Part shown: positions 1-64,000 of the stretch, in pieces | Layout of the letters: each line of letters starts with the position of its first letter | How positions within the stretch are numbered: position 1 is the first letter of the stretch | Source of the DNA: a virus | Lineage: Duplodnaviria > Caudoviricetes | Virus record (IMG/VR): IMGVR_UViG_3300014204_000172 | Coordinates: 9,127 to 73,126 of that record | DNA length: 64,000 nt | Direction: 5' to 3' (one strand) | Notes under the pieces: model-generated | Told to the model about the DNA's origin: nothing | The model's input: the letters and a program-made list of their open reading frames with translations, nothing else | Database searches by the model: none | Made by a program: the position numbers and the translations under genes

Positions 1-478
1 TATTCCAAATTGATTCATCTGTTATTTGGAATCCTCCCCACCATCCAATAGGAATTAAACCTTGCGGTATATTCATGGCTATCTGTTTTTCTATAGTCCA
101 GCACATGGATTCAATACATTTGCCGATTATCTTTTTGTTTGACTCATGCATGACTCCTGAATCTCGATACTTTAAAACATAGGTATAAGCCATTTTTTCT
201 AGTTCTGATTCATCTATAGCATCTTGCTGGTGGTCAACAAGCTGTTTTAATACCCATTTTCCATTTTCTTGTTCCCAGTCTGCACTAACTAAAAACCATC
301 CAAATACCTGTTTTTTATCTTCATAAGCTTTACTGATGGTAAATATTGATTTACTAACTGGTTTATCTTTTTTATCTTTATCATTAGTTGTTTTTGGATT
401 AATTCTCTTTAATTCTTTACCTCTTAACCATTGTCTATTTTCTATATCCATGTCTAAAGGTATTAATATTTTTGTCAT
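1..478 (-). CDS. XkdF-like putative prohead serine protease (partial; 3' end runs off the window)
   Basis: Translated by hand from ATG at 478: MTKILIPLDMDIENRQW...ISKAYEDKKQVFGWFLVS...LVDHQQDAIESELEKMAYTYVLKYRDSGVMHE...CIESMCWTIEKQIAMNIPQGLIPIGWWGGFQITDESIW. The VFGW, DHQ-D, G-MH and GWWxGF pattern is typical of XkdF-like proteases, and the gene lies downstream of portal and MuF. Confidence 0.8.
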   Translation of the reverse strand, partial: MTKILIPLDMDIENRQWLRGKELKRINPKTTNDKDKKDKPVSKSIFTISKAYEDKKQVFGWFLVSADWEQENGKWVLKQLVDHQQDAIDESELEKMAYTYVLKYRDSGVMHESNKKIIGKCIESMCWTIEKQIAMNIPQGLIPIGWWGGFQITDESIWN

Positions 479-2878
479 TTAAGATAATTCCCTCTTTAAT
501 TGGACTTCATCTTTACTTATTTTTAATGTATTATTTTTGCTTCCTACAATATATTCGTATTCTTCATCACCACCAAATAAGAAATCAGAAGTTCTTAAAT
601 AAGGCGTTGTTTCATGGTTAAGTAATATATCTTCCAAAGGTATTTCTTTAATGATTACAATTCCCTTCTTATTCGCGAATCTTTCTGCAACCCCAAGATC
701 GCTAGTCCATGAAGAAACTGGATAGGTAGCTATTTCTATCTCATTTTCTTTTTTTAATAAATCTTTAATCTTATTGGCATATTCACCTTGGATCCCACGA
801 TATAATTTAATTTTACCGTCAATTGCTCTGTCTTTTAAAATACGTTGCGTTTCCTGTACTTGTCCTAAAAAGCTATTAATTGTTTCTTGGGAATAAAACT
901 GGACTCTTTTCATATTCATATTAATATCGTACATCTTTTCATACCATTCTTTTTCTATTAATTCTTGCTTACATCTATCAATAATAGTTTTTTCCCAGTT
1001 AGCCAATTCTTTTGCATGCCCTTCTTTATTGACTAAATCTTCTACTTGATTAATTTCCTCTAATAATGTTTTTTTTCTATCTTCCCATCTTGTCTGCATT
1101 TTAATATCAGCAGGACTTATTTCTCCTTTGTAGTAAGCTATTGCCATGGTTCTTAATGGATTTGGATCGCTAGGCATTGGTCCTTTATAATAAGCCATCA
1201 TTTGTGCTAAGGAACCAGTTTCTTCTTCATTGGGAGCAGCCGATCTAAAACTACCTACTTCATATTTACTCTCACTCAAATAGGAATACATATCATTAAT
1301 TAATTGTTGCACTTCCGGGACTTCTTCTATAGTTCTTCCTATCCATTCATCTTTTCCAGACATAATCGTATTTTCTTTTAATTTATTTCCTTCAAATTCT
1401 GTACCAGTAAATATTGATAATGCATCTTTACCTTCTTTAATGGGAACTATTTCGGTAGATAAACCTCGACCTTCAACGGCTAATATTATTTTTTGATTGT
1501 ATTCTTTTCTGTAATCTTCAAATCTTTCATTCTCCCTATCTATATGTCGTTTATAATAATCAATATTGAATGGTGCTTCTTTTTTTTCTTGATCTGTTCC
1601 ATTCTTTAGTAATTCTTCCTGCTTTCTTATTTCTTCATTTGCATATTTAATTTGATTATCACGCCAATCCTTTTTGGATGTATAATCCCATGATTTTTCA
1701 AAGGGAAACAATTCTAATACTTTATTTCGACCCATCATGATTAATTGTTTTCCTTCTGATGTATGAGTTGTTTTTTTGGAATTATCGGATGTTTCTTTAT
1801 TTGATGAGCCACTATTACTAGAATCTCCACTACAGAATTGACCACCATTACTTTGTCCTGCTTCTTCGTGGCAGGTGTTGAATTTGGATACATTTTCATT
1901 AGGCTGTAGGATTACTTTATAAATTTTACCTTCTGTTTCATCTATTTGATTAATATCTTTAATTGGTTTTCCTTTAATTTCTTTATCCATGGAAGTGTAA
2001 TAGTCTTTTATATCATATTCTTGTATTTCCTTTAATTTAAATTCCTGACCACCTTTTATTAATATCTCTGAAAAAGAATCCTTACCAAAACTTGTTATAG
2101 GTATACTTTTCGTTACTCCTTGAGTTTCAAAAACTATTCTTACTTCGTTCTTTTTATCCGTATAACTTTCAGTAAATTCTTTAGCTTTTCCCCAATCAGT
2201 AGTCCAAGAAGATAAGCCATTCTGCCCTACTGGTTTATCGTTTAAAAGGCTTAAAATTAAATTCTTTCCATCATCCTCTTCTAAATAAATTCCTCTAAAT
2301 ATTGGTATGTCCTGTTGAAAGATTACTCCTTTTTCAAATAGGCTATTTATAATTTCATCTTCTCTTTTTACTGTTTCGTATATTTCTTTGCTAGCCATGC
2401 TTACTGTTTCTTTTCCGTTATAAGTTGTTTTGTATGTATAATCTTTTGCTTCTATTGTTTTTTTATATAAATCATAATTTCCATTGACTTGTTCATAAAC
2501 TCTAATAGCTGAACAAAAATTGTAATCAGCCCAATCATTCATGGTCTTTGTTATTTCTTTCCATTGTTTATCTGTATATTTTTCTCCATGCGTTTCTAAA
2601 GCTTTTCTAAATTCATTTCTTTCTACATCATATTCTTTGCTATTGTTAAATTGGGCTTTAATATTTTTTGATGGTACATTCCGTCTAGGTAGACCATATT
2701 CAATTAATTTAGGAGATTTATCGTTTTTTAAATTTCCATTACTGCTATCTGAATCATCTGAACAGAATTTTCCGTCTTCTGGACTATGACATTCATTGAA
2801 TTTAAAAATGAATAAATCATTTAAAGATTTTTTAAATGTTCTCGGTTTTTTTAAATATCTATCAAATGTTTTAATCAT
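479..2878 (-). CDS. Head-module protein with two ADP-ribosyltransferase-like (R-S-E) domains
   Basis: Domain 1: IFRGIY...GLSSWTTD...DSFSEILI. Domain 2: LYRGIQ...PVSSWTSD...DEEYEYIV. Each is preceded by a KFNxCH..G(K/Q)FCS motif. The gene lies between MuF and the protease. Confidence 0.7.
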   Translation of the reverse strand: MIKTFDRYLKKPRTFKKSLNDLFIFKFNECHSPEDGKFCSDDSDSSNGNLKNDKSPKLIEYGLPRRNVPSKNIKAQFNNSKEYDVERNEFRKALETHGEKYTDKQWKEITKTMNDWADYNFCSAIRVYEQVNGNYDLYKKTIEAKDYTYKTTYNGKETVSMASKEIYETVKREDEIINSLFEKGVIFQQDIPIFRGIYLEEDDGKNLILSLLNDKPVGQNGLSSWTTDWGKAKEFTESYTDKKNEVRIVFETQGVTKSIPITSFGKDSFSEILIKGGQEFKLKEIQEYDIKDYYTSMDKEIKGKPIKDINQIDETEGKIYKVILQPNENVSKFNTCHEEAGQSNGGQFCSGDSSNSGSSNKETSDNSKKTTHTSEGKQLIMMGRNKVLELFPFEKSWDYTSKKDWRDNQIKYANEEIRKQEELLKNGTDQEKKEAPFNIDYYKRHIDRENERFEDYRKEYNQKIILAVEGRGLSTEIVPIKEGKDALSIFTGTEFEGNKLKENTIMSGKDEWIGRTIEEVPEVQQLINDMYSYLSESKYEVGSFRSAAPNEEETGSLAQMMAYYKGPMPSDPNPLRTMAIAYYKGEISPADIKMQTRWEDRKKTLLEEINQVEDLVNKEGHAKELANWEKTIIDRCKQELIEKEWYEKMYDINMNMKRVQFYSQETINSFLGQVQETQRILKDRAIDGKIKLYRGIQGEYANKIKDLLKKENEIEIATYPVSSWTSDLGVAERFANKKGIVIIKEIPLEDILLNHETTPYLRTSDFLFGGDEEYEYIVGSKNNTLKISKDEVQLKRELS

Positions 2879-2980
2879 TATTCCATTTTACTCTTTTTTT
2901 CTGCTTTTTACTCATTTTTGAAAATACTCATTAATGCTGAATAAAATGATGGTAGACCACCGGGAGAACATTCGAGATAG

Positions 2981-3151
2981 TTACGATTTTTCGTTTGTAA
3001 CTCCTTGTAACAATAATGGTTCACTTTCAATTACTCTAGCTGATCCTTCTGGAATAGTAGAATCTTCTTTTTTTAAATCATTGAGAACTGAAACAAAGGT
3101 AAAATATTTTAAAATCATATCCATATAGTTGTTTACTTTTTTATTATCCAT
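2981..3151 (-). CDS. Small hypothetical protein (56 aa)
   Basis: Translated by hand: MDNKKVNNYMDMILKYFTF...GVTNEKS. It fills the gap after MuF and is below the ORF-track cut-off. Confidence 0.45.
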   Translation of the reverse strand: MDNKKVNNYMDMILKYFTFVSVLNDLKKEDSTIPEGSARVIESEPLLLQGVTNEKS

Positions 3152-3157
3152 GGTTAG

Positions 3158-4021
3158 TTATACCTCGTTGAATCCACATAAGCATCGACAATTTGGATGG
3201 CTCAACGAAGGAATAGTTATCATCCGTCCATCCGGGAGTACAAATAAATCATTTAAACCAATTCTTGTACCTTCCATTTCTCCGCAAATAGGGCATACCC
3301 TTTCATCTAAAGCAGTTAGCCATTCCTTCTCTAAATTACCAATTAAATTTTGTTTCTGTCCTTCTCTGACTGAATACTCTGCGCCTGTATTGTAAGCATT
3401 CGCAAGTTCTGTTCTGGCTATGGTGTTAGCTCGTTGTCTGTGTTTTCCTTGGGCGTATCTGATAGTAAGATTTAATGCTTTGTCTTTGTTGTAATTGTCT
3501 TTGATTAGTGATTCATAATAAGTCATTACTGACTGGCTCTGTTTATTGGTTAAACCGATAACCGGTCTGATTAAATATTGTAATTGGTCAGGATGCATGG
3601 CTTTGTCTTGACTAATCGTAGAACCAATAATAGTTTTTAGTGCTTCTGTTTGCATACTCGTCATATCTCTGACTAATTGAACGCCTTTACTATCTACCCA
3701 TTGTTTAGCACCTATCCAATCCTCAATCCAATTACGTCTGAATCCCTGTTGCGTATTGGTCATGGCTTGGCTAATCGTCTGAGCTAATAAAGGTTGAAAA
3801 TGAGTTACTACTAGCTGAGAGTAATTCATTCTCCATTGATTGACTATTTTTTCAGCGATGGTTCCAACTAAAAAAGCCTGTGCTATTTCTTTATAGCTAA
3901 TTTCATTTTGCTGTAAGTTCCAGAAGGTAGTTAATAATCGAACCAGTTTTGGTTCTTTACTATCCAAGTAATTTATCATTCTTGAATGTAAAGCTAAATT
4001 TCGTTGAGAAATGCGAGGCAT
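3158..4021 (-). CDS. Phage head morphogenesis protein, MuF/SPP1 gp7 family
   Basis: RANTIARTELANAYNTG, KEWLTALDERVCPIC and HPNCRC motifs; directly after the portal. Confidence 0.92.
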   Translation of the reverse strand: MPRISQRNLALHSRMINYLDSKEPKLVRLLTTFWNLQQNEISYKEIAQAFLVGTIAEKIVNQWRMNYSQLVVTHFQPLLAQTISQAMTNTQQGFRRNWIEDWIGAKQWVDSKGVQLVRDMTSMQTEALKTIIGSTISQDKAMHPDQLQYLIRPVIGLTNKQSQSVMTYYESLIKDNYNKDKALNLTIRYAQGKHRQRANTIARTELANAYNTGAEYSVREGQKQNLIGNLEKEWLTALDERVCPICGEMEGTRIGLNDLFVLPDGRMITIPSLSHPNCRCLCGFNEV

Positions 4022-5563
4022 TTAGATTCTCAAATAGCTACCGAATGTTGAGTATCTTTTCTTTATTTCCGGCTGTTTTTGATTTGCTTTTGGATTGTTT
4101 TTATCTTTTAAGGATTGAAAGAATTTAGCATTATCATTGGTTTTTTGATTTAGTTGCTGTTCTTGTAGTTTAGCTTTATTGTTTAAATCATTAATCGCTG
4201 TCTGCTGTTCTTCTTTCTGTTGAGCTACCTGCTGTTCGTATGTTTCATCTTCTTTAGGTAATCCTGAAATCATCTTCGCCCATTGTTCCAATTTAGGACC
4301 GGGAATAATAACCCCGGAAGCAATCATCGAAGAGATCCAGCTAGCCAATTCATTTAAATCAGGAACCTCAACATCTCCATGGATAATTTTAGGGTAACCA
4401 GTAATACCAGTAAAATGTCTTTCATTTAACTTGAATAAATCCGGTACAGCTTGGCTATTCATGGTCTGACAAATGATATCTAAATAAGCACCTATAGCTA
4501 CTCCGAATGTATTAGTTTTGGATGATGCTAATGCATAAGAGCCTACCTGCTGGTGACCTAAAAGGATCATATCAGCAAATCCATTCATGGCTATTCTCGT
4601 ATCATATCTCTGAATGATTTTATCAGTATCAATTTGTTTAGAGCCACCAGAACTCATTAAAGAAAGAACCCATCCAAAAGGTATAACGATTCCCTCTACC
4701 TTATCTCGTCTGATATTTTGTACAATTGACTTAGCGTTATTTAAAAAAGATACCATTTTAGGATCTTTGGTATCCCAGATATTTGTACCTTCCGGGGCTT
4801 GTAATAATGGTAAACCAGCTAAATCTCGTTCAATACCGATTCCTTCAATAATCTTTAGGTTTTTTTTGTAGTAATAACTTTCATAAGCTCCACGCCAAAT
4901 AGAACGACCCTCTGGATTGTCTTTGATGGATGTAGTACGAAAATGAATAGCTTTGCTTAATGGTATTGTTTTTAATTCATAACTAGGCGGTGGCATTTGT
5001 GTCATTCCCAATAATTCATCGGAAGACTCATCGATAACCCATTCATATAAGGAATCCTGACTACGTATAGGTAGTTTTCTCCAACCGATTAATCCATCAT
5101 CAAATTTAGATCTCATTCGTAAATCAGGATGATCGCCTCTTCTTAGTTTGTATACTTTTTCGTGATAACTAAATCCGTAATCTAAGAAGGATAAAGCCTC
5201 AGCAATAAAATCAATGAATGTTTTATTTAAATCATCCATGCAATCTTTAAGGAATTGTGCTGCTTCCATATCTATTGGATCTTCACTAGCTGGTTCAACA
5301 TCGAATGTAGCTTGTCTAATCATCAGTTCAATTAAGCGATCGACAGCAAAGACAACATCGTCATTATTGGTCATTTCCTTATAAGTTCTGACACCTTTAC
5401 GCCCTTTTAGTTCTTCTAGGAATTCTTCAAAGAATACTCCGGCGTATCTAAATTGACCTACTGCTCCTAATTCCTGATAAACACTATAGCGTTCTCTTTC
5501 ATCTTTAGCTTCGGTAGCATTCATAGGATTTAAAGTAGCGTTACTCGTCGTATCGTCTGGCAT
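4022..5563 (-). CDS. Portal protein
   Basis: 513 aa, between terL and MuF; GYSxHEKVY-like motif, NPEGRSIWRGAY, IEGIGIERDLAGLP and GSYALASSK, typical of this portal family. Confidence 0.9.
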   Translation of the reverse strand: MPDDTTSNATLNPMNATEAKDERERYSVYQELGAVGQFRYAGVFFEEFLEELKGRKGVRTYKEMTNNDDVVFAVDRLIELMIRQATFDVEPASEDPIDMEAAQFLKDCMDDLNKTFIDFIAEALSFLDYGFSYHEKVYKLRRGDHPDLRMRSKFDDGLIGWRKLPIRSQDSLYEWVIDESSDELLGMTQMPPPSYELKTIPLSKAIHFRTTSIKDNPEGRSIWRGAYESYYYKKNLKIIEGIGIERDLAGLPLLQAPEGTNIWDTKDPKMVSFLNNAKSIVQNIRRDKVEGIVIPFGWVLSLMSSGGSKQIDTDKIIQRYDTRIAMNGFADMILLGHQQVGSYALASSKTNTFGVAIGAYLDIICQTMNSQAVPDLFKLNERHFTGITGYPKIIHGDVEVPDLNELASWISSMIASGVIIPGPKLEQWAKMISGLPKEDETYEQQVAQQKEEQQTAINDLNNKAKLQEQQLNQKTNDNAKFFQSLKDKNNPKANQKQPEIKKRYSTFGSYLRI

Positions 5564-5566
5564 ATT

Positions 5567-7057
5567 TTACCCACCTTTCCAATATGAATTCTTTTCTATG
5601 GCTGTAGGCATCTCTTCATCACTCTTTTCTGGTTTCATGCAATATATTATACCTAGGCTCATAGCATCCACAATATCTTTTAATATCATTTTAGGGAAAC
5701 CTAATAATTGATTTTTAAAATCTTCTACCCATGGTTGATGTAAAGAAGGATCAGGTAAAAGAATATTGCCGGATAACCAATAACCAGTAGTAGCCCTAGC
5801 TCTTTCCTCTTTGCTTCCCTTAGGTTTAACTAAAATAATCCCCGGAATTGTTTTATGTAAGGTATCTGAAACGGATTGAGCAGCAGCAGCATCTTCTACA
5901 ATCTTTTTTCTGACTTCAATATACTTGTCGTGAATACTCCTGAATTCATTACAAATATCGGTGAATGCCATTTTACGATGAACCAAGTCAATGATATATA
6001 CCATCATTCCATCCTGAGCTGCAATAATACAAGCACATTCCGCCGTATTTTCTCCCTTTTTAAATGGCATATCCCAGAAAGAGAACCATTCAGCAGATTC
6101 AGGAACAGCATCGAAATAATGGGTAAACATTTCCTGTTTGAATATGATACCTTCAGCCGGTGTCGGATTCTGTTGGAATTGAGCTGAAAAGTATTGAGGA
6201 CCCATGTTGACCCACATCTTGTCTAATGTCTTTTGGCTTAATCGAATAGGATCCAATAAATCATCTTTTTCTCTTATCTTATACGTCTTACTTATAGGAA
6301 AATAGATGGTTTGTCTTTCCTCAGCTTTAGCAGGTAAGATTAATTTATCCCATCCTAACTCATTGATAAAATGGTTTGCAGCATCCGCCTCATGTAAGCG
6401 TTGCATAATACATATCATGTTTCCGGTTTCCTGATCGTTTAATCGTGTTGCCAAAGTGTTTTTAAAAAATGTTATAACATTCTCTCTGACTGTTTCTGAA
6501 AATGCTTCATCCGGTTTCTGTGGATCATCAATAATAATACAATCTCCACCTTCTCCTGTTAACATACCACCAATGGATGTAGCAAACATAAATCCTGAAT
6601 CTAAGTTTTCAAACATTTCTTTCTGGTTTGTATCATGGCTCAGTATAACTTTCCAGTAGTTCTGGTACCATTTGGAATTAATTAACTTTCTAGCGATAAC
6701 ATTATGTTTGGTTGATAGTCTATAGCTATAAGAAACTTTGATAAATCGTTTCCATGGTTTAGTAGTCCAAACCCATGAAGGATAAGCAACAGCTACCGAT
6801 AACGATTTAGTGGATCGAGGCGGTACATTAATAACTAAATTTTGTATCTGTCCTCGTTCAATGGCTGTTAAGTATTCACAGATAGCATCTAAATGCCAGT
6901 TCCATATAAAGCTTCTTTTCGATTCGTAATTACCCCATGATGCCTTTAGAAATTCAGCTAAGTTTCTTTCGTAAACTGCTTTTTCTAAACAATAATCATG
7001 AAGTTTTGGATTTTTTGGCTTTTTCGTTAATTCGTTGGTAAGTAAGTAATTCGTCAT
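5567..7057 (-). CDS. terL: Terminase large subunit
   Basis: INVPPRSTKS (Walker A-like), IIIDDPQK (Walker B), QRLHEAD, YFSAQFQQNP and DIVDAMS nuclease motif. The start is more likely the ATG at 7057 than 7099. Confidence 0.93.
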   Translation of the reverse strand: MTNYLLTNELTKKPKNPKLHDYCLEKAVYERNLAEFLKASWGNYESKRSFIWNWHLDAICEYLTAIERGQIQNLVINVPPRSTKSLSVAVAYPSWVWTTKPWKRFIKVSYSYRLSTKHNVIARKLINSKWYQNYWKVILSHDTNQKEMFENLDSGFMFATSIGGMLTGEGGDCIIIDDPQKPDEAFSETVRENVITFFKNTLATRLNDQETGNMICIMQRLHEADAANHFINELGWDKLILPAKAEERQTIYFPISKTYKIREKDDLLDPIRLSQKTLDKMWVNMGPQYFSAQFQQNPTPAEGIIFKQEMFTHYFDAVPESAEWFSFWDMPFKKGENTAECACIIAAQDGMMVYIIDLVHRKMAFTDICNEFRSIHDKYIEVRKKIVEDAAAAQSVSDTLHKTIPGIILVKPKGSKEERARATTGYWLSGNILLPDPSLHQPWVEDFKNQLLGFPKMILKDIVDAMSLGIIYCMKPEKSDEEMPTAIEKNSYWKGG

Positions 7058-7571
7058 CGGTGAGGTTTGAGAAATCATAGACCTCCTCTGAATCTTCATT
7101 AAGCTTTTGTATGTTTGTAACGTCCTGAGTCAATATGGTCTGTTTTGATTTTTCCATCCATTTGTCCGGCGCTCTGTTTGCTAAAAGCATTTTAATAGCA
7201 AATGCAGAAGGTGGCATCTTTTTTTTATGTACCACTTTATTCATGATTGTTTGTTTCATCTCAACAACTACACCGTTTTGATCTACTTTGATTGGTACTA
7301 TTTTGTAACTAATGTCTTCCTCTTCATATTCATAACCGTTAGCTAGTTTATATAGGGAATCTTCTGTGGTTTTTACCTTGTATCCAATAGATTTAGCCCT
7401 GCCCTTAGATAAGGCATCTTTTAATTCCTGTTTGTCAGGATCTTTTAGCCATAAATGCCATGTATTATGACCAATATTCAAATGTGCTCTTATTTCCTTA
7501 TCCGTTTTTTCTTCTTCCGCTAATTGCTCTATTAGTGGTAATTTAGATTTAACGAATTCCCATTTTGCCAT
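6996..7571 (-). CDS. terS: Terminase small subunit
   Basis: N-terminal HTH, then LYKLANGYEYEE...KKMPPSAFAIKMLLANRAPDKW; immediately upstream of terL. Confidence 0.8.
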   Translation of the reverse strand: MAKWEFVKSKLPLIEQLAEEEKTDKEIRAHLNIGHNTWHLWLKDPDKQELKDALSKGRAKSIGYKVKTTEDSLYKLANGYEYEEEDISYKIVPIKVDQNGVVVEMKQTIMNKVVHKKKMPPSAFAIKMLLANRAPDKWMEKSKQTILTQDVTNIQKLNEDSEEVYDFSNLTDDELLTYQRINEKAKKSKTS

Positions 7572-7619
7572 TTAAAATTCCTTTTTTATCCTTTGCTATT
7601 TGGAATCAAACATAACTTG

Positions 7620-8327
7620 CTATTTTACCCAATGCTGACTACTTAAAAATAACTTATTGGTGTAATTAGTAACTTTACCATTCTTTCTAGTTAATGTAGC
7701 TATATTGTATTCTTCGTTAGCAATACCTTTCTTTAATCCATAATAACTTTCTTTTATCCATGAAGTAGAATCTACGGAACTAAAATTGTTTTTAGTCATA
7801 ATAGCTAAAGAAGTCATAGCTAATCCATGAATCTTTACATTCTTCTTGTTAGCCATATTGACAAAATAGGGAGCATCTTCTTTTTTAGTTCTAGCTATAG
7901 CTACATAGGGATAATGTTTAATCATAAATTCAAAGTATGGTAAACCCCGGCATGGATGCCAGACAACAATAGGCGGTCTTCCTATTCTCTTGGTCATATA
8001 ATCTCGCCATGATTCCACTTGGGTTAATCCTACCAAATTCTCAATGTCAAATTCGATATATTCATCAATGAACGATTCGTGTCTAATAATGAAATCTATA
8101 TATCGTTCTATATAGTCATGGTAATTCATTCTTTTTTTTTGGCTTCTCTTTTGGTAAGTAAATGCTCCCGAATCTAAAATAAAGAATTCACATACTTTGC
8201 TTATATCTGGAATAACCTTTTCCAGTTTTTCGGATTGAGCGAATGTCGATAACCAATATTTACATTTGCTATTAATTAATACCGAATGATGGATCATTTC
8301 TTCTCCGCCAGCTAAACATAGTTTCAT
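7620..8327 (-). CDS. tRNA-guanine transglycosylase-like (DpdA-like) base-exchange enzyme
   Basis: FILDSGAFTY, IVVWH, KIHGLAMT and SSVDSTSW motifs of the TGT/DpdA TIM barrel; at the end of a queD-queE-folE-queC cluster. Confidence 0.78.
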   Translation of the reverse strand: MKLCLAGGEEMIHHSVLINSKCKYWLSTFAQSEKLEKVIPDISKVCEFFILDSGAFTYQKRSQKKRMNYHDYIERYIDFIIRHESFIDEYIEFDIENLVGLTQVESWRDYMTKRIGRPPIVVWHPCRGLPYFEFMIKHYPYVAIARTKKEDAPYFVNMANKKNVKIHGLAMTSLAIMTKNNFSSVDSTSWIKESYYGLKKGIANEEYNIATLTRKNGKVTNYTNKLFLSSQHWVK

Positions 8328-8352
8328 TTAATTATTAACCATCCAATTTAAT

Positions 8353-8916
8353 TTATAAATTCTTAGTCGTAACTTTAATTGATTTATCTTTCATGGCTAC
8401 TAATACCATATCCAATTCTTCTTTGTCTTTGCATTGAACCAATATGTCAAATTTATTGGTAGTATTAGCCATTTCTGCATCTTCCAATTCTGCGTTTTCT
8501 ATTTCTGTGGTAAATATGACTATTTCTCTATCCGAAAATCCAGTTAATAGTAAATCATCTTTATCGATTGATATTAAAATAGTTTTCAATTTGTCTATAT
8601 CCCAGTATCCCTCTATTCTATTTAAAGCTATATTGAGTGCTTTTTCTTTGCTAATCGTTAAATTCTCAACTAATATGCATGGGATTTTAGTATCTGGTTT
8701 TTCTATATATATTTCCTTTAAAACTGATAATCTTTGATTTCCACCAATAACTATATTGTCTATGTTAATTACCAAAGGTTCCACTAAATCAAAATTAAGC
8801 AAGCTATCTTTCAATTGTTTGCGAGTATCAACAGTCAATACTCTAGGATTATTCTCAAATGGGATTAATTCGCTCAACAATCTCTCAGTAAATTTAGGTT
8901 CTTTGTTTGTATTCAT
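8353..8916 (-). CDS. ParB/Srx N-terminal domain protein (paralog 1)
   Basis: FENNPR, VEPLVIN, IGGNQR and ALNIALNRIEGYWD motifs. Confidence 0.82.
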   Translation of the reverse strand: MNTNKEPKFTERLLSELIPFENNPRVLTVDTRKQLKDSLLNFDLVEPLVINIDNIVIGGNQRLSVLKEIYIEKPDTKIPCILVENLTISKEKALNIALNRIEGYWDIDKLKTILISIDKDDLLLTGFSDREIVIFTTEIENAELEDAEMANTTNKFDILVQCKDKEELDMVLVAMKDKSIKVTTKNL

Positions 8917-9431
8917 TTATAGCTAATCCCCTTTTCTGATAAATAATCCATCACTTCTTTTTTCTGTTTTTCATTGATACAATGGATAACCAAATCAAAG
9001 CTGAAATTCTCCATTACGTTTGGTAAATTATCGGTAGTTGAATTATTCATAAAGATTGTTAATTCTTGGTCTGAAAATCCAGTTAGCGTTAAATCTAATC
9101 TATCGATAGTCAATATCATGTCTTTTAATTTTGAAACATCCCATACTCCCTCAATCCTGTTTAATGCTATATTTAAGGCTCTTTCTTTTGAAGATGTTAA
9201 GTAGTCAATATAAATGCAATCTAATGAATAATCTAATCCATATAGCTCAATTAAAACTGTAAATCGTTGGTTGCCACCCAATACTTCATTTTTTTTGTTA
9301 ATTACTAATGGTTCAACAATTCCAAATTCTTCAATACTTGCTTTTAATTTGTCAAACATAAATTGCGGAAACACTCTTGGATTGTTTTCAAAACTCTTTA
9401 ACTCTTTTAACTGCCTTTTTACATATTTCAT
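8913..9431 (-). CDS. ParB/Srx N-terminal domain protein (paralog 2)
   Basis: FENNPR, VEPLVIN, LGGNQR and ALNIALNRIEGVWD motifs; tandem duplicate of 8353..8916. Confidence 0.82.
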   Translation of the reverse strand: MKYVKRQLKELKSFENNPRVFPQFMFDKLKASIEEFGIVEPLVINKKNEVLGGNQRFTVLIELYGLDYSLDCIYIDYLTSSKERALNIALNRIEGVWDVSKLKDMILTIDRLDLTLTGFSDQELTIFMNNSTTDNLPNVMENFSFDLVIHCINEKQKKEVMDYLSEKGISYK

Positions 9432-9451
9432 GTATGCCTCTTTTTTTTAAA

Positions 9452-9751
9452 TTAAATCCTACATCTATTAGCTTGTTCAGCTAATTCTTTTTTTGAATAA
9501 ACAATAGCATTGATTTTTTTATTAATGGCATATCCCTCAAGTTCCATGTCATTTAAAACTAGCAATAAAGTATTACCATCGATAATGTCATAAAATGTAT
9601 AATTTCCTTCTTTGCTTTCTACGACTGAAATAGTGAAGAATTGTCCTTTTTTCTGTATTTCTTCTTTAAGGAATTTATACATTTTAGGATCAATAACTCT
9701 TGTTCCATCTCTTCTGACTAATGACCTATCAATTAAACATTGGTAACTCAT
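9452..9751 (-). CDS. Divergent short ParB/Srx-like protein
   Basis: LKEEIQKKGQFFTISV...YDIIDGNTLL resembles the ParB IIDG-R motif. Confidence 0.5.
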   Translation of the reverse strand: MSYQCLIDRSLVRRDGTRVIDPKMYKFLKEEIQKKGQFFTISVVESKEGNYTFYDIIDGNTLLLVLNDMELEGYAINKKINAIVYSKKELAEQANRCRI

Positions 9752-9754
9752 GGG

Positions 9755-10495
9755 TTATTTAATTATTCCTAGTAAATTTAATGTTTCTTCAATTCTTTCT
9801 TTGTAATAGTGGCTGTAATCATTCTTCCTTAAAGCTTCTTTATAATTTTCGATTAATAATTTACCCTCAGAAGATTCTAAAGGATCTTTCGTATATACTT
9901 CATCAATCCCATTAGCTTTCATAGCTATATATCGTTTGAAACATAACGAACATTCCCCGCATCTTTTTAAGAAATCATGGTAGCAACTGGTAGTTTTCCC
10001 TAATTCTTCTTTGGTTATTCCATTTGATAAAGCCCACTTGATTGCTTCTGTTTTTGATAAATTCATAAAAGGAGATTCAACAATTGTTAATTCTCCTAAT
10101 GCCTGAGTTAAAGCTACTGTTGACTTATTAAAAAAGGATCCGTTTTTATCATACATATGTATATGGTTTTCATATTTCATTCCTAAAATCCATACTCTCT
10201 CACCTAATGAACCGGCGATTGATGCAAATATCATATTTCTACCCGGGATAATGTAATTCGATATATCCGGTATATTATTAAATTCTTCACTAATTAGATC
10301 TACTTTTAAGTAATGGATTAAAAAACCAAAGCTATCTAACGCTTCTTTTTCCTTTAAAAAGTATGGCTGGTTAATATTGAAATTAATACAAAGGATGTCT
10401 TCTTTGTTATATTTTTTTTCAATTAGTGCATAATGGTAAGCAATAAAAGAATCTAAACCACCGGAAACGCAAATAACTAATTTTTTTCTATTCAT
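9755..10495 (-). CDS. queC: 7-cyano-7-deazaguanine (preQ0) synthase
   Basis: PP-loop SGGLDS, PGRNMIF, and Zn site SCY...CGECSLC. Confidence 0.9.
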   Translation of the reverse strand: MNRKKLVICVSGGLDSFIAYHYALIEKKYNKEDILCINFNINQPYFLKEKEALDSFGFLIHYLKVDLISEEFNNIPDISNYIIPGRNMIFASIAGSLGERVWILGMKYENHIHMYDKNGSFFNKSTVALTQALGELTIVESPFMNLSKTEAIKWALSNGITKEELGKTTSCYHDFLKRCGECSLCFKRYIAMKANGIDEVYTKDPLESSEGKLLIENYKEALRKNDYSHYYKERIEETLNLLGIIK

Positions 10496-10794
10496 AATAT
10501 ATTCTCAATGTCTTGGATATTTAAAGCCTTATCATCAATATAACAATCCGCTTTCAACTTTTCTAAAACCAATACATGGTATTTTATACCTGCACTTTTT
10601 AAATCTCTGACCGTATTAAATCTATCCTCTTCCAATCTTGATGAGTAAATAATGATGTAGTTATTTTCATACAACTGGTTGATCGCATTAATAATCTTCA
10701 AATTTGGAATTGACGACTTACCAGTTTTTAAATCAAAAGCCTCGAATATGGTTTGGTCAATATCTACTGCAATAATTTTATTAATCGTTCGCAT
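10492..10794 (-). CDS. Small capless HAD-superfamily phosphatase
   Basis: DIDQT (DxDxT), YSSR and KADCYIDDK motifs. Confidence 0.8.
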   Translation of the reverse strand: MRTINKIIAVDIDQTIFEAFDLKTGKSSIPNLKIINAINQLYENNYIIIYSSRLEEDRFNTVRDLKSAGIKYHVLVLEKLKADCYIDDKALNIQDIENIL

Positions 10795-11669
10795 ACTTGT
10801 TTGCTGTCAAATAATGAATAGTCGACTTCATAATTTGGCATCTCCTTTATAAATTTAAAAATAGATTCTTGACTGAATGGTTCATATCCTCCCGATAAAT
10901 AATCTCTCCATACCGGGTAACCATTAGTAATGTTTGGATATAACAAATAGCATCCACAAGCTTGTGCTTCCACTAACGATAAACAAATCGTATCTCCTAA
11001 TGAACAAGTAAAGAAAAATTTAGCATTACCTAATTCTTGGTAAAATTCCTCCTGCGTGTTGTAATGAAAGATAAAGCCTAATTCCTCGAATCTCGTTAAA
11101 TCATAAAAATTAACCCATTCTCGACTATCATTAGCCGATATGGAAAAAACAATCTTGTATTTATTCAATAATGGTTGCAATAAATAAGTTGCCAAATAGA
11201 ATTGTTTATCCGGGCTAATCCGACCACCAATAACAATTTTTTTCTCTTTATGCAATTTGTTGTAACAATTCCATAAAATTTCTAGCTGTAAAGGGAATCC
11301 GATATATTCGGCTCTGTTTGTTTTATCTTTCAATAATAATTGATGGCTCATGCTTAATGTAGTAACCAAATCTACCTGTTTTAATTGTTCTCTTTCATAA
11401 GTGCCTACATTATAAGCATATGGGTTATAAGAAGTTCCATGACTATGCATGATTAATTTCGCTTCAATTCCTAGTTCTTTTACTACTTCCAAATCTTCAT
11501 AATTCATGATAAATAGCCAATCTTTTGAAGTAAAACTTTTCTTATATAGACAATCAATGCTAATTGTTTTATAAGGATAGTTAAGCATTTTGAATCCATC
11601 CATCAAATTATCCTCAAATTGTCTAGACCATGGGTTATGATTTTTAGAATCTAGCAACAAATTAAGCAC
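10764..11669 (-). CDS. GT-B fold (GT4-like) glycosyltransferase
   Basis: HSHGT, GGRISPDK and DTICLSLVEAQACG (D/E-x7-E motif of retaining GT-B enzymes). Confidence 0.78.
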   Translation of the reverse strand: MLNLLLDSKNHNPWSRQFEDNLMDGFKMLNYPYKTISIDCLYKKSFTSKDWLFIMNYEDLEVVKELGIEAKLIMHSHGTSYNPYAYNVGTYEREQLKQVDLVTTLSMSHQLLLKDKTNRAEYIGFPLQLEILWNCYNKLHKEKKIVIGGRISPDKQFYLATYLLQPLLNKYKIVFSISANDSREWVNFYDLTRFEELGFIFHYNTQEEFYQELGNAKFFFTCSLGDTICLSLVEAQACGCYLLYPNITNGYPVWRDYLSGGYEPFSQESIFKFIKEMPNYEVDYSLFDSKQVCERLIKLLQ

Positions 11670-12232
11670 TATTCCACCAGTTTCATAAATTCTTGTCTTG
11701 TTTTTTCATTCATAAAATTACCACGTAAAGATGAAGTTATCATTTCACCCTCTTTTTTAACTCCTCTATAAATCTGGCAAGTATGTCTGGCTTTTAAAAT
11801 GACTCCACATCCTTGAGGCTGTAATTTATCTTGTAATTGCTGGCATATTTTTTCTGTCATATATTCCTGTGTGTTCAATCCTTTGGAATGATATTCAACT
11901 AATCTTGCCATCTTGCTTAAACCAATAATCGATTTATCCGGGATATATGCAATAATAGCTGTACCCATGAATGGCATCAAGTGATGTTCGCAAAGACTCA
12001 TAAAGGATACATTCTTTTCAATAATCATCTGGGAGTATCCTTCTGAATCAAAAGTAGTCATATTAAATTCAATCGGAGTCAATAATTCTTTCAAGGTTTC
12101 GTAAACTCTTCTAGGTGTTTCTTCTAAAGATGGTTTTGCTGATGGGTCATACCCAAAATAGCTCATAATCTGAGATATTTTTAATTGGATGTCTTGCGTT
12201 ACATGGATGTTGTTCATTTTCCTTCTCTCCAT
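11669..12232 (-). CDS. folE: GTP cyclohydrolase I
   Basis: ETPRRV, SLCEHHLMPFMG, GLSKMARLV and HTCQIYRGV motifs. Confidence 0.93.
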   Translation of the reverse strand: MERRKMNNIHVTQDIQLKISQIMSYFGYDPSAKPSLEETPRRVYETLKELLTPIEFNMTTFDSEGYSQMIIEKNVSFMSLCEHHLMPFMGTAIIAYIPDKSIIGLSKMARLVEYHSKGLNTQEYMTEKICQQLQDKLQPQGCGVILKARHTCQIYRGVKKEGEMITSSLRGNFMNEKTRQEFMKLVE

Positions 12233-12408
12233 TTAATATCGATGTTATAATACTTCTTTGCTACATCATTAACCATTTTATCTATCTCTATTGTTGATTT
12301 ATCATAGGAAACAAAAAAATGTCCTTTGGCTATTAAAGTTCCATCAACAATTAATTCCCAATTTATAATTTTTTTATCAATTCTAGGAATAACTATTACT
12401 TTATTCAT
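12214..12408 (-). CDS. Hypothetical protein inside the deazaguanine cluster
   Basis: 64-aa ORF translationally coupled between queE and folE. Confidence 0.55.
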   Translation of the reverse strand: MNKVIVIPRIDKKIINWELIVDGTLIAKGHFFVSYDKSTIEIDKMVNDVAKKYYNIDIKWREGK

Positions 12409-12413
12409 TTCTA

Positions 12414-13022
12414 TTATTTTACTCCTATGATTTTATGAATCTGCAAGCTTAAATGAGCTTCTCCATTTCTATAATTAGTCGAAACTAATTCAATAGTTCT
12501 TTTTAAATTTAATTCATAATTGCTATCCATTAACGGCTGGAGAGATACCATTTTTAGAGTATTAATGTATTTTTCTATGACTCGTATTGTTGTTCCTTCG
12601 GTAATTAAAAGCTTATATTCATCGATATAAGGTTCTAATTCTTCATTTATTTCTACCATTTTTGGTGAACAGGTAATCCATAACAAATCTTTGAATCTTT
12701 CTAAATTAAATTTTGGCTTCAATGATCCATTGGTTTCAATGATGATTTTTCTGCTATTCAATTGAAGATTTTCTAATAATTCATTATCGACTTGTAGTAA
12801 TGGTTCTCCGCCAGTTAAAACATATAATTGTCTCATTCTTCTTTTATATGATATTAATCCAGCTAATGAAGTTTTTCTTTCATCGATTAAATTTTGAGGA
12901 GTATCACAAAAAATACAAGAAAGATTGCATCCATAAAATCTTATAAAAGTTGCAAATTCACCTGAGTATTTACCTTCTCCTTGAATCGATTCAAATGTTT
13001 CTTGTATTTTATAAGTTTTCAT
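12414..13022 (-). CDS. queE: 7-carboxy-7-deazaguanine synthase (radical SAM)
   Basis: ESIQGEG, FIRFYGCNLSCIFCDT (CxxxCxxC), LTGGEPLLQ, IETNG and HLSLQIHK motifs. Confidence 0.93.
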   Translation of the reverse strand: MKTYKIQETFESIQGEGKYSGEFATFIRFYGCNLSCIFCDTPQNLIDERKTSLAGLISYKRRMRQLYVLTGGEPLLQVDNELLENLQLNSRKIIIETNGSLKPKFNLERFKDLLWITCSPKMVEINEELEPYIDEYKLLITEGTTIRVIEKYINTLKMVSLQPLMDSNYELNLKRTIELVSTNYRNGEAHLSLQIHKIIGVK

Positions 13023-13377
13023 TATTTTTTAACTCCGACTCGTTATAAATAATTGATGAATCTTCTGATTCATAAATTTCTATTTGACTTATAGGTAGTT
13101 TTAGTTCGTCTTTAACTCGATCAAAAAGGTATTTAGCGATGTTTTCTGCTGTAGGATTTCTTAAAAAGTCATTCCAGTCTCTATGGTCAGGTATCATTTC
13201 TTTTAGATCTCTTTTTAAATTTGAAAAATCAACAGTAAATCCCACGTTGTTTAATTTCTCAAAACTTAAACTAACAATAATTTTCCAAGTGTGTCCATGG
13301 ATATTAGCGCATTTTCCATGATAAAAAGGTAAATGATGTGCGTTGTCGACTTTGATTGCAACCTTAATTACATACAT
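13009..13377 (-). CDS. queD: 6-carboxytetrahydropterin synthase
   Basis: AHHLPFYHGKCANIHGHTW, DH and NPTAENIA motifs. Confidence 0.93.
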   Translation of the reverse strand: MYVIKVAIKVDNAHHLPFYHGKCANIHGHTWKIIVSLSFEKLNNVGFTVDFSNLKRDLKEMIPDHRDWNDFLRNPTAENIAKYLFDRVKDELKLPISQIEIYESEDSSIIYNESELKNNENL

Positions 13378-13381
13378 TTAT

Positions 13382-14355
13382 TTATTGTACCTTCCTTTTT
13401 TCTTTTTCCATTTGCTCTTGATTAATTGGCTGAAACAAATCTTTATATTCAAAAGGTAACTGTAGAAAGAAATCTGGTGTAACAGCAAAAACCATTCTTA
13501 AAAAAAGGAAGATGAAAAAGTCTAGTTTTTTCTCTCTACTCATGGATTCAATTTTTACTAAATCTAAACGATACTCAACAATTTTGTTTGGTTTATTACT
13601 ATTATTCATTATCTTCTTCCAAATCTGGGTATTTACATAAATCCTCAGAAACTCCTAAACCATCCAATACTTCTTGAAAGAATGAACTAAAAGGAATTCC
13701 CCAGTTAACATCATTGGAATCTGGATCTGGGTTATCCATCATAAATTCAACTAAGCATTCTACAAATTTTTGCATTTTTCCACGTTTAATTGTAACTAGC
13801 TTTTCTGGGTCTTGTGTAGGATCGTTTTCAAAAAGAAAGCTTATATTTTTTAAGGATATTTCCATCTTTAATTTATCCTTAGTAATTGCGAACTGCATCA
13901 AGGTTTCATTATATTTTTTCATTATTTTGTCCTTAGTTTTCTTTCTGCTTCTTCAAATTTTCGTAATGTAACCAAAGAAATTAAAGTATTTGTATTTTCT
14001 TCCATCATTGATAAGATGTCACGTATTTCCTCATAACAAAGAATAATTGATATTTTTGGAGCAAGTAATCTTTTCGTTTCAATTTCTCTTGAGTAGTAAT
14101 CACGTTTCATTAAATTAACTTCTTATAGCCATCCAATAGAGTTAAAACTACTTTTCTCATGGCTTCTGCTCCACTATTAAATTGAAATGACTCTTTTGGA
14201 TAACTGATTGATTCTACTGATTTTTTAACCTCTGCTAAAAGTTCGTTGGTGTTTGTTATTTTTTCCGTTTTGATTGCTTCGTTTAAAGTAGTTACTTTGT
14301 CTCTATCCCCGATCACTGCTAAATTTCCAACTTTAATTACTTTATTATCTTCCAT
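13382..14355 (-). other. Run of four small hypothetical genes co-transcribed with the modification cluster
   Basis: ORFs 13382..13609, 13602..13922, 13922..14110 and 14110..14355 with overlapping start and stop codons. Confidence 0.6.
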
Positions 14356-14388
14356 TTTTTACCTCAAAAAAGACTTATATAAGTATGT

Positions 14389-14416
14389 ATTTTAATACTA
14401 TTTTTAATTACTTCAA
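14389..14416 (-). promoter_or_regulatory. Sigma70/SigA-type promoter upstream of the modification and packaging operon
   Basis: TTGAAG-16 nt-TAAAAT on the minus strand in an AT-rich gap. Confidence 0.5.
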
Positions 14417-14673
14417 TTTTTACTAACAGTTAAATCCTGTATTGCCATTAATATTTTATCCATCATTTCTAATTTGCTTTTTTGTATTTTTCTTTGATAT
14501 AGATCAGGTAATCCTATCAAAGCTAATAAAGCAATCGGACCCATTAGTAATCCATAAAAATACCATCTTGTAGTAGGATAACCTTTCCATTTAGCTATAT
14601 CCAAACATATAGTAGGTATAAAAAAGATGTACCAGGCAATAATAATTAGACATAATATGGTCCAAATATTCAT
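14413..14673 (-). CDS. Small membrane protein
   Basis: Two hydrophobic segments; WYFYGLLMGPIALLALIGLP. Confidence 0.6.
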   Translation of the reverse strand: MNIWTILCLIIIAWYIFFIPTICLDIAKWKGYPTTRWYFYGLLMGPIALLALIGLPDLYQRKIQKSKLEMMDKILMAIQDLTVSKN

Positions 14674-14836
14674 TTGTTCTCCTTTTTTTCTTTGAGATAA
14701 TCACGATAGTTTTTATATTCTGTGCATTTCTTACGACAGAGAATGCAATTAGCTACAGCCATTGTTAAAGTAAATACTTCTTCACTATTTAAACAAGAAA
14801 TTATTTTTACCTCAGCTAGTGTTTTTTCTTTCTCAG

Positions 14837-16875
14837 TCATTTTTCCTCTTTTACAAAGTCATTGATAATTTCTTGACAATTTCTAATGCCGAGATTTAAC
14901 CCTCTATTTTTTTGTGCCATAGGTGGTATATCTAATGCTATTAGCCAATCTTGTTGTATTTTTACATCCATTTTAAGAATCAATTCTTTTTTAACATCCC
15001 TATCGAGAGCTTTTAAGATTTCTTCACAAGTTTTATAACCATCGTCTTCAGGAAAATAATGACCCTGATTGTACTTTATTTCAAGTTTTAGAAATTCCCT
15101 CTGTTCATCTGTAAGTAATATTAATTTTTTCATTTTTTCTTTCTCCTTGAATCGGTTAAATCAAACAATAATAAATAGATGATGCATAAAATAACGATGG
15201 CTGTTGCATATATTGGATGAAAAAGTATTAACCACCAAAATATTAAGAAAAAGATCATCTCTAATAACATTTAATTCCTACCTTCTTTGACTAATTTTAA
15301 TAAATGATGCATTCTTTCTAATTCATCTAACTCTTTTATATCTGCAAATAATTCTTTAAAAAGCAATCTGATCTGTTTTACTGTATAGTTAAATGCTAAT
15401 TCTTTTATAGCTACCATTGACCATTCTTGATTTGCTAAATATAGCTGATGGTTAATTTCTATTATTTCTTCGGTTTTAGGGTACATATCCATTCTATTTA
15501 TTCTTCCATCCATAATTTTTTAAATCTTTTTTAGTTGCTTTATAAAATTCGTAACTTAATTTTTCTTCAATAAATTCAAATAGTTCCTCTTCAATTTCTT
15601 CCTCTGTCTTTCCATCAACATCAATTTCAACTATTTCATCCAAATCTTCAAGAGTAGCTTTAATTACATATTTTTTGTATACAGCATTTTTAAGTAAGTC
15701 TGCTTTTAACTCATCAGTACAACATGATTCAGGTAAATCTTCAATCTTCATTCCCTCTAAAGCTTTTTTAATCCATTCCTTATTTTCTTTCCACCAATAA
15801 CAATGTTCAATATCACATCTATTAATCTTTTTAGCTTTTTCACATGTTTTCAAATATTGAATGGCTTGTTCTTTTCTTATTTCTTCCCATGTATGACTCA
15901 TTAAACATCTTCCCTCATATATCTTTTAAATTCATAGTTTTTATATTTTTCACAATTTTCTTTTCCACAACACGACCAGCAATAATCATCAATATTTCTT
16001 TTTTTGCATAATTTGACTCTATTTTTAGCTATTCTTTCTTTTTTTATTTTTATTTCTTCATCAGTCATTTTTGAATTCCTCATAATTTATCTCTATCACA
16101 TATTTAGAATTAATTTCTTTGTTTCCTTGTCTATACCAAAGAGCGTAGGTTTCTTTGTTTGAATCTCTATCATCGTAATGAGTTCCTCTTACAGAAGAGT
16201 TACCTACTAATTTTGAAAACTCTATTATTTCTCCGTTTTTTGAATCAAGTAATTTTTCTTCAACTATAATGCTATAGATTAAAGATTTAATTTTTTTCAT
16301 TTTTTCTATCTCTTTTCAATTTCTCCCATTATTTCAATATAATTATGAGTTTCGATTACTTCCCAGTAATTTTTTGCCAATCTTATAAAAGCGTTTTGTT
16401 CTGTTTTCGCATTTATTTCGATTAATCTGTGATTTTTATCCAATTCGTAAAAGTTATCATTTTCTTTTCTTAGCATAAATCCATATATTCTCATTTTGTT
16501 CCTGCCTCTCTAAGAATATTTAAAATATCTGTGCAAGACATACAATAACATCCTTCTTCCATAAACTTTTTTTCTAATTCTTTCCATTTCTTAGGAGAGA
16601 ATATTCTGTATTTTTGTTTTTTTAAATCCTTTAAAGCTATAGACATAATTTGTTTTTTTGTTAATATATCGGTCAAATTAATCCTCCGTAATTCTTTTCC
16701 AATTAACTTTGATAATGTTAGATTTTACTAATGAATTAACAACTAATCTTGCCATCTGGTTTTCAACATCTTCTTTGGTGCATAAATCATCAATTTTTAA
16801 ATTTATTTGTATTGAATGTAATCTAACTGTTTCAATCTTTATTTCATATTGAATCGGGTCTTTTTTAATCGTCAT
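14837..16875 (-). other. Cluster of small hypothetical early/accessory genes
   Basis: Eight tracked ORFs of 60-135 aa plus shorter ones, tightly packed with AGGAG-type RBSs. Confidence 0.6.
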
Positions 16876-17896
16876 TATGCATATACCTAAATTTTAATTG
16901 ATTAAGTTTTTCCGCTGTGTTAATGATTACTTCTTTTAATTCAATTCTATTTATCCAATCCGTAGGAAGTTTATCTGAACCTAAATAAGCTCCTAAGATT
17001 TGTCCAGTAATGGATCCTGTACTATCTGAATCTCCTGAATGGTTAACTGCTACTCTTAATGCTTGTTTAAAATTATGTTGATATTTTAACGAACAATAAA
17101 TAGCAATTGCCAATGCTTCTTCGGCTATCCATCCCTGACCAATAAATTCTATAATTTCCTGATCTGTATGCTTTCTAGTTTGTTCCGCAAATTTAATTGC
17201 CTGGAATGCTTTGTAGGTAGTAGAGTTATTTAGAGTATTGCTTACTCTTTTTGCTGATTCTAATATAGCTACTTTTAAGTCATAACCCATCAAAAGTAAA
17301 CTAATTAAATAAGATAAAAATCCAGCCGGGATATATGCTTTTTCTGAACCATGGGTAATAGCTGCTATATGACATCCAGCTTCAAAGGATTCATCATGTC
17401 TATAAACCAATCCTACCGGGGCGATTCTCATTAAACCACCACAACCAGAACTATCATTAATCGGTTCTCTTACTGTTCCTAACTTATTACTTAATAAAGA
17501 TTTAATACAAGTTTCTCCCGGTGATCTAATTTTCCATAATTCTTGAATACTACTTAAAAAACTATCTTTGTTAGTTGATTTATTTGGATAGCCTTGCGTT
17601 GCTAACCATTGTAAATAAGATTGATAAATAAAATTAATGGTTTCTTCTCGGTTATCTCTTATATTTTTATCAGCTATAATTAATCCCTCGGCTGTAAATA
17701 AAGTCATTTGCGTATCGTCAGAAATTAATGCTTTTTTGGTTTTAAGATCTATTTCTGGGTCCTGTATTCCATAATATCCATAATGGGTCTGAATCGCATT
17801 AAAACTTAAAAATTCTATAGGATAGCCTAATGCATCACCTAAAGCTCCGCCAAGTAAGCAACCTGTGATTTTATTTCTCATCTCTTTCCCGTCCAT
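16865..17896 (-). CDS. ADP-ribosylglycohydrolase (DraG/ARH family)
   Basis: GCLLGGALGDALG, SDDTQMT, GCGGLMRIAP, THG and NHSGDSDSTGSITGQILGA motifs. Confidence 0.95.
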   Translation of the reverse strand: MDGKEMRNKITGCLLGGALGDALGYPIEFLSFNAIQTHYGYYGIQDPEIDLKTKKALISDDTQMTLFTAEGLIIADKNIRDNREETINFIYQSYLQWLATQGYPNKSTNKDSFLSSIQELWKIRSPGETCIKSLLSNKLGTVREPINDSSGCGGLMRIAPVGLVYRHDESFEAGCHIAAITHGSEKAYIPAGFLSYLISLLLMGYDLKVAILESAKRVSNTLNNSTTYKAFQAIKFAEQTRKHTDQEIIEFIGQGWIAEEALAIAIYCSLKYQHNFKQALRVAVNHSGDSDSTGSITGQILGAYLGSDKLPTDWINRIELKEVIINTAEKLNQLKFRYMHNDD

Positions 17897-17898
17897 GA

Positions 17899-18066
17899 TT
17901 ATTTTCCTTCTTTACTCTCAAAAAGGACTAAAGCGTATTTATGATAGTCTTCTCTTTTTTGGATAGCTTTGACTAGACTTCCTAATTTTTGTGTAGTTTT
18001 ATTTACATATTCCCAGCTTGTATAGCTTGATCCATTTTTAAATTCTATTTCTGTATTGCCATTCAT
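17899..18066 (-). CDS. Hypothetical 55-aa protein between the ribozyme and the ARH gene
   Basis: Translated by hand: MNGNTEIEFKNGSSYTSWEYV...LFESKEGK. RBS AAGGAG at 18079-18074. Confidence 0.65.
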   Translation of the reverse strand: MNGNTEIEFKNGSSYTSWEYVNKTTQKLGSLVKAIQKREDYHKYALVLFESKEGK

Positions 18067-18079
18067 TTTTACTCTCCTT

Positions 18080-18144
18080 TAAGTTGTCTCATCAGGGTTA
18101 GTAACTTATTTCTAACCGACTCGGATTTTACTCCGAGTTTCGAC
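18080..18144 (-). ncRNA. Type II hammerhead ribozyme with loop I-3' tail pseudoknot
   Basis: The minus strand reads GTC GAAA CTCGGA GTAAAA TCCGAG TC GGTTAG AAATAAGTTA CTAACC CTGATGA GAC AACTTA. Core CUGAUGA and GAAA, GUC cleavage triplet, stems of 3 (II), 7 (III) and 6 (I) bp, and a 6-bp UAAGUU/AACUUA pseudoknot. Confidence 0.92.
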
Positions 18145-18145
18145 T

Positions 18146-18325
18146 TTAATTATGAGCTGATCCCTCTTTTTTGTAGAAATAACTACCGACTGGATTATTG
18201 GCTAAATCGAATAACTTTCCGTTACCTTCTACTAAAGACCCATCTACTAATGAATCAATTAATATTCTTAGGACGTTTCTTGCTGTCATATCGTCAGTGG
18301 TTTTGATGTTTATAATTAATGTCAT
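18146..18325 (-). CDS. Hypothetical 59-aa protein ending at the ribozyme
   Basis: Translated by hand: MTLIINIKTTDDMTARNVLRIL...KKEGSAHN; its ATG abuts the stop of 18326..18853. Confidence 0.6.
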   Translation of the reverse strand: MTLIINIKTTDDMTARNVLRILIDSLVDGSLVEGNGKLFDLANNPVGSYFYKKEGSAHN

Positions 18326-18853
18326 TTAAATTGTTCTCTCCTGACAACCATTACAGGTCTTTACTTCTAGTCCAGTTCTTAAACAAATTGAATCTTTTTT
18401 ACGATATTCCGTACATTCTATTATTATCTTTTTAATTAACTTTTCTCTTGCCTCTTCTTTAACTGTGATGGTTTCTACTAATAGTTCAACCCATTCCATT
18501 ATTGATCGGATAGCCCACCAAAAATAATTACCTCTTAATTCGTTGATAAGTGTTCCCCAGCAAGCCATATAATTACCTCCATCTGTTTGATAGAAACCTG
18601 TTTCTTCTTTTTGGTTTGTGCCATGATGGATTTTATATCTGAAATAAAGATTGATTTGTTTCTTTTCTTTATTTCTAAGCCATACTGAATTTGGGCAATC
18701 TGAAGCTGAATTCTCGTCATCATCTTCGCCCCACATATCAATAGCTAATGGTAGTACTATATCTTCTACTTCCTGCAACCATCTTATAGCTATTTCACGT
18801 CTTTTCTTCTCTCCTTCTAGCATCTTGTTTATTCTGTTTTTTAGATCTTCCAC
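18326..18853 (-). CDS. Hypothetical protein
   Basis: 175-aa ORF, first gene downstream of the promoter at 18904-18931. Confidence 0.6.
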   Translation of the reverse strand: MEDLKNRINKMLEGEKKRREIAIRWLQEVEDIVLPLAIDMWGEDDDENSASDCPNSVWLRNKEKKQINLYFRYKIHHGTNQKEETGFYQTDGGNYMACWGTLINELRGNYFWWAIRSIMEWVELLVETITVKEEAREKLIKKIIIECTEYRKKDSICLRTGLEVKTCNGCQERTI

Positions 18854-18903
18854 TTTGCCCTCCTAGGCTTTTTTATTTACAACCTCTTGGTTGATTGCTA
18901 TTA

Positions 18904-18931
18904 ATTATAGTGACTTATAATTAATAATCAA
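18904..18931 (-). promoter_or_regulatory. Conserved phage promoter (copy 1)
   Basis: TTGATT-16-TATAAT followed by TAA. Confidence 0.75.
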
Positions 18932-18944
18932 GTATTTTCTTAAT

Positions 18945-19412
18945 TTATTTTAATAGTTTTTTTTCATCTAAAAGGGTAATTAATTTATCCCTCATAAATG
19001 AATAATTCTTAACTGGTAGTTCACAATCTTTAATTAAAAAGTCATAGATGATATTTAATTCAGTGCTTGTTGCTTCTCTCAATGATTCTTTGTTGATTAA
19101 TTTTAAATATATTTCCTTTTTTCTAAGCTCTAATCCTGTATTTTTGATTAATAAAAAGATTGTCTGCGTTAATTTGGTATAATTTGATTCTTCATCGACT
19201 ATTTCTACATTATTTAATAATCCTTCATTGATAACCATATCTCTAGCTTCATCCATGGTAAATATGCAAATAATGACTTCATTATTCCATAAGTCATCTA
19301 ATTCATGTAATTCTTGGGTCTGTCTTTTTCGATCAATCGTAAATGTAATTTCTTTAGATCCATCTTTAAAATTTTTGATTACTCCGACTGTAGCTTTTTT
19401 AATTTGTATCAT
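18945..19412 (-). CDS. Hypothetical protein
   Basis: 155-aa ORF coupled to the upstream gene. Confidence 0.55.
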   Translation of the reverse strand: MIQIKKATVGVIKNFKDGSKEITFTIDRKRQTQELHELDDLWNNEVIICIFTMDEARDMVINEGLLNNVEIVDEESNYTKLTQTIFLLIKNTGLELRKKEIYLKLINKESLREATSTELNIIYDFLIKDCELPVKNYSFMRDKLITLLDEKKLLK

Positions 19413-19414
19413 TA

Positions 19415-20275
19415 TTATTCCTTGTCATTGTTAAATAGAGAAACTTCTGGTTCTTCTATTCTTTCGATCTGTTTCAATAAATATTCCATTCTGCCTTTAA
19501 CTGTTTCTATAGTCCTTAAAATTGACCCACATTCCCCTAATGAGTTATTTAATTCAAGCTTGAATTGTTTGCTATTACGTTTAAAATCTCTGCTTTCTTC
19601 TTCCAGTTTTCTGACTAATTGTTGTTTATAACTATTCCATGTATGATTTTCATTTGTAAGTATTCCTGCTGATTCCAAGAACTTTTTTACTTCTTCATAT
19701 TGTTTGATTTGCTCTTCTAAGTTGTCGTTAGTATTTTTAATTTCTTCCAATTTCATCCAAAGTTTATGTCCGTAATTTTTACCCCAATATTGACCAAGTT
19801 TTTCATTCTGTAAATTAACAATCGCTTCTTTAATTCTTTCTTGTCTTGTCTTTGGTTTATCACTCAAAGCATTATCGGACAATCGATTGATTAATATTCC
19901 TAACAAAAAAGTAGAATCCAAAACTACTTCTCTGTAAGGACTTTTTTTCTTACATTGCATTGTTGTTAATTTTTCGGATATATAAAATAAACCAGCACTT
20001 TCCGGTACTTCTGAAATATTAATTAAATTGGTAGGACAAACGAAATAGAAGTTATTACAAGTCGTTAAATATCTCTGCCATTTATCATCTTGAATGAAAT
20101 CATGACGATTTACCTTAACTTCATACCCGGTTATTTGATCTTTGCCCCATGAAGGTTTTATCGACCAGGCATCTAGTCGACCTTTTTGTCCCGGGATATT
20201 TAATTCTGTAAAACAATGTTCTCCTCGATTCCTACATCGTTCATGGATAACTTTAGTAATATCTTGAGCTGTCAT
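19415..20275 (-). CDS. MmcB-like PD-(D/E)XK nuclease-fold protein with coiled-coil C-terminus
   Basis: RLDAWSI...GYEVKVNRHDFIQDDKWQRY...FYFVCP...PESAGL. Confidence 0.7.
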   Translation of the reverse strand: MTAQDITKVIHERCRNRGEHCFTELNIPGQKGRLDAWSIKPSWGKDQITGYEVKVNRHDFIQDDKWQRYLTTCNNFYFVCPTNLINISEVPESAGLFYISEKLTTMQCKKKSPYREVVLDSTFLLGILINRLSDNALSDKPKTRQERIKEAIVNLQNEKLGQYWGKNYGHKLWMKLEEIKNTNDNLEEQIKQYEEVKKFLESAGILTNENHTWNSYKQQLVRKLEEESRDFKRNSKQFKLELNNSLGECGSILRTIETVKGRMEYLLKQIERIEEPEVSLFNNDKE

Positions 20276-20784
20276 TTTTTCCTCTTGATGTAAGGAACAA
20301 TATAACAGTTAATTTTATTTTCTGCTTTGATCATTTTTAATTGTTGTTTAGTTACCATTTCTGGGTTATCGAAAATATTTCCAATTTTTTTGAAATATCT
20401 CAGTTCGCTTAATTCAACTGTTTCTCCTTCACTAGCTCCTCTAAGATGTTTTGCAATTCCTTTTGCCGTTAATAGTGTTAGTCCTTTATATGTAATATCT
20501 TCTTTATTCCATACAATTACTATTTGGTAATCATCTTGATCGAATGGATACAAATTGCTAGTTAATAAATCTCCCGGATATAATTCTTTATCTAACTGAT
20601 CTTTAGTATTGATATATTGACCAACTGTTATTGGATCTACTTCTGGTTCAAAATAAGAATCTTTTGAATGCTCGGTAATATAAAAATTTCCTTTAGTAGA
20701 TGCTGAGGTTTTTAAATCTCCAAAAATCCACTTATTTTCTCTTAAAGTTTTATGTAGTATTTTCCCTCTGTATTTACTAATCAT
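20272..20784 (-). CDS. YopX family protein
   Basis: KYRGK...WIFGDL...VDPITVGQYINTKD...IGNIFDNPE. Confidence 0.8.
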   Translation of the reverse strand: MISKYRGKILHKTLRENKWIFGDLKTSASTKGNFYITEHSKDSYFEPEVDPITVGQYINTKDQLDKELYPGDLLTSNLYPFDQDDYQIVIVWNKEDITYKGLTLLTAKGIAKHLRGASEGETVELSELRYFKKIGNIFDNPEMVTKQQLKMIKAENKINCYIVPYIKRKK

Positions 20785-20802
20785 TTCAATTTAATCCTTT
20801 CT

Positions 20803-23245
20803 CTATTTAACTTCTCTTTCTTTATTCTCGATGATTTCAACGTCAAAATATATATTCTTTGTTAATTCTCCAAAATACTTGTTTAAATGTTGCCAATATT
20901 CATGATCTTGATAAATAAACATGATAGATATACCAAAATTAGAAGGTTTAACTTTTAATCCTTTGTTAAAAGTCCAACCAGTAATTTCAACTTCTTCAAT
21001 TACCGATGAACCTAAATCGACTCCATTTTTAACTGCGTAATTATCCCATTCAAAAATAACATTAGGAAGTTGTGGATAGTTTTCTTTAATTTGTTCAACC
21101 GATAAATCTTTTATCTTCACTTTTTACCTCTTGCCATTCTGCATTGTATTGATAAAATCCTTCTGAATGATAGTCAGGTTCAGAATAAAGCCATTCTTTT
21201 TTTATTTTTCCTTCTCTAATATACCAATCAATCCAATCTTTTAATGTTTCTTGTTTTCTGAATTTTAAAATTAAAAAGTTTCTTATTTTTTTAAAAATAT
21301 TTATCATCATCTACTCCATATTGATGTAAATTTCATCACCATATTTTTCCCAATCTTTACCTAATTCTTCTAAGCTCCATGAATTTCTTATATCTTTTTT
21401 TGCATAATGACAACCTTGTAAACAATCCATTATTGTTAAACAATTCCAACAGCACATATTTTTTGAGTAAGGACAATTTGAAAATTTAAAATTACATTTT
21501 TTTGTATCTGTTTCATCTACTATATAGCAAATCATTTCCAAGTAACCTCAATTTCGATTTCTTGCTTTTTTTCTTCTGCATCTATATTTTTGGATGTTTC
21601 ACATTCCATCCAGCATCTACCAGATAAATTACATAATTGACAGCAAGTTGCTGTTTCGGCATTAGGTAAGTAGCAAATTCCTTCACAGGTTTTACCGGAA
21701 TAATGGCAAGCAGGAAACATTGAACTCATTTTGATTCCTTATTTCTTATTTTGTATGAATCTTTTTTACCAGAAAAAACATATTTATTATTGATACAAGT
21801 TAAATATCTTCCTCCTTCAGTAAATATTACAATTTCTTTATGATGCATTATTTTAGTTGTTGAAACTCCATAAGCTCTATTACACATTCCAGGCTTTCTA
21901 ACTATCTTTGCAGATTCATAAATTATTCCAGTAAACATTTCTATAGGCTGTTTCCAATCAATTTTTATTTTTTTCATTTTTTAAATCTTCTTTTAATCCA
22001 TGAATAATAAGTTAGTTTTTTGCCAGTAATTTTTGGCATATTAATTGCAATTACTAATTGACTGTATCTAGTTTCTTTTCCAAAATACCATGGATATATA
22101 AATTCATATTTGTGTAATTCTATCCATTGTTTTACTTTAAATGGCAAGTGCTTTTTCCCTCCATAATAAGTAAAAGTTTTTTGCCAATAGTTTTGATAAC
22201 TACTAAGAATCTTCATTTCTTACTCCTGATTAATTCTGAAAGCAATACAAAGATACAAACAATAATAAAGAATGTTATGTCTTTATCAATCATTTTCGAT
22301 CCAATCCATAAATTCTATTTTTAAGGTTTTTCATCGAATCATAAAATTTATGAGCGTCAACTTGTGTACTGTAATTCCAGTAATTTTTAGCTAATTCCTC
22401 GAATTGTTTTAAATCGCCTAAAAAATGGAATTGGCATCTTTTATTGTTTTCTCTTTCAATTTTTTCTATCTTGAAGTCTAAAGCTGTTAATAAAGAAGCG
22501 ATACCTATATCTGATGTAATATAATTCTCATTCATTTTTTTTCTCCTTGTTTTACTATTTTATATCCTTTTACTCTTAATGGGCAACCATTCTGACTTGG
22601 TAATTTAGTTGGATAAGAATTTCCAGAAGGTTCAGTATGTCCACCTCCAGCATTACAATACCATCCTATATCTTGATTAAAAATAAAAAGCTTACAATAC
22701 TTTTTTTGTATTTTTCCCGGTGCGCCAAATAAAGGTCCTTTATATCCATTAATACAATCTTTTAGGATTTTTTCATACTTTATATGTATCATTTTTATTT
22801 CCTGATTCATAAATAGTTACGTTCCACTCAAGGTTTTTTACAGTATTGGTTATTCCTAAACAATTACTTTTTAATGTTTCGGAAACCGAACCCATCCATA
22901 GATAAATTTTGCCATTATCTAAGATTAAAAAGCTCCCTCTTTTACCACCAGTAAATAGATATATCTGGTTCATCAAAAACTTTTGTTTTGTTTTTTTGAA
23001 CCAATCTCTTGAAGCTAGGAAGCCATGGATCATTTTCTTTTCCTATTCTTGGCTGCTGTTTTAGGTCTTTTGGTTACTCCATATTTTTTAGCTATTTTTA
23101 ATCGTTTTGTTACTGAGTGATGGCTCTGTTTTCTTTTACCTTTTAAAAAGGGGTCAATATTCTGTATTTGCTTAGTTTTTTTTATTTCTTCCATTCCTGC
23201 AATTAAGCCAGTAGTTAAAATTACTGCTGCTGTTTTGTTATCCAT
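20803..23245 (-). other. Cluster of small hypothetical accessory genes, several Cys-rich
   Basis: About ten ORFs of 65-105 aa, translationally coupled. Confidence 0.6.
22290..22535 (-). CDS. DUF5659-like small protein
   Basis: YITSDIGIASLLTALDFKIEKIER...RCQFHF pattern, recognised from memory of the family. Confidence 0.45.
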   Translation of the reverse strand: MNENYITSDIGIASLLTALDFKIEKIERENNKRCQFHFLGDLKQFEELAKNYWNYSTQVDAHKFYDSMKNLKNRIYGLDRK

Positions 23246-24105
23246 GGTATGTACCTCATTTCTTTAATTTTGTCTAAATCACTTCTTGAATAACTTTTAA
23301 TCAAACTAGAACCATCACAATTGGTAGAGTCAATATTTTTAATAATACTATCCTTTAGAAATATATGTTCGTTTACTATACTGATTCCTTTGATAGCTTG
23401 GACCATATCGATATTTAAAAAGTCAGGATGCCCGGAATTATTTAAAGCACCCATAATTATCCAGTCAATATCTTCCAATCCAAAAGTGTATATATCGTTA
23501 AAATTCAACATAGGTTCATAGCTAACAAATGTATTTACTCTATATTTTCTTTTCAATTCGTTGAGTAAATCTACTCTCATCATATCTTTTTCTAAAAAGT
23601 TTGTTTCAATAGTTGAGCCAAACCAAAAGTATTCTCTATATATATAAGATGTGGCTGGATCGTTTTGTAATCTAGCCATTACTCTTAAATATCCTTCTGG
23701 ATTTTTCGTTAAAAATAAAAATCTATGAGGCTTTTTACTATTCAATACTCGTTCAATATTAATTTTCATACAAGATTTAATAACTTTTGATCCTAAATTT
23801 TGATAGATTATTTCAGGATTTTCTTTATCTATCCAATCGCAATTTGAAAAATAATCACCCATAGAACCCGGGAAAATAACTGTTTCCTTTTTCTTTTTGA
23901 TGATTACTTCTATATCTTCTTTTAATCTTTTTTCTGAATGAGTTGGTTTGAATCCATAGGGATAAATTTTCGGGAATCTTTTTGCCATTTTTCTAGCAAA
24001 GCAATAAAAACATTCGTTTATACATCCAGTTGCAAAATTCCAAGTAAATCCCGGTTTGCCTTGACTATCTAGGACCCATTCGATAGTTGTCTGATTGTTA
24101 ACTAT
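23221..24105 (-). CDS. DUF5131 (phage Gp37/Gp68-like) radical SAM protein, probable ATA start
   Basis: In-frame extension upstream of the tracked ORF: IVNNQTTIEWV...TWNFATGCINECFYCFA. Downstream motifs FLFLTKNP, WFGSTIE, FVSYEPML and IDWIIMG. Confidence 0.75.
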   Translation of the reverse strand: MVNNQTTIEWVLDSQGKPGFTWNFATGCINECFYCFARKMAKRFPKIYPYGFKPTHSEKRLKEDIEVIIKKKKETVIFPGSMGDYFSNCDWIDKENPEIIYQNLGSKVIKSCMKINIERVLNSKKPHRFLFLTKNPEGYLRVMARLQNDPATSYIYREYFWFGSTIETNFLEKDMMRVDLLNELKRKYRVNTFVSYEPMLNFNDIYTFGLEDIDWIIMGALNNSGHPDFLNIDMVQAIKGISIVNEHIFLKDSIIKNIDSTNCDGSSLIKSYSRSDLDKIKEMRYIPWITKQQQ

Positions 24106-24771
24106 TTCTTTTTCTCCTTCCTGACTTTAATGGACATTTAGAACATTCAACTTTAGACGGAATGCACATCGAGCATGGATAAATAGATTTTCCACAGCTA
24201 GGGCATTTTTGAATAACAAACGATACAGCTAATTCTACTTCAATTCCACATTTCGGGCATAACTCATTGACTACTTCATAAGGATAATATTGATGCAATG
24301 TATCTTTATTACTCATGATTACTTAGGACTCCTTATTAACTATTTCGATCGTGCAAAATTGTCTTCTACAAGGAATTTCATCGCCACCTTTCCAATCTTC
24401 TGAACTTCCTTTAACATATTCGTTTTTAGTTAATTTTATAGGATAGAAATCGATATTTTCTGTATCAAAATCAGTAGTAACTATAGCTAAAAAAGTTCCT
24501 TTTCTGTTATGCCTAACTTTTATTATTGTTCCTTTTTTGATAAGCATTACTTCTCCTTATTAAATTGACTTGCTTGTAATGATAGCCAGATATTATATGG
24601 ATTTTTAACTGGTTTTTGTGTTAATAAATAGTCTCCATAATCTTCTAAAGGTGTTAATTCATGATTTATTTTTGTTACCACATAATTATCATCAGTTATT
24701 TTTACCAAACCATGATCTTTAGTAACTCCTTGTTCTTCGTGAAAAGTATAGAGATATTTATATCGGTTCAT
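24098..24771 (-). other. Three small hypothetical genes, one with a Zn-ribbon (CPKC...CPSC...CSMC)
   Basis: ORFs 24098..24316, 24323..24547 and 24547..24771. Confidence 0.55.
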
Positions 24772-25181
24772 TTTTCTTTCACCAATTCCGAATTATCAAA
24801 AATATTTCCAACCATTCTAGGGTTGAAATCATCTTTGTTATTCATGATATATCTCAAATAAGTTCCGGTCCAAGTGATTCCTTTTGGATTTCTAACTTTG
24901 AATGAACCTTCTTTAAATTCAACAACCAGAAACACTAAATCTTTTGGTGATTTATCTTCAATGGTTATGATATCGTTTTCATGTATATATTTCTTGTCGA
25001 TATCTCTCCATTCGGAATAAATTGATACGGTTTTTGGATCTACTTTTATACAATACCATGATTCCATGGTTGCTGTTGGAATCATGATTGCTGTTTCTTC
25101 TCCGAATATATTACCATACCCATAAATCCATTCACCTTTTGTATCCTCTTCAATGCTTTTTCCTTTAACCTTTGGTATCAT
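24768..25181 (-). CDS. YopX family protein (second copy)
   Basis: WIYG...VDPKTVSIYSEWRDIDKKYIHENDII...VGNIFDNSEL. Confidence 0.75.
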   Translation of the reverse strand: MIPKVKGKSIEEDTKGEWIYGYGNIFGEETAIMIPTATMESWYCIKVDPKTVSIYSEWRDIDKKYIHENDIITIEDKSPKDLVFLVVEFKEGSFKVRNPKGITWTGTYLRYIMNNKDDFNPRMVGNIFDNSELVKEK

Positions 25182-25677
25182 TTTTATCTCCTAAAAGTTC
25201 GGATTCCATCTTAATCATGGTTTTAAATAAAACATCTGAAATTTCCACTACGTCAAAACTATTTACTAATCCTATCAAAGGAAAACTAATTGTCTGCTCT
25301 TCTCTAGTCAAAATAGCTCCATGATGGATCCTAGATCCATTTTTTCTAAAATCCCATGTGCATTCAGTATTGCTAAATTTTACTGGATTGACTAGCTTAA
25401 ATGTATCCCGCTTATTGAATATTGTAATTCTTTTCATTGATACAACTCTTTACTATTTTTTACTAACCTCTCAATTAAACTCAATGCTTCTTCTCCTTTT
25501 GTTTTAAAAATAAAATCATGTAATGTTTCATTCTCGGGAATAGTTAAAAATTCATCTAACTTAAAAAGGTCAAATTCTTCTAAATCGGAGCATTCCATTA
25601 ATACTGTATCTTTGAAAAAGTTGATGTCTTTTCCAAATAACTTTAAAAATTTATCTCTGGTATCTTTACTCCATAAT

Positions 25678-26505
25678 TTAGGCATTTGTTTTGCCCTCCA
25701 AAATATACCGTAATGCTCTCTCAGCTTGACTAGCTGATTTGATGAATAGATATTTATCCTCTTTTACTGCTGTTGACCATCCATTGATATAATTAGCAGC
25801 CATGTTGATTGGAAAAGGTATTTCGGATAGTTCTAATAAATAAGAAGCTCCCATCTCAGCTATCATTTCCTCTCTACTATATTCTTCCTTAGTCGGTCTC
25901 TTATCGCTAATGCATCTATTTAATCTTGATTCATGCCCGGTAGAATGAATTAACTCATGGAATAAAGCTTCATAATAGGCATCTTGAGTGACAAATCTAT
26001 TAATAGGTGGTATTCCTATATAATCTCCAACCGGTGCATAATAACCATCGTTGTCTGTTCTGATTTCCGGGCAATCTTTGTAATTGTTGATTATTGATTC
26101 GGCGTTAATGTTTTTCTCAATTCCTGTATCTTCTATAGGTTTTAGTAGTTTTATATCCACTTCACATTGTTTTACATTAAATACCGTGTAACTTTCTAAT
26201 AGTGGTATTGTTTCTTTTTTGTCGTCTTTTTTGATTTCGATAGGTTTCCAAAAAATGATGGTTGTTCCTTTTTCTTTAGCTAATACATGACCATTGATTT
26301 TTTTGACTTGATTGAATGTTAACCATCTAGGATCCTCGTAACCTTTCATAGCCAAAATAAATATATTAATTCCATGATATGAATAATCAGTAACCCCATT
26401 TTTAAGGTTTAAGGATAGCCATCTTTTTTTCCAAGGAATTGTACCTTCCTCGATTGCTTCTAAGATTTGTTGATTAATTTTTTGTATAATCTCATCTGTT
26501 CTCAT
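25678..26505 (-). CDS. ardC: ArdC-like antirestriction ssDNA-binding protein with zincin-like domain
   Basis: IPWKKRW, YHGIN, WLTFNQ, GTTIIFW, YTVFNV, HELIHSTGH and YSREEMIAEMGA motifs. Confidence 0.88.
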   Translation of the reverse strand: MRTDEIIQKINQQILEAIEEGTIPWKKRWLSLNLKNGVTDYSYHGINIFILAMKGYEDPRWLTFNQVKKINGHVLAKEKGTTIIFWKPIEIKKDDKKETIPLLESYTVFNVKQCEVDIKLLKPIEDTGIEKNINAESIINNYKDCPEIRTDNDGYYAPVGDYIGIPPINRFVTQDAYYEALFHELIHSTGHESRLNRCISDKRPTKEEYSREEMIAEMGASYLLELSEIPFPINMAANYINGWSTAVKEDKYLFIKSASQAERALRYILEGKTNA

Positions 26506-26550
26506 TTATTCATCCTTTTTTCATTTTTTTTCATCTTCATCTTACCATTA

Positions 26551-26578
26551 ATTATAGGTATTTATCTTAATTAATCAA
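26551..26578 (-). promoter_or_regulatory. Conserved phage promoter (copy 2), upstream of ardC
   Basis: TTGATT-16-TATAAT followed by TAA. Confidence 0.75.
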
Positions 26579-26864
26579 ATATTATTTTATTACTAAATTA
26601 TTCATTAACTCTTTATATCTAGCATTAAATTCATCAATAGTAAAAAGATCATTGCAATTACAAAAATCTTCAAAGGTTCTTTCATCTTCTGAACCTTGCC
26701 AAACGAATGATTTACCAAATGCTTCCAAAGCTGTTTGTTTATGTAATTTATTCATATTGTATCGAAAGAATTTATCACTATTTAATCGATAGTTAACCAA
26801 GTTGTCTTGAATAATCGATATAAATCCTTCATGGCAAAACTTTATCTTTTGTTGGATTAAATTG

Positions 26865-27131
26865 CTAAAAATCAAAAGCTGAACCCCAGAAAATCCTTCT
26901 GTCTTCTTCGTCTTGGTTAGAAAAAGTTCTTCTTTTAACTACTTTATTATTTCTACTAATCCAATCTTTCCATAATTTCTCAAATTCTATAGGATCATTA
27001 TGGTATAGCCACATTCCAAAGTATTTTGTATTGTTAGGTACTTTTCCACCATCTCTTCGATAGAATCCATTAGGAACGCCTTTTCTGTTTAGATTCTTTA
27101 TAAATGCCATTCTTGTTAATTTATTTTTCAT
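26865..27131 (-). CDS. Hypothetical protein, paralog of 27134..27343
   Basis: GVPNGFYRRDGGKVPNNTKYFGMWLY. Confidence 0.6.
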   Translation of the reverse strand: MKNKLTRMAFIKNLNRKGVPNGFYRRDGGKVPNNTKYFGMWLYHNDPIEFEKLWKDWISRNNKVVKRRTFSNQDEEDRRIFWGSAFDF

Positions 27132-27133
27132 TA

Positions 27134-27343
27134 TTACAACCGTCCTTGTATGTGCATTTTGTATGTATCGAATGCTGTATCAAATCTAACTCGATTATTT
27201 ACATAAAGCCAAATACCGTATCTTTTAGTTCTATTCGGTATTTTTCCTCCAAATCTTCTTAACTGATCTGCCGGAACACCCAATCCATCTAAATACTTTA
27301 TGAATTGTTTTTGCGTTATTGATTTTCTTGTTTTACCAATCAT
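27134..27343 (-). CDS. Hypothetical protein, paralog of 26865..27131
   Basis: GVPADQLRRFGGKIPNRTKRYGIWLY. Confidence 0.6.
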   Translation of the reverse strand: MIGKTRKSITQKQFIKYLDGLGVPADQLRRFGGKIPNRTKRYGIWLYVNNRVRFDTAFDTYKMHIQGRL

Positions 27344-27348
27344 TTTTA

Positions 27349-30237
27349 CTACTCCTTTTCTTCTTCATCTTCATTAATTCTATCAATAGCATACTTTAAG
27401 CCAACCTGAGCTAAAGGATGATAATCGCCTTTTTCTGCTGCTTCTTGATAAATCTTAATTCCTGCTTCCAATTTCTTTATCAGCTTGTTCTTGTAGTGAT
27501 TATGAATAATTAACAACTGATCCAAACAATAAGTGCTGATTTCTCCATTATCTTTTAATAACTGAACATCACTTTTGAAGCTCATCTTTACTCTCCTTTA
27601 TTTCTTTAGGACAACCATCTTTTGGTGGGAATAAATATACAAATTTACCTTTATTTCTGTAATAATATGTCAATTGTTTTTTGTTATCTCCACAAGTAAA
27701 AAATCTTACTCTCCAAATCCATTGAAATTCAGCAAATCCACATTGCGAACAAGAAACTATTTTTCTCTTTTTTCCAAGTGAATCAATGATATAAAATTTT
27801 GGTCTTTCTTTGATTGTCATTCTTTTCCTTCTTTTTTATTATTGTTGTAATCACAATGTTTTTGACATTCTTCTAAAGTGCTGTAAATATTCGGATAGTG
27901 AGTTATCAATGGATCAAACTTATCTCTTATCTTGTTATTATTTTTAAAAGATACTGTTTCTAATTGATTGTCTTTATAGGTATTTGAGATATTACTAAAT
28001 CTTGCTACCAAAGAAAATGGTTGACTATTGCTTTTTGTAATGTCTAAATCAAATAATTCCAATTTAATGGGATAATAAGTACAAATAGTTTTTGCACATT
28101 CACAATCAGCTTGTATTGAGTTACCATTAATTGCTGTATATGTTATTTTTCTGGAACCATCACATAAATTGCATTTTTCTTTTTTTGTATATTTAATTTC
28201 TACTCCCCAACAAATACCAAATAAATCTTTGGTTGCTTCTTTAAATTTCATACGTAAAAAGTTACTTTCCAAATCTTGTTTTTCTTGATTCAATAGATAT
28301 TTTAAATCACTAATTTCTCTTTCCTTTGTTCGATATTCTTGAACTGTTTTAGTTAGTTCTATATTCTCTTTCTGTATTTGTTCGTAATATTCTTTTACAT
28401 GAGATTTAATCGCTACTAATACTTTTGACTCAAATTCTCTCGCTAATTCATTTAATACATCTTCCTCAAAATTACTTTCTTCAAATTCTTCAAAGTCTAA
28501 ATTATCCATCTTACTCCTCAACTAAATTTTCTTTGATTACTTCTAACAATTCCTCTTCTGATTGAGCGATTACTTTTCCACATTCAGGACATTCAAATAA
28601 ATCGTAACCATCATTAGATAATATATTCTTATAGGTAACAATTAACTTTTCATCAACCGTTACTTCTTGAGTAGCGTTTCCGCAAGGATTAAAATCAACA
28701 TGATTAATAATAGCTAAACAAGCAGGACAATTAAATTTTTTATTCATCTAAATCCTCTTCCTCTGATTCTTCATATAAAATACTTTGTTTGGTTAATTCT
28801 CTGCAGATAGGACAAATCATTGAATCTCTACTTTTAGTCCAGTTTTTTTCTTCTGTTGAGTCTCCACAAATAGGACAAGTTAAATAAACTTTCATTTTAA
28901 ATTTTTAATTTCCTCTCGTAAATCTTTTAATGCCTTAATTCTGGATGATATATCAACAGCATTCATACAATAATCATAATCCCATTTTTCGATTACTTTT
29001 ATTTTGTCTGTAGGTCCATAGACTTCTTCATTATTAAGATCATGAATTGTTATTTCCATTAGCTGAGAATATTGTATTTCTAAAGCTTTATTAATCTTAG
29101 CTAATACATCTTTTTTTCTCATTTAGATTCCTCATATTCGCTATCTAAAATTATTCTCCTCATGTGAGCTGCTGGATCGTTGCTAGGTGGAATAGGTGAA
29201 TAATTTTTAAAGCAGTCTTCCTCTTTTGTTTCCCGGATAATGTGTTTGATACAATCTATACATACTTTGGGATTTCCTCTACCTCTTTTAGTCGGCTCAT
29301 AATTTAAGAAATTGTTTATACAAGTGTCACAAGTTTTCATATTGAATCCTTTCATTGGTTATGAGTACATTCCCATCCGATTTTATCCAATTCTTCCTCT
29401 TCCAATTCTTTATTTATTTCTTCTAAAGAGCTTTCACAAAATTCTTCATAAAACCATAAACTATCACAGCAAGAAGTTTTTAAAGTTTTTTTGTTTTGTA
29501 TTAATCTGCCATAAAAACTATAGTTGTTATTTTCTCTTGCGAATCCAACAAAATATCCTTTGTATTTATGTCGAAAGATTCTAGTTAATTTAAAGTCTGG
29601 TGTAGGAGCTATACCTGCCAAAGTTTTTTCTATCGCTGTTTTTCTCATTTTAAATTTTTATTTCTAGAAATAATACTGCTGCATCATATTTTGATTGATG
29701 ACTCATCGAATTATCTGCAATTATTTTGTCTTTTTGCTCTTTTATTTTAACTGCATATTTTAATTCTAAATAATTATTTATTTTTTCTAATATCTCAAAA
29801 TAAAGAAGATCATCCGGCGTAATACATTCATTTTGAATACAATCATTTTCTTTTCCATCGTTTATATCTATCCACCATTGATTAGATTCTTCTTCTCGAA
29901 ATATTAAGAATTTATCTTCTTTTATTTGATTCAATGAAACTCCATTTTCCCATAATTGACAACCCATTAAATCTGTGTGTAATTGATTAAATTTTTCATA
30001 AATCAATTTGTTTTTTAAGTTTGGATCCGGCACTACAGTAATTCCATATTTCTTGAATCGATAATCCGGTAACTCTGGATAAGTAAAGAAGTGTTGCCAT
30101 CTTTCAAAAGACCTACCTTTTGCTAAATCGTAACAATGGTCGATAGTAAATGTTAAAATTTCTCCATCTTTGACCATTTCCTTCAAACCAACTTTAAGAT
30201 CAGCTAATTCATCTGTAGAATTAAATTTTATTTTCAT
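27349..30237 (-). other. Cluster of hypothetical accessory genes, several with Zn-ribbon CxxC pairs
   Basis: Eight tracked ORFs of 76-234 aa with RBSs and coupled start/stop codons. Confidence 0.6.
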
Positions 30238-30251
30238 TTTACTACTCCTTA

Positions 30252-30707
30252 TTAATAATCGTCAGGAAACATAATTGTTACAGCTTGTCTAAATCCTGTA
30301 TCCAAGAAAGCATCGGCAATAATCCATATTTTCATTGATTCATCTACAGGGTGCTCGTAGGATGCCAAAATTCTTTCTCCACTAAATAAACATTCATCAT
30401 TAGATTCTAAATCTTCCTGATGCATATTTCCCCAATCTAATTGAAGAAATCTTTCTATACAATTTCTTACAAAAAGATAAAATCCAGCATCTTTTTGGGT
30501 TTTAATTGATATATCTTTTGTCGCTACTTGTGGAGCATGTGCCAAAGTATTTCTAAGAAATCTTAACTCAGTATCCACTAATCCAAAGTTTTCTTCTGTT
30601 CTGTCGAATTTAGGTCTAATCTGTTCTAATCGTTCTAAGGTTTCTTTTAATAACTCTTCATTAACCATTAGTAATCCTCGCTTCTTGAAAGTCCTCTGAA
30701 TTTTCAA
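30252..30707 (-). CDS. Plasmid/phage conserved protein with C-terminal T-x-x-x-P-x-(D/E)-Y motif
   Basis: RFLQLDWGNM...DLESND...GERILASY...IWIIAD...VTIMFPDDY. Confidence 0.55.
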   Translation of the reverse strand: MKIQRTFKKRGLLMVNEELLKETLERLEQIRPKFDRTEENFGLVDTELRFLRNTLAHAPQVATKDISIKTQKDAGFYLFVRNCIERFLQLDWGNMHQEDLESNDECLFSGERILASYEHPVDESMKIWIIADAFLDTGFRQAVTIMFPDDY

Positions 30708-31042
30708 AGTGGATTAATCCGTTCTGATTAGTTTTTAGTAAACAAGCTTCTGTTTCATTTGATTGACTAATCCAAGTGATTAAATATCCTTGAGAGACTT
30801 TCTGCTTCGTTAGTATTTTTGTCTTATATCTTTTTTCTCCATCGGCATAAAAGGATATTATTAGCTGTCTGCCATAATCGATAGGTTTTGTCATTTTATT
30901 TTTCTTGCAGCTTCTTCTAAAATATCAATAGCTTTACTCAAATCTTTTTCTTTCAATTTATTTTTGAGTAACTCAAATTCTGTAGGAGTAAAACAAATAT
31001 TATTGCTCTTGAAATCAATTAGAAATTTTCTTTCTTTTTCTG

Positions 31043-31267
31043 TCATTTTGTTTTTACCGGATCGTCGATAAAGACTTCGTTAATTTCTTTTGACTCAAAC
31101 CCTATTCGATATTCTTCGTAATTACTCATTATGTCTAAACAATCTTTTCGATTTAAAATTAAATTTTTTCTTTTGCAAGCTAATTGACAAACCATAGTGA
31201 TATCAAACATATTTGTTTTTCCGGATTTCTGAACTTTTAAATACGCTTCAAATTTTTCTCTAGTCAT
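31043..31267 (-). CDS. DUF5049-like protein
   Basis: VQKSGKTNMFD...IMSNYEEY pattern. Confidence 0.55.
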   Translation of the reverse strand: MTREKFEAYLKVQKSGKTNMFDITMVCQLACKRKNLILNRKDCLDIMSNYEEYRIGFESKEINEVFIDDPVKTK

Positions 31268-32022
31268 TTTTTTCCTTCTCTTTCTTGTTTTTTTAATGCT
31301 TCAAAAAGAGGACCAAAAAATTTAGTTGTTTCTGGTGTAGTGCTCCATCCTAAATCTGTTTTTGCTTTGTACAAAGAACTCCAAAGTCTTAATGCTTGGC
31401 TACTTGTTAAATTTTCTATAGGTATTTCTAATAACATTTTAGTTATTCTTTTTTTTAGCTAGAGTAAAAACTAGCCATTTTCCTTCTGGATAGTAAGATT
31501 CAAACATTCTTAGAAAAGCGAATAGTTCTGAATCATCAGTAAATGTGTAATGAGTTACGATGTTATTGCTTTCTGGATCAGTAGCTACCTTAATCATTTG
31601 ACGTTCCTTTAATCGTTACAAAGGACCAAGTTAAACCTGGAAAATTGAATTCAAGCATTCTTAATATTTTAATTGTCAAATGTAAAGTTTCTACACATAA
31701 ATATTTAATTTCAGACTCGTGAGTGTTGTACATAATCTTAATCATTTGGATGATCTCTCGATGGATGAAGCCATACAGGAATCGCAAATTGCTCCCTCGT
31801 CACAGGGGCGATTACCGGTAAATGGTGATTCTGAACAATACTGATTCATTTTAATTTGATGGGTAATAGCTGCTTCGACTTGATCGATTTCATCTAAATA
31901 AGATTGCTCTTCGTCCTCATCACATAGAATGAGTTTCTTTTTTAAGGTTGCTAGCTTGTTTTCTAGTCTATCTTTCTCTGTCATTTATTCATCCTTTCGT
32001 CATTTTTTACTAACTACTATTA

Positions 32023-32050
32023 ATTATAGTTATTTTTAATTAATAAACAA
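32023..32050 (-). promoter_or_regulatory. Conserved phage promoter (copy 3)
   Basis: TTGTTT-16-TATAAT followed by TAA; flanks nearly identical to copy 1. Confidence 0.75.
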
Positions 32051-32448
32051 GTCTTTTCTTACTTAAATTCTTGGTTAGGATTAATTTTCTTTTGAACGAT
32101 TTCTTTAGTCTTTATTAATTTCTCATGGTCTTCGTTGATTAATTTAAACATATCTAATGTAACAAGCATAAAGTAGTCATAACTAGACTCTTCAATCTTG
32201 TCATAGATAGTTTTTATTTCACTTCTTCGTATGTAATATTTTTCAACCATTACATGAACTTTGTATTTCTCATTTTCCAAATCAAATAATAAATCCTCAA
32301 AAAGTAGTTTGTATTGAATAGTTTCATTAATATACATCATGATTTCTATCCGATCTAAACCGCTCTGATTATCTGTTCTGTAAGAAAAATAGTAATTACC
32401 AACTAAATAACTCATATATCGATAACTCATACAATCAATAATTTTCAT

Positions 32449-32943
32449 TTATTCCTCTTTAATGATTCCATACTCTCTAATTAATATGTTAATAGTATTT
32501 ACTAATCCATATTGTTTTTTAGCAATCAATTTTACAATCTGTGTATCATCTAAATATGGATAGAAATCATGCACATATATATCAGGAATACATATTTTTT
32601 TCTTGATTGCTATATTTGGTATGGGTATTTTAACTTTCTTAGGATTTAAAGCATCCATGACTAATTTGCATAAATTATCAATATCAGGTTTAACTGTATG
32701 GTTAATTCTTTTTTTTGCTGACTTAGGCTTAATAAATGTAAACTGAATGACCATTACTAATGGAATATTACCCTTCCGAAATTTGATCGCTTCTTCTTTG
32801 TAGTTTTTGATATTCTTAATAAATTCATCAATGATTTCTTTTTCGGCTATAACTGTTTTGGTTGGAGTAAAACTGGAAGTTGAACATATTCTAGCTCTTT
32901 GTTTTCCTACAATCTCGGAAGGGTAAACGGTAAAACTAATCAT
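32449..32943 (-). CDS. rusA: RusA-family Holliday junction resolvase
   Basis: GKQRAR, KPDIDNLCKLVMDAL and DDTQIV motifs. Confidence 0.88.
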   Translation of the reverse strand: MISFTVYPSEIVGKQRARICSTSSFTPTKTVIAEKEIIDEFIKNIKNYKEEAIKFRKGNIPLVMVIQFTFIKPKSAKKRINHTVKPDIDNLCKLVMDALNPKKVKIPIPNIAIKKKICIPDIYVHDFYPYLDDTQIVKLIAKKQYGLVNTINILIREYGIIKEE

Positions 32944-33369
32944 TACTTTTCGTTTTCTAAAATTTCTAGTTCCATACCTAATTCTTCTTGTTCTTTAGCT
33001 GAACCTGTATTATCTGCTGATTCTTTGTTATCCTCTTTGGAAAAATCACCAAACAAAGTCGGCTCTTCTTTCTTTAAAACTTCCGGGTTGATTACTGTAA
33101 TTTCTACTAATAATAAATCTCCATTAATTCCCGAATTGATATCAATAAAATCTTTAAGAATTGCTGATTCGGCTTTGCTAATGGAACCTATTTTAACTGA
33201 TAAGGAATCGTCTTTGTTATTAGTCATTCCTTCTTTTCTACCATGGAAACTAAGCTTAAATTGCTTGAAATTTGTAAAACAAGTATTGGTATCTTTGTCA
33301 TAATACGTACCCGGACAAGTAGTTCTCTTCATACAAAATGCACAAATTTTCATTTAAATCTCTCCTTTA

Positions 33370-33888
33370 TTAATTTATTCTAAACATAGGCTCTGGTTTT
33401 AGCCATACTAATTTACCATTTAATTTAGCATCTTTAATTGCCCACATATTTTGTACTCCATAAGCAACTAAACAAGATGGGGCGTTTGCTGCGTTTTTAG
33501 CTTCTACTCCTGATTTATAAAAGAACTTTAATCTACCCTTAAAGAAAAATATTCCATCAGCCCGGTTAAAAATGAATTCATGGAATCCTTTCGTTTCTGT
33601 TCTGGTGAATATTAATGCTATGCCATTTCCATGGTTAGATAATCTTTCAATCCATTTGAATGCTTGAGATCCATAAGGTGGATTTAACCAAATTCGACCA
33701 ATCCAATCCTGTTTTAATCCATCATTCCAGAAATCTTTATAAAACATAAAATTTGCTGTATCCCATGGTCTTTCTTCTGGTTTTAGATAGCATGGATCCA
33801 AATCAAATTTTCCCAATGCATTGATTAATTTAGGATTAGTAAGCCATTCTTCTTTGTTTCCAATATTGGTGTTAAAATTGTTACTCAT
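33370..33888 (-). CDS. Phage DNA N6-adenine methyltransferase (Dam-like)
   Basis: EWLT, FDLDPC, DGLKQDW, WLNPPY, ALIFTRTET and GRLKF motifs. Confidence 0.85.
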   Translation of the reverse strand: MSNNFNTNIGNKEEWLTNPKLINALGKFDLDPCYLKPEERPWDTANFMFYKDFWNDGLKQDWIGRIWLNPPYGSQAFKWIERLSNHGNGIALIFTRTETKGFHEFIFNRADGIFFFKGRLKFFYKSGVEAKNAANAPSCLVAYGVQNMWAIKDAKLNGKLVWLKPEPMFRIN

Positions 33889-35045
33889 TTAATCTTCTTT
33901 AGCCTCTTTCAATTTTTTTATCATTAAATGAACGAAATGAAATGGTTCTTTCTTTTGTTTCTTTTCGCTTAAATATGAATTAATTGTCGCTAAAGTTGTA
34001 ACAAGGAATTCTGCTAAACTTCTAGCTTCATTTTTAGTTATGTCTATCTTAATCATTTTTAATCCTTTTCTGAAATGAAACATCAATCATTTCAATCTTT
34101 TTAAATGCAGTTATTACTAAATTGTTATGGTTTTCATCGTATTTACAATCGAAGGAACCAACTTCACAATGCAAATCAGTAACTACACATCCAACACCAG
34201 TTAAATAAACTGGTGAAGCTTTTTGTAGTTTTTTATTTAGATAATTCTTGATTCGTATTAAATTCTTCTCGGTGGCTTTTTTCTTTTCATATTTTTTTAG
34301 TATTGGTTTAACTGATTCATAAAATTCTTGTAGGTTCATATTTTAAATCCTTCCAAAGAATTTTCTTTTCTTTGTTTAATCCTAACTAATAGTTTTTTAT
34401 ATCTTTCTTCTTTTCTCTTTTTGTACTCCTGACCACCAATTATTTGATTCAATGATTCAATTTTTTGCTCTATTCCTAGATACTCAAAAACTTTAGGACT
34501 AAAAGAAGCTAAACAAGCTTTTCCTAATATCGCTTTACGATTACCAACTTTGTTTGGTTCTTTGCCTAAAATCTCTTTCTTTTTTTCTAATTTGGAGATT
34601 CTTAATAATATGCTTAACTGATTCATTTTTCTTCTTTTTTGATTGCTTGAATCAATACAGCTTTTGTTAAATCCTCAGACATTTTGTAATACTGTAAAGG
34701 TTCTTTAATCTTTCCTTCTTTTTCCAATATTTTGAATACGGAATCATCGATAGATTCTACGATAACCCGACGAGCTAGTAATTCATCCTTACTCTTGATT
34801 AGTTCCAAATCATAAGTTCTTTGTTGGCTATGTCTGATTTGTAATACAAACTGCAAATGATTTCCAATTAATAGAGGTGTTTCGTTTTCTTTAATCTCAG
34901 TTTTTAATTCTTTTTCCATTTTAGCTAATTCTTTCTGTTGATTCATTAATGTTTTGTACAAATTGCTTTTTTCCAATAACTCTTGAATACCTTTCACGTT
35001 TTCTAGTAATGATTCATACTTAACAATCTTTTCGCTAATTTCCAT
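33889..35045 (-). other. Four hypothetical genes downstream of the replication genes
   Basis: ORFs 33889..34086, 34049..34339, 34336..34626 and 34623..35045. Confidence 0.55.
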
Positions 35046-35408
35046 TTAAAACTCCTTATATATTTATAAATTCAAAGATTCGATAAATTCTAAATTAGTT
35101 TTAATCAATTTTAAACCAGTTGCTAAAGCCTTACTTTTTTTACTTCTTAAATCCAATAAATCTTCTTTATTCATTTTTAAATTTTCAATTTCGTTTTCTA
35201 ATTTTTTTATAATGATTCTCAAAGGTCCTTCAATACCATCTTTCTCTTTGATAACTTCTATTAAATTTTATATCCATCCTGTTGCAGTATTTACTTTTAT
35301 TTTAAGCTCTCTTATTTTTTTACTTGCTATTTCTATAGTCAGCCAGGCTACAAGAATACTTATTAGCGAAATAAAAATTAAAAAACAAAAAATTAATTTT
35401 GTGATCAT

Positions 35409-36305
35409 TTATTTACCTCTCATCGAAGGTCCAATAATCTGGAATCCTTTATTTGTTTTTTTCTGTCTATCGTAAATTCTAGGATAATTTTTCTTAAATT
35501 GACCATCTGAAAGATTCATTGTAAATGAGGTAAATAATCCCCTCGCATAGCGATCGCATATAATTGTATCGAACTGAGAAGTTGCAAATTCTTGCTTATA
35601 TTCAGTTCCAACATCATCAATAAATAAATACTTTGAATCCAATAATTTTTTAACAACAATTTCGTTTTCTTTTAGAATGGCTGTAAAAAATTGGCTTATC
35701 GTTAAAAAGTAGGGTATTTCCTTCTTCAATAATAATTCCTTGATTGCTAAATAAAATAAGGATGTTTTTCCATTTCCAGTCGAACCATAAATAGTAATTC
35801 CTGATTCTAATACTTCTTTCAAATATTTGTTAAATGCCACTTTAATTCCAGCATTAACTCCCTTGATATTTGCTATTTGATATTCAAAAGGGATTACATT
35901 AGGCTTAAATACTTCTAAAGTATTTTGTTTTAATTCTATTGTTTCTCTGTTAAATTGAGATAATAAACAATAACTAGCATTAATTTTGTTGCATGTATAA
36001 ATAAAATGACCACCAAATTCATCTTCAATATTAATTAAGCCATCACAACCGTCTTTGCATCTGTATTGAATATAATTATCAATTTCTTCTTTCGTTTTTC
36101 TAGAAAAAAATACTACTTCTCTAAAATTACGAATAGCTTGAGCCAGCATTATTCGTTCATAACAAAGTTTTAAGTTTCCTTCCTCGCAAGTTTGAAATCT
36201 TTCCATAGCTATTGGAGAAGCGAACCATTCAATATATTTTCTATCAATGCCAATATCGGTTAAAAATCCTTTAAATAGATCACTCATCTGCATTTGCATT
36301 TTCAA
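35409..36305 (-). CDS. DnaC/IstB-like AAA+ ATPase (helicase loader)
   Basis: GSTGNGKT Walker A, LFIDDVGTE Walker B, and RIYDR; directly downstream of the initiator. Confidence 0.88.
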   Translation of the reverse strand: MKMQMQMSDLFKGFLTDIGIDRKYIEWFASPIAMERFQTCEEGNLKLCYERIMLAQAIRNFREVVFFSRKTKEEIDNYIQYRCKDGCDGLINIEDEFGGHFIYTCNKINASYCLLSQFNRETIELKQNTLEVFKPNVIPFEYQIANIKGVNAGIKVAFNKYLKEVLESGITIYGSTGNGKTSLFYLAIKELLLKKEIPYFLTISQFFTAILKENEIVVKKLLDSKYLFIDDVGTEYKQEFATSQFDTIICDRYARGLFTSFTMNLSDGQFKKNYPRIYDRQKKTNKGFQIIGPSMRGK

Positions 36306-37308
36306 ACTCCTTTATGTCTTCATCTGTAATTTCCATTTCGTTTTCCAATTTATGATTGCTAGCATATTCTTTAAATTGTTCTGTATTCATTATCGTATCT
36401 TGTCCTTTTCCATTTGTTTTTTGTAAATCGACTGTATTGTTAAACTGTTTTCTGTTTAGATAGCCTTCAAACTTATTTGAGAATAAAGTTTCCGGTTTTA
36501 AATACTGACTCCATTTTGGATCATGTAACCAATCCAAACATTTGTTATCGATAACTTTATAAAAATCATCTAGTATAAATCCTTCTTTTACCCTTGTGTT
36601 AATTAGTTTTTCAGTCTTCGGAATATCTGTCTTAAAATGACAATTAGTTTTCTCATTTAAATAAGAAATCACTTTTGAATAAAATTCTTTTTTTGTTTTT
36701 AATTCTAAATCAGATTTTAATTCTAAATCTAAATTTTTGGAAGATGAAGAAATAAGAAAAAGCGGATTAGCTTTTTCGTCTCTTTTTATATTTTCTTCTT
36801 CTGTATTTCTTTTAGTTTCTTTTAGTTTAGTTTTATTGGCATCGTTTCGCATTGCCAGCGGATTAGGATCGCATTGCGATTGTAATGCGTTTGTAATGGG
36901 GTCGCATTGCGTTGGTAATGCCATCGCATCATCTATGTTCTCATTATTCCAGCGTTTATATGCATTATTTTTGTTACTTTCTGAAATTTTATTTCTTAGA
37001 CTAATCCAGTTGAGTAAATCTTGATTATAAACTTTTTCTTCTTTTTGAAAGCAGATTGAAAGCAGAATTAAAAAATCCAAAAGTGCTTTTACTTTTTTAG
37101 CAGAAATTCCAATCTGGAATGATAAATTTTTATACAAATTTTCTGAAACAATTAGACAACAATCTTCACGTTTTGCCATGATTTCTAAAATCATCCAATA
37201 AAAGCCATACCCTTCTACTCCGTATTCTCTTCTTAAAGTAACAAAACTATCCTCATTAAATCTATCAATTATGTGAGGAAAGTATGGATGGCTACTTTTA
37301 TATTTCAT
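36280..37308 (-). CDS. Phage replication initiator (DUF4373-like N-terminus, conserved phage C-terminal domain)
   Basis: LRREYGVEGYGFYWMILE at the N-terminus; YLNEKT...EGFILDDFYKVIDNK...YLKPETLFSNKFEGYLN at the C-terminus; low-complexity linker with DNA repeats. Confidence 0.82.
   Translation of the reverse strand: MKYKSSHPYFPHIIDRFNEDSFVTLRREYGVEGYGFYWMILEIMAKREDCCLIVSENLYKNLSFQIGISAKKVKALLDFLILLSICFQKEEKVYNQDLLNWISLRNKISESNKNNAYKRWNNENIDDAMALPTQCDPITNALQSQCDPNPLAMRNDANKTKLKETKRNTEEENIKRDEKANPLFLISSSSKNLDLELKSDLELKTKKEFYSKVISYLNEKTNCHFKTDIPKTEKLINTRVKEGFILDDFYKVIDNKCLDWLHDPKWSQYLKPETLFSNKFEGYLNRKQFNNTVDLQKTNGKGQDTIMNTEQFKEYASNHKLENEMEITDEDIKEFENANADE
36847..36930. repeat. Iteron-like repeats inside the initiator gene (probable origin)
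   Basis: TCGCATTGC at 36847, 36869 and 36902, partial TCGCAT at 36924, interleaved with GTAATG at 36882, 36893 and 36915. Confidence 0.65.
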
Positions 37309-37364
37309 TGGATATTAAAGTTCTCTATCATTTTTAATTTCCTTTCTCTATCTATATTTTAGGA

Positions 37365-37396
37365 GCAGGGGGTACGATAGAGAGAATACCCCCTGC
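37365..37396. other. GC-rich perfect hairpin upstream of the initiator gene
   Basis: GCAGGGGGTA (37365-37374), 12-nt loop, TACCCCCTGC (37387-37396). Confidence 0.7.
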
Positions 37397-37420
37397 AAAT
37401 TGAATTGTAATTGCTAACTT

Positions 37421-37642
37421 CTATTTATCAATGTTTAATTGATTTTGTTTTAAAAACTGTGCCAAAGATTCTTCGCTGATTCTTATGGTTCTTCTTCCAT
37501 GTTTACTTTTGTTTGCATAGTCTTGGTTAGGAGTGAAATCAATAGCTATCAGTTTTCCCTGTTTGATTAATCTCCTAGTAGAATCATCCTGTTTGTATCC
37601 TAGCCTTTTTGTTACTTCTTGCACAGTTAATAATTGACTCAT
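37421..37642 (-). CDS. Excisionase-like (HTH_17/MerR-type) DNA-binding protein
   Basis: LLTVQEVTKRLG...TRRLIKQGKLIA...IRISEESLAQFL. Confidence 0.75.
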   Translation of the reverse strand: MSQLLTVQEVTKRLGYKQDDSTRRLIKQGKLIAIDFTPNQDYANKSKHGRRTIRISEESLAQFLKQNQLNIDK

Positions 37643-37659
37643 ATTTTACCTCTTTCTTT

Positions 37660-38496
37660 TTATTTGTTTGCTGCTGCTGCTGACGGTGATTCTGTTGGAG
37701 TTGTACCAGATACATTTCCATCCGCTTTACCTTTTTTTAAATCTTCCAATCGTTGGATTGTTATAGTTAAGCAATCCTTTTTCTCCTGACTCGATGAAGC
37801 CCAAAATCTGGTATATAACTCCGGGTTATCGCAATCATAGAAAAGCATCATCTTTTCTTTTAACAAATCAAACTCAATTGTTGTTAATTCTGATTCGTTC
37901 TTTTTACCCATCAGTTCTAAAAATTTTGGGTAATCTCCGTGACCGCTATTAAATGTTTTCTGGACTAAATCAAGTTGTTTTGCTGTCAATGGATATGATT
38001 TTACTTTTGGTTCTTCATTCCCGGAATCATTGTCCGATGAATCATTTTCTGGGTCGTCAGCAATAGATAAATCAAATGTCTGAATTTTAAAATATTTGAA
38101 GGATCCGGTTAATGCTTTATAAATTCCTTTGTCTCCGGTGTCTGTACCATCACCAGGCATTCTAACCGAAATGAAATAGCCAGTTTCAACGTCGTTGATA
38201 GTGTATTCTGTAATGATTCGTGCAACTTTTTTGTCAACTATTTCCCCGGTGTCTTTATCGGTTGAAGTGCCTACCGATAATTCTTGACAATCAACGACGT
38301 TAGGAATAATGACTATCTTATTTTCCTGTAAGTGTTTTTTCAATGCAGTAGTAATATTTTCTGATGTGGCGTATCGATATTTGTGAAACTTATTATTTCC
38401 GTCTTTTTCGATATTTTCTACCGCCTGCTGGATTTTTAATATTTTATCCAGCAATTTCATACGACTAGAACGGTCTGAATATATTTCATCACTCAT
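37660..38496 (-). CDS. ERF-family single-strand annealing recombinase
   Basis: KDGNNKFHKYRYAT, DKGIYKALTGSFKYF and DDPEND motifs. Confidence 0.85.
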   Translation of the reverse strand: MSDEIYSDRSSRMKLLDKILKIQQAVENIEKDGNNKFHKYRYATSENITTALKKHLQENKIVIIPNVVDCQELSVGTSTDKDTGEIVDKKVARIITEYTINDVETGYFISVRMPGDGTDTGDKGIYKALTGSFKYFKIQTFDLSIADDPENDSSDNDSGNEEPKVKSYPLTAKQLDLVQKTFNSGHGDYPKFLELMGKKNESELTTIEFDLLKEKMMLFYDCDNPELYTRFWASSSQEKKDCLTITIQRLEDLKKGKADGNVSGTTPTESPSAAAANK

Positions 38497-38528
38497 AATT
38501 AACTCTCCTTATTTATACATAATACTTA

Positions 38529-38556
38529 ATTATAGGTGTTTTTTGTAATTAAACAA
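38529..38556 (-). promoter_or_regulatory. Conserved phage promoter (copy 4), upstream of the ERF-HTH-replication operon
   Basis: TTGTTT-16-TATAAT followed by TAA. Confidence 0.75.
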
Positions 38557-38653
38557 GGATTACTAACTAAAAAAAATATTCAAAATTTATTGTTGATTAA
38601 TTAAATTTAAACTATACTTACTATGCATTCTTCGATGTATTACCCGGTAAACT

Positions 38654-38848
38654 TCACTTATCGGGTAATTTTATTTTTAGCTTCTCAGCTATGGCATCAT
38701 TAATCCAATCCGAAGCTGAATAACTTTTACTAATAATCTTTTTTTTAGTTACCTTACCCTGCAATTCATACAATAAATCCTGGTCGATACAGAACGTATA
38801 ATGTAATCTCGTCTTATTATTTTTTCTAGGTCTGCCTTGTTTTTCCAT
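38654..38848 (-). CDS. Small ribbon-helix-helix-like regulator
   Basis: GRPRK...HYTFCIDQDLLYEL...SASDWINDAIAEKL (beta-alpha-alpha pattern). Confidence 0.6.
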   Translation of the reverse strand: MEKQGRPRKNNKTRLHYTFCIDQDLLYELQGKVTKKKIISKSYSASDWINDAIAEKLKIKLPDK

Positions 38849-38854
38849 GCCGAT

Positions 38855-38883
38855 ATATTAATACGTATGTATTAAAATGTCAA
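38855..38883 (-). promoter_or_regulatory. Promoter TTGACA-17-TAATAT with internal palindromic operator
   Basis: -35 at 38878-38883, -10 at 38855-38860, palindrome TTAATAC-N4-GTATTAA at 38858-38875; the ATG is 6 nt downstream of the -10. Confidence 0.7.
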
Positions 38884-38975
38884 TTGGTAATTTCGGGGGC
38901 TCGGAATCACACAAGCCCCCTATATATACAAGGAGAGTATTGCTACTCAATAAAAGTTTACTACAAATTGAAAAT

Positions 38976-39033
38976 AAAAAAAGAGAGTAAGTATCTTTTT
39001 AATCGTCACTAAAAAGTGCTAACTTACTCCCTC
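38976..39033 (-). terminator. Intrinsic terminator T3
   Basis: Minus strand GAGGGAGTAAGT...ACTTACTCTC followed by a U-tract. Confidence 0.65.
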
Positions 39034-39084
39034 TTTAATCCGTAAGTGAATCATTCTGCAATTTAGCATTGCTGGCTAATATTG

Positions 39085-39113
39085 AGTATAGTTTCTTTTG
39101 ACTACTAATCAAA
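39085..39113 (-). promoter_or_regulatory. Promoter TTGATT-17-TATACT between T2 and T3
   Basis: Read directly on the minus strand; no sizeable ORF follows before T3. Confidence 0.55.
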
Positions 39114-39115
39114 TA

Positions 39116-39147
39116 AAAAAAGGGAGTCCAATTAAAAGTAACTCCCT
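39116..39147 (-). terminator. Intrinsic terminator T2
   Basis: AGGGAGT...ACTCCCT stem followed by a U-tract on the minus strand. Confidence 0.65.
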
Positions 39148-39190
39148 AAGTCTAGTTTGCAGTATTTATAAGTATAAAAACTTTTTAAAT

Positions 39191-39221
39191 AAAAAAAAGA
39201 GCTGGTGGATAGCCAGCTCTT
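39191..39221 (-). terminator. Intrinsic terminator T1 ending the late/lysis operon
   Basis: AAGAGCTGG-ctatcca-CCAGCTCT followed by a long U-tract on the minus strand. Confidence 0.85.
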
Positions 39222-39288
39222 GGTTCTAATAACGAATGTATTGATTTTGCAAATATATTAGGAGCATAAAATGCTTGCCTATTTTTTT

Positions 39289-39636
39289 TTAAATAGCTAC
39301 CACCCCCTTTGATTTTAAATATGCCAATCTTCTAGCTTTCATTAATGCTACTGGTTTACGCCAGAAAGCTTCCCATACTATTTTTGTCTCAGCAACTAAC
39401 ATTAGCCATAAAGTAGCTATGTCAGTCATGGATTGCCAATTAATTTGGAATCCATTCTTGACTCCAACTACAATAATCGCTGATATAACGCAGTAGAGAG
39501 CCACTAATAATGCTTTTTTAATTCCATCAGCCATGGGTGATAAAACTTCTATGATTAATGGAGCAAAGAAACCCCAAACCAGCGAAATTATGGTAAAAAT
39601 ACCCATCCAAAGTTGAACTCTCACAACTGGATCCAT
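39289..39636 (-). CDS. Holin-like membrane protein
   Basis: About three hydrophobic helices and a basic C-terminus; adjacent to the endolysin. Confidence 0.7.
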   Translation of the reverse strand: MDPVVRVQLWMGIFTIISLVWGFFAPLIIEVLSPMADGIKKALLVALYCVISAIIVVGVKNGFQINWQSMTDIATLWLMLVAETKIVWEAFWRKPVALMKARRLAYLKSKGVVAI

Positions 39637-39657
39637 AATGCATTCCTCCTCAAATAA

Positions 39658-40575
39658 TTAGTATCGTAACAGTATAATTTCTTTCGTCTCTGGAGTAAAG
39701 AAAATTACTCCTCCAAAAATAGTAGTTAAATCAGATAAACCAATATACGTTCTATTACTAATAATTGATGGTATGACATTTAATTTAAAATATTTACCAT
39801 CAATACTGCCTGTCTGATTGTTAATTGTTAAATGGACTGTTTTATTATTAACTTTAATATCCATGGATTTGTTCGATGCAAACCAAGTAATCGATGCATT
39901 ATAAATACTTGCCACATCAGCTAATCCTATCAAAGTTCTTGAATTCTTAATTATTGGTGCAACTTTTAAATTGATTGACTTAAAATTGTCAACCATCGTT
40001 AATTGACCGATTTTAAACCAAGTAACTTTAAAGCAATTGTAATACATATTGATGTAGGTATGTATAATTCCTTTAGCCATCAAATAGCTATTTTTAATTA
40101 GTTTTACTTCGTTAGGATTCGATATAAATCCAGCTTCTATTAATACTAAAGGAATTTGAGCTACATCAAATTCTCTGGTATATCTCTGTATCCCATTCAC
40201 CCAGTTGTCGTAATAATACTTGATGTCAATTATCCGTAGATTGGTATATTTCGACATATTACTCATCAATGATTTAGCAAATTCTGAACCTTGCTCGTTT
40301 TTTAGTGCTAACAATCCTGTTGATTTTGGTCCTGACGAATTGATATGAATAGATATCTTATGGGTTATTCTTGGATCGTATTCTAAGCGTTCAACCGTGT
40401 CGTAAAAATAAGGTGGCGAAATATGAGGTATCTTTAAAGCATTGCAGTAAACATTTACGGAATCTCTGATCGCTTTAGCTAATTTAGCTTCGGTTTCATT
40501 ATTATCTACAGCTCCTGGATCATCACCTGCTAAATGTCCTGAATCATTGCTATATAAGTAATAATTACTCATCAA
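39658..40575 (-). CDS. Endolysin: N-acetylmuramoyl-L-alanine amidase (Amidase_3) plus copper-amine-oxidase-N-like C-terminal domain
   Basis: DSGH...DPGA...E, SIHINS and VLIEAGFISN; C-terminal APIIKNSRTLIGLADV...ITW...IKVNNKTVHLTIN. Confidence 0.85.
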   Translation of the reverse strand: MMSNYYLYSNDSGHLAGDDPGAVDNNETEAKLAKAIRDSVNVYCNALKIPHISPPYFYDTVERLEYDPRITHKISIHINSSGPKSTGLLALKNEQGSEFAKSLMSNMSKYTNLRIIDIKYYYDNWVNGIQRYTREFDVAQIPLVLIEAGFISNPNEVKLIKNSYLMAKGIIHTYINMYYNCFKVTWFKIGQLTMVDNFKSINLKVAPIIKNSRTLIGLADVASIYNASITWFASNKSMDIKVNNKTVHLTINNQTGSIDGKYFKLNVIPSIISNRTYIGLSDLTTIFGGVIFFTPETKEIILLRY

Positions 40576-40590
40576 ATGCCACCTTATTCA

Positions 40591-40881
40591 TTAAATCAAA
40601 ACAAAATCTACGCCTAAAGTTTCACAAAAGATTTTGAAATTGGCGTATTCATCAGGAGTTAAACCTTGCCCTTTGTCAAACCAAATCGGGTCACCAGTTG
40701 GATGTCCGAATGCCTGTAATCGATCTTCTGGTTGGTGATTGATAATTTGTCGATCAAACCAGATAGGTTCACCAATAGGAAAACTTGCTCCGCCTACTTG
40801 ATAAGTAATAGGAGTATTAACTGGTAACTCCCACGAATCAATGTGATACGAAGTCGAATCATGCGTAAAATTGATCTTCAT
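40591..40881 (-). CDS. Hypothetical protein in the lysis cassette with internal duplication
   Basis: GEPIWFDRQ and GDPIWFDKG. Confidence 0.55.
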   Translation of the reverse strand: MKINFTHDSTSYHIDSWELPVNTPITYQVGGASFPIGEPIWFDRQIINHQPEDRLQAFGHPTGDPIWFDKGQGLTPDEYANFKIFCETLGVDFVLI

Positions 40882-40900
40882 TTTTTATTCCTCCTTTCTT

Positions 40901-41614
40901 TTAATTTACTAAACCCCAACAATCATAAGAATATTTTTCTAAATAAGCGAATGGTAAATAACAATAACCTTTAGAACCAAAAGCTACTCCCCAGGAATTC
41001 CGAATAATCATATACCATTTACATCCTATTTTCTTATAACCAACTACTAGTATTGCATGACCACCTAACGATCTTTCCGATAACTTAGGCATCTTGACTA
41101 TTCCTGTTGAATTAACATTTTCAAAAGTAGAAAATACATCAATTCCTACTAATACCGGCTGTTTTTTTAGATATAAAAAATTTTGGATTCCTGATAAATT
41201 ATGAACAGCTTGATAGGAATTTATTTTTAATTTTAATGCTTCTTCATAAGCATTTTCTGATGGTTTTACTGAATAACTGCTTACCGGTAAATACATATCA
41301 TAGGAATCATAGCAAACTCCATATTTTTTCAATGCATCACAAATTGAACGCATCGTTGCTCCGTTGTCATTATTCGTATCATTCAATAAAACTCTCTCCT
41401 GATAATACAAGAAATGACGACTTAAAGTAATAGTTATTCCTGATAACATTTGTCTAGCCGAACAGCCGGCGTTAGCTGTGCAATCATTAATCATCTGGGT
41501 AAAAATAGGTGGACAGATTGGACGTAAATCGATTGATTTTGGTAATTTTACTTTTACATACTGATATTGGAAATCTCTAACGTCTAATTGTTGTCTAATT
41601 AATCCGTATTTCAT
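40901..41614 (-). CDS. Papain-like C1 family cysteine peptidase
   Basis: DLRP, Q...CTANA (catalytic Cys), GGHAILVVGY (His) and IRNSWG (Asn). Confidence 0.88.
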   Translation of the reverse strand: MKYGLIRQQLDVRDFQYQYVKVKLPKSIDLRPICPPIFTQMINDCTANAGCSARQMLSGITITLSRHFLYYQERVLLNDTNNDNGATMRSICDALKKYGVCYDSYDMYLPVSSYSVKPSENAYEEALKLKINSYQAVHNLSGIQNFLYLKKQPVLVGIDVFSTFENVNSTGIVKMPKLSERSLGGHAILVVGYKKIGCKWYMIIRNSWGVAFGSKGYCYLPFAYLEKYSYDCWGLVN

Positions 41615-42054
41615 GGTTCTTTAGCTCCTGTAGTATTTTTAGATAGTAATTCTTTTAAATCTTTTTCTAACTGATTTTTTATTTCTTCTTTAATCTTAAC
41701 TTCATTAACTGTATTTAACTGAACTGATTTCGTAATTGCATTAACTTTAACAATGATGTAGCTAGTTGTTGATATAAATGATGCAAGTACCAATAAGGTA
41801 GCCCAAAAACCCTTCCAATCTCTGTAGATATTTAATACCGGATTTATTTTTTGTCTAAATTCTTCCTCAGCTTTCTTTTTTGTTTCTTCCTCTTTAGTTT
41901 TGAAACAATCCTTTACTCCTTCAATCAATAAGGAATCTTTGATTTTCTGTAACTGCAAAGAATGTTCGGAACAAAGCTTATCTTTTTCATTCAATCGAAA
42001 TAGTATTGTTTTTACATCTGCAAAAATATTGCTTATCTTCTCTTCTGTTGTCAT
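41611..42054 (-). CDS. Coiled-coil single-pass membrane protein (lysis-cassette accessory)
   Basis: N-terminal coiled coil, then the TM segment FWATLLVLASFISTTSYIIV. Confidence 0.55.
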   Translation of the reverse strand: MTTEEKISNIFADVKTILFRLNEKDKLCSEHSLQLQKIKDSLLIEGVKDCFKTKEEETKKKAEEEFRQKINPVLNIYRDWKGFWATLLVLASFISTTSYIIVKVNAITKSVQLNTVNEVKIKEEIKNQLEKDLKELLSKNTTGAKEP

Positions 42055-42068
42055 TCATCCTCCCTATC

Positions 42069-42386
42069 TTATGGTTTATAAGAAGGTTTTACCACAATAA
42101 GAAACTCAGGTAAAGATAAAACTGAACCATCTACATATCTTAATTGTATTTGTGATTTACATTCAGATTCCGATGTAAAATCAGCAGCAGTTAATGAATA
42201 GGATATGATACCCAAAACATTTACAATCGTGCATAATCTCTCATATTTAGGAGTAGCTGATTTGCCATAGCCATATTGCAAATAAGGAAAGCAATTCGTT
42301 AAATTAATCAATGTATCATGGTCGTCTGTTAATGTCATTACTCTTGGAAACTTTAAATCACCAACAGTAACAATTAATTCTTGCAT
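42069..42386 (-). CDS. BppU N-terminal-like adaptor domain protein
   Basis: GD...MTLTD...INLT...ISYSLTAADF...QIQLRYVDGSVLS pattern. Confidence 0.55.
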   Translation of the reverse strand: MQELIVTVGDLKFPRVMTLTDDHDTLINLTNCFPYLQYGYGKSATPKYERLCTIVNVLGIISYSLTAADFTSESECKSQIQLRYVDGSVLSLPEFLIVVKPSYKP

Positions 42387-42392
42387 ATTAAT

Positions 42393-43132
42393 TTATTCTT
42401 TCAACAAACTCTGAATGTAGTTATCACTAAAAAAAGGTTCTAAAACTGCCAATTCATATCCTTTTAATCCATGATTTAAACCAGTTAAATCTAAAGGATA
42501 GAATTCAATGATAATTTTTTCATTCAACATTGGTTCCAGTTTTTCTTCATATTCATTTTTTGTAACTAATCGAATCTCCCATCCCTGTTTTTTTACTCCT
42601 GATTCATCAGTTTTTTCAATTCGATCAGCATATTGTTCTAGTAGTGGTTTTCGGATTAATTCAAAAGTTTGCATTTCATTACTCATCATTTTTAAAATCC
42701 GACCAGCTCTAAATTGCATTCCTGAATTATTCATATCTGCAATCGCTAATTTACCCATACTAGCTAAGATATTCGTATCTAAAACTTGATTCGTAATCAT
42801 TTTTATGGTTATTGGTAAACTCCTTAATTCTTGCATTCTTCGATTCCTTTCTTTTACTTGCCTAATGCCTGGCTAATCAAATTTTTATATTCAGCCAGTT
42901 CTTCTTTGTTAAGTGCTTTTAAAGCTTCTGAAACTAAATTTCGTTTGGCTTTCAATAGTAATTCAACATTAATTGCATCTTTGCATAGCTGAACCAAAGA
43001 AATAAACATCTCATTGACTGATTTTTCGGTATCCTGAAAATCAATGGATGTTACTTCACCTTCTTTTAATTCAGGTTTGATTACTTTACCTTTCAAATCT
43101 TTTGGCAAATCTTTTTCAATTCTAACTAACAT
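42393..43132 (-). other. Two small proteins after the fibre genes (possible fibre assembly chaperones)
   Basis: ORFs 42393..42836 and 42854..43132; position only. Confidence 0.45.
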
Positions 43133-43156
43133 TTTATTTACTCCTTCTTAATTTAT

Positions 43157-44635
43157 TTATGGAATAGCCATTAATCTACAGCCTATCCATCTTTCATAGG
43201 TAGATGATACTGATTCTGTCGTATAAGCGAATAATCCTTCGTTAGTCGTTGGGTTCCATGATTTTGGTGCACCCTTTAGTAAAATTCCTTGACTTCCCAA
43301 AACAGTTCTATATGAATCACCAATTTTTGTTCCTCCACCTTCTGTAAAAACAGGTAAAAATCCAGGATGGTTTGGACTTCTCATCGGTAATCCAAAAAAA
43401 TTATTATACTGAGCGATCGTATCTCTTAATTTTATATACGGATGAGCGAAAGTATCGCAAACAAACCCATGGTCAGCTAACCAAACTGTTTCATCTGATT
43501 TTTTATTTATACCTTCCACAAACTTCATGATATTTCCCCATAGATTTTCTAAACCTCTATAAGAAACTGAACATAAATTATCAGTTCCAGTTTGTCTACC
43601 AGAAGCATTTCCTAAAGCAGTCGTAGCTCCGGTTACATGTGCCATATTGGTTGAACCATCATCCGTTTCTCCGGTAACTCCCTGTCCTATTTCTGTCTGA
43701 GCGAATGGTGATGCATATTCGATTAAATACATGAGTTGAGATACACTTAAACTTAAAAAATCATGTAAACCCCAACCAACACCTCGGTTGACTGCTAACT
43801 TTCTAGCATTGGCAAAATTCAATGTATTATTCTTACCAGATATAGGTTTTACTAGTGCTATAGAACTTAATTTGTCTCCGGTGGTTGCTGTAAAGTCTAT
43901 TCCTGACTCATCATTGTTTAAATATCCCGGCTCTCCCATGGTTGTATTGGCTATTGTAGCTGTAACTCCTGTTGTTGAACCATCAAAAATATAAGTTCCT
44001 CCACGATATCCGACAGCATCCGAGGTAAATATAACGGTAGTTCCGCTACCTGATAAAGTCCATCCAGTAAATACCGTACCCCGAATAATAGTTGCAACTT
44101 CTGTCGCATCATCGGTATCTGTAACTGCAATAACAACTGGCGTACCATCCATGGTTATTGTTATGTTACCTGTAACCGAACAACCAGCGGTGACTTCTAA
44201 TGTTCTTACAGTTGCTACCGATCCGACTACATAGGCTGAGGCTTCATAAGCACCGGCGAATATATGGGTTTTTAATACGGAATCTCTTATAAAATTCGGA
44301 TGAATAAAAGATCCTTCAAAAGGATAGGGAGAAATCCACCATCGGTATCTATTCGGGCTTTTGATGTATTCGACAGCCATATAACATAATTTTTGATAAA
44401 CCATTACCTGACCATCTGAACCATCTTCTAAATATCCGCCTTCTCCGAAATAATGGTTAATGGTTTTTGCATCAGCAATCGTACATCGTTTATGACTCAA
44501 CCAAGGTTCGACTGTATCAAAATTGGCTCTTACCATACCCCTAGCTAAACCTAGACGAGTCCAAACATTGGTATCATAATTCCATTCTACTCCATAAGCA
44601 TTTCTGACTTTGGATAAAAATTGCTTGTTACTCAT
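43157..44635 (-). CDS. Tail fibre/receptor-binding protein with C-type-lectin (FGE-sulfatase/Mtd-like) fold
   Basis: FAGAYEAS, GLENLWGNIMKFVEG and C-terminal IGCRL; carries an internal Thr/Gly-rich beta insertion. Confidence 0.7.
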   Translation of the reverse strand: MSNKQFLSKVRNAYGVEWNYDTNVWTRLGLARGMVRANFDTVEPWLSHKRCTIADAKTINHYFGEGGYLEDGSDGQVMVYQKLCYMAVEYIKSPNRYRWWISPYPFEGSFIHPNFIRDSVLKTHIFAGAYEASAYVVGSVATVRTLEVTAGCSVTGNITITMDGTPVVIAVTDTDDATEVATIIRGTVFTGWTLSGSGTTVIFTSDAVGYRGGTYIFDGSTTGVTATIANTTMGEPGYLNNDESGIDFTATTGDKLSSIALVKPISGKNNTLNFANARKLAVNRGVGWGLHDFLSLSVSQLMYLIEYASPFAQTEIGQGVTGETDDGSTNMAHVTGATTALGNASGRQTGTDNLCSVSYRGLENLWGNIMKFVEGINKKSDETVWLADHGFVCDTFAHPYIKLRDTIAQYNNFFGLPMRSPNHPGFLPVFTEGGGTKIGDSYRTVLGSQGILLKGAPKSWNPTTNEGLFAYTTESVSSTYERWIGCRLMAIP

Positions 44636-44645
44636 TTGTTCCTCC

Positions 44646-45764
44646 TTATCTCACAAACCAGTTGGCATTATTAGAGTACAGCGATACTGAGTCATATTGG
44701 TTATTCAATGTGTATGTAATCTGATCGTCAATACTTTCCGTTCCATTTGGTACAATATGAACAACAAATACTGTATCGTCCAATTTTTTGATTGTAAATC
44801 TATTGACATTCCCAACAGCGGTTGGAAGTGTAATTACAATATCGACAGTCGAGCAAGTCACATTAATACAATTATCATCTGTAGTTACCGTATAATCAGC
44901 GGTTTTGGATAATACATTGCACTTGTAATTTTTAGCTACCAAATTTCCAAGTAAAGTAGTGTTTCCTGAGTAATCGATAATTAATGGATACACATAAGAA
45001 CCACCATTGATAGCCATACCTAAACTAGCTAATATTCCAGCGGTAGCTCCTGAAACTGGCAATACTTTTAAAATAACATCGATTGCTTGATTAGAAGGTC
45101 CTGTCGTTTCCCAGACATTTCCTTTGATATGAATTAATCCCGGCATTTGTACCGGAACTATATTCGTAGCATTCGTAATATTTTCTATTAATAAGGCATC
45201 GGTAGGGGTTGCAGCAATCCCAGATAAATAATTACCAATAATATCACCGGCAGTAAAAGGATTGACAACTATACCCGATCTAGCCCAAAATGAAGCAGGA
45301 GTAGCATCGTCTACATATTTCTTATTTGCTACTTCATAATCAGCATCAGGAGCGGATGAAGGTGTTACAGGAAACACGCTAAATGTTAATATACCCGCCG
45401 AATGAGTAATCGTAGCGTTTCCATTATTAAAATTGATTACTGCTCCATCAGCTAAAAATAAATCTGACCACATTTTAGTTACAGAACCCAAAGCAAATGC
45501 ATCTGACGTACCCAAAATTAAATCAGCATTAATAGCGACTGATGCTAAATTGGATAATGCCTTATTAGCACCAATCGAATCATCGACATATTTTTTGTTT
45601 GCTGTTTGATAATCAGTTGTCGGTGGTGAACTTGGAGTAACCGGGAATGCCGGGAAAGTCCAAACACCAGTTGATACATTGACAGTTAAACCAGTTCCAA
45701 AAATATCAGTAATGGTTGTTGACAATGGATCGTATTTAAAAAGAGATATTGCTCCTGCTTCCAT
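44646..45764 (-). CDS. Tail fibre protein
   Basis: Duplicated FPVTPSS..DY..ANKKYVD repeat; C-terminal TADYTV...ITLP...FTIKK...YDSVSL fibre-tip domain. Confidence 0.7.
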   Translation of the reverse strand: MEAGAISLFKYDPLSTTITDIFGTGLTVNVSTGVWTFPAFPVTPSSPPTTDYQTANKKYVDDSIGANKALSNLASVAINADLILGTSDAFALGSVTKMWSDLFLADGAVINFNNGNATITHSAGILTFSVFPVTPSSAPDADYEVANKKYVDDATPASFWARSGIVVNPFTAGDIIGNYLSGIAATPTDALLIENITNATNIVPVQMPGLIHIKGNVWETTGPSNQAIDVILKVLPVSGATAGILASLGMAINGGSYVYPLIIDYSGNTTLLGNLVAKNYKCNVLSKTADYTVTTDDNCINVTCSTVDIVITLPTAVGNVNRFTIKKLDDTVFVVHIVPNGTESIDDQITYTLNNQYDSVSLYSNNANWFVR

Positions 45765-45776
45765 TTATAATCCTCC

Positions 45777-46844
45777 TTAAACCCAAGCTTCAACAATAAA
45801 TAATCCACCACCTACTTTAGGAGTGGCGAAATATATTGTCTTACCAACTAAATCTTTATCCATCTCTGTATATCCCATTGAACCATCGTGTCTATCGTAA
45901 GGACTCGTAGGAGTAGCGACTTTTCCTATTTCCCAAGCTGTGTAAAAAATATCTCCCGGTAATCCACCAGCTAATTTGATATTGAATGATTTCGTATGAT
46001 CTGGCAATAATTGAGAGCCTTCTGTACTAGCTAAAACTGTAACATTGTATAGAGTGGATACCGAAGCTTTTTTAGGCTGAGCTTCCAGTAAAGTTAAAAT
46101 ACCTTTTAAATAAGCAATAATTGATCCATCTGCTGTAGGATCAATAATCGCCACATCTGCTTTACTACCTAAACGAGTAATAAAATTGTCACCAGCCGCT
46201 ACATCTCCAAAGGATTTTAATAATCCTTTAGTCGTTTCGTCTTGGAATATTCTTAACAAACCTTTGGTAAAAGTAAGTAATGAACCTGAATCCGTATAAT
46301 CAATTTTAGCTGCATCTGCCAATTCTCCGATACGATTTGCTATATTTGTTCCAGCTCCAATATCTCCGACTGATTTTAAAAGTCCTTTGACTGAATCATC
46401 ATTTAATGCTTTAAATCTTGCAGTCCAATCATCGGCTGTTAAAGCTGTGCCAGCTATAGAAGATATATCGACTGAACCAAAATTAGAAATAATCGCGTAA
46501 GGTGCTCCAATAGGAATAACTACGCCAATCGCGGGGAATGTTAAAGTAGTTGCGTTATTAGTAGATATTTCTTGAGTATAATGAATACCACCAACTTCAA
46601 CGACAACAAAGGCATCTCTGGCTACCCACATATTTACTGCCCATGACATTAAAGCATCTATAACATTTATTCCACCTGCGGATGCTGCTGTGGTTACGGA
46701 TTTAATAAATGCAAATTGTGTTGAATGAGCCATAACTATAGCAAGTTCAGCTAAAAAGGACGCATCTGAACCATCTGCTTTCCTTATTTTATCTAACGGA
46801 TAATGTCTATCCGGCGTTGCTTCTTCATATCTAGGATCAACCAT
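45777..46844 (-). CDS. Tail fibre-associated protein
   Basis: Ala/Gly/Thr-rich; internal repeats KGLLKS(V/F)GD; N-terminal beta domain similar to the insertion in 60371..61504. Confidence 0.55.
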   Translation of the reverse strand: MVDPRYEEATPDRHYPLDKIRKADGSDASFLAELAIVMAHSTQFAFIKSVTTAASAGGINVIDALMSWAVNMWVARDAFVVVEVGGIHYTQEISTNNATTLTFPAIGVVIPIGAPYAIISNFGSVDISSIAGTALTADDWTARFKALNDDSVKGLLKSVGDIGAGTNIANRIGELADAAKIDYTDSGSLLTFTKGLLRIFQDETTKGLLKSFGDVAAGDNFITRLGSKADVAIIDPTADGSIIAYLKGILTLLEAQPKKASVSTLYNVTVLASTEGSQLLPDHTKSFNIKLAGGLPGDIFYTAWEIGKVATPTSPYDRHDGSMGYTEMDKDLVGKTIYFATPKVGGGLFIVEAWV

Positions 46845-46871
46845 TTTTAATACCTCCTACCTATTATCTAC

Positions 46872-47228
46872 CTATACTATATTAGTAATCAAACCATTAA
46901 CAATGGTTAGTGTTTTTGTGTCAATCGTAACTGTACCTGAATATCCATTGCTTACACCTGACGGTAATTTTTCAATCCAGATTCCTTGAGTTAAAAAATC
47001 TAAAGGTCTAATAATCCATGGATGAGTAATTACCTGTTCTGCTGATACTCCATCTATATCAAATATAAATACTAAGTTTTCATTACCTGATATAACATTT
47101 GCCAAATCTTCGTCTTGTATGGTTGCTATAGGAATGTTTTTTAAATATCTTAATCCTGATCCAGTTATTCCATTTAAATGATGGATATTTTTATAAGGCA
47201 ATTGAAACCTCCGGAACCAATAAATCAT
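46872..47228 (-). CDS. Small tail-associated protein
   Basis: C-terminal GYSGTVTIDTKTLTIVNGLITNI; the start is uncertain. Confidence 0.5.
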   Translation of the reverse strand: MIYWFRRFQLPYKNIHHLNGITGSGLRYLKNIPIATIQDEDLANVISGNENLVFIFDIDGVSAEQVITHPWIIRPLDFLTQGIWIEKLPSGVSNGYSGTVTIDTKTLTIVNGLITNIV

Positions 47229-47364
47229 TATTAGTTAGTAAATCTCCATTAGTCAATAAATCTCCATGAATCCAAACAATATTAACTGTATAATTAGCAC
47301 TCAATGTTATTTCTCTTGGATAACTTTTTAAACTAATGCTTTGTGGATAAGCTTTTAAAATCAT
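47191..47364 (-). CDS. 57-aa tail-associated microprotein
   Basis: Translated by hand: MILKAYPQSISLKSYPREITLS...GDLLTNGDLLTNNDLL; a GGT-containing RBS-like element lies just upstream. Confidence 0.55.
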   Translation of the reverse strand: MILKAYPQSISLKSYPREITLSANYTVNIVWIHGDLLTNGDLLTNNDLLVPEVSIAL

Positions 47365-47377
47365 TTTATTACCCTAC

Positions 47378-48646
47378 CTATGGCAGCCAACAACATCTGA
47401 AACCTGTCTTGGCTGATGTAAAAGTTCGAGCATTACGAAGGTCTAAATTCATAATTCCAGCAGCTAATTCACTTTCATAATCTCCTCCACGAATTGCTAT
47501 TTTTTCCGTTATAGAAGTCGAATTTAAATATGCTCTTTCTTTATGTCGTTCAACTAATGCATTACCAATTAATCTTGCAGCAGAATCAGCTTCTATATAA
47601 CCTAATCCACCACCACCATAAACATATCCACCAGCTAACCCTAAGCTAGTTAAAGCAAAAACTGCTCTATAATTCAAAGCTAATCCTGTACCTAAATTAA
47701 TAAATGCAAAATCCCCTGAACCATCATAATATAAACCTGGATATGATTGATAATGTATTAATATATTATACATGCCATATCCAGTTCCTGCACAAAAAGC
47801 TTTAACTGCATTTGGATCAGCTAGAGATGTATAAGTTCCATCTGTTCCCTTAATAGTATACCAATCAGTACTACCGGCTAAGTGACCAGCAACTCCTATA
47901 ATAGCTGATTCATTGTATCTAGTTATTTGTAATTCATGATCTTTATATCTTAATCCAGCTATCCATTCAGAAACATTTCCATTTAGATCTGAAATTCCCC
48001 AAGGAGTATTATCATGATTCCAATTATTAGGACCGGAACCAGTTTTTATTAAATTTGTTATTGCTGGAGGTCCTGAACCATCGTTTGTAGCTTCAATTCC
48101 TATTTCATTAGGTCCTGTTCTAAAAGAGGTATATACTATATTTTCCTTTTGTGATCCATAATAATTATTCCCTTTAGGAATAACTCCTTCATAATTTTTT
48201 GCTAGAATATTTGTGTATGTACAATTATATCCACTAAACATACAAGATAGTAATTGTATCATACCCCATTCGGCATTTGTCATCAAATGCCATCCAGTTC
48301 CTTTGTTTGTACAATAAGCTTGAGCAGTATCAAAATCCATTCCACTAGCTGGTGTTCTGTTAGGTAATGAATAAGCTTTTGAATCTTCAATCACGTTTTC
48401 ATATTTGGAACACATAAAATAATCTTTGACTGTTCCATCTGCTAACTTAAAAGCTGGAAAATAATCATCTATTACTCCCCAAGTAGTTAGTTGTGTCGCT
48501 GGATATAAATTACTGTACTTCATTTTTGGTATTTTAACCATAACTGATGGCTTACCTGTTTGAGCTATTACGTTATCAAATAAAATGGTGTTTTTTCCAC
48601 CACTAGCCATTTCCAAACCTAATTTTATATCTTGCCAGTTAGCCAT
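47378..48646 (-). CDS. C-type-lectin-fold (Mtd-like) tail protein
   Basis: SKYEN, GWHLMTNAEW, GISDLNGNVSEW and RGG...AG...TGFRC motifs. Confidence 0.78.
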   Translation of the reverse strand: MANWQDIKLGLEMASGGKNTILFDNVIAQTGKPSVMVKIPKMKYSNLYPATQLTTWGVIDDYFPAFKLADGTVKDYFMCSKYENVIEDSKAYSLPNRTPASGMDFDTAQAYCTNKGTGWHLMTNAEWGMIQLLSCMFSGYNCTYTNILAKNYEGVIPKGNNYYGSQKENIVYTSFRTGPNEIGIEATNDGSGPPAITNLIKTGSGPNNWNHDNTPWGISDLNGNVSEWIAGLRYKDHELQITRYNESAIIGVAGHLAGSTDWYTIKGTDGTYTSLADPNAVKAFCAGTGYGMYNILIHYQSYPGLYYDGSGDFAFINLGTGLALNYRAVFALTSLGLAGGYVYGGGGLGYIEADSAARLIGNALVERHKERAYLNSTSITEKIAIRGGDYESELAAGIMNLDLRNARTFTSAKTGFRCCWLP

Positions 48647-48658
48647 TATTATTCACCT

Positions 48659-49717
48659 CTAACTCATATCCGCCCAGGAACAGCGAAATCCAATTTTTGT
48701 TGAAACATCAGTCCTTTTGTTTAAGAAATCTAAAGCACCTAAGCCAGCATTTACGGTATCTGAATTATCTCCGCCTCTGGCACAGAATCTTTCTCCATTA
48801 TTTCTTATTCTAGCTAAATCCGAATCATATAAACCATCAGGGAATAGTCCAAAAGTTTTTAAAATTAATAAAGCAGCAGCATCCGCTGAGCCTCCATTAG
48901 TAATCGTTTGGAATGGCTGAGTCGTTGAATTAACATCAGTTGTTATATTTGTTACTGAGTCATTAATACAAATTCCAGTAGGTGTAGCAGTTAATGCGTC
49001 CATAAATATAGCATCAGCAGCACCGGCATTTTGGATTACTCCGCCAGTTTTATTTAAAGATTTCCATAATCCAGAACCAGCGGAATGACCAACGACTCCT
49101 GCATCGACAGATTTATTACGTTCCATTACATTGATTTCCCCAACATTTAAGCGGATTCCTGATAACCATTCCGCTACGTTACCATTTAAATCAGCTATTC
49201 CATCTCTAGTGAAATTATGATTCCAAGTCGAAGGACCGGAACCGGTAGCTGTATAATTACCGGATGTTATAGTTCCGAATTCATCTGGATAGGTGATATC
49301 AAATCCAGAATTATTATTTCCATGAGGTATAGTTAAATTTTTCTTACACCATAATAAAATACCAGCCCATTCTATATAACTCATCAAATGCCATCCCAAA
49401 CCTTTAGTTTCACAGTAGGCTAATGCTGCATCAATAGTGATATTGTTTGTTGGTTGTTTCAATGGCAATGAATAAGCTCTGTTATTTAAGATACAGTTCT
49501 GATATTTAGATATATAAATTTCGTCTAGGGTTATCCAAGTCCCTCCTTTCCAAACGTCGAAACAAGGATATATTGTATGCGGACCACCTACCAAGACATC
49601 ATCTACATAAAACTTAGGAATCTTATACATTACTGATGGCATATTTAAATCATCCAATAATACTTCTACGGAAGGAAAAATATTCTTAGCCAATATTTTT
49701 ATCTGATCCATAGCCAT
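48659..49717 (-). CDS. C-type-lectin-fold (Mtd-like) tail protein, paralog
   Basis: SKYQN, GWHLMSYIEW, GIADLNGNVAEW and RGG...AG...IGFRC motifs. Confidence 0.78.
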   Translation of the reverse strand: MAMDQIKILAKNIFPSVEVLLDDLNMPSVMYKIPKFYVDDVLVGGPHTIYPCFDVWKGGTWITLDEIYISKYQNCILNNRAYSLPLKQPTNNITIDAALAYCETKGLGWHLMSYIEWAGILLWCKKNLTIPHGNNNSGFDITYPDEFGTITSGNYTATGSGPSTWNHNFTRDGIADLNGNVAEWLSGIRLNVGEINVMERNKSVDAGVVGHSAGSGLWKSLNKTGGVIQNAGAADAIFMDALTATPTGICINDSVTNITTDVNSTTQPFQTITNGGSADAAALLILKTFGLFPDGLYDSDLARIRNNGERFCARGGDNSDTVNAGLGALDFLNKRTDVSTKIGFRCSWADMS

Positions 49718-50205
49718 TAGAAGCCTCCCTCTACGTGTACTGAAAGTGTAACAGCGGTTGCATCTCCGTCAAAAGCAATCGTAAACCCTGTTAAAGCTTT
49801 GGATGTTATATTTACATCGCCTAAAAATCCACCAGTAATGGTTGATACTTCCCACCAAATATGGTAGTTTAAATTACTTCTGGCTATATCTAATAAAACA
49901 TTAGCTGTTGAGTCGTTAAATGGATATTCCTTCGTATTAGTTAAACTGACTGTAAATATTTCTTCTTGCGAATCTCTTTCCAATTTAGATAAAGCATCGC
50001 TTAATAATAATATCATTTCCTGAGCTTCAAAAACACCTGCTTCCAATAAATTGAAATGAGAGGCATCCATGGGAGTACCGGGAATAGTTATTGTTCCATA
50101 TTTCGGATTGACTTCGTACTCATCAATGCCAATCAAAAATATTTCATAATGTGTAGGATGATCTGAAACTTGGTCTAACCAATATGTTCTGGCATAAGGT
50201 ATCAT
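49717..50205 (-). CDS. Proximal tail fibre/baseplate-attachment protein
   Basis: YARTYWLD...GTPMDASHFNLLEAG...YPFNDS motifs, common at this position in Firmicutes-type myoviruses. Confidence 0.6.
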   Translation of the reverse strand: MIPYARTYWLDQVSDHPTHYEIFLIGIDEYEVNPKYGTITIPGTPMDASHFNLLEAGVFEAQEMILLLSDALSKLERDSQEEIFTVSLTNTKEYPFNDSTANVLLDIARSNLNYHIWWEVSTITGGFLGDVNITSKALTGFTIAFDGDATAVTLSVHVEGGF

Positions 50206-50226
50206 TTTTTAATCCTCCTACTCCTA

Positions 50227-50520
50227 TTAACTAACCGTAACCGCAGCAGTAATAACAACTGAAACATCCACCAAAGAGGTGATTGCAACAATAGTAGTAT
50301 ACCACAATTCACTATGGCTATTATAAACATTTATTTCAGTAACAGTCATAGATCCACCAGTATTTGGCAATGTCAAATATATCTGAATATTAGCTGCATT
50401 TTCAAATATGGAATTGATATATGCATTGTAATAAGTGCCGGATACCAAATAAGTAACAAAGCTAACAGTTTCATATAAATGTTCTACCATTCCTTTGATT
50501 GCATCGCTAGTAAGTGCCAT
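50227..50520 (-). CDS. Small baseplate-associated protein
   Basis: Position between the YmfQ/XkdU-like gene and the fibre genes. Confidence 0.5.
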   Translation of the reverse strand: MALTSDAIKGMVEHLYETVSFVTYLVSGTYYNAYINSIFENAANIQIYLTLPNTGGSMTVTEINVYNSHSELWYTTIVAITSLVDVSVVITAAVTVS

Positions 50521-50536
50521 TTATTTTATTACTCCT

Positions 50537-51136
50537 TTAGTTATTTCTTATCTGTGCTACCGCAGGTAATGTGCCACAAACAACTTCACCACACCTATTT
50601 AATCGTTGGCTACTGGATGTATAACTCATCGCTACGTTAAATCCGATAGTAATCATCGGCGTATAAATAATAGTATAGCTCATGTGAGCAGGTTTAAATC
50701 GTTCAATTAAATCTATTACGTTTTTGGTTAGTATGGGTGCAGATAAATCAAGCAATATTTCTACTCCAAATGTATAAGCTCCAATATAATCATGGACTAC
50801 AGCATTAGAAACTCCCTGTATCATTTCTAGATATGTTTCCATTCTTGATCGATTGATTGAATATCTTTTTAGAATCTCAGCTAAAACAATAGATCGTCTC
50901 TGCGCGTATGTAAGTTCTATAGCTCTTCTAACGTGTACATAATCTTCCCACCAGATTAATCCCCATGTAGCAGTACTTAAATGCAATTGACTTTGAGTAT
51001 CTAAAATCATTGCTTCCGATAATCCCCATTCCGTGCCTAATGCTTGAATCAATACATTCATCTGGAAGCATTCGGAATAAATGGGTGCTATCCAATTCAT
51101 CATTATTATTCCGGTAGGGCTAGTTAATATATTCAT
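50537..51136 (-). CDS. Baseplate wedge protein, YmfQ/XkdU (DUF2313)-like
   Basis: TATWGLIWWE...RRSIV...IERFKPAHM. Confidence 0.82.
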   Translation of the reverse strand: MNILTSPTGIIMMNWIAPIYSECFQMNVLIQALGTEWGLSEAMILDTQSQLHLSTATWGLIWWEDYVHVRRAIELTYAQRRSIVLAEILKRYSINRSRMETYLEMIQGVSNAVVHDYIGAYTFGVEILLDLSAPILTKNVIDLIERFKPAHMSYTIIYTPMITIGFNVAMSYTSSSQRLNRCGEVVCGTLPAVAQIRNN

Positions 51137-52507
51137 TTAAGGTGTTTCTGCTCCTGTTATATTTCCAATTACCGGATACTGGTCTTTATCAATCGTAAAG
51201 TCATTCATGGCTGTATCGATAGTAATTATAACTGCTGTTGAGGTAATGGATCCCGGACCGGATAAAATCTCCGCTGTTTTGGTAGCTGTTACATAGTCAT
51301 GGATAGTGTAATCAGATCCATCGATAGTAATTACATCATTTAAAGCTATGTCTAAACATCCGCTAACCAATTTAACAAAAGCGTTTCCGCCTCCGGGGGG
51401 GGTATAGGTATCTATGGTATCTGAAATCGAAACTGTCAGTATCGTATGGTTTAAAACTCCTTGAATCAATAATAATGTCTTTGAGATTTCTTTGTAATAA
51501 ACCAATCCAATATCTTTTGACTCATAAAAATAATCCTGAACGTCAACAGCAAATGCAGTTAATACATCCGCTAATTTAGCAGTTTTAGGATCTAGCCAAA
51601 CTGTAAAATCTATATTGATTATGATTGGCGTAGGAGCAACCACCGTAACAATAGCACCCACAGGAGCTTTGCCAGTTCCAGTCGTAGGATATATATATGC
51701 TTGTACAGCAGCAACTAAAGCTGCTATAGCCGGTAAATAATTGGTATCTAGAACCAATATTTTTACAGTACCAGTAGAAACTCCTAGCCATTCAGGAATA
51801 CAATAAGCTCTGCCAACTCCATCCACTTCTTCCGCCCAGTTTTCGTAATCATCTTTAGAACCACCTCCGGGTGTAGAAGCAGCTTTTTCTAGGATTCTTA
51901 TTTGTAATGCTTCATCAGTTTCAATATCAGCACCGCCAGCAGCCGGCAATGGATTGTTAATTGAAGTTATTCCAGCTAAAGGCACACTCATTAGCGATAT
52001 TCCATTGGCTGGGATATTGGTTAATTCGCCAGTTAATACCGATTTTACTTGTATACTGGCTAGTGTTCCGCCAATAGGAATTGTATAACTAGCTAAAGTT
52101 TCATATTCAACCGCAACTTGGGTAAAGGAAGCGACGGAAGAAAATCGAAAAGCTAAAGGGATTATTACTCCGGGAGTTCCAATTACCGTCAATATGGCAT
52201 AACTAGGTAAAGCAGGTAGTCTTACCAATCCATTTAATGTTGCGTGCAAATCTAAGAAAGCTTCTTCGGCATATTGAGCGAATCCATTTTTTACTATCTG
52301 ATTTAATATTTGTTGTACTAATTGTGCTTTTTCGACTGCTGTTGGATAAGCTGAATCATAAAAGAAGGAAGCTTCCGAGGTATCAATGCAATCTTTGATC
52401 TTTTTCCCATTACTAAGTGTAATATCAATCATTCTTGCATATATAGTATCAACGTCCTCTGTGTTAAAAATGCTAGGCTGTATATATGGAACTATTTCAA
52501 TAGTCAT
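51137..52507 (-). CDS. Baseplate J/XkdT-like wedge protein
   Basis: AEEAFLDLHA, GGADIETDEAL, GGSKDDYENWAEEVDGVGRA and GTVKI motifs; extra beta segment near the C-terminus. Confidence 0.9.
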   Translation of the reverse strand: MTIEIVPYIQPSIFNTEDVDTIYARMIDITLSNGKKIKDCIDTSEASFFYDSAYPTAVEKAQLVQQILNQIVKNGFAQYAEEAFLDLHATLNGLVRLPALPSYAILTVIGTPGVIIPLAFRFSSVASFTQVAVEYETLASYTIPIGGTLASIQVKSVLTGELTNIPANGISLMSVPLAGITSINNPLPAAGGADIETDEALQIRILEKAASTPGGGSKDDYENWAEEVDGVGRAYCIPEWLGVSTGTVKILVLDTNYLPAIAALVAAVQAYIYPTTGTGKAPVGAIVTVVAPTPIIINIDFTVWLDPKTAKLADVLTAFAVDVQDYFYESKDIGLVYYKEISKTLLLIQGVLNHTILTVSISDTIDTYTPPGGGNAFVKLVSGCLDIALNDVITIDGSDYTIHDYVTATKTAEILSGPGSITSTAVIITIDTAMNDFTIDKDQYPVIGNITGAETP

Positions 52508-52509
52508 TT

Positions 52510-52977
52510 CTAATTTACACCTCCTATCATATTTAACGCTAAATTGTAGTTAAAAGTCAATCCTTCAATCGGTGTAACCGTAAAATCAACTAAACATTCA
52601 TCTCCCTGGCTAGTAAAATTGAATGAAGAAACCATCTTAGTTTTAGGATTAACCATCAATGCATCTGTAATAGTTCGTATCAATGCTAATTTCTGTTCTT
52701 CGTGACTTCCAGTTTTGTATAATTCTTCAATACCAATTAACGAGTCGTAAGCTAACTTGGAGTATCTAATAATATATAATTGTTTAATACACCAATTACG
52801 CCAACCGAACCATCCATCTGATAATTCAACTCCTCGTTTGGTATTACTAACAAATTCCATTTTGGAATAATCAAATAGCCAGTCAGGCTTAAAATCTGTT
52901 GAATATGATTCATCAGTAATAGGTAAAATTACTGATGAATCAATAGGCGTATAAAGTTTTCTTCTGTAAGTACTCAT
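52510..52977 (-). CDS. XkdS/gp25-like (DUF2634) baseplate protein
   Basis: W..KQL...RY...AY...GIE...ITDALMVNP; likely start is the ATG at 52977. Confidence 0.75.
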   Translation of the reverse strand: MSTYRRKLYTPIDSSVILPITDESYSTDFKPDWLFDYSKMEFVSNTKRGVELSDGWFGWRNWCIKQLYIIRYSKLAYDSLIGIEELYKTGSHEEQKLALIRTITDALMVNPKTKMVSSFNFTSQGDECLVDFTVTPIEGLTFNYNLALNMIGGVN

Positions 52978-53426
52978 TATATTTTTTTCACCACACATAA
53001 AATTATGGGAACTGATAAAGTCCAAATTACCAATACTCTATCATTAACTTTCAAAGGTAAAAAAGCAATTGGTAAATGTACTGAATGCTGGTGTTTTCCT
53101 TGGTTAGCTAACGAAAACGTATGAGTATGTCCGGGAGATCCGCCAACATCCGTTGTACCTGTATGATCATGTAACCCTTCAAAAGTAGAACCTTCCTCTA
53201 AATCTTTTAGAGTTATAGTCATAGGTTCTAAATCATCGAAACAAAAAATACGATTAACTAGATATAAGGTTTTGGGAATTTTATATTCAGGCAAGGAATC
53301 AACAATCAAATTTAATTCAGCATCCATTTTACCTAACTCAATAGGTAATTGCTGGCTTCTATCATTAATTAGTTTTGTTCTCTTTTCTAGAACTAATGCT
53401 AATTTATTAATCCCTTCATTTTTCAT
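52977..53426 (-). CDS. XkdR-like (DUF2577) baseplate spike protein
   Basis: ELG, LKVNDRVLV and His-rich HDHTG...HTHT...HQH tip motif. Confidence 0.7.
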   Translation of the reverse strand: MKNEGINKLALVLEKRTKLINDRSQQLPIELGKMDAELNLIVDSLPEYKIPKTLYLVNRIFCFDDLEPMTITLKDLEEGSTFEGLHDHTGTTDVGGSPGHTHTFSLANQGKHQHSVHLPIAFLPLKVNDRVLVIWTLSVPIILCVVKKI

Positions 53427-53432
53427 TACTAA

Positions 53433-54725
53433 TTACTTCTCCACTTCAACTGTCATTTTCTTTTCCATTAAGTTTTGGGTCACCGTTTTGATATAAAATG
53501 TACCAATCTGGTTTCCAGCATGCAATATAATTTTATCACCTTTTCTTAATGTAGGAATAACTAATCCATCAAATTTGGTAACTTCCACAGGTTCAGAATA
53601 TTCAGCCAATATATCGTTAGCTTCTAACATGGCATCGGATATGTCGTCATCTTTGGTTCGATAGACTATACGTTGGAATCTTCCGTACTTAATATTTCTA
53701 TTTAATGTTGCTTCTAATTTTGCTAATTCAATCCCTTCATCCTTAGCACCTAAAGGTGGTTGATAATAGTCCGGTTCCAATATTCCATATTTATCTTGTA
53801 TAGGTGTCGTTCCAGTAGTGGTTATGGTTCCATCGCCTAAACCCATGGGAGCTACAAAAGATCCTGATTCGTCATAATTATCAGGGTCCGTTAAATCTAA
53901 ATCAGGATCTTCAACTGTACCATTATCTGTACTCGTCACATCGTCTTTGCTTAATACCCCATATTTATCTGTTTCTCCTCCGCCTTTATAACCTGAACCT
54001 GAACCGGGTTCACCATCTAAGGAATTATAAGTAGTCATAACTTTGACAACAGTAACAATGTCTTCAATAGAACCCTCATAACTAATATCAACCAATTCAT
54101 TGGTATATAAAGTTGCAATATTGGTATTGTTACCTCTGGGAACTACTTCGATAATTCCATTATTAATTCTTAATACATATTTGCCTTTCCCGCGTAACTG
54201 GGCTAGTTTCAAAATGCTTAATATGATTTCTGATACTGGATCATTCGTAAATTTTACAATTGCCGGGAAAGCAAAATCAGGTCCTTGATAGTTGTAAGTA
54301 ATTCCAGTATCAGTCAATACTTGTTTGAGAAATTTGGCTGACGAACTACCTTTCAAAGCTAAGTATCTTTCTTCTGATCTTTGAAAGTTCCATAATTCAT
54401 CTAAACATCCCAGTTGAATGATTTTCGATAATGCTGAACTATAATTTTTCTTTACTACTTCACATCTCATTAACTCATTGAAACTTTTACCGTTATTCAA
54501 TGAATAATAAACAATGACTTTGTTCTTGAATTTAAGCATATCAACCAGCCATTGACCATTAAAAAAGATATTTGGCATTTCTAAACTCAAGGCAACCGCT
54601 AGCTGTGTAGTGGTATCTGTCGATTCAGCATTGGTAATAATCCTGCTTAAATTGAAATTATTTCCATATTCGTCAATCAATATTATTTTATATTTGATGT
54701 TTTCAAATTGAATATTAGTAATCAT
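53433..54725 (-). CDS. XkdQ-like baseplate hub protein
   Basis: Position after the LysM gene; typical hub size, with an acidic low-complexity insertion. Confidence 0.72.
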   Translation of the reverse strand: MITNIQFENIKYKIILIDEYGNNFNLSRIITNAESTDTTTQLAVALSLEMPNIFFNGQWLVDMLKFKNKVIVYYSLNNGKSFNELMRCEVVKKNYSSALSKIIQLGCLDELWNFQRSEERYLALKGSSSAKFLKQVLTDTGITYNYQGPDFAFPAIVKFTNDPVSEIILSILKLAQLRGKGKYVLRINNGIIEVVPRGNNTNIATLYTNELVDISYEGSIEDIVTVVKVMTTYNSLDGEPGSGSGYKGGGETDKYGVLSKDDVTSTDNGTVEDPDLDLTDPDNYDESGSFVAPMGLGDGTITTTGTTPIQDKYGILEPDYYQPPLGAKDEGIELAKLEATLNRNIKYGRFQRIVYRTKDDDISDAMLEANDILAEYSEPVEVTKFDGLVIPTLRKGDKIILHAGNQIGTFYIKTVTQNLMEKKMTVEVEK

Positions 54726-55376
54726 TTACTTAGGCATCTTCAATATAGTGCCGCTAGTTAAGGTATTCGGGCTAGTTAATTTACCTCCTGCGGAAATTTT
54801 ATTCAACTCGTAAATTTCAATATAACGTGATCCATCTCCTAATTTAGTTTTTGCTATTCCCCATAACGTATCACCCGGAACTGTCGTATAAAATCCGCTC
54901 TGTTTATTTTCTACTCTAGGTTTTAATCCATTATTTTTTGTTTCGTTGGTTGTTGTAGTTAATATTAAATCTTTGGCTTGTATAAATGAAATGGAATATC
55001 CAATATCACCCACGTTTTCAAAAGTTTTATCATATATCTCAATCCACATATCCAAATTTAATTCAGTTTCCGTTATCTGAAATCTTAATTTCTGTCCAGC
55101 TTCTTTCCAAGTTTTGAGCTGCTTGTCTAAAATCTTAGCTTCAATGTAATTGGTTACATATGCAGAGTTAATTCTACCCGGACCAGGAAAAAATGAATCA
55201 AAGCTTACTCTATCTAATTCGTCTCCGTAAGGAAAACTTATTTTTCCAATTTCCATGATATTGTATTCCTGAAACTGTTTGCCAGTTTTGACAGCCACTT
55301 TTTCGGGATTAACTGGAATGACTAATTCTTCCTGTTTTACATTGCCTAACAATGACTGAATGATTATTGTATTCAC
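54726..55376 (-). CDS. XkdP-like LysM tail tube initiator
   Basis: PVNPE; YTTVPGDTLWGIAK...G..YIEIYELN...G..LKMP (LysM). Confidence 0.88.
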   Translation of the reverse strand: MNTIIIQSLLGNVKQEELVIPVNPEKVAVKTGKQFQEYNIMEIGKISFPYGDELDRVSFDSFFPGPGRINSAYVTNYIEAKILDKQLKTWKEAGQKLRFQITETELNLDMWIEIYDKTFENVGDIGYSISFIQAKDLILTTTTNETKNNGLKPRVENKQSGFYTTVPGDTLWGIAKTKLGDGSRYIEIYELNKISAGGKLTSPNTLTSGTILKMPK

Positions 55377-57529
55377 TAAATTGCCACCGGCATATTAGAA
55401 TAAATCTCACTTAATTTGTTGGCTATATGATTAGCAGCATCGTCAAATATTTTTCCTTTTGCTTCTTCGATTACACGTAATACATCATCGGCTTTAGCAC
55501 TAGATGTAATATTGATTACTGGATTCAAATTAACTGAAATATTGCCAAAACTACCAGTCTTTTTTCCTAAAGGTATGATAGCTTCGGGACCAGATTCACC
55601 AATTAGACTTATGGTAGGTTTTTTAACTATACCACCACTAGCCATAGCCGGTATGTTATTTGTAGGCATTAACGGATTTGTAGGTAATCCAAAAATCTGC
55701 TCGCCTTTAGTAGAATAACTGCTACCTAATAAAGCATTTCTAGTTCCTTGTTTTAATTTGTCAAAGAATGAATTCATATCAACTATAGATGGATCTAAAC
55801 CTTTTTCTAATCCTTCTTTAATTGAACGCTTTGTTTTGTCTTCTAAATCTTTAGCTAATTTATCCATACTAATTACTGTTCCAGATTCAATATAGTTACC
55901 ACCACTCAAATTAGCCATTCTCTTATTAATTTCTGTATTAGACTTTGCAATCTCATTGTTAATATCTTCTAATTTACCTTTTTGGGTTATATATCCCTGC
56001 TTGTTTGGTAAACTTTCTAACTGTCTTTGAATAACACTTTTATTGTTAGGTTTAGCTAATGGATTGTTAACATCTCCCAGTTTTGTTGCAGGATCTTTTC
56101 TAGGGTCGCTAGGTAATAAAGGTAATCCTTTCTCCATTCTTCTTTTATTTTCATTAGCTCTACCATACAAATCATTCATATGTGCCAAATTTTCTGCCAT
56201 GGTTGGAATTAAATTACTCCAAAAAGTATTCCATCCAGTTTTGATTACTGAACCAGCAGTGTCCATAAAAACTTTCCCTAATTTAGAACCAAATGCAGTG
56301 ATTTTTGTTTCTCCGCCAGAACTCCACCAATTTGCTAGCGGTTTAGCAACAATATCTTCCCACAAAATTTTAAATTTACCTGATAAATCAGCAGTTTTAA
56401 ATTCTTTGGTATCTGTAATCTTGTTAAATTTTGTAATCAATCCTTTTAAATTATCTCCTAGAGCTTTTACAGCTCCATGTGATATTTTTTGTAATTTTTC
56501 TCCCCATGAAGTAATTCTGCTTTCATTGCCAAACATAGCTTTATTTAAATCTTTTAATACATCAATTAATCCAACTCTAATACCCTCTCCCCAGGGTGAT
56601 ATGACTTTTTCATTGATAAAGTTTTTTGTTTTAGTAACCATTCCCGAATACGTACCCTCAGCTTCCTTTTCCATCTGTCCTTTGTTTTTCTTTTCTGAGG
56701 TTCCTAACATAGCATTAATACCTTGAGCCATTGATATTTTATTATTTTTTAATGCCTTTTTGAATTCATCTTTACTCATACCTAAGCCTTCTCTCATATA
56801 CTCAGCCATAGGTATACCGTATCTAATAGACATTTGTTCGACATTCTTAAAACTACCCATACGCTTAGCATTATTCAAATATTTGATAATGTTTGATGTA
56901 CCTTGCGTGCCTTTTCGAGAAGCAGCCGACATATCCCCCAATATCTGCATTGTATTTGCTAATTTGTTTTCATCCCATTTATTTTGTAAAGGTTGAATAG
57001 CTAATTGTGCCCACTCGTCAGTAGTCGTTGTACCTTTAAAAGACATTTGATTAAATGCTTCCATCATTTTTTTGGCTTTGGCTGTAGAAGTAGTCCAAGC
57101 TTCAAGACCCATTCTCGCCTTAGCTGTATTATCAGCCATTTTTAATGGACTCATAATGAAAGCCCACCAAGAAGTTCCAATTCCGATTAATCCGCCTAAC
57201 GAAAAGATTGATTTTTTTAGAAAATTTAAAGGTGAAACAAGAAGATTTAAACCTTTTAAAAATCCATTTTTGATTGAGTTACCTAAATTAGTAAATACTT
57301 CATGCCCTTTTGTGCCTAAACTAACTGCTCCTGCTTTTAATTTATCGGTGCTACTTTTAACCTTTTCTACCTGTTTGACTGAATCGTTTAATCCTTTTAC
57401 TCCGTTTTTTAATCCGTCAATACTAGCTTGTAAGGAATCAATTGTTTCCTCGGCATTAGCAGCTCCCGGATTCGTTTGGTCTTTAACTGTTACCGGGATA
57501 TCTATTACGAACTCTTGGCTATCGGGCAT
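55376..57529 (-). CDS. Tape measure protein
   Basis: Helical, with MASGGIVKKPTISLIGESGPEAIIPL near the C-terminus; position after the chaperone. Confidence 0.88.
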   Translation of the reverse strand: MPDSQEFVIDIPVTVKDQTNPGAANAEETIDSLQASIDGLKNGVKGLNDSVKQVEKVKSSTDKLKAGAVSLGTKGHEVFTNLGNSIKNGFLKGLNLLVSPLNFLKKSIFSLGGLIGIGTSWWAFIMSPLKMADNTAKARMGLEAWTTSTAKAKKMMEAFNQMSFKGTTTTDEWAQLAIQPLQNKWDENKLANTMQILGDMSAASRKGTQGTSNIIKYLNNAKRMGSFKNVEQMSIRYGIPMAEYMREGLGMSKDEFKKALKNNKISMAQGINAMLGTSEKKNKGQMEKEAEGTYSGMVTKTKNFINEKVISPWGEGIRVGLIDVLKDLNKAMFGNESRITSWGEKLQKISHGAVKALGDNLKGLITKFNKITDTKEFKTADLSGKFKILWEDIVAKPLANWWSSGGETKITAFGSKLGKVFMDTAGSVIKTGWNTFWSNLIPTMAENLAHMNDLYGRANENKRRMEKGLPLLPSDPRKDPATKLGDVNNPLAKPNNKSVIQRQLESLPNKQGYITQKGKLEDINNEIAKSNTEINKRMANLSGGNYIESGTVISMDKLAKDLEDKTKRSIKEGLEKGLDPSIVDMNSFFDKLKQGTRNALLGSSYSTKGEQIFGLPTNPLMPTNNIPAMASGGIVKKPTISLIGESGPEAIIPLGKKTGSFGNISVNLNPVINITSSAKADDVLRVIEEAKGKIFDDAANHIANKLSEIYSNMPVAI

Positions 57530-57708
57530 CTATAGTTTCCTTCTCTTTTTTCTTTATTTAATTTGTACATAATAGAGGCTAACATAAAACACTTAATGGG
57601 GTATGGTTTACTCTCTATTTCATGTGGTAGTAATCCGTTATTAATAAATAATTCTGCATATAACTGTAATAGTGTGTAGGTTTTACTGTCAGCCTCTATT
57701 CGTTTTTT
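57505..57708 (-). CDS. -1 frameshift extension of the tail assembly chaperone (gpGT-like)
   Basis: Slippery A AAA AAC at 57708-57702. The -1 frame reads RIEADSKTYTLLQLYAELFINNGLLPHEIESKPYPIKCFMLASIMYKL... to TAA at 57507-57505. Confidence 0.82.
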   Translation of the reverse strand, partial: KKRIEADSKTYTLLQLYAELFINNGLLPHEIESKPYPIKCFMLASIMYKLNKEKREGNYRCPIAKSS

Positions 57709-58223
57709 AAGTTTTCAACTAAATCAGGTTTCTTTTTTGACTCTTCATTGGAACTGATATAACCATTAAACTCATTAATTTTTCCGTAAACTGCTGATTT
57801 TTCACCCATACGCAAAGCTAAATCAATAACTTCATAAGGAATCATTAATCTTTTTTCTTTTTTGTATTTATTCCATAGAGGTTTCCAAAGCTTTTCTTGG
57901 TCATCAGTAGTGGTTGATTCATAGATTACACATGATTGAAATCCGACATTATCAAATTTAGTGTCGTCTTCCCGATTCATGCGTAAATCTTTATCCCAGC
58001 TATATCCTCTAAATTTTGATCTGATTTTTTCCATTTCAATATCGGATAAAACCTTAATATGAAAAGCAAATAGGAATTTTCCATTACGCTTAACTTCAAT
58101 TAATCCAGTATCAACAAAGTTGGATTCAACCGATGCAATTAAAGCATCCAGCATTTCCTGATCGGTTAATTCTCTTTTTTCACTTTCTTCTGAACCAAAA
58201 GCATTCTTCAATTCTTCGTTCAT
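57696..58223 (-). CDS. Tail assembly chaperone (XkdN-like, gpG)
   Basis: Between tube and tape measure; ends ENLKNE at the slippery site. Confidence 0.85.
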   Translation of the reverse strand: MNEELKNAFGSEESEKRELTDQEMLDALIASVESNFVDTGLIEVKRNGKFLFAFHIKVLSDIEMEKIRSKFRGYSWDKDLRMNREDDTKFDNVGFQSCVIYESTTTDDQEKLWKPLWNKYKKEKRLMIPYEVIDLALRMGEKSAVYGKINEFNGYISSNEESKKKPDLVENLKNE

Positions 58224-58243
58224 TTATAAATCTCCTTCACTAT

Positions 58244-58675
58244 TTAAACTAAAGCACTTAAATCTGGCGGATCGTTAACAATTCCTCCCCATGCTCTTTT
58301 TACTAATTCGCCGGGTCTGCATCCTAATAAAGCAATTGAACCGTCAGGAATCCAGTTGCGGAAATCATAATTTTTTCCTTCCAGTTCACCTCTGAAATGA
58401 GTAATGTATTCTATTCCTTGCTTCAATGATGCAATAATTAAGCCAACTCTTGTTTCGTCTTTAATAACAAATTCTTCCCAGTTTAATCGACATCCCCAGG
58501 ACATGAATTTTCCTCGTTCATAGCAGGTTCCCATGGTTTGGAGCATTGCATTGTTAACATTGATTAATGCTTCAAAGTTGTCTACTTCGAGTAATAAAAT
58601 TCCCGAATCATTATAAAGTTTACCTTTATAACCGGGAATCATCTCAGCAGTTGATATATATCTTTCATTAGCCAT
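58244..58675 (-). CDS. Tail tube protein (XkdM-like)
   Basis: GYKGKLY...FEA...; downstream of the sheath. Confidence 0.82.
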   Translation of the reverse strand: MANERYISTAEMIPGYKGKLYNDSGILLLEVDNFEALINVNNAMLQTMGTCYERGKFMSWGCRLNWEEFVIKDETRVGLIIASLKQGIEYITHFRGELEGKNYDFRNWIPDGSIALLGCRPGELVKRAWGGIVNDPPDLSALV

Positions 58676-58698
58676 TTATATTTCTCCTTTCTTACTAT

Positions 58699-60105
58699 TT
58701 ATGAAGCTGGTGCATATCTGAATTGAAATGTCATATATGCTTTCTTAATCGAATCGTTATCGTCCACAGTTAAAAGGAAATATGAATAATCACCGGCTGA
58801 ATCATATAACGGATCAACTGTAACTGTGCCTGATGTTAATTTTCCTTCATCCTTCATCTTTTTGACTTCACCATTGCAAAGCATAATTAATGAAGCTCGA
58901 CCTGATGAATCATTATTGACTACTCCTAGTAATGGGTCGGTAACTGATTTGCACCGCTTAATTAATTCAAATCTTTCTCGAACTCTTCTAATCGATTTCC
59001 AGCCATCGTCTTCATCCGTACCAGGCGAAACTAATGTGGTAATATCATATTCAATCTGAACAGCTCCGGTGGATGATTGACTGAATACAACCATACCATT
59101 ATCAATCGCTTGGTTAATATAGCTATTTGACAATGAACCTTTGATCGTTGAGTAATTAGTCATTATGTAATGAGTAGCTGATATTTTTGGATCCATAGCA
59201 GCAATTACACCGGCTAGAATGGCAGCAGCTTTGTATCCCTCATACTCAATTAAAGCAGAATCGATAACCCCATTTCCGATATATACAACCTGTTTATTGT
59301 TAAATGCTGCGGAATCAGCTAAACGCGTAGCAATGGCAACTGTAGTTGGTTCACCTACGACAGCTATACAAGGTATACCTGCTGCGTACTGTGATTCTAC
59401 GAATGCTTCCAAAAGAGCATGTACGGTTGTTGTATCTGTATCGACACAAACTAAATCCATCTGCATTGAGTCCATAGCAGTAAAGCCCGCTGTGTATTCT
59501 GTATTGGTTACTGCCGGATTAGCACCTGAAACAAAAGGTGAGCCAGTAATAATAGCCATTAATTTATTTCCATCCGCTAATTTGGTGGCAGTAATCCATT
59601 CAGAAGTAGCATTTACGGCAGCAACTAAAGCAGCCGGTTCTCCTACACCACCGGTTCCTTTTGTAAATGTAATCACTTCTTTAAGAGTTGTTATATCATA
59701 AATCAATAATTCTCGTTTAGTTGTATCAGTCAACGAATCTTGGATAGATACTCTAATGTCTCTAGTTCCTACATATTTAGCGAGTAGAGTTACAACATCT
59801 ATAGGGCTTCCAGTAGTATCATGCAATCCAACTAATGTACCTTTGACCCCGGCTGCATCTCCTATTCTAGTAGCTAAAACAATAGCGCCCTCTCTTAAAG
59901 CTAATTTGATTTGTTGAGTAGTTCCGGCTGATCCATAAACAATGTCAATTTCTGATTCATAATTAAATTCTGTAGGTGTATTTATTGGTCCCCAATCAGC
60001 CTGAACAGGCATAGCTACAATATTAGTGGATATAGCTCTTCCAATTAATGTTACGTTCTGTGTTCGGAAATATACTCCCGGTCTTTTTTCAAATCCCCAG
60101 CTCAT
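58699..60105 (-). CDS. Contractile tail sheath protein (XkdK-like)
   Basis: KRPGVYF, ADWGPIN and DITTL...WKSIRRVR motifs. Confidence 0.92.
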   Translation of the reverse strand: MSWGFEKRPGVYFRTQNVTLIGRAISTNIVAMPVQADWGPINTPTEFNYESEIDIVYGSAGTTQQIKLALREGAIVLATRIGDAAGVKGTLVGLHDTTGSPIDVVTLLAKYVGTRDIRVSIQDSLTDTTKRELLIYDITTLKEVITFTKGTGGVGEPAALVAAVNATSEWITATKLADGNKLMAIITGSPFVSGANPAVTNTEYTAGFTAMDSMQMDLVCVDTDTTTVHALLEAFVESQYAAGIPCIAVVGEPTTVAIATRLADSAAFNNKQVVYIGNGVIDSALIEYEGYKAAAILAGVIAAMDPKISATHYIMTNYSTIKGSLSNSYINQAIDNGMVVFSQSSTGAVQIEYDITTLVSPGTDEDDGWKSIRRVRERFELIKRCKSVTDPLLGVVNNDSSGRASLIMLCNGEVKKMKDEGKLTSGTVTVDPLYDSAGDYSYFLLTVDDNDSIKKAYMTFQFRYAPAS

Positions 60106-60117
60106 GATTATTCCTCC

Positions 60118-60360
60118 TTAAACCTTTTTAGTCATGAAATCAGTAATCATTACTTTTGATTCTTCGATGGTTAACCTATCGGTAGGCAATTTTTTATTGA
60201 ATCGAAAAACAGCTTTAACCGCAAAAGGGGGTTGATTGAATAGTTTCTGAGCATTAGTAACTAATTCCTCACAGGAATACCCATTCTTTTTAGATTCTTC
60301 ACTTACTGTTTTCTCTAATTCTTCTGTAGTATTTAATAAAGCACCATTTGTTCTAGGCAT
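60118..60360 (-). CDS. Small protein upstream of the sheath
   Basis: YSCEEL...LF...VKAVF...LTIEE..ITDFM pattern and conserved position. Confidence 0.6.
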   Translation of the reverse strand: MPRTNGALLNTTEELEKTVSEESKKNGYSCEELVTNAQKLFNQPPFAVKAVFRFNKKLPTDRLTIEESKVMITDFMTKKV

Positions 60361-60370
60361 TTTTTTCTCC

Positions 60371-61504
60371 TTAGCTAAAGATTCTTCTCCAATATATATG
60401 ATTCAATTTTTCAATCGATAAATCCTGAACATATTTTGACAGATAATATTCACCAGTCAAATTAATTTGCCCATTAATATATGGGTCGGCTTTGGTATTT
60501 AATTTCACATTTCCAAAAAGGTTAAAATATAAAGCGTTATTCATCAAAAACTGTCTAGCATTAGCGAATGATTCCAGAAGAAATTTCATTAAAGGAAATC
60601 TATCTTGAGTTAACGGTGCAAAAATATGTAGAGCTAGACTCATCTGGTATAAATTGATGCTTAATGAAAATTGTTTTACATTTACCGAATCTACTCTGAA
60701 ATAAAAAGCTGGTTTGATTGCTGTAGGTTTCCAAACATCGGTTAACTGTGGACTGCCTTCTATGTAGTAACAATTAGGCATAACTACTTTTAAATAAGTA
60801 AATAGAGCTAAAACTGGATCAGCCAACAAAGGAACTTCGGTAACTATATAAGTATCACCTGCTATAAGAGTTACTCCTATAGTTGCAAAGGTTATAGTAG
60901 TTGACGTATTACTCAATACTGGTCTAACATAAGTTAATCCACCATGGGTAATAGAAATTGATCCAAATTTCCATTGATTGGTTGCATAAGTTTTACTAGA
61001 ACAAATAGTAAAGGTTGCTGAGCCTCCAGTTAATACTCCTGAATCAGTTACCGCATCTAAAGGATTGTAAACTTCTTGACTAGGGAAACCAATTCGATTA
61101 AATGTCATGTGTAATCCATTAATAAATCCATCAATATCTGTTATAGGATCTGAGCGAATCCAGGACAATGATTCCGTACCATTAATTGACTCAAAAAAAG
61201 TTCCGCTTAAAGCATTTTTAACTAATGCTTCTATCGATTCTGGACCTGTTACAGATTTGGATGATATATAAACATCCACAAAGATATTACCCATTAAAAA
61301 TCTAGCTGAATCTTCTTGTATGGATGAATAATAAACAATTCTAGGAAATTGCAAATCATGCGTTATTTCCCATTTTTGGTCGGTATCGATAGGTGCTTCT
61401 CCTTCAAAGACTGCCGGTAATGAATTGAAAGTAGCTAATGAAGCAATCAAAGAACTATCGGTAGTTAATGTGCGATAAAGCAAAACTTCTAAGGAATAAC
61501 TCAT
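60371..61504 (-). CDS. Tail terminator/completion protein with an inserted beta domain
   Basis: N-terminal AVFEGEAP.DTD.KW...FPRIV and C-terminal W.PT..KPAFYFR; about 70-aa insertion (DSGVLTGG...TYIVTEV). Confidence 0.7.
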   Translation of the reverse strand: MSYSLEVLLYRTLTTDSSLIASLATFNSLPAVFEGEAPIDTDQKWEITHDLQFPRIVYYSSIQEDSARFLMGNIFVDVYISSKSVTGPESIEALVKNALSGTFFESINGTESLSWIRSDPITDIDGFINGLHMTFNRIGFPSQEVYNPLDAVTDSGVLTGGSATFTICSSKTYATNQWKFGSISITHGGLTYVRPVLSNTSTTITFATIGVTLIAGDTYIVTEVPLLADPVLALFTYLKVVMPNCYYIEGSPQLTDVWKPTAIKPAFYFRVDSVNVKQFSLSINLYQMSLALHIFAPLTQDRFPLMKFLLESFANARQFLMNNALYFNLFGNVKLNTKADPYINGQINLTGEYYLSKYVQDLSIEKLNHIYWRRIFS

Positions 61505-61984
61505 CTACAAATCCAACTGGTATGATTCTCCAAAGATATTAGCAACTTCATCTTTGGAATCATTAATAATTTTTTCTTTAAATGGTCTTGGTTCCATTTT
61601 GGATGTTCCATTCTCTAATAATTCAGCCAATATATAATTGCCAACTAATAGAACGGAAGAAATGGCTGGATGATATATAGTTTCTTTCCCATTATTTTCA
61701 ATGAACCATCTATTATTCCATGATCTACGAAATGCACCTGTTCTTACTGCTGGTGGTTCACCGGGGGCTGATGCCTGATAAGTAGATTTTTTACTCCCTT
61801 TTTTGTTGCCTGTAAAGGGTAAATTGTAAATCCTGCCCGATCGAGGACCTTTTAAAACATTTAAGGCATTATTCCTTAATACGTTTGAAGATCTAAAACA
61901 CCTTGAAGCTGCCTGATCTTTAACTTGAGTAACCAATTTTTCTACTTCATTAGAAATATCAGGTAATTCATCTGAGTTATTCAT
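61505..61984 (-). CDS. HK97 gp10-like neck/tail completion protein
   Basis: ASAPGEPPAVRTGAFRRSW and LENGTSKMEPRPF motifs; likely start is the ATG at 61984. Confidence 0.82.
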   Translation of the reverse strand: MNNSDELPDISNEVEKLVTQVKDQAASRCFRSSNVLRNNALNVLKGPRSGRIYNLPFTGNKKGSKKSTYQASAPGEPPAVRTGAFRRSWNNRWFIENNGKETIYHPAISSVLLVGNYILAELLENGTSKMEPRPFKEKIINDSKDEVANIFGESYQLDL

Positions 61985-62354
61985 TATGGCTAACCTCAAA
62001 TTCTTGGCGTAAACAATAATATACAGTTTTCCAATTATTTCTAGCTGTCTCAATGGATTGAATATAGTATCTATAATTGTTCGATGCTTGAATTAATGTG
62101 TCTCCTATATTAGCTAAAGGTGAGCCATCATGTACGATGGTGTGACTAATCGGATGCTGTAAAGATAAATATTTGACTACTTCTTTCTGATTGGCTATAC
62201 CAATAACGCCTGTAAAATCCGGGGGCTTTATAGTTTCTGTATGGTCTCTAATGATTCTTCCTCTATTAGAAACCGTGGTATTTTTTAATTCAACATAAAA
62301 AGAATCAAAGAAAGTTGCAATCGGACAATATAAGCCGGACTTTTGGTATAGCAT
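61977..62354 (-). CDS. Head closure (stopper) protein
   Basis: Position after the adaptor; beta-rich, 125 aa. Confidence 0.65.
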   Translation of the reverse strand: MLYQKSGLYCPIATFFDSFYVELKNTTVSNRGRIIRDHTETIKPPDFTGVIGIANQKEVVKYLSLQHPISHTIVHDGSPLANIGDTLIQASNNYRYYIQSIETARNNWKTVYYCLRQEFEVSHNE

Positions 62355-62774
62355 TTATAATCCATCCGTATCTTCACTCGTTGATTGTTCTATATCAAAT
62401 TTACCTCGTTCAAATACATATCCGCCTTCATCAGAAGTTAATGTCGATTCATTAAACAATTCTGGTGGATTGGAACCATTTACTTCTTTTTTCAATTTTT
62501 CATATAACTCTATCCATCGTCTGGCTCTTTCGGACAAATCGAAAGAAACTCCGCCAATAGAAGTGGATACTTCTGGCTGAAATCTCATACATACTGATTC
62601 AACCAATTTTAATTTAGCAACGTACCAGTCATCTACATATAAAGCGATGATAGCTATAATCTCATCGTCTGATAATGCGGCTGAACTAGGATCAGTGTTC
62701 ACATCTCCTAATTCAAACCGCATTCTATCTTTGGTATTGGTAGCTATATTGGCTGGCGTGTATGTATAATCCAC
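62355..62774 (-). CDS. Head-tail adaptor protein
   Basis: KDRMRFELGD...LSDDEI motif; position downstream of the capsid. Confidence 0.75.
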   Translation of the reverse strand: MDYTYTPANIATNTKDRMRFELGDVNTDPSSAALSDDEIIAIIALYVDDWYVAKLKLVESVCMRFQPEVSTSIGGVSFDLSERARRWIELYEKLKKEVNGSNPPELFNESTLTSDEGGYVFERGKFDIEQSTSEDTDGL

Positions 62775-62776
62775 TA

Positions 62777-63175
62777 TTAGACTCCCAACTCCTGAGCTAA
62801 TTTTGTGTAATATGGCTTAGCTTTTTGTCTTGTATCGGAAGTAGCCAAAACAATTAACATATCTGAATCTTTAACTGTTGATAACAATTCAATAAATTTT
62901 AATTCATCATTAATCTTGCATTGTAAAACTCTGAATATGTTTTGTATTTGGTCTTCTCTTAACTCTAACAAATGTTCTTCTTTGTTCTGATCTAAAAATG
63001 GAACACTAATCTTTTTTAATTCCTCAGGAGTATAAATTTTCTTAATCGTTTCATTGTTTAGATAGATATCAATCATTCGGGGGGTGGCGAAGGATGAGTC
63101 AACAACTACTCCTGCGTCCAAATATTTACCCCCCGATTTGATGACTTCACTTTTTAATACTTCATAACTAGGCAT
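62777..63175 (-). CDS. Hypothetical protein downstream of the capsid (possible head-associated)
   Basis: 132-aa ORF; position only. Confidence 0.5.
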   Translation of the reverse strand: MPSYEVLKSEVIKSGGKYLDAGVVVDSSFATPRMIDIYLNNETIKKIYTPEELKKISVPFLDQNKEEHLLELREDQIQNIFRVLQCKINDELKFIELLSTVKDSDMLIVLATSDTRQKAKPYYTKLAQELGV

Positions 63176-63204
63176 TCTTCGTTTGCTCCTTTATTCTATT
63201 TAGT

Positions 63205-64000
63205 TTAGCTTACACAAGCTTCTAAATAGAAACCTAAATCGTCAGAGGTTTTCTTCATATCAATTGAGATTAATCCCTCTTGATATGTGGCATGTGTGCC
63301 AAACTCCCCGTCGCCCTGAGCGATACTAATCCAGTTGTTACCCATGAAATCCCATGCAAAACTGTAACCAGCGGAAGGTGTATCGATTGAAGGGGCATCG
63401 GGGGCAAATACAGCCAACATGTCTTTAGGTCCTATTATTCTACTCATGACTGCTACCTGTCCTTTTGGTTTGGTATTGTATACCTGCTTAGCAACCAGGA
63501 TTTTATCAACGCTAAATAAGGCAGCTAAAGTAGTTTCGTTTACAGTTGCAGGTGAGTTGGTGTTGCCGGATGCATGCTTGACTCGATCCAAAATATCAGG
63601 GTGATCAATTAAGCATTCAAAAACGTCAGCCCCAAAGGCAACTTTGTTGACTGGTCTACGACCTGCGATTTCGATTTGTTTCAAGGCGTATCTAATAGTC
63701 TTTACCGGATCGCCTAGAGATTCATCAAATCTCATAAAGGATGTGCCGGGAACTGCTGGACCAACAGCCAATCCATGTAAGTGATTGGTCCAATTGGCGA
63801 CTCCCCAAAACTTCTGACCGAATGTATAATCCAAATATAGATTAACCTGCTCGGCAATATATCTGGATCGTTGCTGTTCCGGGTTAACTGCTGAGTTCTT
63901 GAAATTTACCTTTTGTAATTCATCCTGACCAGCTATAACTTGTTTCACTTTGCAACTGTAGGAATTGTCAGATAAACCTAACTGTATAGGATCGGTTCTC
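63205..64000 (-). CDS. Major capsid protein (partial; 5' end beyond the window)
   Basis: The frame stays open to the window edge (RTDPIQLGLSDNSYSCKVKQ...). Motifs LIDHPDILDRVK, PSIDTPSAGYSFAW and DLGFYLEACV. Confidence 0.85.
   Translation of the reverse strand, partial: RTDPIQLGLSDNSYSCKVKQVIAGQDELQKVNFKNSAVNPEQQRSRYIAEQVNLYLDYTFGQKFWGVANWTNHLHGLAVGPAVPGTSFMRFDESLGDPVKTIRYALKQIEIAGRRPVNKVAFGADVFECLIDHPDILDRVKHASGNTNSPATVNETTLAALFSVDKILVAKQVYNTKPKGQVAVMSRIIGPKDMLAVFAPDAPSIDTPSAGYSFAWDFMGNNWISIAQGDGEFGTHATYQEGLISIDMKKTSDDLGFYLEACVS

Follow-up and report, generated by a model that had tools for sequence, protein, structure and literature searches.

Type II hammerhead ribozymes (Perreault et al. 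2011, PMC3088659; Rfam family RF02276, clan CL00010) have a consensus in which loop I pairs with the 3' tail to form a pseudoknot, present with four or more pairs in the majority of the class. This contact is needed for fast cleavage, and stem II may be as short as 2 bp (PMC3088659). In prophages, hammerheads flank genes and cut polycistronic RNAs of ~2 kb in vitro, and they may serve to divide long transcripts into mRNAs the length of a gene (PMC3088659). Clustered prophage copies are known from the Agrobacterium tumefaciens ardA locus, Clostridium scindens and Azorhizobium caulinodans (PMC3088659). Three type II hammerheads located near phage-like genes in Desulfovibrio vulgaris cleave in vivo (PMC8782182), and reviews continue to call the biological role of hammerheads in bacteria and phages hypothetical (PMC6765202). 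A further example is provided by HHphage of haloviruses HF1 and HF2, which lies 13 nt upstream of a start codon on an early polycistronic transcript; a mapped 5' end there is no more than 3 nt from the cleavage site (PMC3088659).

Here we describe an element at positions 18145-18078 on the minus strand of the window, that is, the whole 64-kb stretch of phage DNA that was analysed. The data support its assignment as a genuine pseudoknot-stabilised type II hammerhead ribozyme within a long phage operon of small genes. It has the core, the circular permutation and the pseudoknot of the type II hammerheads described by Perreault et al., and likewise lies between genes in a phage or prophage setting. 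It differs from RF02276 in its AU-richer stems and pseudoknot, in two rare pseudoknot pairs and in a score below the Rfam cut-off. As with the clustered prophage hammerheads, its placement is intercistronic, the proposed role is the cutting of a transcript, and the identity of the downstream gene is not a fixed feature of the group; in contrast to them, it is present in a single copy in a 73-kb genome. HHphage resembles it as a hammerhead situated just upstream of a start codon in a polycistronic transcript, but HHphage is a core-variant, salt-dependent ribozyme at the transcript start, whereas the core of the window element is canonical and its position is intercistronic. Overall, the comparison supports an AT-rich addition to the established class of pseudoknotted type II hammerheads, placed between phage genes as is usual for them, and the element itself is an ordinary example of the class described in 2011.

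With the glmS ribozyme, the window element shares the predicted self-cleavage within an mRNA that leaves a 5'-OH on the coding fragment. The glmS ribozyme is situated in a 5' UTR and reportedly depends on GlcN6P; Collins and co-workers (2007) reportedly found that RNase J1 degrades its 5'-OH product. Unlike glmS, the window element has no evident ligand site, and its new 5' end would be paired in stem I, an arrangement expected to slow decay that starts from the 5' end. RiboJ is an engineered insulator made from a satellite-RNA hammerhead with an added hairpin; insulators of this type give every translated mRNA an identical short, structured leader, independent of the sequence upstream. The window element likewise places a hammerhead just before a Shine-Dalgarno (SD) sequence, but it is natural, type II and pseudoknotted.

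Sequence, predicted structure and gene neighbourhood

All features discussed here are on the minus strand, and positions are those of the window. A single A (18145) separates the upstream stop codon from the 5' strand of stem II, GUC (positions 11.3-11.1; 18144-18142), which pairs with the 3' strand GAC (10.1-10.3; 18088-18086). Between these strands follow, in order, GAAA (G12, A13, A14 and A15.1; 18141-18138), the stem III hairpin (18138-18119), the cleavage-site nucleotide C17 (18118), the stem I hairpin (18117-18096) and CUGAUGA (C3-A9; 18095-18089), an exact copy of the core. Stem III consists of A+CUCGGA, the loop GUAAAA and UCCGAG+U and has 7 bp, including A15.1-U16.1 (18138-18132 with 18125-18119). 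Stem I, found both by direct reading and by the descriptor given below, consists of GGUUAG, the 10-nt loop AAAUAAGUUA (18111-18102) and CUAACC, with 6 bp (18117-18112 with 18101-18096). [quoted passage not shown] The 3' tail AACUUA (18085-18080) is fully complementary to bases 4-9 of loop I, UAAGUU (18108-18103), and forms six Watson-Crick pairs with them. The covariance-model match (18145-18078) includes three bases beyond this tail.

By direct reading, 21 of 21 pairs of the hammerhead are Watson-Crick, and none of its core positions deviates from the consensus. The GUC triplet occupies 18120-18118 and is followed by G1.1 at 18117, in agreement with the N-U-H rule (H17 is not G); C17 aligns to the invariant GUC column of the family, and scission is predicted between 18118 and 18117. 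Broken core-adjacent pairs (10.1-11.1, 1.1-2.1 and 15.1-16.1) are among the listed reasons for rejecting candidate hammerheads (PMC3088659). In the window all three are intact: G10.1-C11.1 (G18088-C18142), G1.1-C2.1 (G18117-C18096) and A15.1-U16.1 (A18138-U18119). The ORF list contains no plus-strand ORF across the ribozyme.

The coordinates that the earlier note, made from the same sequence, had given for the parts of the ribozyme proved to be correct throughout on direct reading. Its central claim, that the sequence forms an entire type II hammerhead in which loop I and the 3' tail make a pseudoknot, is supported by this reading together with an independent covariance model, the family-wide register of the pseudoknot and conservation with compensatory changes in a relative. 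Based on these four lines of evidence, we identify the element as a type II hammerhead, which is very probably competent for cleavage.

The element occupies one of the few spacers in a minus-strand block where genes mostly overlap or are a few nucleotides apart. Upstream of it is orf59 (18325-18146), a 59-aa ORF that matches no known family and whose TAA stop (18148-18146) ends one base before the ribozyme. On the other side, the SD sequence AAGGAG (18079-18074) adjoins the pseudoknot tail, and the ATG of orf55 (18066-18064) lies 7 nt downstream of it. Thus, the 79-nt gap between the two ORFs is wholly accounted for by the ribozyme and the SD. The 55-aa orf55 (18066-17899), also with no match to a known family, would be the first gene on the 3' cleavage product. 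It is followed after 2 nt by a gene for a 343-aa ADP-ribosylglycohydrolase (ARH; 17896-16865; PF03747, E 3.7e-65; phrog_6572). The ribozyme had previously been placed two genes upstream of the ARH gene; in fact only one small ORF, orf55, separates them. A larger RNA or a tRNA cluster in the gap was also considered and rejected, the gap being only 79 nt and tRNA genes being absent from the window.

Family of phage type II hammerheads

IMG/VR viral loci were searched with two patterns that fixed only the core letters and stem II, the second of which yielded at least 136 distinct matches, the window's own included. GAAA and CUGAUGA are accordingly invariant in the family (104 of 104 members in the alignment described below), which carries no evidential weight since the core letters were imposed by the pattern; stems I and III and the pseudoknot were not imposed. 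Stems I and III are nevertheless formed in 126 of the 136 matches listed. Among the 126 listed matches that pass the descriptor (again counting the window), 88 have a pseudoknot with at least five of six pairs in the register of the window, namely loop I positions 4-9 with the 6 nt directly after stem II.

A non-redundant alignment (A1) was built from 104 family members, with the window left out. Stems are paired in 99% of cases in A1 and the pseudoknot in 76.6%. The pseudoknot helix covaries. The covariation score on this alignment is 0.679, compared to 0.162 in shuffles and ~0.1 with slid partners. Stem II is 99% paired, and its middle pair covaries. The covariance model R1, derived from A1 and run with filters off, recovered the window element at 18145-18078 with 55.6 bits (E 1.7e-14). 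The next best match in the whole 73.4-kb genome scored 9.6 bits; because R1 gives only one significant match, the hammerhead is single-copy in this genome.

The geometry of the window element is that of the family mode: a 6-bp stem I, a 10-nt loop, a 3-bp stem II and a 6-nt tail directly after it. Two of its pseudoknot pairs are uncommon in the family, a G-C and a U-A at positions that usually have C-G, and both are fully compensated.

Conservation in related phages

A protein search gave one close homologue of the ARH protein (P0002, 72% identity). It is encoded on a 10.4-kb JGI contig (L152) that is syntenic with the window. The gene order there is YopX-like, 288 aa, 154 aa, further genes, 59 aa, an 80-nt gap, 55 aa, ARH and 65 aa. 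Amino acid identity between the two loci is 72% for ARH and 70% for both orf59 and orf55, and the DNA of the flanking genes is 72-76% identical. In the window, the stretch farther upstream (19415-20784, minus strand) encodes an MmcB-like/PDDEXK-type "DNA repair" protein (286 aa; phrog_5429, E 2e-20) and a YopX-family protein (170 aa), and both of these genes are syntenic in L152.

In L152 a hammerhead lies between the same two ORFs, orf59 and orf55, and scores 61.1 bits with R1. The two ribozymes differ only in three pair swaps, loop III and one base of loop I. One compensatory change affects stem III (U-A in the window, C-G in L152), and two affect stem I (G-C to A-U and A-U to G-C). Loop III is shorter in L152, and the U-to-C change in loop I produces a C.A mismatch in the pseudoknot (4+1 pairs), so that this contact is weaker there. 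The core, including GAAA and CUGAUGA, stem II, the tail and the SD are identical in the two copies. The L152 variant of the ribozyme was also found in three further assemblies from other samples.

Among 5.8 billion proteins, homologues of orf55 form only two clusters (91% and 67% identity), both encoded upstream of an ARH gene. The closest relative, with an orf55 product 91% identical to that of the window, is on contig L155, which starts inside the hammerhead core at UGAUGAGAC, with CUGAUGA present at this start. In L155:1-28, UGAUGAGAC, the tail AACUUA and the SD are identical to those of the window, and the orf55 homologue is directly upstream of an ARH gene. Relatives thus provide two distinct full copies and one truncated copy, so that local covariation rests on a single pairwise comparison. 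As judged from these sequences, the ribozyme-orf55-ARH arrangement is conserved within a small phage group, with one informative full-length comparison.

These comparisons bear on the proposal that the element is a silent or very slow relic of a phage ancestor and that the spacer is merely a structured intergenic region. The AU-rich stems and pseudoknot (UAAGUU/AACUUA), weaker than those of GC-rich family members, the mismatch in the L152 pseudoknot and the inactivity of some predicted hammerheads in published assays (PMC3088659) are all compatible with such a relic. On the other hand, ~26 bases of the core, stem II and tail are invariant despite ~25% DNA divergence in the flanking genes, all three stem substitutions relative to L152 are compensatory, the core shows no deviation from the consensus and the geometry is that of the family mode. 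Given the invariant core and the compensatory changes, loss of activity is quite unlikely, and a functional ribozyme is the preferred reading.

The earlier note had asked whether related phages keep the ribozyme upstream of ARH. They do so in L152 and in the truncated L155. In 150 other hammerhead-bearing viral loci, tblastn with ARH, orf55, orf59, the 175-aa orf175 and six other neighbours found no match. A general association between hammerheads and ARH is therefore rejected, as 0 of these 150 loci encode ARH or a homologue of the nine neighbours. Likewise, no hammerhead was found near the bacterial ARH homologues L153 and L154 (~50% identity). Relatives of the locus came from protein searches and from the contigs of the proteins found; a 1.1-kb blastn query had no match among 50,697 phage records, and no ARH relatives were found by search among viral contigs.

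Sensitivity of the Rfam model

A search with Infernal and the Rfam Hammerhead_II model, proposed earlier as a check, failed to report the window element in four scans. RF02276 (Rfam 15) gave no match at the gathering score in the whole window, no match at E up to 10 on 281-nt and on 70-nt segments, and no match in the whole 73.4-kb genome. Other Rfam matches near the element were a partial 12-bit alignment to Hammerhead_3 and a 17-bit match to "freshwater-2" driven by the SD region. The L152 orthologue aligned to RF02276 over its full length with 32.5 bits (E 1.2e-5, local search), below the gathering cut-off of 37 bits, which is an operational threshold rather than a biological feature.

Some of the viral type II hammerheads found by the patterns were recognised by RF02276 at 37-56 bits. 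No gathering-level match was obtained for the copies in L015, L027, L011, L030, L020 and L028:4829-4894, all of which have well-formed stems and pseudoknots. Because RF02276 also misses these other clean phage copies, we attribute the missing Rfam match in the window to limited sensitivity of the model and do not count it against the ribozyme. The consensus printed for RF02276 has a strong bias to G and C. The GC content is 38% for the window element and 45% for the L152 orthologue, compared to about 60-66% for the Rfam-recognised examples in this dataset. The Rfam model appears to be biased toward GC-rich seeds, and census figures for low-GC phage type II hammerheads are probably underestimates. 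The descriptor and R1 recover many more phage copies than RF02276, which misses AT-rich members such as that of the window.

Chance resemblance and alternative structures

The type II descriptor requires, in order, GAAA, a hairpin with 4 or more bp that ends in U, any base but G, a second hairpin with 4 or more bp and CUGAUGA, enclosed by a stem II with at least 2 bp and G10.1-C11.1. On both strands of the 64-kb window it matches exactly once, at this element. Among 1000 dinucleotide-preserving shuffles, one contained any relaxed match and none had equally good stems, the pseudoknot being left uncounted.

The missing Rfam match and a local fold z-score of only -2.6 could be taken to indicate a chance resemblance in AT-rich intergenic DNA or a structure serving another purpose, for example transcription termination or RNase III cleavage. 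A reading of this kind is extremely improbable in view of the shuffles (0 of 1000 equal), the 55.6 bits obtained with the covariance model and the full-length Rfam alignment of the L152 orthologue. A terminator in particular is contradicted by the absence of a U-tract after both hairpins, and no terminator-like site was called there. A chance origin of the hammerhead is excluded computationally.

In the minimum free energy fold of a 181-nt context, stem III is kept and stem I is lost to long-range pairing with the coding region of orf59; this fold has an ensemble frequency of 0.002 and a z-score of -1.3, which is not significant. The segment GGUAGUUAUUUCU of the orf59 coding region (18179-18167) can pair with AGAAAUAAGUUACU (18112-18098), which spans the 5' end of stem I, loop I and the 3' strand of stem I. 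An anti-ribozyme regulatory helix formed by orf59 (~18179-18167) with loop I and the 3' strand of stem I was set aside, because the z-score is not significant and the upstream partner is substituted in L152, where the substitution weakens the alternative pairing.

Intercistronic placement in the family

The wedging of the ribozyme between a stop codon and an SD is typical for the family. The element starts within -2 to +5 nt of the stop codon of a long ORF in 76% of cases, compared to 3% of random positions in the same loci. An SD followed by a start codon is found 14-40 nt after stem II in 76% of cases (6% of random positions). Both contacts occur together in 58%, compared to 0.2% of random positions. 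Since the 150 other loci have no homologues of ARH or of its neighbours, the ribozyme is tied to a type of position and not to a particular gene. This agrees with published work, in which the genes flanked by prophage hammerheads differ from case to case (PMC3088659).

Proposed action on the operon transcript

The best overall explanation, which we consider likely, is a genuine ribozyme that converts one operon transcript into two mRNAs. The transcribed RNA would fold co-transcriptionally and cut itself after C18118. The upstream product (orf175 to orf59) would end in the stem III hairpin followed by UC bearing a 2',3'-cyclic phosphate. A 5'-OH G, the first base of the stem I hairpin, would begin the downstream product, which carries orf55, ARH and the genes after them, with the SD located 38 nt beyond the new 5' end. 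In this way, one polycistronic transcript would give rise to two mRNAs with uncoupled decay and translation. That such cleavage takes place in the infected cell and processes this operon is, as far as the sequence can indicate, fairly probable.

Hairpins at the 5' and 3' termini of RNAs generally impede end-dependent decay. In the type II topology, hairpins would cap both new ends, so that both products would be stabilised and the downstream one would not be destroyed; for this reason insulation or stabilisation of both products is the expected outcome. Stabilisation or insulation as the specific effect of cleavage is a tentative assignment, and the direction of any stability effect is a matter of inference only. 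The earlier note had suggested, by analogy with glmS, that the 5'-OH product might be degraded by RNase J1. This analogy is doubtful: the new 5'-OH base is paired in stem I, which more likely protects the RNA. Its further suggestion that cleavage separates the orf55-ARH message from the upstream operon and may set its stability or translation would fit the strictly intercistronic placement of the family.

A promoter-like sequence, TTGATT-16-TATAAT (18931-18904, minus strand), is a putative start for this transcript. It lies in a 91-nt gap upstream of orf175, ~780 nt before the cleavage site. As a match from a consensus scan only (10 of 12 positions), it may possibly mark the starting point of the RNA on which the ribozyme would act. 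Together with a second promoter-like site (22289-22262, minus strand; 10 of 12 positions), it is one of the two best such sites on the gene strand, and both are in two of the few intergenic gaps. An internal promoter in orf59 (18177-18149; 9 of 12 positions), which would start transcription within the element, was dismissed as a low-quality consensus match.

The efficiency of cleavage in vivo is uncertain, as a ribosome terminating at the orf59 stop and a ribosome initiating at the orf55 SD would overlap the fold. A different scenario is built on this overlap: cleavage would not be constitutive but gated by translation, so that the transcript is cut mainly when poorly translated and the translated pool stays polycistronic. 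A ribosome terminating at the orf59 stop would cover stem II, GAAA and part of stem III, and one initiating at the tail-abutting SD would compete with the pseudoknot. The stop 1 nt upstream and the SD directly after the tail are consistent with such gating, as are the contacts in the family, where the stop of most members overlaps or touches the element start and the joint occurrence of both contacts far exceeds that at control positions. Regulated cleavage of phage hammerheads was also raised as a possibility by Perreault et al. (PMC3088659). However, tight packing is general in this operon, so that simple genome compaction explains the juxtaposition, and across the family the distance from the tail to the SD varies over ~4-25 nt, a spread that does not point to a fixed steric geometry. 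Gated cleavage is thus unlikely. The probability is similarly small that the wedging between stop and SD is functional, with the hammerhead sensing the state of translation and cutting only those transcripts that ribosomes leave unoccupied; if true, such a sensor would reset the ratio of the orf55-ARH message to the upstream message during infection.

Processing of the transcript into two mRNAs is the reading that we retain. The locus offers a clean minimal test case for operon processing by hammerheads and its consequences for the flanking messages, because the ribozyme is single-copy, fills one gap and has a canonical core, a compensated syntenic relative and a recognisable ARH gene downstream.

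Hammerhead arrays in other viral contigs

Some of the viral contigs contain arrays of type II hammerheads. Seven Rfam matches in ~2.5 kb are found at L016:9828-12349, and three Rfam type II matches are found at L017:2728-4942. Four pattern matches with a spacing of ~250-370 nt occur at L005:2126-3096, and two Rfam matches combined with the pattern match at 4829-4894 occur at L028:1229-4894. In each of these four arrays, the hammerheads apparently lie on either side of single small genes. In L016, a 102-nt segment located ~1.1 kb downstream of the array (L016:13474-13575) matches the Rfam tmRNA model with 61.6 bits, covering the two ends of the model only; it may represent a tRNA-like domain or an attachment-site remnant.
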